The notes beneath the pieces were generated by a model. It was not told the DNA's origin, made no database searches, and was given only the letters and a program-made list of their open reading frames with translations. A stretch of 37,011 nucleotides of DNA from an uncultured Gemmatimonadota bacterium (lineage in GTDB: Bacteria > Blakebacterota > Blakebacteria > Blakebacterales > Blakebacteraceae), in contig CAZNUA010000036.1 in the NCBI GenBank assembly GCA_964576115.1, forward strand, positions 1-37,011. Direction: 5' to 3'. This document shows positions 1-37,011 of this stretch, piece after piece. Position 1 is the stretch's first letter; each line of letters begins with the position of its first letter. Both the position numbers and the translations under genes were made by a program.

Positions 1-800
1 CGGATCTCGGCCAGCACCAGGTCCCGGTCCATGAGCATGGCATCGGCGGGATCTTCCAGGAAGGGAGCCACATCACGTTCGGCTTCCCGCCAGTCGATCC
101 CGCTCAGATGATCGGCCAGCACCCCGGTCCAGCTGTCTTCCCCGGGCATCGAGCCCGGCCAGTTGACCTGCCGCAACGCATTGGCCAGCAGGACGATGTT
201 GGGCACCGGCCGCTCGGGGCGGGTCAGGTACCACCCCAGGTCGAAAATGTCCCGACCCTTCAGGTGCCCCCGGCTGAGCACGGCAGCAATCTTGCCGGCC
301 AGGCAGGAAGCCAGATCGTGAGCCAGAAAAGAGACCGGGATGTAGCGGGTAACGAGCCGGTGCTCCAGAACGGCACCCTGCGGCGGCCGGGTGTCGATAT
401 CGAGCCTGATGGTGAGTTTGTGCGCCGGCAGGGGCGAGAGACCGCAGTCGTGCAGGAGCCCCGGGAACTTCACCGCCGCGAAGTGCAACGTGTGTTCGGT
501 CTTCAGACCGACCTCGACCTCATGACCGGCGCCGGTGAAATCGCGTTCGATGCGTTCGATGAGCGCCTCGGGAGCATACCCCCGTTCTGGGCGCTCGAGA
601 GAGAAATCCAGGTCCTCCGAATACCTGCGCAGGCCGTACAGGAAGCGCAGCGCCGAACCCCCCTGAAAGGCCAGTGAGGCAAAGGCTCCGGCCTGCTGCA
701 GGGAGCGCAGGATTCCGGTCTGCAGGTATTCTCGGACGACATTCAGACGCCGGCGCACATCGGGTTCGGCCCGGGCCAGATCCAGCAGGTAATCCTTCAT
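1..800 (-). CDS. abiEii: AbiEii-family nucleotidyltransferase toxin (type IV TA); 3' end runs off the window
   Basis: Missing from the ORF track because no stop falls in the window. ATG at 800 overlaps the abiEi stop (ATGA). Hand translation gives MKDYLLDLARAE..REYLQ..LAFQGGSALRFLYGLRRYSEDLDFS..AGKIAAVLSR..KGRDIFDL, containing the AbiEii GG..SEDLDF and KxRDxxD motifs. The frame is open to base 1. Confidence 0.92.
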   Translation of the reverse strand, partial: MKDYLLDLARAEPDVRRRLNVVREYLQTGILRSLQQAGAFASLAFQGGSALRFLYGLRRYSEDLDFSLERPERGYAPEALIERIERDFTGAGHEVEVGLKTEHTLHFAAVKFPGLLHDCGLSPLPAHKLTIRLDIDTRPPQGAVLEHRLVTRYIPVSFLAHDLASCLAGKIAAVLSRGHLKGRDIFDLGWYLTRPERPVPNIVLLANALRQVNWPGSMPGEDSWTGVLADHLSGIDWREAERDVAPFLEDPADAMLMDRDLVLAEI

Positions 801-1411
801 GACAGCACCTCGCAGACCAGGGCGGCACAGCGCTGCAGTTTCGGACTGCCGCTCCGTTCGGCCATGGCGAGCAGGGTGTCGGATTCCAGGGTCGCTTCGG
901 GCGCGAGCCTGAGTCCGGCGATCCAGACGGCGGAATCGGCACCGGGGGTGAGGTGGCACAGATCGAGCAGAGCCTTCTCCGGTTCGGCCAGAAAACAGTA
1001 CTGCTCCGCCGCCGGTTCAATGCGGGTATAGCCCCGGAACAGAGCCGTCTTGACATGCCGGTAGGCAAAGCGACCGAGCGAAGTCACGAGCCGCTCCGGC
1101 CGGCCGGTCGTCACACTCGTCACCACCGGTACGCCCTCGGGGATGATGCCGTGGTACGCCAGGGCGGACTGCAGACTGATGTAGGAAGGCTCCCGCAGAC
1201 GAGCTGCAACATGGAAGGGATGGGGCTCGACCTTGCGCCACGGATCGGCCAGGGCATACAGACCACGGCGCAGTTGAAGAAGCCGGCCGCTTTTCGTCCA
1301 GCGGGAAAGTTGCCGATACACTTCGGGCGGGGGATCATTACCGGCCAGGAGCATCTTCGATTCGAAGACCGGGTTCTGGCCGAACATTTGGAGCAGTTCT
1401 GTCCATTTCAT
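797..1411 (-). CDS. abiEi: AbiEi-family antitoxin / transcriptional regulator
   Basis: MKWTELL..QLSRWTKSGRLLQLRRGLY (wHTH), SYISLQSALAYHGIIPE, VTSVTT and AEPEKALLD are typical AbiEi motifs. It is coupled to the NTase gene. Start placed at ATG 1411 rather than 1471. Confidence 0.9.
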   Translation of the reverse strand: MKWTELLQMFGQNPVFESKMLLAGNDPPPEVYRQLSRWTKSGRLLQLRRGLYALADPWRKVEPHPFHVAARLREPSYISLQSALAYHGIIPEGVPVVTSVTTGRPERLVTSLGRFAYRHVKTALFRGYTRIEPAAEQYCFLAEPEKALLDLCHLTPGADSAVWIAGLRLAPEATLESDTLLAMAERSGSPKLQRCAALVCEVLS

Positions 1412-1452
1412 TGTATTAATATGCCATATATGGCTTGTAATTACAATGAAAT
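1405..1452. promoter_or_regulatory. 48-bp imperfect palindrome overlapping the abiEi start; probable AbiEi autoregulatory operator
   Basis: ATTTCATTGTAttaatatGCCATA|TATGGCttgtaatTACAATGAAAT has 24-bp arms with 20/24 positions paired and is AT-rich. AbiEi proteins are known to repress via long inverted repeats in their own promoter. Confidence 0.8.
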
Positions 1453-1565
1453 AGTGGCTCGGTGAACTCATGGAACGAACGACACAGTGAACTCGTGGCT
1501 CGATTCAGATACCCGTATGACTGTCGGTCATTCACAATGAACGACTTCGTTGCGTATCAGCGACT

Positions 1566-1660
1566 CGGATCGGGATATTTCCCGCAGATCGGGCTAATCC
1601 CCGCAGATCAGGCTAATTCCTGCAGATCGGGCTAATCCCCACAGATCGGGCCATTCCCTT
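1566..1660. repeat. Tandem array of five 19-bp units (consensus CAGATCGGGCTAATYCCYG)
   Basis: Units start at 1566, 1585, 1604, 1623 and 1642: cggatcgggatatttcccg / cagatcgggctaatccccg / cagatcaggctaattcctg / cagatcgggctaatcccca / cagatcgggccattccctt. There are no spacers. Confidence 0.9.
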
Positions 1661-1689
1661 TTGCTCGTCTTCACCATACCGGGTAGTAT
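1661..1689 (+). promoter_or_regulatory. Putative sigma70 promoter of the four-gene cluster
   Basis: TTGCTC (1661-1666), 17 bp, TAGTAT (1684-1689), ending 9 nt before ATG 1699. No Shine-Dalgarno is present, so the transcript may be near-leaderless. Confidence 0.5.
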
Positions 1690-1698
1690 TCGCCCATC

Positions 1699-3294
1699 AT
1701 GCCTGATACAGCTGACACCGCCATCGATATGACGCTTGAGCTGGTCGGTTCCGAACCACCCATCTGGCGCCGCCTGTATGTGCCGGAGTACTGTGTACTG
1801 GAGGACCTGCACGACATCATCCAGTCGGTGATGGGGTGGTTGGATTACCACCTGCACGAGTTCGAAGTGGCCGGCAGCCGTTTCGGCCGGCCTGATTACG
1901 TCGACGACTTCTGGGATGACGACCTGCCGCAGCTTCAGGATGCCCGCGATATCTCTCTCTGTGAGATCTTCGAGGCCGGAATCCGCCAATTTCTTTACCG
2001 CTACGACTTCGGTGACGACTGGAATATCACCGTGACCCTGTCACGCAGTTTCTCGCCGCCGGAACCGATCACCCGGGCACACTGTGTCGACGGTGCCCGG
2101 AGCGGTCCGCTCGAAGACAGCGGCGGGGTGGGAGGTTACGAGGAAGTCTGCCGGGCCCTGGCCGACCCCGACCATGAAGAGCACGAGGAGTACATCGCCT
2201 GGGTTCCCCGGGGCTTTGAACCCGACAATTTCAGTGTCGCCGGGGTTGACTGGATCGTCGCCAACCGGATATGCGAGGAAGACGCCTTCGATCACCTGGT
2301 CGGCTGGCTTGGAGCCCTGCCCCGCCGCCTGACCATGACCGATCCCTGCTACCGGGAAATGTGGTGGACCCTCCAGCGGCCCGAGATCACGAATGCCGAA
2401 CAGGCCGGCCAGGCTGCCCGGGACGTTCGCAACGGCTGTGCAGGCATACGCCTGCATCGGCAAACAACGCTCACCATCGGGCAGAACTCCTCACTGATCG
2501 CTGCCGAGCACGGTGCTCTGCCGGCGGCGATGGTCCTGAATGAATCTCTCTCACAGCAGGATCTGGCCCGGGTACCCTATCTGGTCAACACCATACACTT
2601 CCTCAAACTGGTCGATGCCGCCGGAGAGATGAAAGCGACGGCCAAAGGCAACCTGCCCCGTGCTTTCCTGCAGGAGTTTATCGGGCTGATGGTGGCCGCC
2701 ACAAATATGCGCAAGCCCCCTTCGATCACCAGATGCTGGCGGGAGGAGGATCTGTGGTGGGTTCATGATCTGAGATTGTTGCTGCAACGGGCGGGACTGC
2801 TGAAGATCCGGAAGGGAAAGTTCAGCCTGACCCGGCGCGGCCGTGAGCTGATTGCAGACGGCAGGGAAGGCGCTCTGTTGGGACATCTGTTCCGAACCGA
2901 GATCGTCCGTCTGTATCCACAGAAGGGGGACATCCACAGCTGGCGGGCCGCCGTCGCTGCCTCCTGGGGGTACATCCTCAACCAGTGGATCGATCAGGGT
3001 CCGGGCTGGCAGAGCGCAGGGGATCTGGCGGAGCGGCTGCTGCCGCGATATGCGTGGGAATGCATCCTCAAGCAAGAAGGGCGTGACGCCCTGCCGATCA
3101 TACTCGAGATATATATCCTGGAGAGACTGGCGGAATTCGGTCTGGCGGATATCCGCCAGGTACCCGATCCCGAAGGCATTCGCAGACGGAGTTGTGAATA
3201 CCGGCCCACCCCGCTGGCCGCCCGCTTCATCAGTTTCGACCTGGACCAGTTGGACGTATCACGCCTGCAGACAGCCTCTGAAGAGACGAGTTGA
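1699..3294 (+). CDS. Plasmid pRiA4b ORF-3 family protein fused to an uncharacterised C-terminal domain
   Basis: The N-terminus PPIWRRLYVP..LEDLHDIIQSVMGWLDYHLHEF..YRYDFGDDW..CVDGARSGPLEDSGGVGGY is the pRiA4b_ORF3 (MM3350-like) signature. The C-terminal ~250 aa are paralogous to 7411..9456. Confidence 0.88.
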   Translation: MPDTADTAIDMTLELVGSEPPIWRRLYVPEYCVLEDLHDIIQSVMGWLDYHLHEFEVAGSRFGRPDYVDDFWDDDLPQLQDARDISLCEIFEAGIRQFLYRYDFGDDWNITVTLSRSFSPPEPITRAHCVDGARSGPLEDSGGVGGYEEVCRALADPDHEEHEEYIAWVPRGFEPDNFSVAGVDWIVANRICEEDAFDHLVGWLGALPRRLTMTDPCYREMWWTLQRPEITNAEQAGQAARDVRNGCAGIRLHRQTTLTIGQNSSLIAAEHGALPAAMVLNESLSQQDLARVPYLVNTIHFLKLVDAAGEMKATAKGNLPRAFLQEFIGLMVAATNMRKPPSITRCWREEDLWWVHDLRLLLQRAGLLKIRKGKFSLTRRGRELIADGREGALLGHLFRTEIVRLYPQKGDIHSWRAAVAASWGYILNQWIDQGPGWQSAGDLAERLLPRYAWECILKQEGRDALPIILEIYILERLAEFGLADIRQVPDPEGIRRRSCEYRPTPLAARFISFDLDQLDVSRLQTASEETS

Positions 3295-3353
3295 TAGGTG
3301 AAAGCGTCCATATTCCGAGCAGGGCTGTTTCCCCTGATGCCGGCTGACAAGAC

Positions 3354-4850
3354 ATGCCCGATTCCCTGAACACCCCGGATCCCCCGGAATCCCGGGATTC
3401 CCCGGAACTTCCAGACTCTTCAGGCGACGGTTCGAACGTCCATCGCTATCTCAGATCGCTCGATAGAGATGGACTGGAACAGCTGATTCTCGACCTGACC
3501 TCACGGAGCGATCATCTGGTGAACATCCTGCAGGCTCGCGCCGCGGCAGTGTTGGAGAACGATTCACGCGAAGCATCTCTGCGTCGCATGATTACCGATC
3601 TGACCGACGAAGAAGTATACGTCGGGTACCGGGGTATCTACCGCTACGCAGAGGAAGTCGGGGAAGTCATACGGGCGCTGGACAGTCACACCCGGGAACA
3701 TCTGAACGACGGGAATCTATCCCTGATCGAATGGGCGATCCGCCGGTTCGACGATGCCCTCCTGAGAATACGAGATTCCGGTGGAGTGGTCTGGACAGAG
3801 ATGTCCCGCCTCTTCGATATCCACTGCCGGATCTGTCAGGAGACCGGAATCGCACCCGATGAACTCGTCCGCTCGCTGCTCCGACTCGGGAACGAGCTGA
3901 ATATTCCGCCAGACACAAAGAGGATCGCGGCCTGTTTCACAATATTGAGCGATACCGATCGGGAGAGATTCCGGCATATTCTCCAAACCCTGTGGGAGCA
4001 CGTACCGGTCCTGGGGCCGGATGATGAATGGAGCGATTTCACTACTCCAAGCGGCGAAGAGGTGGATAGACACTTCCTGGCTCACCTGATGGAACAGATT
4101 GCCCGTGAGATCAGCGATATCGACTTGCTGATCGATGTGCTGGAACGCGATCTGCGCGCCCCCCGACAGTACACTGCAATCGTACGGATCCTGTACGATG
4201 CCGGCCGGCTGGAAGAGGCTCTGGATTGGGCCCGTCGCGGCAGTGCGATCTTCCCCGGCAGTGGATCCGGCTTCCTGGCTTCTCAGGCACAGATCTTTTC
4301 CGATCTGGATCGTCGCGAAGAGGCCATCGATGCAGCCCGCAATGCCTTTCGGCGATCCCCCGATCCGGAATACTGGTCATTGCTCCGCCGCATCTGTGCC
4401 GGCTCGGATCGCAGCGACGAGATCAGGATCTGGGCCTATCAGACGGCTGAAGAGCACATCGAGGAAATGGGTTTCGAACCTGATCCGATCATCCTGATGC
4501 TGATGGTAGACCGACAGTACGTCGACGCTTTCGAGAGGGCACAGGCCGACGGTTGTTCGGTCAGAACCCGGACCATGCTCATGAATGCGCTTTCTGCAGA
4601 ACACCCTGATCTGGCTCTCGAGGCTGCCGAACATGTCCTGCAGGATCTGCTCAAACCGGTAAACAACGATGCCTATCGACGAACGGTCGAACACCTCAAG
4701 CTCATGCATGGTTTCATGCAACTCTGCGATCGAACAGATGAATGGCCGCCTCTGATATCACACCTGCGCGAGACCTGCAAGCGCCGCAAGAACTTCATCG
4801 CGTTGCTGGATGAAAACTGGCCGCCGGATATCCACCATCAGACCGACTGA
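3354..4850 (+). CDS. Helical/TPR-like protein resembling the body of SWIM-finger-associated proteins (no SWIM motif itself)
   Basis: 498-aa ORF with a TPR-like segment (YDAGRLEEALDWARRG..DLDRREEAIDAARNAF). The C-terminal 'AY..VEHLK..LRETCKRRKNFIALLD' resembles bacterial SWIM-family protein C-termini. Confidence 0.65.
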   Translation: MPDSLNTPDPPESRDSPELPDSSGDGSNVHRYLRSLDRDGLEQLILDLTSRSDHLVNILQARAAAVLENDSREASLRRMITDLTDEEVYVGYRGIYRYAEEVGEVIRALDSHTREHLNDGNLSLIEWAIRRFDDALLRIRDSGGVVWTEMSRLFDIHCRICQETGIAPDELVRSLLRLGNELNIPPDTKRIAACFTILSDTDRERFRHILQTLWEHVPVLGPDDEWSDFTTPSGEEVDRHFLAHLMEQIAREISDIDLLIDVLERDLRAPRQYTAIVRILYDAGRLEEALDWARRGSAIFPGSGSGFLASQAQIFSDLDRREEAIDAARNAFRRSPDPEYWSLLRRICAGSDRSDEIRIWAYQTAEEHIEEMGFEPDPIILMLMVDRQYVDAFERAQADGCSVRTRTMLMNALSAEHPDLALEAAEHVLQDLLKPVNNDAYRRTVEHLKLMHGFMQLCDRTDEWPPLISHLRETCKRRKNFIALLDENWPPDIHHQTD

Positions 4851-4877
4851 CACTCAACGAGAGGAAACCTCACTACC

Positions 4878-7361
4878 ATGTCTCCGGGAAAAGCGAAACC
4901 CCGCGACACGAAAGCCCGCCCATCCAAAACACCCAGAAGGCGCAAGCCCGACCACCTGTCACTGGAGGAATGGCAGCTGGCCCTGCGTCGGGAATACGCG
5001 CAGGACCAGACCTTCACGTACGAAAACCTGGGAACAGAACGCTTTTTCTCTGAATTCGCCGTCACCAATCCTGATACCGGCAAGACCTACCGGGTGGCGA
5101 TCCGGGGCACGGAGCTGGGATCCAACTGGTGTGCCTGCCCGGATTTTGCCGTGAACACGCTGGGCACGTGCAAGCATATCGAGTGGATGCTGCAGACCCT
5201 GGAGAGCAAACGCGGCGGCAAGAAGGCCTTCCGGGATGGTTTCGTTCCCCCCTACTCCGAGGTCTACCTGCAGTACGGATCGCAACGGCGCATCCGCTTC
5301 AAGGCGGGTCTGGAATGCCCGGAAGACCTGCGCATCTACGCCGCGAAATTCTTCGATAGTGATGGGTATCTGCGCCAGGACGGTCACACCGTCTTCGAGC
5401 GCTTCGTCAACCGGGCGGCGGCGGCCGATCACGAAGTACGCATGTACGATGATGCCCTGGATTATATCGCCCGCCGACGCGACGACGAACACCGTCGACA
5501 GGCCATCGACCGGCTCTTTACCGGCGATGGCCCCGGCGAAGTGATGTCCGGGCTGCTCAAGACCGATCTTTATCCCTATCAGCAGGAGGGAGCGCTCTTC
5601 GCGGCCCGGGCTGGACGCAGCCTGATTGCCGATGATATGGGCCTGGGCAAAACGGTCCAGGCGATCGCTGTGGCCGAGATCCTGGCCCGGACCGTCGGTA
5701 TCGAACGCGTGCTCGTCATTTGTCCGGCATCGGTCAAGCATCAATGGCAGCAGGAAGTGGAACGATTCACCGACCGATCGACACTCATGGTGGAAGGACC
5801 GCCACCCGAGCGCCGGCGGCGCTACAGGACGGAATCTTTCTTCAAGATCGTCAACTACGATGTCATTCACCGCGATCTCGAACTCATCGAATCCTGGGCG
5901 CCCGATCTGATCGTTCTCGACGAGGCTCAGCGCATCAAGAACTGGAAAACGCGCCGGGCCAAGTCGGTGAAACAGCTCGAATCCGACTATGCTCTCGTTC
6001 TGACCGGCACTCCGCTGGAGAACCGTTTGGAGGAATTGCACTCCATCATCGAGTTCGTCGACCGCTTCCGGCTCGGGCCCCTCTTCCGATTCCTTGCCAC
6101 CCATCAGGTGACCGATGAAGCCGGCAAGGTCATCGGTTACCGCAACCTGGATCAGATTACCGAAAGCCTGACAGGCATGCTCATCAGGCGTCGGAAACAG
6201 GACGTTCTCAGTCAACTCCCCGAACGCACTGATACGCACTTGTTCCTGGACCTGACGCAGCAGCAGAGAGATATCCACGAGGACAACCGTGCCGTCGTGG
6301 CTCAAATCGTCGCCCGGTGGCGCCGCCGCGGCTTTCTCACCGAACAGGAACAACATCGACTCATGGTCGCTTTGCAGTGGATGCGAATGGTCTGCAACAG
6401 CACCTATCTGGTCGATCGGGAAACCGATTTCGGTCAGAAGGCCCATGAATGCCGGCTGCTTCTCGACGACCTGCTCTCTGATGTCGAGAACAAGGTGGTC
6501 ATTTTCAGTCAATGGTTGGGTACGCACGAGATCATCATGCGACGCTTCTCACTGCAACAGCATGAGTATGCCTATTATCACGGTTCACTTGAGGCCAGGG
6601 AACGCCGGGCGGTCATCAGACGTTTCAAGACCGATCCGGAGTGTCGCGTCCTGTTCAGTACCGATGCCGGAGGAGTCGGCCTGAACCTGCAGACAGCTTC
6701 GGTCGTCATCAACATGGATCAACCCTGGAATCCTGCTGTCCTGGAACAGCGTATCGGACGGGTGCACCGTCTGGGTCAGGAACGTCCCGTCCAGGTATAT
6801 CATCTCGTTTCGAGGCAATCGATCGAGCACAGTATGATCGAGGTGCTGCGATTCAAATCGGCGGTTTTCGACGGGGTGCTCGATGGCGGAGCCCGCGATG
6901 TCTTCCTGCAGGGCTCACGGATGAGCAGATTCATGGATACTGTTGAGGAGGTCACTGCATCGGCAGGGCAACGTGAAAGTCCGCCAGTCCGCCCGCAGAC
7001 AGTCCGCCCGCAGGATGAGGTACGGTATCGTCAACCAGAGGAAGCACCGGCTCTGGTGAGCGAAGATGCCCCGCCCCGATACCGGGATACTCAGATGGAC
7101 CGCGGCCGTGCCTGGAGCGAGGTCGCCGAAGCCGGTCTTAATCTCATGACCAGCCTGGGCCGGGCCCTGCGCTCCAATCAGGCGGAACATGATGCCGCAA
7201 CGTCCCTGAACCGACTAATCGTACGCGATGCAGAAAGCGGAGAGACCGAACTGCGTCTCCCGATACCCGATGCCGAGGCGGCCGCCGAGATTGGAAAAGC
7301 CCTGAACGTCCTGGGAGATCTGTTCACCTCCCTGGGACGAAGGGAGCAGTCAAAGCAATAA
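4878..7361 (+). CDS. SWIM zinc-finger + SNF2/SWI2-family helicase/ATPase
   Basis: SWIM motif CACPDFAVNTLGTCKH. Helicase motifs: LYPYQ, ADDMGLGKT (Walker A), LDEAQRIKN (Walker B), LTGTPLENRL, STDAGGVGLNLQ, WNPAVLEQRIGRVHRLGQ. RBS GAGG upstream. Confidence 0.95.
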   Translation: MSPGKAKPRDTKARPSKTPRRRKPDHLSLEEWQLALRREYAQDQTFTYENLGTERFFSEFAVTNPDTGKTYRVAIRGTELGSNWCACPDFAVNTLGTCKHIEWMLQTLESKRGGKKAFRDGFVPPYSEVYLQYGSQRRIRFKAGLECPEDLRIYAAKFFDSDGYLRQDGHTVFERFVNRAAAADHEVRMYDDALDYIARRRDDEHRRQAIDRLFTGDGPGEVMSGLLKTDLYPYQQEGALFAARAGRSLIADDMGLGKTVQAIAVAEILARTVGIERVLVICPASVKHQWQQEVERFTDRSTLMVEGPPPERRRRYRTESFFKIVNYDVIHRDLELIESWAPDLIVLDEAQRIKNWKTRRAKSVKQLESDYALVLTGTPLENRLEELHSIIEFVDRFRLGPLFRFLATHQVTDEAGKVIGYRNLDQITESLTGMLIRRRKQDVLSQLPERTDTHLFLDLTQQQRDIHEDNRAVVAQIVARWRRRGFLTEQEQHRLMVALQWMRMVCNSTYLVDRETDFGQKAHECRLLLDDLLSDVENKVVIFSQWLGTHEIIMRRFSLQQHEYAYYHGSLEARERRAVIRRFKTDPECRVLFSTDAGGVGLNLQTASVVINMDQPWNPAVLEQRIGRVHRLGQERPVQVYHLVSRQSIEHSMIEVLRFKSAVFDGVLDGGARDVFLQGSRMSRFMDTVEEVTASAGQRESPPVRPQTVRPQDEVRYRQPEEAPALVSEDAPPRYRDTQMDRGRAWSEVAEAGLNLMTSLGRALRSNQAEHDAATSLNRLIVRDAESGETELRLPIPDAEAAAEIGKALNVLGDLFTSLGRREQSKQ

Positions 7362-7410
7362 GTCAAACCGGTGAGAATCCTGTGCGAGTGATAATGGTAG
7401 AGGAAAGAAA

Positions 7411-9456
7411 ATGAGAGAGACGATAGGAGATATGCCGGATTTCCCGGATCCTGAGGCTCTGCAGGAAGCCGCAGAAGCCGAGCTGTGGTCGGCAGACGTG
7501 GTCACGGTACCCGCCGAAGTCCGCACGCATACAGGGCAGATGATGGTCGCGGTCCTGATCATGGCTGAGGGGTATGTGCTGGATGCCCCGATCGAACCGG
7601 CTCCATCGCCCGAACCCGAGAGCGTGTCCGCACTGCTGGAGCAGGGTTTGAGACGGGTGGCCGAAAAGGTCGGGAACTGGCCACCGGTGGTTGTGGTACG
7701 GCACAGCGAAGTAGCCGCTCACCTGGGAACACGGCTCGATTACCTGAGTATTGAAGTCGAGTACAGCCCGATCCTGCCCGAAATCGAAGAGGCAACCGCC
7801 AGCCTGCGCTCGTACATGGGCAGTGAGCGGCACCCCCAGATCCATTTCGGTCCGGGATTCTGGCGGGGCTGGTATTGCCCCGAGGCCTGGATCGCGGACT
7901 TCTTCCAGGCCGCTGCCCGCTATTATGAGGCGGCTCCCTGGACCCGGTATCCCTTCGACGCGATGCTGGCGGTCGAAGGAACATCGGGGCGGACCTGGTA
8001 TGTCCTGGTCGAGGGTGACCCACAGGAAACCGATCCTGTGCCGCCGGTTCTCTCCCTGTTCTCGGAGCGCGCCGATGCCGAGCGGGTCGCAACGATCGGT
8101 AGCATGGAGGAGGCCCGTTTCGTGGGCCGGGGGTTGATCCTCCTGTTCGCCGATCGCACAGAGCTGCCCAGCCAGACCGTTCAGGAAATCCGGCAGGCCG
8201 GCTGGCCGGTGGCTTCGTCCGACGCCTGGCCGGCACTGCTCATGATCAACACCCCGGCCGGCGGTCTGACCGCCGCTGACGCCGGCGACCTGCTGGCGGT
8301 CATGCACGTTATCTCCGGAGCCGTGCCGGTCCCCACACCTGATTCTCCGGCGATACCGGCCGGCGAGTGGCAGGATCCCGAAAGCGGACTCGGCCTCCGT
8401 GTACTCCCCCTGCCGCTGCCGGAGGAAGAGGAGGAGGACGAAGAAGGGGAGGGAGAGGAAAGGCTCGAGGAGTTGTTCGCGGGCGAGGCCGCCGACCAGA
8501 GCGCGGGACTCGTCGACCGCTTCGATCATTCTTCCCTGGTGGAGCAGATCCAGAAGCGCGTTGAAGCCGAGGGAGCCGCCACGCTCGAGGACGTTCAGCG
8601 GATCGCCGCCCAGGAGCACGAAGCCTACAACCGCGCCTCCCAGGAGGAGCTGGGTGGCCTGAGCCCGGAGCAGACAGCCCGCCTGCTCTACCAGTCCTGG
8701 GAGAGTCCGGATTCGATCGTGCGCTTCGACACCGATCTGCCGCTCGCCGAACTGGAGACGAGTCCCTTTCTGTACCGGACCCGAATCCTGCTGGGCACGA
8801 TGCTCGAGCGCGGCGGGATAGCGCCGACCCAGGCAGGCAATCTGCCCCGGGCATTTGTCCAGGACATGATGGAGGCCATGGACACCCCCCTGACCGGGCC
8901 GGATCGGTCCCTTCGAGACAACCGCCGGTACAACGAAGCCGATACCCATCTCTACGACCTGCGCCTGTTTCTCGAATTCGCCGGCTGCATCCGGCGCTAC
9001 CGGAAGAAATTCATCGTCGCCCGCGCGGTCAGACCGCTGCTGAAACCGGAGCAGGCTGGTGTACTATTCCGTCACTTGTTTATCAAGCACTTTCAGTATC
9101 TGGACCTCTCCTGCTTGGATTGTTATGCACCGGCACACCTGTTCCAGTCCGGTGTGGCGTACAGCCTGTGGAAGTTCCTGGATTCATCCGTGGAGTGGCT
9201 GCCCGCCGAAGCGTTCAGTGACCGTCTCATTCTGCCTACCCTCCGCGACGATCTGCTCAGGAGTGTGGAGAGCGAGAAAGAGCTGCAGGCTATCATCACC
9301 TTTCGCCTGATGCAGCCGCTCGAGAGATTCGGACTGGCCGAGAACCGGGAGATGGCGGAATCGAGAAACTGGTATCCCTGGAATCGGGAATACCGGCCCA
9401 CCCCGCTGGCTGCCCGATTCCTGCACTTCGATTTCTCCGATCAGGAGAGCGACTGA
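7411..9456 (+). CDS. Uncharacterised multidomain protein; C-terminal domain paralogous to 1699..3294
   Basis: 681-aa ORF with AGAGGA RBS and an acidic linker EEEEEDEEGEGEE. C-terminal motifs TQAGNLPRAFV and EYRPTPLAARF are shared with the pRiA4b fusion. Confidence 0.75.
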   Translation: MRETIGDMPDFPDPEALQEAAEAELWSADVVTVPAEVRTHTGQMMVAVLIMAEGYVLDAPIEPAPSPEPESVSALLEQGLRRVAEKVGNWPPVVVVRHSEVAAHLGTRLDYLSIEVEYSPILPEIEEATASLRSYMGSERHPQIHFGPGFWRGWYCPEAWIADFFQAAARYYEAAPWTRYPFDAMLAVEGTSGRTWYVLVEGDPQETDPVPPVLSLFSERADAERVATIGSMEEARFVGRGLILLFADRTELPSQTVQEIRQAGWPVASSDAWPALLMINTPAGGLTAADAGDLLAVMHVISGAVPVPTPDSPAIPAGEWQDPESGLGLRVLPLPLPEEEEEDEEGEGEERLEELFAGEAADQSAGLVDRFDHSSLVEQIQKRVEAEGAATLEDVQRIAAQEHEAYNRASQEELGGLSPEQTARLLYQSWESPDSIVRFDTDLPLAELETSPFLYRTRILLGTMLERGGIAPTQAGNLPRAFVQDMMEAMDTPLTGPDRSLRDNRRYNEADTHLYDLRLFLEFAGCIRRYRKKFIVARAVRPLLKPEQAGVLFRHLFIKHFQYLDLSCLDCYAPAHLFQSGVAYSLWKFLDSSVEWLPAEAFSDRLILPTLRDDLLRSVESEKELQAIITFRLMQPLERFGLAENREMAESRNWYPWNREYRPTPLAARFLHFDFSDQESD

Positions 9457-9528
9457 CACGAGTCAAGCCCGGACAGGTTTCTGCACAGAAACAGGAGACA
9501 CGTCTTCCACTCCCGCACAACATCTTTT

Positions 9529-9544
9529 ACATTGTATACAATGT
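9529..9544. promoter_or_regulatory. Perfect 16-bp palindrome ACATTGTATACAATGT, probable operator of the downstream TA remnant
   Basis: Exact reverse complement of itself, AT-rich, 25 nt upstream of ATG 9570. Confidence 0.65.
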
Positions 9545-9569
9545 CTCATCACAACCGGGAGCAGTGACG

Positions 9570-9695
9570 ATGTCAGCAGACCCGCTCACGACCCGTCTGC
9601 CGAAGTGGCTCGACCAGGCGATCCGGGAATACTGCCGGGACAGCGGCCTCGGTGTTTCGGCCGGCATGAAGCACCTGCTCAGAACCTACGAATGA
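9570..9695 (+). CDS. 41-aa ribbon-helix-helix-like antitoxin (possibly truncated)
   Basis: Below the ORF-track cutoff. MSADPLTTRLPKWLDQAIREYCRDSGLGVSAGMKHLLRTYE* fits a beta-alpha-alpha RHH pattern. GGGAG RBS upstream; the stop overlaps the next ATG (ATGA). Confidence 0.5.
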   Translation: MSADPLTTRLPKWLDQAIREYCRDSGLGVSAGMKHLLRTYE

Positions 9696-9847
9696 AGCCG
9701 GCCTGTTCCCGTTTTCTGGGTGATGAGAATGTCAACCGGAAGGTCATCGCCGCCCTGCGCGATCGCGGTTTCGATTGCCGGGTCAGAGAAGCGACCGTAC
9801 CCTATACCGCCATTCTGGAACGTCTCTCTGGACAAGTATCGCGCTGA
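9692..9847 (+). pseudogene. Truncated DUF5615/Mut7-C-like PIN toxin fragment
   Basis: MKPACSRFLGDENVNRKVIAALRDRGFDCRV matches the N-terminal FLxDEN..L...G.D motif of DUF5615 PIN proteins. It is only 51 aa and lacks the downstream catalytic acidic residues. Confidence 0.6.
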
Positions 9848-9865
9848 AGGAAACCGCAGGGATAC

Positions 9866-11029
9866 TCAGACAGATCGGCCCGACTTCTCACGGGCTCTCC
9901 CGATCCCGCGGGGCCCCCACTCCAGCACACCCTCCGGGCAGGCCTCGATGCACCGGTGGCACGACCAGCAGTCGGGCAGAAAGAACCGGCCGTCTTCGGC
10001 ATTGATGCCCGCCATGGCATCGGTCGGACAGGCCGCCTCGCACGCCCCGCAATCGGTGCAGGCCTCGGGATCGACCCGGCGCACCTTGTTCAGGGCGATC
10101 CTCTCTGCGAGCCAGGCCCAGAGCCCGAAGGGACAGATGGTGTGGCAGAAGGGCCGGAAATAGAGCAGGCCGGTCACGAGCAGAATCGGGATCAGGATCA
10201 GGGTGAAAACGGCCAGTTCGAGAGGATCGAAAATTTTGAAGAGGTTGAGATGATGGTACAGGATCGACCCCGGTCCCCCCTGGTTGATATTCAGGATACC
10301 GAAGAGCAGCAGGACAAAGAGAACGTACACGGTCAGGCGGATGGAGATGGAAGCTGCAAAGGGTAGACCGTGCTTGCGCTTGAATCGCTTGAACACCGGG
10401 ATGTTGTACAGACTCTCCTGCACCGCCCCCAGCGGACAGCCCCAACTGCAGAGCAGGCGGGCGCCGAGGATCGAGAGCAAGGTGAAGATCGCAAAGCCCC
10501 CCAACACCAGGACGAGCGGGTTGCCCGGGATGCCGTTGATCAGCTTGTGCACGCGGACGATGGCTTCCATGGGATTGGGTGAGGAGCCGAGGATGATCCC
10601 GAAGACGATGAAGGTGATCACCAGCCAGATCGTGCGGGTGCGGGTCACGTTGCGGTTGCGGATCAGGATCCACCCGGCGGCAACGACCCAGATCCCCAGC
10701 AGAATGAAGCGGACCAGATCACGGGTGGGGACGCCCTCGGCCCGGGCCGCCAGGACCGCGGCCCGGACATCGCCGTGAGCGATCGGAAGTTCGCTCAGGG
10801 GGCGGTGCACATTGCGGAACGTGGTACGGAAATCGCGGCGGTCTTCAACCGGCAGAAGGGGCACCAGGGCATCGAGGGGCACGTCGTTGCGCTCCGAAAC
10901 GTGCCGCAGAGACATGATGTCGTTGATCGCGACCGGTTGTTCTTCTTCGTACGGAGGGAATTTGATCAAAAAAGCCAGGATGGTAACGGCAACGATCCCG
11001 AACAGACCCAGGGTGAGATATTTCCGCAT
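9866..11029 (-). CDS. Membrane-bound 4Fe-4S binding polyferredoxin (NapH/MauN/YccM-like)
   Basis: Several TM segments, two CxxxCP motifs (CSWGCPLG, CHTICPFG) and two CxxCxxCxxxCP ferredoxin motifs (CTDCGACEAACP, CWSCHRCIEACP). Confidence 0.88.
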   Translation of the reverse strand: MRKYLTLGLFGIVAVTILAFLIKFPPYEEEQPVAINDIMSLRHVSERNDVPLDALVPLLPVEDRRDFRTTFRNVHRPLSELPIAHGDVRAAVLAARAEGVPTRDLVRFILLGIWVVAAGWILIRNRNVTRTRTIWLVITFIVFGIILGSSPNPMEAIVRVHKLINGIPGNPLVLVLGGFAIFTLLSILGARLLCSWGCPLGAVQESLYNIPVFKRFKRKHGLPFAASISIRLTVYVLFVLLLFGILNINQGGPGSILYHHLNLFKIFDPLELAVFTLILIPILLVTGLLYFRPFCHTICPFGLWAWLAERIALNKVRRVDPEACTDCGACEAACPTDAMAGINAEDGRFFLPDCWSCHRCIEACPEGVLEWGPRGIGRAREKSGRSV

Positions 11030-11176
11030 GATGTCCTTTTCTCGCGATCAGTGCCCGACGGCCGGTACCGGACGCGGATCAGCCCCCGAGTAAGATCTTT
11101 ATCGACCTGTCAGGACTTTACCCTCCAGCCGTCCCGGTGTTCAACCGCACCCCGTTCACAGGTATCGAGAAGAGAA

Positions 11177-11208
11177 AACCCCGGCAGATAGGTAAACCCG
11201 CCGGGGTT
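11177..11208 (-). terminator. Rho-independent terminator downstream of tRNA-Arg
   Basis: AACCCCGGC..GCCGGGGTT stem followed by TTCTCT on the minus strand. Confidence 0.65.
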
Positions 11209-11236
11209 CGTTACTTACCCTGGACACCCTTTTCCC

Positions 11237-11313
11237 TGGTACGCCCGAGAGGAGTCGAACCCCTAACCTTCTGATCCGTAGTCAGATGCTCTATCCAATT
11301 GAGCTACGGGCGC
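11237..11313 (-). tRNA. tRNA-Arg (anticodon ACG)
   Basis: GCGCCCGTAGCTCAATTGGATAGAGCATCTGACT-ACG-GATCAGAAGGTTAGGGGTTCGACTCCTCTCGGGCGTACCA; 77 nt with encoded CCA. TTGACA lies at 11385-11380 upstream. Confidence 0.97.
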
Positions 11314-11492
11314 ACGGTATGACGCGGACAGACACATGCCCTGTCCCGAACTCAACAAGTAAGGGGAGCCGCCCCGGCCTGTCAACAGGCACGGCAGAGG
11401 CGGATGACGGCTTCTCCGACCTGGTCTGTTATGACCCGGGTCTGCCCGGTCCGGTTGGTATCCACCCGACCCGGTCAGTTCCGGCCATCGGT

Positions 11493-12065
11493 TCAGCTCG
11501 CCAGGACTTTGAACTCGCGATCGCGCGAATTCAGATGCGAGCGAATCCTGTTCAGCGCGAAATGACAGGTGCTGCGCACCGTGGGCGGAGCGCATCCCAG
11601 GGCACGCCCGACTTCGACCGAGGAGCGCCGTTCGCCGATATGCAGGCGCAGGGCTGATCGCTGCCGGGGGGTGAGGGGCTCCAGGGCACTCTGCACCCAC
11701 TGCCGGGTTTCCTCGCGGCTCGACTCGCATCCGCCCTTTTCCGCCATACCTTCGTCGAGTCGGTGGGCATTCCGATCGAGCAGTTCGCGACAGCGGCTCC
11801 GCCGCGAGGCGGTATCACGTCCCAGGTTGCGAACCACGGTCACAGCCCAGGCTCGGAAGCTCTTGCGGGGCGTGAAACGATCGAGTTCGCCCAGGATGCG
11901 GATCCAGGCTTCATGGACCAGATCGAGGGGTTCGGTGTGCCCGCCGGCATAGGTGCGCGAAGCGCTGAGCAGCATCGGCAGGTGGCGTTCGTAGAGCACC
12001 GCGATCGCCTCGTTGTTACCGGTCCGGGCGACCTGGATGAGCTGAATGTCGGTCAGGTCTGTCAT
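11493..12065 (-). CDS. ECF-type RNA polymerase sigma-70 factor
   Basis: Region 2 (AIAVLYERH..DLVHEAWIRI..FRAWAVTVVRN) and region 4 (LEPLTPRQRSALRL..SSVEVGRALG..TVRS). Start placed at MTDLTD (12065). Confidence 0.88.
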   Translation of the reverse strand: MTDLTDIQLIQVARTGNNEAIAVLYERHLPMLLSASRTYAGGHTEPLDLVHEAWIRILGELDRFTPRKSFRAWAVTVVRNLGRDTASRRSRCRELLDRNAHRLDEGMAEKGGCESSREETRQWVQSALEPLTPRQRSALRLHIGERRSSVEVGRALGCAPPTVRSTCHFALNRIRSHLNSRDREFKVLAS

Positions 12066-12362
12066 GTCTGGTGTATTACTACAGCAGACACCGGGTGGGC
12101 ACAGAAAATCAGATACATTGGCCATCCCCCACAACTGGCTTCAGAACCGCGTTATATTCTCCCCGTGCGGTCAGGTGGGACGCGGAGGGGAGCCGCCCGA
12201 TAACTCTGACTCCGCACGGGACGAACGAGTCCGGTCGCCGTCCCCGCGGACTGCCACCGGACACCGGCCGGCCGATAGAACATGGCGGCCGGGACCCCTC
12301 TGCATTCTGTAGAATATCAGAAAGCTGTGACGTTTGTCCAGCGTTTCACACGAAGGATGGTT

Positions 12363-13337
12363 TCAAGTGATCTCGAGCATGCGGTCCACGGCCCCCCTGG
12401 CAGCCGCGGCTGTTTCGGGATCGACGGTGACCTGATAGACGTCTTCGGTGAGGCTGTGCAGGACTTTCTCGAGCGTAATCCGCTTCATGTACTGACAGAT
12501 GGCTTTTTCGGACACCGGGATGAACTCCCGGCCGGGATTCTCTTTGGCCAGCCGGTGGTTGATACCCTTTTCGGTTCCCACGATGTACTGCTCGTTCTCA
12601 CCCTCTTGCGCCTGCCGGACCATGCCGCCGGTACTCGCCACCTGTACCTGCCGGCCGTCGAGGCGTTCATCCCCGTCCTCGATCATCTGCGCCAGTTCGG
12701 CCGAACAGCGGCATTCGGGGTGCACCATCACGTCGGCCTCGGGGTATTCGGCCATCTTCTCGAGCACCATCTCGAGCGTGATCGGGCTGTGTACGTGGCA
12801 TTCACCGGGCCAGAGATGGATGTTGTCCCGCCCGGTCACTTCGCGCACGTAGGCCCCCAGAAACATATCGGGACAGAAGAGGATGTCGGTATCGGCGGGA
12901 ATGGCCTCGACCACCTTGACGGCGTTGGCGGAGGTACAGCAGTAGTCCGAGAGCGCTTTGACGGCGGCGGTGGAGTTTACGTATGAGACCACTTTCGCGC
13001 AGGGGTGCTCGGCTTTCCACTCGGCCAGCCCCTCGGCGGTCAGCGTGTCGGCCAGAAAACAGCCGGCCTGCAGGTCGGGCAGCAGGACTCGTTTTCCGGG
13101 TGAGAGAATGGCGGCCGTCTCGGCCATGAAATGCACGCCGCAGAAAACGATGATGTCGGCTTCCTCGACTTCGGCTGCCTCCTGGGCCAATCCCAGGGAG
13201 TCGCCGAGAACATCGGCGACATCCTGCACCGGTCCGATCTGGTAGTTGTGGGCCAGAATGATGGCATTTTTCTCCTCGGCCAGCTCGCGGATGCGGGCCT
13301 GCAGAGCGACGTCGGTATTTGCGCTGGTTTCGGCCAT
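12363..13337 (-). CDS. nadA: Quinolinate synthase A
   Basis: ILAHNYQ..QDVAD..GDSL, FCGVHFMAETA, AGCFLAD, YVNSTA, CCTSANA, GECHVH, HPEC and CQYMK (three Fe-S Cys). Start MAETS with GAGGGG RBS. Confidence 0.97.
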   Translation of the reverse strand: MAETSANTDVALQARIRELAEEKNAIILAHNYQIGPVQDVADVLGDSLGLAQEAAEVEEADIIVFCGVHFMAETAAILSPGKRVLLPDLQAGCFLADTLTAEGLAEWKAEHPCAKVVSYVNSTAAVKALSDYCCTSANAVKVVEAIPADTDILFCPDMFLGAYVREVTGRDNIHLWPGECHVHSPITLEMVLEKMAEYPEADVMVHPECRCSAELAQMIEDGDERLDGRQVQVASTGGMVRQAQEGENEQYIVGTEKGINHRLAKENPGREFIPVSEKAICQYMKRITLEKVLHSLTEDVYQVTVDPETAAAARGAVDRMLEIT

Positions 13338-13521
13338 GCCGGATTCCCCTCGTCCGCCGTTGGTTCGGATCAAGCGGTGTCTGCAGCCCCACCCGAGCCC
13401 GAAAATGTCACACTGTTGTAAAGATAGAGGACTCAGCGCGCTTGAGAAGGTGGAATCAGTTGTCTTATTGTGGGTCTAGATTCTGTTCAGGAAGCGTACC
13501 CTCATACGAGCGGGAGCGCGT

Positions 13522-15008
13522 ATGCCCGTCCTCCATCTTTCTTGCGGTGCCGGCCTGTACTCTTTCCTCCTGCCGCTGGCGGGTCTGGCCCTTGGCGGCC
13601 GCCGGCGCCGGCGGGGGAACGAGACCGACGAAAAAACGCAGGAAGCCTACCATATCCTGGTCGACTCCACCTTCGACGGGATCATGATCCTGAGCCCCGA
13701 AGGTCACGTCACCTGGACGGACGCTAACTTCCTCGACCTGACCGGTTACGCCGAAGACGAAATCCTCAATCAGCACTTCACCTCGATCATCGATCCCGGT
13801 GACGCCGAAAAGGTACAGCAGTACCTGACCCAGGTCACCGACGAGGCCCAGACTTTCACCGTGCGCGCAATCGATCGCGAGGGTTCGGTACAGGTATATC
13901 AGATCTCTGCGGTCGGCAGCGAGGGGGAGGAGGCCCTCGAAATCGTCGCCGGAGTGCGGGACATCACCGAAGAAGAATCGGTCCGGCGCCGGATCGCCTT
14001 TACCGAAAAAATGGATCTGTTGAGCCGGGTCATGAATACCATCGGCCGCGATCTGGGCCCGATCATCGCCACTCTCTCGCCGCTGGTCGAGATGGGCGAG
14101 GATCCGCAAGTCGAGCAGATGTTGCGCAATCTTTCCGATCTGGAAAAGCGGGTCGAGCTCTTCCCGCGCCGCGGGATCCGCGACGGAGCCGAGATCGGTC
14201 TGCACGACCTGCTCGATGAGGTCGTCGACGAGGTCCGGAAGGAACGTGATTTCGTCGATACCGAGTTGAGCCTGAAGATCGATGACGAGCTCTATCCCGT
14301 TTTCGGAGACGCCGGTCAGCTGACCGAGGCCCTGCGCAACGTTCTCACCAATGCCTTTCAGGCCGCCGGCGAGAACCAGGGTGAGGTCACGGTCCGCTGC
14401 AACAATCACACCGTCGAGCGAGCTGCACCGCGCAAGGGGTATATCCTGCCCACCGGCGAGTACACTCACATCACCATCGCCGACACCGGTTCGGGGATGC
14501 CCGCCGAAATTCTCGATCATGTCTTCGAACCGCTCTTCACCACCCATCCGGGCGGCGCCCTGGCCGGACTCGGCCTGGCCGTGACCTATACCGTCGTCAA
14601 GAACCACCGGGGCTACATCGATATCGAGAGTTCGCTGGGTGAGGGCACCCGGGTCGACATGTTCCTGCCCCGCAGCCGCATCAGCCCCGCCAGACCGGAA
14701 GCAGCTCCGGCAGCGGCCGAGGAGACTGCGCAGAAAGCCGCCCCTGCCGTGACCGCAGAACCGGCTGAGGCTGCAGCCGAGAAGGACGTCGGTGAAACAG
14801 CCGATCGCGAACCCGCCGTAGAGGTCGAACCCGCAACAGAGGCCGAACCTGCCGTCGAGGTTGAAGCGGAAGCGGAGGTCGGGATGGAAGCGGCAGGTGA
14901 GACGGCGACAGAAGCCGAACAAGAAGCTGAAGTCGAACCGACGGTAGAGGCCGAGGTAACCGCAGAAACCGAAGAGGCCGCCGAAACCGAGCCGGTCGAG
15001 GAGCCCGA
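13522..15008 (+). CDS. PAS-domain histidine-kinase-like protein with degenerate H-box and Glu/Ala-rich tail; 3' end lost in the gap
   Basis: PAS (DGIMILSPEG..FLDLTGY..EILNQ), HATPase boxes (NVLTNA, DTGSGM, FEPLFTT, GLGLA) and low-complexity EAEPAVEVE repeats running into the N-gap. Confidence 0.8.
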
Positions 15009-15108
15009 NNNNNNNNNNNNNNNNNNNNNNNNNNNNNNNNNNNNNNNNNNNNNNNNNNNNNNNNNNNNNNNNNNNNNNNNNNNNNNNNNNNNNNNNNNNN
15101 NNNNNNNN
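15009..15108. other. Scaffold gap (100 N placeholder)
   Basis: Run of exactly 100 N. Two convergent genes are cut on either side. Confidence 0.99.
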
Positions 15109-15853
15109 CCGTTTCGAAGGCGAATTGATCGGCGACAGCGAACCAGCCGGTCGAGCGGGGATCGAGGAACTCGTGCAGCTCTTCGCGCACATAGACCCAG
15201 GCAATCCCCGGTCCCCCCAGCAACCACTTGAGTCCTCCCGAGAGCAGGATATCCACTCCGAGTTCCTTCACCGGCAGGGGGAAGATACCCGCCGACTGAT
15301 AGGCATCGACGATGAAGAGTGCGCCGACCTGCTGTACTTTGTGCGAGAGAGCCGCCAGATCGTTGGCCCACCCGGTGGTGAAGAAGACATGGCTCACGGC
15401 CAGAAAAGCGGTCTCTTCGGTCAGCAGGTCATCCCAGGCATCGTCGGGAATCCCGATCCCGTCGGGGCTGCCGGCCAGCACCACTTCGACCCCGTCACGG
15501 GCCCGGGCCAGCCACTGATAGGGCACGGTCGGAAAATCGAGTTCGGCGCAGACCACCCGGTTGCGGCCGCGGTAATCGATCGCCGAGGCCACCGCCGAGA
15601 GCCCGCTCGAGACATTGGGTACGATTGCGATTTCGTGGGGGCCGCAGTCCAGCAGGCGGGCGACTGCGGTGCGCAGGCTCTCGATCTCACCCAGCCAGAG
15701 CTCGTACCACGCCGAAGCGCCCATTGTCTGCCACAGGTCGAGGAAGGTTTCGACCCCTTCGCGGCTGCCCCGGCTCAGGGCCCCCAGCGAGCAGGTGTTG
15801 AGATAGGTCGTGGTTTCGAAAATGGGAAACTGCTCGCGGAATCGCGTCCACAT
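15109..15853 (-). CDS. Class V PLP-dependent aminotransferase (kynureninase / cysteine desulfurase-like); C-terminus lost in the gap
   Basis: FREQFPI..YLNTCSLG, ELDFPT, SHVFFTTG, IVDAYQSAG and the PLP-lysine motif GGLKWLLGGPG. Confidence 0.88.
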
Positions 15854-15898
15854 GGCGATCTGTCCTTCCCAAAGACATGAACCTGCGGCTCAGACGTA

Positions 15899-15978
15899 CA
15901 CGGGACGGTCCCCCGGAAGGGAACCGCCCCGTGAGTGTAGATGACCGCGGGACGGGATACCAGGATCCCGGCCCCGCG
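15899..15978. terminator. Two adjacent related GC-rich hairpins downstream of the FadL-like gene
   Basis: CACGGGACGGT..ACCGCCCCGTG (15899-15933) and CGCGGGACGGGAT..ATCCCGGCCCCGCG (15946-15978). No clear U-tract. Confidence 0.5.
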
Positions 15979-15991
15979 TGATGGTTGGAGC

Positions 15992-17260
15992 TTAACCGCC
16001 GAGAGCGAAACCCAGGTTCACGGCGAACAGCAGGGCGCTGTTCTTGTAGATACCGTTCAAGGCCGCCAGACCCTCGGTGTCGGCATCGGCGAACATCAGG
16101 TACATGCCCGCCACATCGAGGGTCATGTTCCCGAAGGTTTTCCCGAATCCAAACGTGATGCCATTCCGGTCGGCATCGGGAAGCAGAGGCGAAATGCTCT
16201 TAGCCGGTACCGGGCTCTGGTCGTACAGGTACCCGAAGCGCAGAGCCATGTCTTCCTTGAGCCAGTACTCGCCACCCACCCGGACAGTTATGCTGTTCTC
16301 GTAATCCTCTTCGATCGTTTCTATCCCCGTGGGCAGTCCAGTTACCTCAAGCTGCTCGAACGCCGACCAGCCGACCATGTTCACGTCGACCTCGAGCAGG
16401 AGCTGATCGCTCGCCTTGTAGGCCACACCCGCAGTGAGGACTGAGGGGTAAGCGATGCTGGTAGCAACATCATGGTCGCCGACGAGAGTAGCGACAGCAC
16501 CGTCGATCGCCGGGATGCCAGTCGTAATCTGCTCAATCGTAGCCGTACCCTCGTACTCGATCTCGACCTTGCTGCGGTACGCCAATCCGATCGAGATCTG
16601 GTCAGTAGCCTGGTAGAGAGCGCCGGCATTGAAACCGATGGCATTGGCCATGTCGGTTTCCAGATCGGCTGTAGCTACATCGAGGATTGTACCGCCACCG
16701 ACATCCTGTCCATTGTAGCGTTTCAGAATCAGCTTCGAGAGCCGTACATCGACCCCGACTCCGAACGCCAGGTTGTCGTTCAGCTTGTAGGCCACGGTCG
16801 GGTTGATGGCCACCCCGGCGATCGACGTCTCGTACGCTGCATACCTTCCGATGAATGTCTCGGGCCATTTCGTGCCCAGGCCGAAGGGAGCGTGCACACC
16901 GAGCCCCAGAGTCAACTGGTCGCTGAGCTGGTGGCTGACGTAGAGATTTGGCGGCAGGAAGGTCTGCTTCTCCTGATCCGCCGTCACTCCGGTGAGAGCA
17001 CCGGATCCGCTGAAATCACCCGAAGGCATGATCGCCGTACCGCCCAGGTAGACCTGGGTGCCCTCGAGCATGGCCAGTCCAGCGGGGTTGTAAAACATTG
17101 CCGAGGGATCACTTGGGCATGCCGCGAAGGCACTGGCGCGCCCCATCGCCCGGGCGCCCTGTTCGTAGATACTGAAGGCCCCAGCTTGCGCAGAGGACAG
17201 CGGTAGGGCCAGCATGCATCCTACGGCACAGATACCGAGGATTGCTCGCACTCTGCTCAT
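15992..17260 (-). CDS. OmpP1/FadL/TodX-family outer-membrane transporter
   Basis: Signal peptide, then AGAFSIYEQGARAMGRASA..DPSAMFYNPAGL, APFGLGT, INPTVAYK and LPDADR. Strong TAAGGAGG RBS before ATG 17260. Confidence 0.93.
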   Translation of the reverse strand: MSRVRAILGICAVGCMLALPLSSAQAGAFSIYEQGARAMGRASAFAACPSDPSAMFYNPAGLAMLEGTQVYLGGTAIMPSGDFSGSGALTGVTADQEKQTFLPPNLYVSHQLSDQLTLGLGVHAPFGLGTKWPETFIGRYAAYETSIAGVAINPTVAYKLNDNLAFGVGVDVRLSKLILKRYNGQDVGGGTILDVATADLETDMANAIGFNAGALYQATDQISIGLAYRSKVEIEYEGTATIEQITTGIPAIDGAVATLVGDHDVATSIAYPSVLTAGVAYKASDQLLLEVDVNMVGWSAFEQLEVTGLPTGIETIEEDYENSITVRVGGEYWLKEDMALRFGYLYDQSPVPAKSISPLLPDADRNGITFGFGKTFGNMTLDVAGMYLMFADADTEGLAALNGIYKNSALLFAVNLGFALGG

Positions 17261-17487
17261 CCGTACCTCCTTATCAGAACGGAAGTGAGGGTAATTCTCT
17301 CTGCCGGGGCGTTGACCCGCGGCTGCCGTGCTTGAACCGCGACCATACCCCTCCCTGTTACAGCATGTCAACGCTGCGGCGTTTCTCACCGATACGGCAC
17401 CTGTCACGCTCATGTTGCACTCCCTTCACTGCAATGGCACTCTGCGCCATCTTGACCTTCCGGACCGCCCCGCCTACTCTGCCCTGC

Positions 17488-18534
17488 ATGGACCCTGACG
17501 GCACGCAGAGCACCACCGGCCCCCTGTACCTGCGGGCAGGTGAGGACTGGATCGTACCCGCTCCGCTCGGCCGGGCCCTGGCCTGGATCATGGATGCGGC
17601 GGCCTCGATCGTCATCACGTTGAGCCTGCACCGCTTCGGGGGAGATTTATTCCTGAACGCCTTCGGTCCGGAGTCTTTCATTGGCCAGACCCTGGCCACC
17701 TCGTTCTGGTTCATCGGCGGTTTCGGGTACTGGGTCATCATGCCTTCCTGGACCGGGGCTACTCCGGCCAAGATGCTCTTCAATCTGCGGATCGTGCCGG
17801 TGCGCCCGGAACCGCTCACTCCGCTGCAGGTCATCATGCGCGAGGTCGTGGGCCAGGCCGCCATGATCGCCACGGCCGGGATCGGTTTCGTATTGGCCGT
17901 ACGCGATCTGCAGGGACGGGGCCCCAACGACCGGGCCGCGGGAACCCGGTTGATCCAGTTCACCTCCTCCCGGCCCGAGCTGTACCGGGTTCAGGACCTG
18001 CAGCCGTCCGACGAAACGGACACCTTCGTCAGCTGGGCCCTGCAGGAGGCTCTGCCAGTTGCTTCCGCTGCCGGGGCCGGAACCGATTCCGGGTCCGGAC
18101 CGGACGCGGCCGCTGCCGCTGCCGCCGGACATGCGGAAACCACAGCCGCTGCCGCCGACACCACAGTCCCGGCAACCGGCACGCCACCTCTCGTCCCCTC
18201 CCCACCCCCCCGGCGGTCGACGGCAAACTTGTACGGACGAACTGCTGAAGAGACCGCCTTCGAGCGCAGGCAGAAGGCCGCTCTCGGGCCGACTGTGGCC
18301 GAAAGCGCAGCCGCCCTGCAACGGACCGCCAGACTGGTCGATGAGGGCCAGCTCATGCCGAAGGTGCTCGAACGCAAGCGAGCCGAGTTCATCGAGGCCC
18401 TGACCACCCTGCAGCTCGGTGACGATCCGAACGACGCGGTCCGGGCCGTCATCGACCTGGGCCGCGCGGGAGTACTGGAGCGCGAACAGCTCGAGCGGGC
18501 CCGCGATATCCTCAAGGAACGCCTCGGCGGATGA
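17488..18534 (+). CDS. RDD-family membrane protein with C-terminal extension
   Basis: APLGRALAWIMD..TGATPAKMLFNLRIV..RE..GRGPNDRAAGTRLI is the RDD pattern, followed by an Ala/Pro-rich linker and a helical C-terminus. Confidence 0.8.
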   Translation: MDPDGTQSTTGPLYLRAGEDWIVPAPLGRALAWIMDAAASIVITLSLHRFGGDLFLNAFGPESFIGQTLATSFWFIGGFGYWVIMPSWTGATPAKMLFNLRIVPVRPEPLTPLQVIMREVVGQAAMIATAGIGFVLAVRDLQGRGPNDRAAGTRLIQFTSSRPELYRVQDLQPSDETDTFVSWALQEALPVASAAGAGTDSGSGPDAAAAAAAGHAETTAAAADTTVPATGTPPLVPSPPPRRSTANLYGRTAEETAFERRQKAALGPTVAESAAALQRTARLVDEGQLMPKVLERKRAEFIEALTTLQLGDDPNDAVRAVIDLGRAGVLEREQLERARDILKERLGG

Positions 18535-18974
18535 CCAACACAGGAGATCCGATCATGGCCCCTGAATCCGGTATCACTCTCGACACCTCGAAAGAGCCCG
18601 CCCTGCGCATCATTCTGCTTCCCAAGGATACCAACGGGGCGGGAACCATTTTCGGGGGTGCCATCCTGAGCTATATGGACCTGGCCGGAGCGGTCGAGGC
18701 CCGCCGGCACTGCAACAGCCTTTTCGTCACGGTGGCGATGCGCGAGATCGAGTTTCACCACCCGGTTTACGTAGGCGATGTCGTTTCGTTCTACACCAAA
18801 ACCCGGCGGGTCGGTACCACCTCGATCACGGTGGGGGTACGGGTCGAAGCGATACGGATCCGAGGCCCGGAAGCGGGTCAGCGCATCCACGTCACCGAGG
18901 GGGAGGTCATCTATGTGGCCGTGGACGAGAAGGGTGACAAGATCCCCATTGCCGAATGCCGCCCGCCTGTTTGA
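18531..18974 (+). CDS. Acyl-CoA thioesterase (hotdog fold, YciA-like)
   Basis: LPKDTNGAGTIFGGAILSYMDLAG..VTVAM..F..PVYVGD..VGTTSITV..YVAVD. The start could be 18555. Confidence 0.93.
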   Translation: MTNTGDPIMAPESGITLDTSKEPALRIILLPKDTNGAGTIFGGAILSYMDLAGAVEARRHCNSLFVTVAMREIEFHHPVYVGDVVSFYTKTRRVGTTSITVGVRVEAIRIRGPEAGQRIHVTEGEVIYVAVDEKGDKIPIAECRPPV

Positions 18975-19080
18975 GCGACGCCGATACCGCCCGGCCGGAG
19001 CGCTCCCCGTTTCCTGTCGAGGACCTTTGAACCGGTGTTCCGGCTCTGATACTATCCACTCTCCCTGATCGATCCACCTG

Positions 19081-19539
19081 ATGACCCGGTTTGAGGAGGC
19101 ACTACCCGTGAGCGCCCACCCCCTTCTGTTTCTGGAAGAGAGCCGTCCCGCGATCGTCAGCGCCTGGGCCGACACCCTGCACGAATCGAATTCCCTCTAT
19201 GCCACCCGCCCGCGCGATGAGCTGCTGGCCACGACCGGCGAAGCATTCGATGCCAATATCGCTGCCATCAAAGAACAGGATTTCGAGCCCCTGAACGATT
19301 TCATCGCTTCGATTGCAGGACTGCGGGCCTCGATGGGTTTTTCAGAACACGAGGTCGTGGATGCCTTCCGTGCCTTCAGAAAACTCGGTTCCGACCGTCT
19401 GCTCGAGGGGCTCATGGACGACGAAGTCGAGATCGAACCGGTCTCCGATGTACTCGATGCCGTCTGCCAGGTCGTCGATTACGCCATCCTGCGCTTCAGC
19501 GAGATCTACTACACCACCAAGGCCCGGCAGTCAGCCTGA
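19081..19539 (+). CDS. Stand-alone RsbRD_N-like (globin-like sensor) domain protein
   Basis: LEESRPAIVSAWADTL..Y..RPRDEL..IAGLRASMGFSEHEVVDAF..F pattern. The start may be GTG 19108. Confidence 0.65.
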   Translation: MTRFEEALPVSAHPLLFLEESRPAIVSAWADTLHESNSLYATRPRDELLATTGEAFDANIAAIKEQDFEPLNDFIASIAGLRASMGFSEHEVVDAFRAFRKLGSDRLLEGLMDDEVEIEPVSDVLDAVCQVVDYAILRFSEIYYTTKARQSA

Positions 19540-19560
19540 CGGGGGCTTCCAGCTCGCTCA

Positions 19561-19618
19561 ATTTATCCCTCTGACGGGGACAAATTGGTCGTTATCTGTC
19601 CCTCTCAGAGGGATAGAT
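19561..19618. promoter_or_regulatory. Pair of related 25-bp palindromes (ATYTRTCCC-N7-GGGAYARAT)
   Basis: atttatccctctgacggggacaaat (19561-19585) and atctgtccctctcagagggatagat (19594-19618), 8 bp apart, just before ATG 19620. Confidence 0.7.
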
Positions 19619-19668
19619 CATGAGTACTCTCGTTGCTGATTTTGGCGAGATTCTGGCGGAAATATATA

Positions 19669-19702
19669 ACGCGGGTCCCGGCGATCAGCCGCAAACCCGC
19701 GT
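19669..19702 (-). terminator. Hairpin terminator downstream of tRNA-Glu
   Basis: ACGCGGGT..ACCCGCGT stem followed by TATATATTT on the minus strand. Confidence 0.55.
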
Positions 19703-19708
19703 CATTAT

Positions 19709-19783
19709 TGGTGGCCTGTACGGGATTCGAACCCGTGTTACCGGCGTGAGAGGCCGGCGTCCTCACCCCTAGACGAACAGGCC
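19709..19783 (-). tRNA. tRNA-Glu (anticodon CTC)
   Basis: GGCCTGTTCGTCTAGGGGTGAGGACGCCGGCCT-CTC-ACGCCGGTAACACGGGTTCGAATCCCGTACAGGCCACCA; 75 nt. Confidence 0.97.
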
Positions 19784-19785
19784 GG

Positions 19786-19808
19786 ATGCTGGCTGCGGGG
19801 CAGGGATT
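19786..19808. repeat. 23-bp exact direct repeat of the tRNA-Gln 3' end plus 4 trailer nt
   Basis: atgctggctgcggggcagggatt occurs at 19786-19808 and 19887-19909. Confidence 0.92.
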
Positions 19809-19890
19809 GACTCCCCTTCGGGTCGCGATCCCACGCCCCGCTCCGCATGATGCGCCCGGAACAACCTGTGCAATCCGATCGCAGTAATGC

Positions 19891-19964
19891 TGGCTGCGGG
19901 GCAGGGATTCGAACCCCGATTCCACGGTCCAGAGCCGCGTGTCCTGCCATTGGACGACCCCGCA
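19891..19964 (-). tRNA. tRNA-Gln (anticodon CTG)
   Basis: TGCGGGGTCGTCCAATGGCAGGACACGCGGCT-CTG-GACCGTGGAATCGGGGTTCGAATCCCTGCCCCGCAGCCA; 74 nt. Confidence 0.97.
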
Positions 19965-20020
19965 ACGGTACTGCTGTGCGCGAAAGAAAGCGGCTCAGAG
20001 CCGCTTCTTCAAGACAGTGT

Positions 20021-20048
20021 AAAGTAAAACCGGATCGGGCCGTGTCAA
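20021..20048 (-). promoter_or_regulatory. Putative sigma70 promoter for tRNA-Gln/Glu
   Basis: TTGACA (20048-20043), 16 bp, TACTTT (20026-20021). Confidence 0.55.
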
Positions 20049-20074
20049 CCCTGCCTGCTCAGCCAGGCGCCATG

Positions 20075-21517
20075 TCAATTCTGCCCGCGCAGCCAGGTGA
20101 TCGCCCGCTCCATCCGCGCGCCGACTTCCTCCCGGCCCAGAAGTTCGATCAGCTCGAAGAGCCCGGGGCCGTAGTGGCGGCCGGTCAGGGCCACCCGCAC
20201 CGGGTGGATGTACTTGCCCGCGCCGACCTCTTCGGCTTCGGCCAGACTGCGGATCACCCCCTCGATCCCGTCGTGGTCCCAGGCAGCGAGATCGCGCAGT
20301 CCTGCGGCTACCTTCTGCAAGCGTGGGATGACCTCGGCCGGGTTCTTCCAGCGTTTGGCCACCGATTCCTCTTCATACTCTTCGGGCGCAGTGAAAAAGA
20401 ACCGGCCTGCCCCGGAGAATTCATCGGCCAGGCGAACCCGTTCTTTCAGCAGGTCCACCACCCGGGTGAGGTAGCTGCCGTCATAGCCCTCGATATCGAT
20501 ACCGGCCTTCTCGAAAGCACCGCGGGCCACCGCCACCAGCTCGGCGGAAGGGAGCAGGTTCAGGTACTGGCCGTTGAGCCACTCCAGCTTGGTCTCGTCG
20601 AATGCAGCCGGTTTGCGGTTCAGGCCCTCGATCGCGAAACGGCTGACGAGCTCATCGCGGCGCATGAACTCGGTATCATCCTTGGGCGACCAGCCGAGCA
20701 GGGCCAGAAAGTTCACCACCGCCTCGGGCAGATAACCCTTCTCGCGGTACTCCCCCACCGAGGTGGCGCCGTGCCGCTTCGAAAGTCGCTTGCCATCCAT
20801 GCCCAGGATGAGCGGCAGATGGGCGAAGGCGGGGATCGGATACCCCAGAGCCCGGTAGAGCAGGATCTGTTTGGGGACGTTGTTGAGGTGATCGTCACCC
20901 CGGATGACGTGGGTGATACGCAGCCAGGCGTCGTCCACCACGCAGGCCAGCTGGTAGGTGGGCTGCCCGCCGGTGCGCAGCAGGACGAAGTCCTCGATCT
21001 GCTCGCCGGCGATGCTGACATAGTCTTTCAGCGCGTCGTGAAAGGAGATCGTTTCGTCCTTGGGGACCTTGAAACGGATCGCGAAAGGCTCCCCCGCTCC
21101 GGCCCGCCGCTCTGATTCCTCGCGTCCGATCAGCCGGCAGCGGCCGTCGTAAGTCCACGACTCGCCCTTCTCGCGGGCTGCCAGCCGCTCGGCCTCGAGT
21201 TCGTCGGCATCGCAGAAACAGCGGTACGCATGCCCCGAGGCCAGCAGAGAATCGGCTGCCTCGCGGTAGGCTTCGAGCCGCTGGCTCTGGAAAACCGGCC
21301 CCTCGTCCCAGTCCAACCCGAGCCAGGTCAGCCCGTCGGTGATGGCGGTGACCATTTCGTCGGTGGAGCGTTCGAGGTCGGTATCCTCGATGCGCAGGAT
21401 GAAGACACCCCCCTCGTGGCGGGCGAAGAGCCAGTTGAACAGGGCCGTGCGTGCTCCACCCACATGCAGATAGCCGGTCGGGCTGGGAGCGAATCTGACG
21501 CGCGGTTTCTCGCTCAT
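20075..21517 (-). CDS. gltX: Glutamate--tRNA ligase
   Basis: RFAPSPTGYLHVGGARTALFN (HIGH), RIEDTD, ITHVIRGDDH and KRLSKRHG (KMSKS). The anticodon-binding domain is present. Confidence 0.97.
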   Translation of the reverse strand: MSEKPRVRFAPSPTGYLHVGGARTALFNWLFARHEGGVFILRIEDTDLERSTDEMVTAITDGLTWLGLDWDEGPVFQSQRLEAYREAADSLLASGHAYRCFCDADELEAERLAAREKGESWTYDGRCRLIGREESERRAGAGEPFAIRFKVPKDETISFHDALKDYVSIAGEQIEDFVLLRTGGQPTYQLACVVDDAWLRITHVIRGDDHLNNVPKQILLYRALGYPIPAFAHLPLILGMDGKRLSKRHGATSVGEYREKGYLPEAVVNFLALLGWSPKDDTEFMRRDELVSRFAIEGLNRKPAAFDETKLEWLNGQYLNLLPSAELVAVARGAFEKAGIDIEGYDGSYLTRVVDLLKERVRLADEFSGAGRFFFTAPEEYEEESVAKRWKNPAEVIPRLQKVAAGLRDLAAWDHDGIEGVIRSLAEAEEVGAGKYIHPVRVALTGRHYGPGLFELIELLGREEVGARMERAITWLRGQN

Positions 21518-21562
21518 CGGTGCCTCGAGGCTCTCGAACGTGGTGAAAAGGTAAGGTAGTAC

Positions 21563-21581
21563 TGGCGGAGAGGGTGGGATT
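21563..21581 (-). repeat. Second copy of a tRNA-Ser 3' end abutting the gap
   Basis: tggcggagagggtgggatt is identical to 21683-21701. Confidence 0.8.
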
Positions 21582-21681
21582 NNNNNNNNNNNNNNNNNNN
21601 NNNNNNNNNNNNNNNNNNNNNNNNNNNNNNNNNNNNNNNNNNNNNNNNNNNNNNNNNNNNNNNNNNNNNNNNNNNNNNNNN
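21582..21681. other. Scaffold gap (100 N placeholder)
   Basis: Run of exactly 100 N flanked by identical 20-mers. Confidence 0.99.
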
Positions 21682-21774
<93 letters not shown>

Positions 21775-22100
21775 GGGTTGTCCCGCACCAAGTTACGAAC
21801 CCAACCCTGATTTGGAAATCACTCGTTGATCCACTGCTGATCAATTGAAAGATCATCGCTCACATTGAGGGCGTTGGTTGTACCCTGCATATCCACCAGC
21901 GGAGGATTGCTGACCAGAGCGCAGGGGAGGATGAAACCGGCTGCGAATCCCGTACATTTATATAAACCGCTTATTGTCTCAGGCGTTCAGTACGTGTACT
22001 GATAGCAACCCTGTATTCACTCTGCTCGCACCCATTATGAGCTATCGGAATAAGGCGAGCGGAGGAAGGGCTGTTTCACCCGTATACACAGGGACCACAC

Positions 22101-22580
22101 ATGACAGCGAATCACCGGGGTTGGGGCCGCCCGTACCGGCTCCCGGCGACGTTCCTGCTGACTATGCTCGCACTTCTTCTGGCACACTGCAGTAATCCGA
22201 CCGAAGGAACCTGCCGAAAAGGACACTACGAAGGATACATCGGCCTGGGGGCGAACGTGAGCCAGGTCGCGACCGGAGAACTCACCATCGATATCGATCG
22301 CTCCGACGCCTGCACCCTGGCTGGAACGATCTCCGGAGAATGGACGCCGTGGGGCGATTTTGAACTCTCTTTCTGCGGCGAACCCTGGATCCGTACCTGT
22401 GGTGACATGATGGCACACCTGACCTGCCGTCGCGTCCGGGCGGGGATCGACACACTCGAGGCCGCCGTCACTCTCTACGGCGATTTCAGCTCGACCTCGC
22501 CCAGCATCTACGGCCAGTGGTACACCGATGACGGTTCTCCTTTCGCTGCTTCGGGGCTGTGGAGTGTATTGAAAAATTAG
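22101..22580 (+). CDS. Uncharacterised beta-rich lipoprotein (paralog of 25283..25765)
   Basis: Hydrophobic signal ending LLAHC. Motifs EGYIGLG, QVATGELT and RAGIDT are shared with 25283..25765. Confidence 0.7.
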   Translation: MTANHRGWGRPYRLPATFLLTMLALLLAHCSNPTEGTCRKGHYEGYIGLGANVSQVATGELTIDIDRSDACTLAGTISGEWTPWGDFELSFCGEPWIRTCGDMMAHLTCRRVRAGIDTLEAAVTLYGDFSSTSPSIYGQWYTDDGSPFAASGLWSVLKN

Positions 22581-22720
22581 AATCACTGCCCTCCCGGACA
22601 GAGTCATGGACCCGCCCCACTTCGGGTACTACCATACCCGTGATCGCCCTGATTTCAGGGCGCCGGGATAACGGCGGAGTACGTTCCCGGCTGCACAACT
22701 CGAGGTCCGGAGGGAATACC

Positions 22721-24781
22721 ATGACAAGAACCGTGACTCTGTTCGCAGCCGCTCTGGCGGCGAGTACAGTGATGTCTGTTCCGGGATCGGCCCAGCAGCC
22801 GGAGCAGGATCCCGTCCGGCCCCTCTCTTTTCTGAGCGAGAACATCAGGAACGTGAGCAACCTGGAACGGCTGGGTGTGCCCTACATGGTACGCCGCAAC
22901 ATGCCCGGCACCGCCGATGCCATCATCTACCGCTTCGACTACGACGAGACCAAACCCCTGGTGCCCGGCGAGTTCGACATCTCGCATTACTTCGACTACG
23001 ACGAGATCGTGTACTGGTTCGACCGCTGGAACCGGGAGTATACCGATCTGACCGAGGTGATCTCGATCGGCAAGACGATAGAGGGACGCGACATCTGGGT
23101 TCTGGCCGTGACCAACAAGAACACCGGCCACCGCACCCGCAAGCCGGCCATGTGGATGGGCGGAGCGCGTCACTCGGGAGAGGTCACCCCCACCGTGGCG
23201 GTGATGGACCTCGCCCACCGGTTGATCGACGGGTACGGCACCGATCCCGAACTGACCGATATGGTCGACCATAACGTCTACTACCTGCAGCCGATGGAGA
23301 ATCCCGACGGGGACAACATGTACCTGAACACGGTTCACTCCAACCGGTCCACCAACCGACCGTATGATCAGAACGGCAACGGGATCTGCGACGAGGACAT
23401 CGAACAGGATCTGAATAACGACGGTTACATCACCCAGATGCGGCAGTACGTCGGGGAGGGCAACGGGAACTCCCGGAAGGATCCGCGCGATCCCTCCGGC
23501 CGGCTCATGACCCGCTCCCGTGGTGGTTTCGGTGGTAGTGGCCGTGGCGGTGGCGTTGAGGGCGATTACCTGATCTGGACCGAGGGCATCGATATCGACG
23601 GCGACGGCCGGATCAATTCCGACACCGTCGGCGGACTCGACATGCACCGGCAGGACAGCCACGCCTGGCGGCCGATGAGCGAGGATACCGGCCACGGCTT
23701 CACCCAGCGGGGAGCCAGCATGTTCCCGTACTCCGAGCCCGAGATCCGCAGCCTCTTCCAGTTCCTGATGGCCAACCCAAACATCTCGATCACCCAGACC
23801 ATGCACACCGCCGTGCCGATGATCCTGCGCGGTCCCTCCAGTTCGGCCACCGATGAGTCGGTGTGGACCATGGACCGGGCTTATTTACGCCACTTCGACG
23901 AACAGGGGATCGAACTGACCGGCTACGAATGGGCCGGGGATACCCACGAGATCTACGCCTCTCGGGGCCGCTGGCCCAACCAACGGCTCTCCAACATCCT
24001 GGGGCACAGCCTGGACTGGGGGTACTTCCAGTACGGTGCCTTCTGGTACGGAGACGAATTGTGGGGTTCGATCCGGATGGACTACCTGGAGGACTACAAC
24101 AACGACGGCGAAGTGGACGACCTCGATGCCCTCTATGCCTGCGACAACGTGCCCGGTATGGACCGGATCTTCATCGACTGGGAAACGGTCGAGCACCCCG
24201 ACCTGGGAACCGTGGAAGTCGGCGGCTGGAACGGCAAGTTCTGGCAGACGAACGCGCCGCCGGTGTTGCTCAAGCCGGCTGTCGAGCGGCAGACCGCCTT
24301 CAATCTCTACCTGGCCAAATCGCTGCCCCGCCTGGTCATCACCGACGTGGCGGTGACACCTAACCGGGACGGCACCCGCACCATCACCGCCACCATCGAG
24401 AACCAGGGTCTGACCCCCGATGCCACCAAGCAGGCCCACATGATCAAGATCGTCCGGCGCACCGAGGCCACCCTCTCCCCGGGGGCGGGACTCACGCTGG
24501 TGCGTGGTGAGACCACCGAGTACGAGGTCGAGGTACCGCCCTGGGGCATGGCCACCAGAACCGAGCAGACCAACGCCCGCACGCAGGTCCTGAACTACTT
24601 CGCCGGTACACTGGTGGATGACGACGGCGAGGATCCCTTCTTCCCCCCCGAGCGGGGTGGACCGGGAGAGTGGCAGCGGGTCCAGCAGGTCTCGTGGATC
24701 GTGCGCGGCACCGGGGAGGCCGAGATCGAAGTCCGTTCCACCCGCGGGGGCTGGGCAACGGCGACCGTTACGGTGCGCTGA
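22721..24781 (+). CDS. Secreted M14-family zinc carboxypeptidase
   Basis: Signal peptide MTRTVTLFAAALAAS; SIGKTIEGRDIW, Zn motif HSGE, ENPDG, PYSEPE, MHT and DELWG; several DxNxDG Ca-binding-like loops. GGAGG RBS before 22721. Confidence 0.9.
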   Translation: MTRTVTLFAAALAASTVMSVPGSAQQPEQDPVRPLSFLSENIRNVSNLERLGVPYMVRRNMPGTADAIIYRFDYDETKPLVPGEFDISHYFDYDEIVYWFDRWNREYTDLTEVISIGKTIEGRDIWVLAVTNKNTGHRTRKPAMWMGGARHSGEVTPTVAVMDLAHRLIDGYGTDPELTDMVDHNVYYLQPMENPDGDNMYLNTVHSNRSTNRPYDQNGNGICDEDIEQDLNNDGYITQMRQYVGEGNGNSRKDPRDPSGRLMTRSRGGFGGSGRGGGVEGDYLIWTEGIDIDGDGRINSDTVGGLDMHRQDSHAWRPMSEDTGHGFTQRGASMFPYSEPEIRSLFQFLMANPNISITQTMHTAVPMILRGPSSSATDESVWTMDRAYLRHFDEQGIELTGYEWAGDTHEIYASRGRWPNQRLSNILGHSLDWGYFQYGAFWYGDELWGSIRMDYLEDYNNDGEVDDLDALYACDNVPGMDRIFIDWETVEHPDLGTVEVGGWNGKFWQTNAPPVLLKPAVERQTAFNLYLAKSLPRLVITDVAVTPNRDGTRTITATIENQGLTPDATKQAHMIKIVRRTEATLSPGAGLTLVRGETTEYEVEVPPWGMATRTEQTNARTQVLNYFAGTLVDDDGEDPFFPPERGGPGEWQRVQQVSWIVRGTGEAEIEVRSTRGGWATATVTVR

Positions 24782-24890
24782 AAATGATCGGATACTTCCT
24801 GCCCGGGCCGATCTGGACTCTACTCCAATAGGGGGGAAACCGACCGGCCCGGGGCAGGATAGCGTCGGGGATGTGCCCCGGCTACAGGAG

Positions 24891-25100
24891 ATGACCGTGA
24901 GCGACGAGACTATGCCAGCAGCCGAGGCGACCGAAGACGAGGTTCCCAACTGCATCGACTGCGCTTTTCGCGCCAAAGCCGAGGCGAAGCCGAGATCTTT
25001 CCTGGCCTGGCTCTGGCGCCTGCACACGAAGATCTGTCCCGGCTGGAAGAAGTACCAGCGCTGGCTGGTCGAGCAGGAGAGCAGTCAGGAGGCGGGCTAG
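24891..25100 (+). CDS. Small Cys/His-containing hypothetical protein
   Basis: CIDCAFRAKAEAKPRSFLAWLWRLHTKICPGWKKY (CxxC..H..CP), with AGGAG RBS. The start is ATG 24891 or GTG 24897. Confidence 0.7.
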   Translation: MTVSDETMPAAEATEDEVPNCIDCAFRAKAEAKPRSFLAWLWRLHTKICPGWKKYQRWLVEQESSQEAG

Positions 25101-25282
25101 AAAAACGAATCCGCTGTCTGAAGAGGTCACGAAGCATATGTGTATTCTCCCGCAAGTGGTCGGTCTGCCCGAACCGATAAACACCACCGTTACGTAAGCC
25201 GTCCCTGTGTCACGGTGTCATACCGACAGTTACACAAGATGCAACACACCGTTCCGCAAGGAACCCGCATGAAGGTCTGGAT

Positions 25283-25765
25283 ATGAGAACATTCAGGGTA
25301 TTGCGAGCCCGAAGCAGAGCCCTGCCGATTGTCGCACTTCTCGCGGCGGCAGTGGTCTTCATCGGTGGATGCGAAAGCTCTCTCAAGGCCGAGTACACCT
25401 ACCCGGGAACCTGGGAGGGTTATATCGGTCTGGGTCAACAGACCGACCAGATCGCCACAGGCGACCTGACCATGATTGTCGATAATGACCGGAACGTCAG
25501 TATCTCCGGCAGCATCACGGGCAACTGGAATGTCTACGGCGGCGACTTCGTCCTGGAATTCGAAGGCAACCCCATCATGCGGGTTCACGACGACATCTTC
25601 GGCGAGATCACCATGACCCGCTACCGGGCCGGGATCGACACGACTGAGGTCACCGTCCTCTTCACCGGGGAATTCGCCCCCTACTCGGTGAGCTGTTTCG
25701 GCGACTGGCAAACGGTGACCGGCTCGGCGTTCTCGGGTTCCGGCTCCTGGACGGTGGCCAAGTAG
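25283..25765 (+). CDS. Uncharacterised beta-rich lipoprotein (paralog of 22101..22580)
   Basis: Lipobox-like IGGC; motifs WEGYIGLG, QIATGDLT, RAGIDT and FSGSGSW. Confidence 0.75.
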   Translation: MRTFRVLRARSRALPIVALLAAAVVFIGGCESSLKAEYTYPGTWEGYIGLGQQTDQIATGDLTMIVDNDRNVSISGSITGNWNVYGGDFVLEFEGNPIMRVHDDIFGEITMTRYRAGIDTTEVTVLFTGEFAPYSVSCFGDWQTVTGSAFSGSGSWTVAK

Positions 25766-25836
25766 CTCCAGTCCGGAAACGGTTCTTTTCTGCAATCTCT
25801 GCGTCAGGCGGTTGTATCTGCCGGCGAGATCTTTTT

Positions 25837-26883
25837 CTACCGGCGCAGGCAAAGGTAAACGAAACCGGTGGTTCGTTCCTCACCCGACTCACAGTTGCCG
25901 ATAAGCAGGTCGAGTCGACCGTCCGAGTTCCAGTCGGCCACCCCCAGGCGCAACCGGTAGCCCGGGATAGGGCTGTTCTCTTTCCACCAGGCGGTGAATT
26001 CGCTGTATGAGCCTTCGGTCGGCACCGGCTCGCCGGTGAACACGCTCACCCCGGCCTCGAAGGTGCCCCCGGCCCGGCCGCGGAAGAAGGTCACCCCGGC
26101 GGCCTCGTCCCCGACCAGGATGTCGAGGTAGCCGTCGCCGTCCCAGTCGACCGGCAGTGGGTGCGATTTCGACTGCACTTCCATCGGCTGCCCGCCGGCG
26201 GTGAGCGGTTCGCGCTCCCCGAACTCATACGCGGTCGGGGTGCCCCGGTTCAGGTTCAGGTAGACCTGTCCCATGACGCTGCCGACGACCATGTCGAAGT
26301 CGCTGTCAGAGTCCCAGTCGGTGAAATGGGCCGCGCTCATCCAGCGCCAGAGCCCCATCTCGTCGTCGGGATCCTCGGTGATCACTTCGGGAATGACTTC
26401 GCCGGCTGCCAACCCTCTAGGCGTACCGGGGAAAATGTACACGTCACCGGGGCTGTACTCACCGGTGATCACATCCTCGTAACCGTCGCCGTTCAGATCC
26501 ACAAACTGTGGAGTGAAACCGATGCATCATGACGGGTGCATGGCGGCGTCCTCTCCGGCCGCCTGAAGGAAGAAGAAGTCATCGAACTGCGGCTCGGCGT
26601 CGGTGCCGACGTTGAGGTAGACCCGGCAGCGGCCGGCCGTTTCTCCTACCCCGAACTGCCCGACCAGCAAATCCTTGCGGCCGTCACGGTCGACATCCCA
26701 GACAAAGGGTGCCGCATGGCCGATATCGACCTCGATTGGTTCACCGCCGGCAGTGAGCCGTACCGGAGCCTCGAGTCGGGGCAGGTCGGCGCCGGCACCG
26801 CAGCCGGCCAGGAGCATCAGAGCCGTCGGGACGAACACACCGGTAGACAGGGTTCGGTACACTGGACGCTTCATGGGGGGCAC
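25837..26883 (-). CDS. FG-GAP/VCBS-repeat lipoprotein with in-frame TGA (codon 119); candidate selenoprotein, 348 aa
   Basis: ORFs 26527..26883 and 25837..26502 are in the same frame, separated only by TGA: ..AAMHPS-TGA-CIGFTPQFVDLNGDG.. Lipobox LAGC. Five DxDxDG repeats (DVDRDG, DLNGDG, DWDSDS, DWDGDG, DWNSDG). Confidence 0.8.
26491..26519 (-). promoter_or_regulatory. SECIS-like stem-loop immediately 3' of the in-frame TGA
   Basis: After UGA: lower stem UUCA/UGAA (+10..13/+32..35), upper stem UCCACA/UGUGGA (+15..20/+24..29), apical loop GUU starting at +21. Confidence 0.6.
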
Positions 26884-27264
26884 TCTTCTCCTTCCCGGGC
26901 GGAGCTGACAGAGCTCGTCGGGACCTAAAATCTCAGACTCACACGATTACTGCAACCAAAAGGGGAACCGGTACGTCGAAGTGACAACACGCGGCCTTAC
27001 GAGGGTACCCCGACACGGAAGGATGAGTCCCTGATGACAGCCTCGACTCCGATCCGGATCAGCGCCGGCTCGCTGCCCGGGCCGACTTCCCCTTCCTACC
27101 GGATGCCCTGCGGCACGGCCGAGCCTACCGCCTCTTCGCTCCTCCCGACGACCTGGCCCGGGTGGAGGTGTACCTGATCGATGATCGCCTTTCGGGCAGG
27201 GACCACTGAAGATTCCTTGACCACACGTCCGAGGTTGTGCTTGAAAGAGACGCGGAGGGTCATC

Positions 27265-28116
27265 GTGAGTGTCGTGAAGATCATCTTTCTGGTCCTGGCA
27301 GGGATCATGGTTTGTGCAGGGCTGTGGTTGGGCCTGCGCCGCCTGCGTAGTGAACGCCGCTACGGTCTTCTGAAAACAGAACTGCGGTCCGAACCGGAGC
27401 GCTCCCGGACCGGAGACGTCTTTCGAACCGAACTCGTCGAAGACCTGCCCGACCCGGCCCGCCGCTTTCTCTCTCACGCCATCAAGCCCGGCACGCCGCT
27501 GGCCGGGGGGGCCGAGATCGTCCTGGAAGGCAGCATGCGGCAGTCACCGGATACCCCACGCATGTCGATCCGGGCCGAAGAGATTCTGGTTCCGGGCCGG
27601 GGATTCCTCTGGGATGCGCGCGCCCGCCGGGGACCGGTCACGGTCCGGGTCGTCGATCACTATCTCGGCGGCGAGGGAGCGGTCGAGATTGCCCTTTTCG
27701 GGTTCATACCGCTGGGGCGCGAGAGCGGCCCCGACATCGCCCGTTCCTCGCGGGGGCGGCTGGCGGCCGAGTCGATCTGGGCACCCACCGCCCTTCTCCC
27801 CGGTCCGGGGGTGCGGTGGGAACCGGTCGACGACGAGCACGCCCGGGTGGTGCTGACTGTCGAGGGGGAGGAAACCGCCCTGACCCTGACCATCGACGAT
27901 ACCGGCCGCTGCCGGGAGGTGACGATGCAGCGCTGGGGCGATGCCGGGGTCGAATCCTTCCAGTCACTGCCGTATGGTTTCGCGATCGAAGAAGAAGTGA
28001 GTTCGGAGGGAATCACGGTCGGACGACTTTTCACCGGGGGCTGGTTCTACGGTACCGATCGCTACGATCCCGAGAACGCCAGCACGTTTACCGTCGTCGA
28101 GATCCGCTTTCGCTGA
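27265..28116 (+). CDS. DUF6544-like membrane-anchored protein
   Basis: N-terminal TM, then LPDPARRFLSHAIKPG..LEGSMR..GFLWDA..DHY..GRLAAESIWAPTALLP..VRWEPVDD..RWG. GTG start with GGAGG RBS. Confidence 0.72.
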   Translation: MSVVKIIFLVLAGIMVCAGLWLGLRRLRSERRYGLLKTELRSEPERSRTGDVFRTELVEDLPDPARRFLSHAIKPGTPLAGGAEIVLEGSMRQSPDTPRMSIRAEEILVPGRGFLWDARARRGPVTVRVVDHYLGGEGAVEIALFGFIPLGRESGPDIARSSRGRLAAESIWAPTALLPGPGVRWEPVDDEHARVVLTVEGEETALTLTIDDTGRCREVTMQRWGDAGVESFQSLPYGFAIEEEVSSEGITVGRLFTGGWFYGTDRYDPENASTFTVVEIRFR

Positions 28117-29770
28117 ACCGGGACAGGATTTCCTGTTCGTCATCGACCAGCAGCACGGTCCGATTCCCGGCCGTTCTCGTCCCGCTCTGCAGTCCGGCGA
28201 CATCGCTCGGGATCGTTTCCGCCCCCTCGCCGACCGGCAGAAAGACTTCGGCCGTCGTGCCCCGGCCCGGCTCCGAAAACAGGGTGATCGCCCCCCCGTG
28301 ATTTTTCACGATCCCGTAGACCATCGACAGTCCAAGACCCAAGCCTGCATCCTCTTCCTTGGTCGTGAAGAACGGTTCAAAGACACGGTCGAGGACCTTT
28401 TCGTCCATACCGCATCCTTCATCGCCGATCGTCAGCCGCACGGCCCGCTCGGCCAGCGGTTCCATGGCCTGGGCGACATGGTCTGGGGGTGTGAGTTCGT
28501 CCAGGCGGACCGTGATCGCACCACCGCCGGGCCCGAGCGCATCGCGGGCATTCAACAGCAGGTTCATGATCATCTGACGGATCTGGGCGGCATCGGCCTC
28601 GACGACCGGCAGGCGTGAGACGGGAGTGAAGTCCAGGACAATCTTCGGATCGAGAGTTTCGGTGAGCATACCGGTGATCTCACCCACGATCTCGTTCAGA
28701 TCGACCGGTGCGACCTCGACCTTGCCCCGGCGGGCGAAACCGAGGAGCTGCTCTGTCAGCTCCGCACCCCGGAAGGCGCCGAGTCTGATCTTTTCGATCT
28801 TCGCTGTCTGTTCCGGATTCAGGGAGCCACGCTGCAGCAACAGTTCGGAGTAGCCGAGAATGATACCGAGCAGGTTGTTGAAATTATGGGCGATCCCGCC
28901 GGCCAGCGTACCCAGAGATTCAAGCCGCTGCAGCTGTTCGAGCTGCCGGGTGCGCTCCTCGACTCTCTTCTCGAGAGTGGCGTTGATGGCGGCGATTTCC
29001 TCGAGCGAGTCCTTGAGTGCGCTCTGCATGCTGGTGAAAGAGCTGTACAGGATCCCGACCTCGTCGTTGCTCGTTCCGGTGAGTTCGTGGTCCAGATCGC
29101 CGGCTGCGACAGCACGGGTCTGTTCCACCAGTCGATCGATCGGTTGGGTAATGCGGCGACTGAAGAGCGTGGTCAGTCCCCAGCCCAGGAGGATCGCCGC
29201 CAGGGCGCTGATGATGATCCCCCAGCGCATGCGTGCTACCTCCCGCAGGGTCGGACGCATGCTCACCCCCGCGAAGACATACCCCCAGGTGACGCTTTCT
29301 CCCACCGGACGGATCGGTAGAGTGTAGACCCAGACCCGATCGGTCACCGTACCGATCTTCAGACGCTCCTCACTCACGTCTGTGGACCAATCCCGGCTGT
29401 TCCACAAGCTCACCAGTTCATCGGTACGCGCGCCTTCGGCATATACCTGCGACTCGAGCAGACGGTCGCTGGCATCGAAGACCGCCAGCCAGAGGACATC
29501 CTCGAGATCGGACTCGTGGGCAAGATAAAACCTGATGCTGCTCGTGTTGTAGGTCAGCAGGGCGGGCGTGATCAGGGTGACCAATCCCTCGAGGCGCTCG
29601 CGGGCGTTATCACGGTCGGAGGTGAATAACCGGGCCTGGGCAAAGAAATACAGGAAGGCGAGCAGCAGGATCGCCAGTCCGGCAGAGGTTCCGGCAATCA
29701 GCAGGTTCAGTTTCCAGCGCAGGGGAAACGCGGGCTGGCGTTGTTTTCTGCGGGTGCTTTTCGCCGGCAC
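28088..29770 (-). CDS. Membrane sensor histidine kinase (TM-periplasmic-TM-HAMP-HisKA-HATPase) with truncated receiver domain
   Basis: HAMP (ITQPIDRL..DEVGIL), H-box GGIAHNFNNLL, NLLLNARDA, DEGCGM, FEPFFTTK and GLGLGL. It ends TVLLVDDEQEILSRFSESGSRRR*. Confidence 0.9.
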   Translation of the reverse strand: MPAKSTRRKQRQPAFPLRWKLNLLIAGTSAGLAILLLAFLYFFAQARLFTSDRDNARERLEGLVTLITPALLTYNTSSIRFYLAHESDLEDVLWLAVFDASDRLLESQVYAEGARTDELVSLWNSRDWSTDVSEERLKIGTVTDRVWVYTLPIRPVGESVTWGYVFAGVSMRPTLREVARMRWGIIISALAAILLGWGLTTLFSRRITQPIDRLVEQTRAVAAGDLDHELTGTSNDEVGILYSSFTSMQSALKDSLEEIAAINATLEKRVEERTRQLEQLQRLESLGTLAGGIAHNFNNLLGIILGYSELLLQRGSLNPEQTAKIEKIRLGAFRGAELTEQLLGFARRGKVEVAPVDLNEIVGEITGMLTETLDPKIVLDFTPVSRLPVVEADAAQIRQMIMNLLLNARDALGPGGGAITVRLDELTPPDHVAQAMEPLAERAVRLTIGDEGCGMDEKVLDRVFEPFFTTKEEDAGLGLGLSMVYGIVKNHGGAITLFSEPGRGTTAEVFLPVGEGAETIPSDVAGLQSGTRTAGNRTVLLVDDEQEILSRFSESGSRRR

Positions 29771-29774
29771 GAGC

Positions 29775-31340
29775 TTACCGCCTCCACCAGAATCGTTCGC
29801 ACTGCATATTGCCCGTTCCCAACGGACTCAAGGCTACCCCCTCGAGACCCTCCCGGGTGACATGGACCGAGGCCGTGAAATCGAGAGGAATGATCGGCAC
29901 GTCAGCCAGGATGATCTCCTCGGCCCGGTTCACCAGTTCGAGACGCTCATCACCATCGACGGTAACCAGCGCCTCTTCCAGCAATCGATTCACCTCTTCG
30001 TTCCGGTACGCGAAATAGTTCCCCCACCCTTCGCTGTGAAAGAGATCGTACAGGAAATGGCTCGCGCTCGGCAGATCGGCCGCCCAGGCCATGGTGAAAA
30101 GGGGGGCTGTGCCGGCCTCGATGCGGGCATCGAACTCGGACCAATCCCGGGGACGATAGTCGGTTTCGATTCCGATCCGCGCCCAGGCTTCCCTGATCTT
30201 CAGGTCTTCTTCGTACACCACGTCGGGCGTGCCGACAACGTAATACGGCAGCGGTACGCGGGGAGGTGAAAAGTCACCGGCTCCGGAACCGGCTTCTGCT
30301 TCGACCGGCCGGAAGAGATCGGGGCGATCGATATAGCCGGCCATCCCGGGCGGTATGAGAGCAGTAGCCCGACGGAAGAGCGGATCGTCGGCTGCGATGT
30401 AGTTCTCCCAATCGATCGCTGCCGCGAGCCGGCGGCGCAGGTTCGAGTCGGCGACATCGGGGTGATCGAGGTTGAAGCCGAGGAATTCGAGCGTCATCCC
30501 CTGGCGGCGATGAATACGTACATCCTCCCGCTCGACGTAGCGATCCCAATGCCAGGTAGGCATTTCGACCAGATCGATCTCACCCGCCTCGAACAGCTCC
30601 AGTTCGGTTTCGGCCTCATAGACCGGAACGATACGGATATCGATGGAATCGAGGAAGGCGGGGGATCCGTAATAGTCCTCGAAGCGGGTCAGGACGATTC
30701 TTTCCCGACTCCGTCCGGCCAGGCGGAAGGGACCTGCTCCCTCGCCTGCAGGTCCGGTGATCTTCCACGGCTCGGTCGCCATGATCGCCAGCAGATCGGG
30801 TGCGGGGCGGTCGAAGATGATTTCGACCGTACGCGGCGTGCGGGCCCGCAGGCCTCCGATCCGGGCGCTACGGCCGGCCAGGTACTCGTCCAGACCCGAG
30901 AGTGACTGCAGGGTGGCATGGCCGATGACCGGCTCAAGGGCATTACGGCGGGCCAGTTTGGTGATCGAAGCGACCACATCGGCCGAGGAAATCGGCCGGC
31001 CCGTGTGGAAGGTCAGGTTATCGCGCAGATGAAAGACAAAGTGCCGGAAATTCTCGTCGATCTCCCACCGCTGAGCCAGTCCGGGCATGACATTGAGACT
31101 GACATCGAACTCCACCAGACCTTCGTACATCTGATTGATCAAGCAGGCTTCCTGGGAGCTTGAAAAATCGACGGGACTGAGGGTCGCCATGGGCAGCAGA
31201 GCGAGACGGAGCACACCCCCCGAGCGGGGTGTGGGTCCCCTGACCGGTTCGGGCGAGCGGGGAGCCAGCGCCAGGGCGAGCGCAATGAGAGCTACCCAGG
31301 CGGCGGCGTAGACGGCCAGCGATCGTTTCGAGATACTCAT
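29775..31340 (-). CDS. Family 5 (OppA/DppA-like) ABC substrate-binding protein
   Basis: GGVLRLA..MYEGLVEFD..PGLAQRWEI..FHLR..FHTGRPISSADVVAS, GAGPF and AEEIILADVPIIPL. It ends 4 nt before the kinase start. Confidence 0.92.
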   Translation of the reverse strand: MSISKRSLAVYAAAWVALIALALALAPRSPEPVRGPTPRSGGVLRLALLPMATLSPVDFSSSQEACLINQMYEGLVEFDVSLNVMPGLAQRWEIDENFRHFVFHLRDNLTFHTGRPISSADVVASITKLARRNALEPVIGHATLQSLSGLDEYLAGRSARIGGLRARTPRTVEIIFDRPAPDLLAIMATEPWKITGPAGEGAGPFRLAGRSRERIVLTRFEDYYGSPAFLDSIDIRIVPVYEAETELELFEAGEIDLVEMPTWHWDRYVEREDVRIHRRQGMTLEFLGFNLDHPDVADSNLRRRLAAAIDWENYIAADDPLFRRATALIPPGMAGYIDRPDLFRPVEAEAGSGAGDFSPPRVPLPYYVVGTPDVVYEEDLKIREAWARIGIETDYRPRDWSEFDARIEAGTAPLFTMAWAADLPSASHFLYDLFHSEGWGNYFAYRNEEVNRLLEEALVTVDGDERLELVNRAEEIILADVPIIPLDFTASVHVTREGLEGVALSPLGTGNMQCERFWWRR

Positions 31341-31383
31341 CGGGCGGGATGGTACACCTCCCGCCGCCGGCAGGCAAACGACG

Positions 31384-34083
31384 CTATTCGGTATTCAGTA
31401 CCCGCACCGGATCGATCCGTGAAGCACGCAGGGCCGGCAGCAGGGTGGCTCCAACAGCCGTGACGATGAGCACGGCCACGACCCCGAACCAGGTGATCGG
31501 ATCGAGAGTCGAGGTCTCATAGAGGACCTCGCTCAGGATCGAACTCAGAGCCAGCGCCGCCAGCAGGCCCATTCCGGTCCCGAGCGCGGCCAGTCCGAGC
31601 CCCTGTCCGAGCACCAGCTGGACGATATCACGCCCCGTGGCTCCGACCGCGATCCGCACCCCGATCTCGGGGCCCCGCCGGCTGACCGTATAGCTCATCA
31701 CGCCGACCACTCCCGCGGCGGCGAGCAGCAGGGCTACGGCCGCAAACAGGGAGATCACCAGGGCTGTGGAACGGTATCCGGCGATCGAGTCATTCCGGAT
31801 CCCGTCGTAGCTGCGGATGTCGTAGACGGGCAGTTCGGGATCGAGTTCGCCGACGACCCGGCGCAGGATGGTTGCCGCATCGGCCACCGCGACTGGCGTG
31901 TGCATGACGATCGGTACTTCGAAGATCGGAGGCAGGAGCCACATCGGCATGTAGATCGCATAGCGTTCTTCGGCCGTCAGTCTGCGCTCGCGCAGTGAAG
32001 CGGCAATCCCGATGATGATCGAGGAGCGCTCGGGTGTGGCCCAGAGGTTGACTGTTTTGCCGACTGCGTCGCCCTCGGGGTAGAGGCGGGCAGCCAGGTT
32101 CTCACTGATGACGCACACCCCCCACGCCTGCTCGACATCCTCGAAGGTGAAGTCCCGCCCGGCGTGCAGGGCGATTCCCATGGTGGCGAAGTAGCCGGGC
32201 ATGACCATGCGCCAGTCGGCCGAGAGCCGTTCTTCGCCTTCCTCGAGCGCCCGGGAAGCGGGATCGACCTCCATCGTGGCATTCAGACCGCCGTAGAGGG
32301 CCGTGCCCCCCTGAATGAGGGAGGCGTTTTCGATCTCGGGCACGGCGGTGAGGTTGTGGACCAGGTCGGAGAGAAATGCGTAGGTGGGCATGGTCTCGCT
32401 GTAGCGCGACTCGGGCAGGGTAATGCCGGCACAGATCCGGTCCTCGACCTCGAAACCCGGATCCACGTTACGGACCGCATGGAAGGAACGCAGCAGCAGC
32501 CCGGCACCGATCAGCAGTACGATCGATAGCCCGATCTCGACCACCACCAGCCCCCGGCGCAGCAGGACCGCCCGCCGGCTGCTCCCGCCATGCCGGCCTC
32601 CCTCACGCAGCACTTCGGCGGGCCGGGCCGAACTGGCCTGCAGGGCCGGAATCAGACCGGAGAGAGTCCCGGCCCCGATCGTGATGAGCAGGGTGAAGAG
32701 CAGGACCGGCCAGTCGATGCCGATCTCAGCCAGCCGGGGTACTGCATCGGACGCGATCGCGGGCAGGGCCTCGATCCCCCAGAGTGCCAGCATGATGCCG
32801 ATGAGGCCGCCGCCCAGGGCGAGCAGGAGGGATTCGCTGACCACCTGGCGGATCGCCTGTCCCCGGCCGGCTCCGAAGGCGGTCGCGATGGCGATCTCGC
32901 GCCGCCGGCCCAGGGCCCGGGCGAGCAGCAGGCTGGCCAGATTCACGCAGGCGATGAGCAGCAGCAAGCCGACCGCGGCCATGATCATCCAGAGGGAGGA
33001 ACGTGTCGCAGCGCCGACTAACTGGGAGTCGAAAGAGCGCACGGTCACGCTCCAGCCGGCGTTCGATTCCGGGTACTCCCGGCCGAGTTCGGCGGCCACG
33101 GCCGCCAGATCGTCCCAGGCCTGCTCGACCGTCACCCCCGGATGCATCCGCCCCAGCAGGTTGACGAGGTGATTGTCCCGCGGCCAGGCGGGATCGGGCC
33201 GTAACGGGATCCAGATATCGTAGTTGCCGGGGAAATTGTCGAGTTCGGGCAGCACGCCGACGACGGTCCACGGCTCGCCATCGAGATTCAGGGTCGAGCC
33301 TACGACCTCGGCCACCCCGCCCAGATGGGTCTGCCAGAATTTCGAAGAGATCATCGCCACCCGCGTACCCGCTCCGGCGGCATCCTCCTCGGGGGTGAAG
33401 GAGCGTCCCAGGACAGGCGTAATGCCGAGCATGGCCGGCAGGTTGTGCGTGACCCGGAAGCCCTGCGCCCGGACCGGATGCTCCCCCGGCAGAGCCACAA
33501 AGGTGTGCCAGCTTATGGCCGCCAGTTCGGCGAAGGTGGTGTTGCCATCCCGGAAGCTCAGGTAATTGGAATCCGAGGAAGAGGAGGTCAAACGGCCGCG
33601 CTCCTCGTTCCGTTCCCAGATGAAAACCAGTTCCTCGGGATCGGGATAAGGCAGCGGAGTCAGAACGGCGCCGTTCAGAATCGAGAAGATGATCGTGTTC
33701 ACGGCGATACCCAGCGCCAGGAGCAGAGTCGCAATGGTCGTAAAACCCGGGTTGCGGCGCAGGCGGCGGGCGGCGAATTGCAGATCGCGCCCGATCTCAC
33801 CCAGGATCTCTTTGAGCCGGCGGCGCCGGAGTTCCTCTTCGCCCGATATCTGCAGATCCTTTCTGATCTCGGCCACCCGGCCGAACACCTCCCGGGCGCG
33901 GGCCCGGGCCTGGTCCTCGCTCAGGCCCTGTTCGCGCAGCTCGGCGATCCGGCTCTCGAGGTGAAAATGCAGTTCGTCGTCGATATTGCGCTCCAGGTGC
34001 CGGCCATTCTCCTCGAGCCGGAAGGAATCCCGCCACCGTTCTTCACCGTGCCGGCCGCGATTGCCGCTCTGCTCCTCAACCAC
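31384..34083 (-). CDS. ADOP-type duplicated MacB/FtsX ABC permease with N-terminal prefix domain
   Basis: IDDELHFHLE..GLSEDQARARA..FG prefix; DLQFAARRLRRNPGFT..LALGIAVNT; LLLLIACVNLASLLLAR..RRREIA; VSRRGPEIGVRIAVGA; PALRASRIDP. Confidence 0.93.
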   Translation of the reverse strand: MVEEQSGNRGRHGEERWRDSFRLEENGRHLERNIDDELHFHLESRIAELREQGLSEDQARARAREVFGRVAEIRKDLQISGEEELRRRRLKEILGEIGRDLQFAARRLRRNPGFTTIATLLLALGIAVNTIIFSILNGAVLTPLPYPDPEELVFIWERNEERGRLTSSSSDSNYLSFRDGNTTFAELAAISWHTFVALPGEHPVRAQGFRVTHNLPAMLGITPVLGRSFTPEEDAAGAGTRVAMISSKFWQTHLGGVAEVVGSTLNLDGEPWTVVGVLPELDNFPGNYDIWIPLRPDPAWPRDNHLVNLLGRMHPGVTVEQAWDDLAAVAAELGREYPESNAGWSVTVRSFDSQLVGAATRSSLWMIMAAVGLLLLIACVNLASLLLARALGRRREIAIATAFGAGRGQAIRQVVSESLLLALGGGLIGIMLALWGIEALPAIASDAVPRLAEIGIDWPVLLFTLLITIGAGTLSGLIPALQASSARPAEVLREGGRHGGSSRRAVLLRRGLVVVEIGLSIVLLIGAGLLLRSFHAVRNVDPGFEVEDRICAGITLPESRYSETMPTYAFLSDLVHNLTAVPEIENASLIQGGTALYGGLNATMEVDPASRALEEGEERLSADWRMVMPGYFATMGIALHAGRDFTFEDVEQAWGVCVISENLAARLYPEGDAVGKTVNLWATPERSSIIIGIAASLRERRLTAEERYAIYMPMWLLPPIFEVPIVMHTPVAVADAATILRRVVGELDPELPVYDIRSYDGIRNDSIAGYRSTALVISLFAAVALLLAAAGVVGVMSYTVSRRGPEIGVRIAVGATGRDIVQLVLGQGLGLAALGTGMGLLAALALSSILSEVLYETSTLDPITWFGVVAVLIVTAVGATLLPALRASRIDPVRVLNTE

Positions 34084-34137
34084 GATTCGTGCTCCTCTGA
34101 GCCGGGCGCGAATCCCTGCCTCTCAACCCGACGCCTC

Positions 34138-34491
34138 TCATGGGGACAGATCCCCCCCGGCCACCTGCAATACCCGGCACATGGCTCCGGTGTGCCGCAG
34201 CCATTCCTGCAGGGTCTGCTCGAGTTCGACCCGGCCCTTATCGGTCAACGAATAGAAACGGGCTCGCCTGTTCTTGTCCGATATGCGCCACTCACCCGTA
34301 ATGAAACCTTCCCGTTTGAGCCGGTGCAGGGCGGGATACAGAGCGCCCTCCTCGATCCGCAGTTCATCTGAGGAGAGGCGGGCGATCTCGTTGGCGATAC
34401 CGAAACCGTGCAGCGGCCCGGTCGTGTGCAGAGTTCGCAGGATCAGCAGGTCGATCGAGCCGTACAGAGTATTCGCGGGTATGCGGGACAT
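34138..34491 (-). CDS. PadR-family transcriptional regulator (ADOP-associated type)
   Basis: LYGSIDLLILRTL..PLHGFGIA..IEEGALYPALHRL..W..SDKNRRARFYSLTDKGR, with GGAGG RBS. Confidence 0.94.
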   Translation of the reverse strand: MSRIPANTLYGSIDLLILRTLHTTGPLHGFGIANEIARLSSDELRIEEGALYPALHRLKREGFITGEWRISDKNRRARFYSLTDKGRVELEQTLQEWLRHTGAMCRVLQVAGGDLSP

Positions 34492-34538
34492 CGATCCTCC
34501 CTCATTCGGTCGTGCGGGCGGCGGTTGCGCCCGTCGTA

Positions 34539-34570
34539 TACCTGAGCGGCTTACGTGAGCTGCTTAGGTA
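34539..34570. promoter_or_regulatory. Palindromic, doubly repeated operator upstream of padR
   Basis: TACCTGAGCGGCTTACGTGAGCTGCTTAGGTA contains two overlapping imperfect copies of TACCTRAGC-N-GCTYAGGTA with 13-bp periodicity. Confidence 0.6.
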
Positions 34571-34747
34571 ATACGGCCTGCCGATCTCATATGTTTCACC
34601 CATTCAGCCCCCGCCCGGTCCGGGCAAAGAAAGAACAGGCAGATGTACGTAACTATTCGTATAACCAGCCGTACGGTGTCGATACATGGTGAGTTCAAAC
34701 ACATGGCGATTTCAAACCGGTTCGTATCCCAACCAGCGAGGCAGCCC

Positions 34748-37011
34748 ATGGACACTATTCTCCGCAATGCCAGATTCGCCCTGCGCCAGCTCACACGCAA
34801 ACCGGGCTTCTCGCTGATCCTCATCATCACCATCGCGGTCACGATCGGCGGAAACGTGGCCATCTTCGCAGTGTTCGAGGGCGTTGTCCTGCGACCTCTG
34901 CCCTGGCCTGAGTCCGACCGGCTCCTGGCCATCTGGGAGAGTCAGGATCAGAGCCGGTCGCGCCAGCCTTTCGCCGGCCCCGACTACCTGGCCGTGTGCG
35001 AACAGACCGAGAGTCTGTCCGGAGCGGGAGCAGCCGACACCCGCTGGGTCAACCTCTCCGGCGGGCAGGAACCGGTCCGGATCCGTTGCGGTTTCTGTTC
35101 CGCGAGCCTCATGGAACTGCTGGGGGTTCGGCCCCTGCACGGACGGCTCTTCGGGCAGAGTGAAGAGATTGCGGGCAACCACCAAGTCGTCGTTCTCAGC
35201 CACGCTCTCTGGCAGAGCCACTTCTCCGGCGATCCACAGGTCATGGGAACCGCCATCACGCTGGACGGCGAACCGTGGCAGGTCATCGGGATCATGCCCG
35301 AGTCCTTCCGGTTCCCGACCCCCTGGGGCGGACGGGATGAAACCCGGCTCTGGGCGCCGCTGACCGGCGCCCTGATCGGGACCAATCGCAGCGCACACTG
35401 GTTGGCCGTCTACGGGCGCCTGGCGCCGGGGGCGAGCGTCGAGCAGGCTGAAGCCGAACTCGATCTCATCGCCCGCCGGCTGGCCGGAGCGTGGCCCGAA
35501 ACGAATGCCGAGACCCGGATGTGGACCGAGCCGATCATGGCCCGCTCGATCGGCGGAGCCCGATCGTTGATCGCTTTCCTGCTGGGGATTGTGGGTCTCA
35601 TTCTCCTGATGGCCTGTGCCAACACGGCCGGCATGCTGTTGTCACGGAGCCTGAACCGCACCGGGGAATTCGCCCTGCGGGCCGCCCTGGGCGCAGACCG
35701 GCGGAGCCTGAGCGGGCAGCTCCTGATCGAGAGTCTGGCCGTGGCGGCGATCGGCGGACTGGCCGGGATCGCGCTGGCGTACGGGGGGGTCAACGTCCTG
35801 CGGGTGCTCATGCCCGCCGATTTCCCCCGGGCCGATCTGCTTGCCGTGAACCTGCCCGTTCTCGGATTCGCTGCTCTGATCGTCTGCATGACCGGTTTGC
35901 TCATCGGTCTGGCACCTGCTCTCTTCGCCTCCCGGTCCGATCTGGCGGCGGCCATCAGACGTACCCGGAGCCGGTCGACAGGGGCCCGAAACCGGCCGCT
36001 CGCATTCCTGACCTCGGGGCAGATGGCTATCGGATTTGTGCTGGTGAACACCGCCCTCGTCCTGACGGCGAGTTACGCCGGAGTCATGAACCAGTCGTTT
36101 AACTTCGACCTCGACGAGGTCGTGGTGACCGAAATCATCCTGGCCGGAGAGAGTTACGACACCCCCCTTGAACGCCGGATCTTCCATGAGCAACTGGTGC
36201 AGCGGGCGCGAGCCTGTCCGGGGGTGAGGAACGCCGGGATCGCCAGCAAGCTGCCCCTCAAGGGCGGTTCCAACAGCTGGGTCATCGTCGGCGGGCGTGA
36301 ACCGGAATCGACCTCACGGGGCCCCCTGGTGGAACACAAGTTCATCGGCGAGGGTTTTCTCGAGACGATGGGAATCGACCTGCTGGCGGGCCGGACGTTC
36401 GACGAGCGCGACATGGCCCTGGCGGCCGGGCATGCCGGCGTCAGTAGAAGGGACGTGGAACTGCCCGTGATCATCAATCGGGTCATGGCCGAGACGATGA
36501 TGCCGGCGGACGACCCGCTGGGCCAGGAGATCCGTACCTTTGAAAGTGACGAGGATAACTGGCACGGCCGGGTCATCGGGATCGTGGAGAACGTCCGGCA
36601 GTGGGGTCCCGAAGTCGAGCCCCTGCCCGAACTCTACCTGCCGCAGACCGCCGAGCCGTGGGGTCCCTTCTGGACGAAACTGGCGGTTCGGACCGACGGC
36701 GATCCCGCCGGCCTGGCTCAGGATCTCAGGGCGGTGCTGGACACCATCGATCCCGCCCTGCCTCTTTCGACGCCGGTCAGCATGGGACAGATTCTCGCTG
36801 ACACCACCGCCGGCCGCCGCTTTTCGCTGATCCTGATCGGGCTGTGCGCGGGCGTCGCCCTGCTCCTCATCATCACCGGAACCTACGGAGTGATCTCTTT
36901 CGCCGTTTCCCGCCGCCTGCACGAGGTCGGCGTGCGCATGGCCCTGGGCGCCGATCGGGGGCGGGTGGCGCTGCTTTTTCTCGGCCGGGCGGGCCGGCTC
37001 GTTCTGCCCGG
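34748..37011 (+). CDS. Second ADOP-type ABC permease, running off the right edge
   Basis: Not in the ORF track. MDTILRNARFALRQLTRKPGFSLILIITIAVTIGGNVAIF..LRPLPWPESDRL, LILLMACANTAGMLLSR, and near the end AVSRRLHEVGVRMALGA in the same frame as the ATG. Confidence 0.92.
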   Translation, partial: MDTILRNARFALRQLTRKPGFSLILIITIAVTIGGNVAIFAVFEGVVLRPLPWPESDRLLAIWESQDQSRSRQPFAGPDYLAVCEQTESLSGAGAADTRWVNLSGGQEPVRIRCGFCSASLMELLGVRPLHGRLFGQSEEIAGNHQVVVLSHALWQSHFSGDPQVMGTAITLDGEPWQVIGIMPESFRFPTPWGGRDETRLWAPLTGALIGTNRSAHWLAVYGRLAPGASVEQAEAELDLIARRLAGAWPETNAETRMWTEPIMARSIGGARSLIAFLLGIVGLILLMACANTAGMLLSRSLNRTGEFALRAALGADRRSLSGQLLIESLAVAAIGGLAGIALAYGGVNVLRVLMPADFPRADLLAVNLPVLGFAALIVCMTGLLIGLAPALFASRSDLAAAIRRTRSRSTGARNRPLAFLTSGQMAIGFVLVNTALVLTASYAGVMNQSFNFDLDEVVVTEIILAGESYDTPLERRIFHEQLVQRARACPGVRNAGIASKLPLKGGSNSWVIVGGREPESTSRGPLVEHKFIGEGFLETMGIDLLAGRTFDERDMALAAGHAGVSRRDVELPVIINRVMAETMMPADDPLGQEIRTFESDEDNWHGRVIGIVENVRQWGPEVEPLPELYLPQTAEPWGPFWTKLAVRTDGDPAGLAQDLRAVLDTIDPALPLSTPVSMGQILADTTAGRRFSLILIGLCAGVALLLIITGTYGVISFAVSRRLHEVGVRMALGADRGRVALLFLGRAGRLVLP

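Follow-up and report, generated by a model that had tools for sequence, protein, structure and literature searches.

The window examined here, a 37,011-nt stretch of DNA, carries on its minus strand two open reading frames (ORFs) that lie in the same frame and are separated by a single TGA (26529-26527). The upstream ORF spans positions 26527-26883 (118 aa) and the downstream ORF positions 25837-26502 (221 aa). Reading through the TGA gives a product of 348 residues, with this one internal stop and no further stops or frameshifts. The corresponding gene (25837..26883, minus strand, as are all features below) comprises 348 codons including the UGA and ends with a TAG at 25839-25837. Its start codon is GTG 26883 or ATG 26874, the latter being used by the database ORF P0126; residues were numbered from the GTG. 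The TGA at 26527..26529 thereby becomes residue 119, and the codon directly after it, a TGC at 26524..26526, specifies Cys120. Scans of the interval 25600-27200 for promoter and terminator consensus sequences found none.

The upstream part of the protein begins with a predicted signal peptide (26800..26883) containing a match to the lipobox motif, LAGC, at residues 25-28 (26811-26800); the product is probably lipid-anchored, with Cys28 as the mature N-terminus. The read-through protein has five DxDxDG-type repeats anchored at D63, D129, D189, D246 and D317. The loop of repeat 1 (DxDxDGxxD, D63-D71, 26671..26697) is preceded by the conserved His56 in a GHAAP sequence and followed by the loops of repeat 2 (DxNxDGxxD, D129-D137, 26473..26499), repeat 3 (DxDxDxxxD, D189-D197, 26293..26319), repeat 4 (DxDxDGxxD, D246-D254, 26122..26148) and repeat 5 (DxNxDGxxD, D317-D325, 25909..25935), the last with a conserved Arg310 just upstream. 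Judging from these motifs, the loops are predicted to bind Ca. Residues 119 and 120 occupy the stretch filled by D53-I54 in repeat 1, just before the G-x-x-P strand.

Downstream from the TGA, and within the coding sequence (codons P-Q-F-V-D), lies a hairpin with the arms UCCACA and UGUGGA and the loop GUU (26498..26512; loop 26506-26504). The loop begins after a 20-nt spacing, its G (26506) being the 21st base after the TGA. In the minimum free energy (MFE) fold, the hairpin is possibly extended by a lower stem, UUCA...UGAA (26492..26517). The GTG at which gene calling starts the 221-aa ORF (26500..26502) falls inside the 3' arm of the hairpin, and this ORF is devoid of a signal peptide. The initial annotation had drawn attention to the lone TGA, the uninterrupted five-repeat read-through protein, the Cys codon after the TGA, the want of a sensible start or signal peptide in the second ORF and the hairpin with a G-first loop 21 nt downstream, all of which hold. 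Its alignment of the residues around the TGA with repeat 1 points to this stretch as well, in a register that differs by one residue from the one given here.

Probable selenocysteine, and cysteine, in the family

In the first 15 full-length homologues aligned, both C119 and C120 are invariant (15/15), and these proteins are single chains collinear with the read-through product. A family set was compiled comprising 90 gene copies at 88 loci, with four misaligned rows corrected by hand. Among the matches listed, the codon at column 119 is TGA in 72 of the 90 copies, a Cys codon (TGC or TGT) in 17 and neither in one; because the 80 loci of the collection were chosen as the top tblastn matches to a query in the Sec form, the 72:17 ratio of Sec to Cys forms is not a population estimate. 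The loci include Planctomycetota, Verrucomicrobiota, Armatimonadota, WOR-3, Desulfobacterota-labelled MAGs and the window's own lineage; many are MAG contigs, for which the assigned taxon may be incorrect. All eight matches in the window's relatives contain exactly one TGA, located at the Sec column. The initial annotation had proposed looking for Cys-Cys or a conserved TGA at this position, and both occur.

A tree built from 86 rows requires at least 14 switches between Sec and Cys, at least six of them forced by well-supported branches, and there are Sec/Cys sister pairs with support of 99 and 95. At column 119, Sec and Cys stand in for each other in many lineages. In the adjacent column 120, 83 of the 86 rows of alignment A3 have Cys, and among the matches listed nearly every TGA is directly followed by TGC or TGT. 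Five copies lack Cys120 while keeping Sec or Cys at column 119 (U-N in L017, U-D in L038, U-G in L051 and L058, C-V in L071) and a vicinal U-C bond therefore cannot be obligatory. A profile search with A3 against 1.84 billion representatives gave no usable family size, the 225,802 matches at E <= 0.001 being dominated by giant multi-repeat FG-GAP proteins (568-7398 aa for the best 150).

In public protein sets, the gene is split into two pieces, as had been predicted. Of the best 120 database matches to the read-through protein, 84 represent only its C-terminal part, and 34 of the 120 start at the position of the GTG 26502-26500; conversely, 100 of the 120 listed matches to the N-terminal ORF end exactly at the Sec column. 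Taken at face value, such records describe a UGA that ends a 118-residue lipoprotein, and a separate 221-residue ORF starting at GTG 26502. Exactly these two products appear in hundreds of gene-caller records. Some termination at a Sec UGA is also expected when selenium is scarce, which would suit a regulated stop. However, neither piece makes a complete fold, since it takes both to close the five-bladed propeller of the model described below; the downstream piece is without a signal peptide and takes its start from inside the hairpin; and the Cys homologues are single chains. We consider the two-gene arrangement very improbable. Because the family is stored as two fragments, selenoprotein counts for several little-studied phyla are too low, and hundreds of records would be corrected by calling genes with Sec taken into account.

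The hairpin and decoding of the UGA

To define the hairpin, pairs were assigned by hand and then counted, because RNAalifold returned no consensus structure from the 72 TGA sites. Among the matches listed, pairing reaches 87% over these 72 sites, compared with 20-52% after shifting the partners by 1-3 columns. The covariation score is 0.160 versus 0.081 in shuffles, and none of 500 shuffles reaches it. At pair 30-38 of alignment A2, for example, the 72 sites (again among the matches listed) include 50 A-U, 15 G-C, 2 G-U and 1 C-G combinations. With the register fixed, at least five of the six pairs form in 57 of 72 Sec sites but in only 3 of 17 Cys sites among the matches listed. Likewise, the third, synonymous position of the Pro codon is complementary to the second position of the Val/Ala codon in 59 of 65 Sec rows (A-T 46, G-C 13) versus 3 of 13 Cys rows, and the WOR-3 copies keep the hairpin though the peptide differs.

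These features were compared with the published consensus bacterial SECIS (bSECIS), which has a loop of 3-9 nt, a stem of 4-16 bp, a G in the first two loop positions, a distance of 16-37 nt from the UGA and an MFE <= -7.5 kcal/mol (PMC13188914, Fig. 2 legend). The window hairpin falls within all of these limits (spacing 20 nt, loop GUU, stem 6 bp, MFE -11.5 kcal/mol over the 48 nt after the UGA). Under MFE folding, 62 of 72 Sec sites and 4 of 17 Cys sites among the matches listed pass the four bSECIS constraints; with ten Sec sites failing and four Cys sites passing, the consensus model is permissive. In isolation, the hairpin folds at -5.7 kcal/mol, and a 27-mer including the lower stem at -7.6 kcal/mol. 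Folded as a single sequence, the 73 nt downstream from the TGA do no better than shuffled sequences (z = -0.04). An Rfam search of the stretch at a permissive threshold produced nothing beyond noise, namely two matches of 12.6 and 12.5 bits located elsewhere. Altogether, the hairpin is tied to the Sec forms, covaries and fits the published bacterial SECIS model.

A lone in-frame TGA looks like a nonsense mutation, and the locus could be read as an FG-GAP gene so split, with both ORFs decaying. Yet 72 of 90 copies (among the matches listed), from several phyla, share the TGA at this column, no other stop or frameshift has accumulated, and the hairpin is conserved and covarying. Moreover, both halves are under purifying selection, dN/dS relative to a same-genus copy being 0.19 upstream and 0.25 downstream from the TGA. 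A pseudogene is thus exceedingly improbable. Neither is the TGA a sequencing error: contigs of public runs X3 (47x) and X4 (43x) are identical to the window over 26400-26650, TGA included, so that the codon is covered at about 45x, with the reservation that these near-identical contigs may be the source of this very DNA. Run X6 gives no cover, and run X5 covers only the end of the stretch.

The genome from which the window derives has selA (407 bits), selD (330 bits), selB and a tRNA-Sec (66 bits) with anticodon TCA; the machinery specified by selA, selB, selC and selD, looked for on the strength of the initial annotation, is complete. SelA was found in 8/8 other TGA-form genomes tested, or 9/9 counting the window's own. 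It is also present in three (plus one partial) of five Cys-form genomes; hence, genomes with the machinery can carry Cys forms too. Formate dehydrogenase alpha (TIGR01553) was not found in the window's genome, which is 93.66% complete.

The fact that the homologues lacking the TGA have Cys here would also be compatible with read-through in which a near-cognate Cys or Trp tRNA decodes the UGA, or with a reassigned code. Such decoding without Sec is nonetheless most unlikely, given the complete Sec machinery in this genome, the occurrence of SelA in every TGA-form genome tested (9/9, window's own included) and a G-first-loop hairpin that lies at the SECIS distance and is specific to the TGA forms. 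As to reassignment, 19 of the 39 ORFs in the window's list end in TGA, this list being mechanical rather than a gene set. We are therefore left with selenocysteine as the very probable meaning of the internal UGA, a reading drawn from sequence comparison: the SelA/SelB/SelD/tRNA-Sec system would decode the codon, directed by the short intragenic hairpin whose G-first loop starts 20 nt after it. Since the internal TGA is taken to encode selenocysteine, the two annotated fragments should be one exported protein, and we regard 25837-26883 (minus strand) with high confidence as a single gene.

The protein scaffold and a possible redox role

Pfam models exceed their gathering thresholds across both parts of the read-through protein (FG-GAP_3, PF13517, 80.5 bits versus 26.9; FG-GAP, PF01839, 45.5 versus 22.1). 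A single-chain AlphaFold2 model spanning both ORFs has a pLDDT of 93 and a pTM of 0.88. Its best structural matches are five-bladed GH62/GH43/GH32 propellers (Z 14-18, 8-10% identity), while Foldseek against the PDB returned only distant FG-GAP propellers (TM-score 0.33-0.45) and a PDB sequence profile search only generic repeat matches, including CRTAC1 and integrins. On the basis of the model, the product is very likely an exported five-bladed FG-GAP/VCBS beta-propeller. The Sec119-Cys120 pair would sit in the loop preceding the inner strand of blade 2, and the repeat register places H56, U119, C120 and R310 tentatively around one face.

Within the window, the gene is flanked by genes for an M14 peptidase, a DUF6544 protein, a histidine kinase, a solute-binding protein and MacB-like permeases, with no redox neighbour beside it; the DsbD_TM and DsbD_N genes of this genome are on other contigs. 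Across the 88 loci among the matches listed, there is no widely shared neighbour, the second-largest cluster consisting of antisense ORFs over the gene itself. A DsbD_N-like (DsbD-alpha-like) domain is, however, fused to the propeller or encoded directly downstream from it in 14 of these 88 loci (among the matches listed), in both Sec and Cys forms, and a C-x4-6-C pair is kept in the four fused domains inspected (P0054, P0056, P0109, P0122). A TonB receptor, the propeller and a full DsbD lie on one strand in L091, and a thioredoxin-like gene neighbours the propeller in L073. Cys forms lie beside TonB-dependent receptors in L077, L090 and L091; in L079, the flanking genes are SusC/SusD.

Given the DsbD-alpha-like domain fused or adjacent at 14 of 88 loci, and the full DsbD next to the propeller at one, we envisage that the U-C pair could form a cell-envelope redox centre of the selenol/thiol type, re-reduced via a DsbD-type electron relay; we regard this reading as evenly balanced. 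Sec would be the attacking residue, with Cys120 resolving the intermediate as a vicinal selenenylsulfide. The substrate may be delivered by TonB-dependent receptors, as suggested by their presence beside Cys forms in several Proteobacteria/Bacteroidota loci.

A different function can be proposed for the same residues, namely that U-C, instead of being a centre of redox catalysis, binds soft metals or metalloids (such as Hg, Cu or As) in a protein that serves the envelope as a trap or chaperone. Vicinal Cys pairs of Mer proteins bind mercury. The TonB-dependent receptors beside the Cys forms L077, L090 and L091, and SusC/SusD beside L079, could equally be understood in this way, and vicinal C-U motifs are catalogued for the MerB-like SaoL, HgcA, the metal-binding MbdU and CopZ-type proteins (PMC13188914). 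On the other hand, the recurrent partners (DsbD-alpha-like, thioredoxin-like or full DsbD) point to electron transfer, and no metal-resistance genes occur in the neighbourhoods examined; a metal site in place of redox catalysis thus appears rather unlikely, although binding of metals and redox activity by the U-C pair are not exclusive.

Returning to the redox centre, the propeller gene is repeatedly fused to, or found beside, DsbD-alpha, thioredoxin-like and TonB-receptor genes, a pattern that points to a so far unrecognised reductive activity of the cell envelope. The chemistry is testable, since cultured bacteria (Pedobacter africanus, P0007; Chitinophaga, P0013; Novipirellula rosea, L062) naturally have Cys-Cys versions. 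In its fullest form, our proposal is that these five-bladed FG-GAP proteins constitute the first beta-propeller selenoenzyme family, large, multi-copy and exported, with a U-C selenenylsulfide centre fed by a DsbD-type relay, and that this family goes a long way towards explaining the retention of the Sec machinery in Planctomycetota, Verrucomicrobiota, Armatimonadota and the window's lineage. We advance this wider proposal tentatively, a little less readily than the redox role itself.

Comparison with known selenoproteins and propellers

Table 1 of a 2026 review lists 119 prokaryotic selenoprotein families (PMC13188914), with no entry for FG-GAP, VCBS or propeller. These terms have zero occurrences in the main texts (as distinct from the supplementary lists) of PMC13188914, PMC13326102 and PMC12013277, and a literature search, in part judged by title, found no paper joining FG-GAP/VCBS or a bacterial beta-propeller with selenocysteine. 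No NCBIfam selenoprotein model matches the protein; the only two NCBIfam matches, XAC2610_fam (28.5 bits versus a cut-off of 35) and FusH (19.8 versus 999), are below threshold. By the 119-family catalogue, the propeller scaffold appears to be new for a selenoprotein; relative to the table in PMC13188914, Sec would thus be found on an uncatalogued scaffold, the Ca-loop FG-GAP propeller, and in an uncatalogued motif, the adjacent U-C. The initial annotation had described the protein as unlike classical selenoenzymes in both scaffold and exported location. The scaffold appears to bear this out, whereas the location is not new, because the catalogue already includes exported DsbA-like, DsbG-like, TlpA-type, TonB-receptor and outer-membrane selenoproteins (PMC13188914).

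Selenoprotein genes of the E. coli fdhF type resemble the window gene in having an in-frame UGA, an intragenic stem-loop whose small GU-first loop begins 20 nt further on, Cys homologues and selA/selB/selC/selD. They differ in protein family and fold, and the window gene has a minimal 5-6 bp hairpin written into the conserved P-Q-F-V-D peptide. The catalogued exported thiol:disulfide selenoproteins (DsbA-like, DsbG-like, TlpA-type, Prx-like) share with the window protein export and Sec/Cys interchange, as well as, perhaps, coupling to DsbD. Theirs, however, is a thioredoxin fold with UxxC, while the window protein, as modelled, is a propeller with adjacent U-C and does not display the thioredoxin fold with CxxC or UxxC that characterizes DsbD-dependent oxidoreductases. 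The DsbD alpha domain itself (PF11412), fused or adjacent in 14 of 88 family loci among the matches listed, is absent from the window's own gene.

The solved FG-GAP/VCBS propellers (integrin alpha, CRTAC1, the Psathyrella lectin PVL, TcB and UmbA4) have the repeat family and the DxDxDG loops in common with the window protein, but are structurally distant from its model, as the low TM-scores given above indicate, and no Sec is described in them. Integrin alpha and PVL are seven-bladed propellers; the window protein has five repeats and its model five blades, seven blades being a feature of solved examples and not a criterion of the Pfam family. The printed alignment with CRTAC1 stops short of the CC column.

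As for the vicinal pair, adjacent chalcogen residues can form an eight-membered ring that is used in redox chemistry. Animal thioredoxin reductase has a C-terminal vicinal Cys-Sec (GCUG), and PQQ methanol dehydrogenase, a propeller, has a vicinal disulfide in its active site. The window protein shows homology to neither, and no flavin or PQQ signature is seen in it. Compared with thioredoxin reductase, its order is U-C instead of C-U, and the site is internal instead of C-terminal.

The in-frame TGA and the protein read through it

On the minus strand of 25837-26883, two same-frame ORFs are separated by a single TGA at 26529-26527 that is followed by a Cys codon (context CAC CCG TCA TGA TGC ATC GGT TTC ACT CCA CAG TTT GTG GAT CTG), as the initial annotation had described. 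At the N-terminus of the upstream ORF (26527-26883, 118 aa) are a putative signal peptide and a lipobox motif match (LAGC, residues 25-28); the downstream ORF (25837-26502, 221 aa, GTG start, also minus strand) lacks a signal peptide of its own, again as proposed. Translated across the TGA, the frame encodes 348 residues, free of other stops, with five DxDxDG-type loops about 60 residues apart (D63, D129, D189, D246 and D317), matching the uninterrupted five-repeat protein that had been envisaged. U119-C120 lies just ahead of the G-x-x-P strand of repeat 2, the equivalent stretch in repeat 1 being D53-I54. A hairpin with a G-first loop had been placed 21 nt downstream; counting on from the TGA, its loop G is base 21. 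The original observation is confirmed in full.

Pfam recognizes FG-GAP_3 (80.5 bits) and FG-GAP (45.5 bits) in the read-through protein; NCBIfam gave no match over threshold. AlphaFold2, run with the 86-row protein alignment, predicts one domain (mean pLDDT 93, pTM 0.88). Foldseek returned distant FG-GAP propellers only (TcB, UmbA4, PVL lectin, CRTAC1 and integrin alpha; TM 0.33-0.45), and the top matches of an exhaustive structural comparison were the five-bladed propellers GH62, GH43, GH159 and GH32 (Z 14-18, rmsd 3.5-4 Å, identity 8-10%). Together, the model and these matches predict a five-bladed propeller of FG-GAP repeats whose complete fold would need both ORFs, neither sufficing alone. 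Relative to a same-genus copy, dN/dS is 0.19 5' of the TGA and 0.25 3' of it, low values that point to both halves being maintained by selection.

Probable selenocysteine, or cysteine, at the TGA column

A protein search with the read-through sequence gave 1790 matches. Among the best 120, 32 are full-length with CC at the column, 84 are pieces of 200-290 residues starting just past the TGA position, and 4 are other; 34 of the 84 pieces start exactly at the GTG at 26500-26502, the callers' start for the downstream fragment, because this triplet belongs to the 3' arm of the conserved hairpin. With the upstream ORF as query, the search drew 144 short proteins (E <= 1e-5); among the 120 listed, the C-terminus coincides with the window's last pre-TGA residue in 100 and falls within one residue of it in 14 more. 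Pipelines had been expected to annotate two fragments, and database entries indeed start just after or stop at the TGA column; two downstream pieces carry the NCBI label "VCBS repeat-containing protein".

The test set for homologues was Cys or a conserved TGA at this column. C119 and C120 are invariant in all 15 aligned full-length homologues (Pedobacter, Chitinophaga, Planctomycetota and metagenomic). The family occurs in 4 of 41 genomes of the window's relatives, where 8/8 matches have exactly one TGA, at column 119. A one-genome-per-species scan contributed its best-matching 80 additional loci. Once four tblastn-shifted rows were corrected, the 90 family sites in 88 loci comprised 72 with TGA, 17 with Cys and 1 with neither, a 72:17 ratio that is not a census since the scan loci are the best matches listed for a Sec-form query. 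A tree of the 86 rows, built with the Sec column left out, requires at least 14 Sec/Cys changes. Well-supported branches force 6 or more of these, and Sec/Cys sister pairs stand at supports of 99 and 95. Genuine selenoproteins typically show such recurrent exchange between Sec and Cys.

Cys120 is missing in five copies, evidence that position 119, of the two, is indispensable. These read U-N, U-D (L038), U-G twice (L051 and L058) and C-V (L071); one further locus, L088, reads G-C, without a chalcogen at residue 119. The U-N form is the second family copy of the genome that the window comes from (G000:C6:2256-3269, locus L017:1501-2835; 32% identity); its TGA stands at the same column, and it retains the hairpin and carries a long helical extension at the C-terminus. 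Tandem arrays on one contig were seen in L064 (four TGA-containing copies, sites 1891, 3765, 5169 and 6441) and L084 (three, 2316, 3057 and 4989), and several genomes give 3-5 separate loci (e.g. L022/L025/L027/L067 and L064/L072/L076/L084/L085).

The hairpin and the decoding machinery

The hairpin UCCACA-GUU-UGUGGA occupies 26512-26498 (minus strand). The 72 TGA sites align nearly gap-free, and its pairs were specified by us beforehand and then counted. Over these sites 87% of hairpin cells are paired, versus 20-52% with partners slid by 1-3 columns, and the covariation asked for is seen in a score of 0.160 versus 0.081 in shuffles, reached in 0/500. The third pair is A-U in 50, G-C in 15, G-U in 2 and C-G in 1, and the fourth turns to U-A in 2. 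Compensation couples a synonymous Pro base to a residue substitution: the Pro codon ends in A when GTN lies three codons on (46 rows) and in G when GCN does (13 rows), a match found in 59/65 in-register Sec rows versus 3/13 Cys rows. In the two WOR-3 copies the encoded peptide differs at this place, yet the RNA still forms six base pairs around a GUU loop. At fixed register, at least 5 of 6 pairs form in 57/72 Sec sites versus 3/17 Cys sites.

The bacterial SECIS consensus specifies a loop of 3-9 nt, a stem of 4-16 bp, G in the first two loop positions, a UGA-loop distance of 16-37 nt and an MFE of at most -7.5 (PMC13188914). The window hairpin agrees on every count (GUU loop, 6 bp, 20 nt, -11.5 kcal/mol), and 62/72 Sec sites pass versus 4/17 Cys sites. 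Three results count against the element: single-sequence folding of the window hairpin region was no better than shuffles, RNAalifold gave no consensus structure for the alignment, and Rfam returned no match. In the E. coli fdhF element the critical G-U lies at 23-24 from the U of UGA; the window's lies at 24-25.

The window's genome, 93.66% complete, encodes all the Sec components that were to be checked: selA (407 bits), selB, selD (330 bits) and tRNA-Sec (66 bits, anticodon TCA). Its selD (G000:C45, locus L099:304-2598) carries a fused domain at the N-terminus, a class-V aminotransferase of NifS or selenocysteine-lyase type. SelA is present in 8/8 other TGA-form genomes tested and in 3/5 Cys-form genomes, plus 1 partial. 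As for the TGA itself, two public runs, belonging to two studies and not marked in the run list as the window's source, yielded contigs that match 26400-26650 exactly, with depths of 47x and 43x; being near-identical, these contigs may still be the source of the window. No formate dehydrogenase alpha (TIGR01553), the bacterial selenoprotein family of widest distribution (PMC13188914), turned up in this genome (93.66% complete), and the propeller family could be among the chief users of its Sec machinery. With the Sec/Cys column, the hairpin and the sel genes all behind the proposed candidate selenoprotein, we are highly confident that the UGA encodes selenocysteine.

Possible function and relation to known selenoproteins

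Beyond the scaffold, the polar residues conserved in the 86 rows are H56 (68, plus 10 Tyr), U/C119 (85), C120 (83) and R310 (73), each in a loop preceding a blade's inner strand. In FG-GAP propellers such as those of integrins, this loop is on the face opposite the Ca loops, and by that likeness the four residues would lie there too.

The gene's own neighbours are uninformative on function: an M14 peptidase, DUF6544, a HAMP histidine kinase beside a family-5 solute-binding protein (28088-31340) and two divergent MacB-like FtsX permease genes (31384-34083 and 34643-37009). Elsewhere in the window, genes for tRNA-Arg, -Glu, -Gln and -Ser and for one glutamyl/glutaminyl-tRNA synthetase (11237-11313, 19709-19964, 21683-21774, 20075-21517) are ordinary. 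No neighbour is widely shared among the 88 loci. In 14 of them a DsbD N-terminal-like domain forms part of the propeller protein or is encoded immediately 3' of it: three Sec forms (L020, L042, L044) and, among Cys forms, L026, L034, L041, L043, L062, L063, L069, L070, L077 and L090, fused or adjacent, and L091, via an adjoining full DsbD gene. The C-x4-6-C pair is kept in 4/4 fused domains inspected, and DsbD_TM and DsbD_N genes are present elsewhere in the window's genome. In L091 (32-6785) a TonB-dependent receptor, the propeller and a complete DsbD share one strand; TonB-dependent receptors also adjoin L077 (1-4092) and L090 (65-4797), L079 (54-4419) has the propeller downstream of a SusC/SusD pair, and L073 (624-6002) has two propellers, then a thioredoxin-like gene. 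These five loci are Cys-Cys forms from Proteobacteria and Bacteroidota MAGs. In Planctomycetota (L033:11-2803, L067:26-2803), large proteins that join an ECF-sigma-like N-terminus to WD40 or FG-GAP repeats lie just upstream of Sec-form genes.

The simplest reading would be an envelope selenol/thiol redox enzyme reduced via a DsbD route: Sec119 would be the reactive residue of the propeller, Cys120 its usual resolving partner, and the DsbD route would keep the redox centre reduced. The main rival is a soft-metal binding role for the U-C propeller; the two are compatible.

The propeller family is not among the 119 prokaryotic selenoprotein families in the whole table of a 2026 review (PMC13188914). 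The terms FG-GAP, VCBS, propeller, repeat and Planctomyc are absent from that review's main text and from passages of the BSepDB (PMC13326102) and deep-Sep (PMC12013277) papers. A search for literature on FG-GAP, VCBS or propeller selenoproteins found none relevant; supplementary lists, among them the BSepDB list of families and subfamilies drawn from previous reports (the database holds 111), might carry the family under another name. Decoding in the window resembles ordinary bacterial Sec decoding and, as judged from main-text catalogues, this is a new selenoprotein family that joins a new scaffold to a known mechanism.
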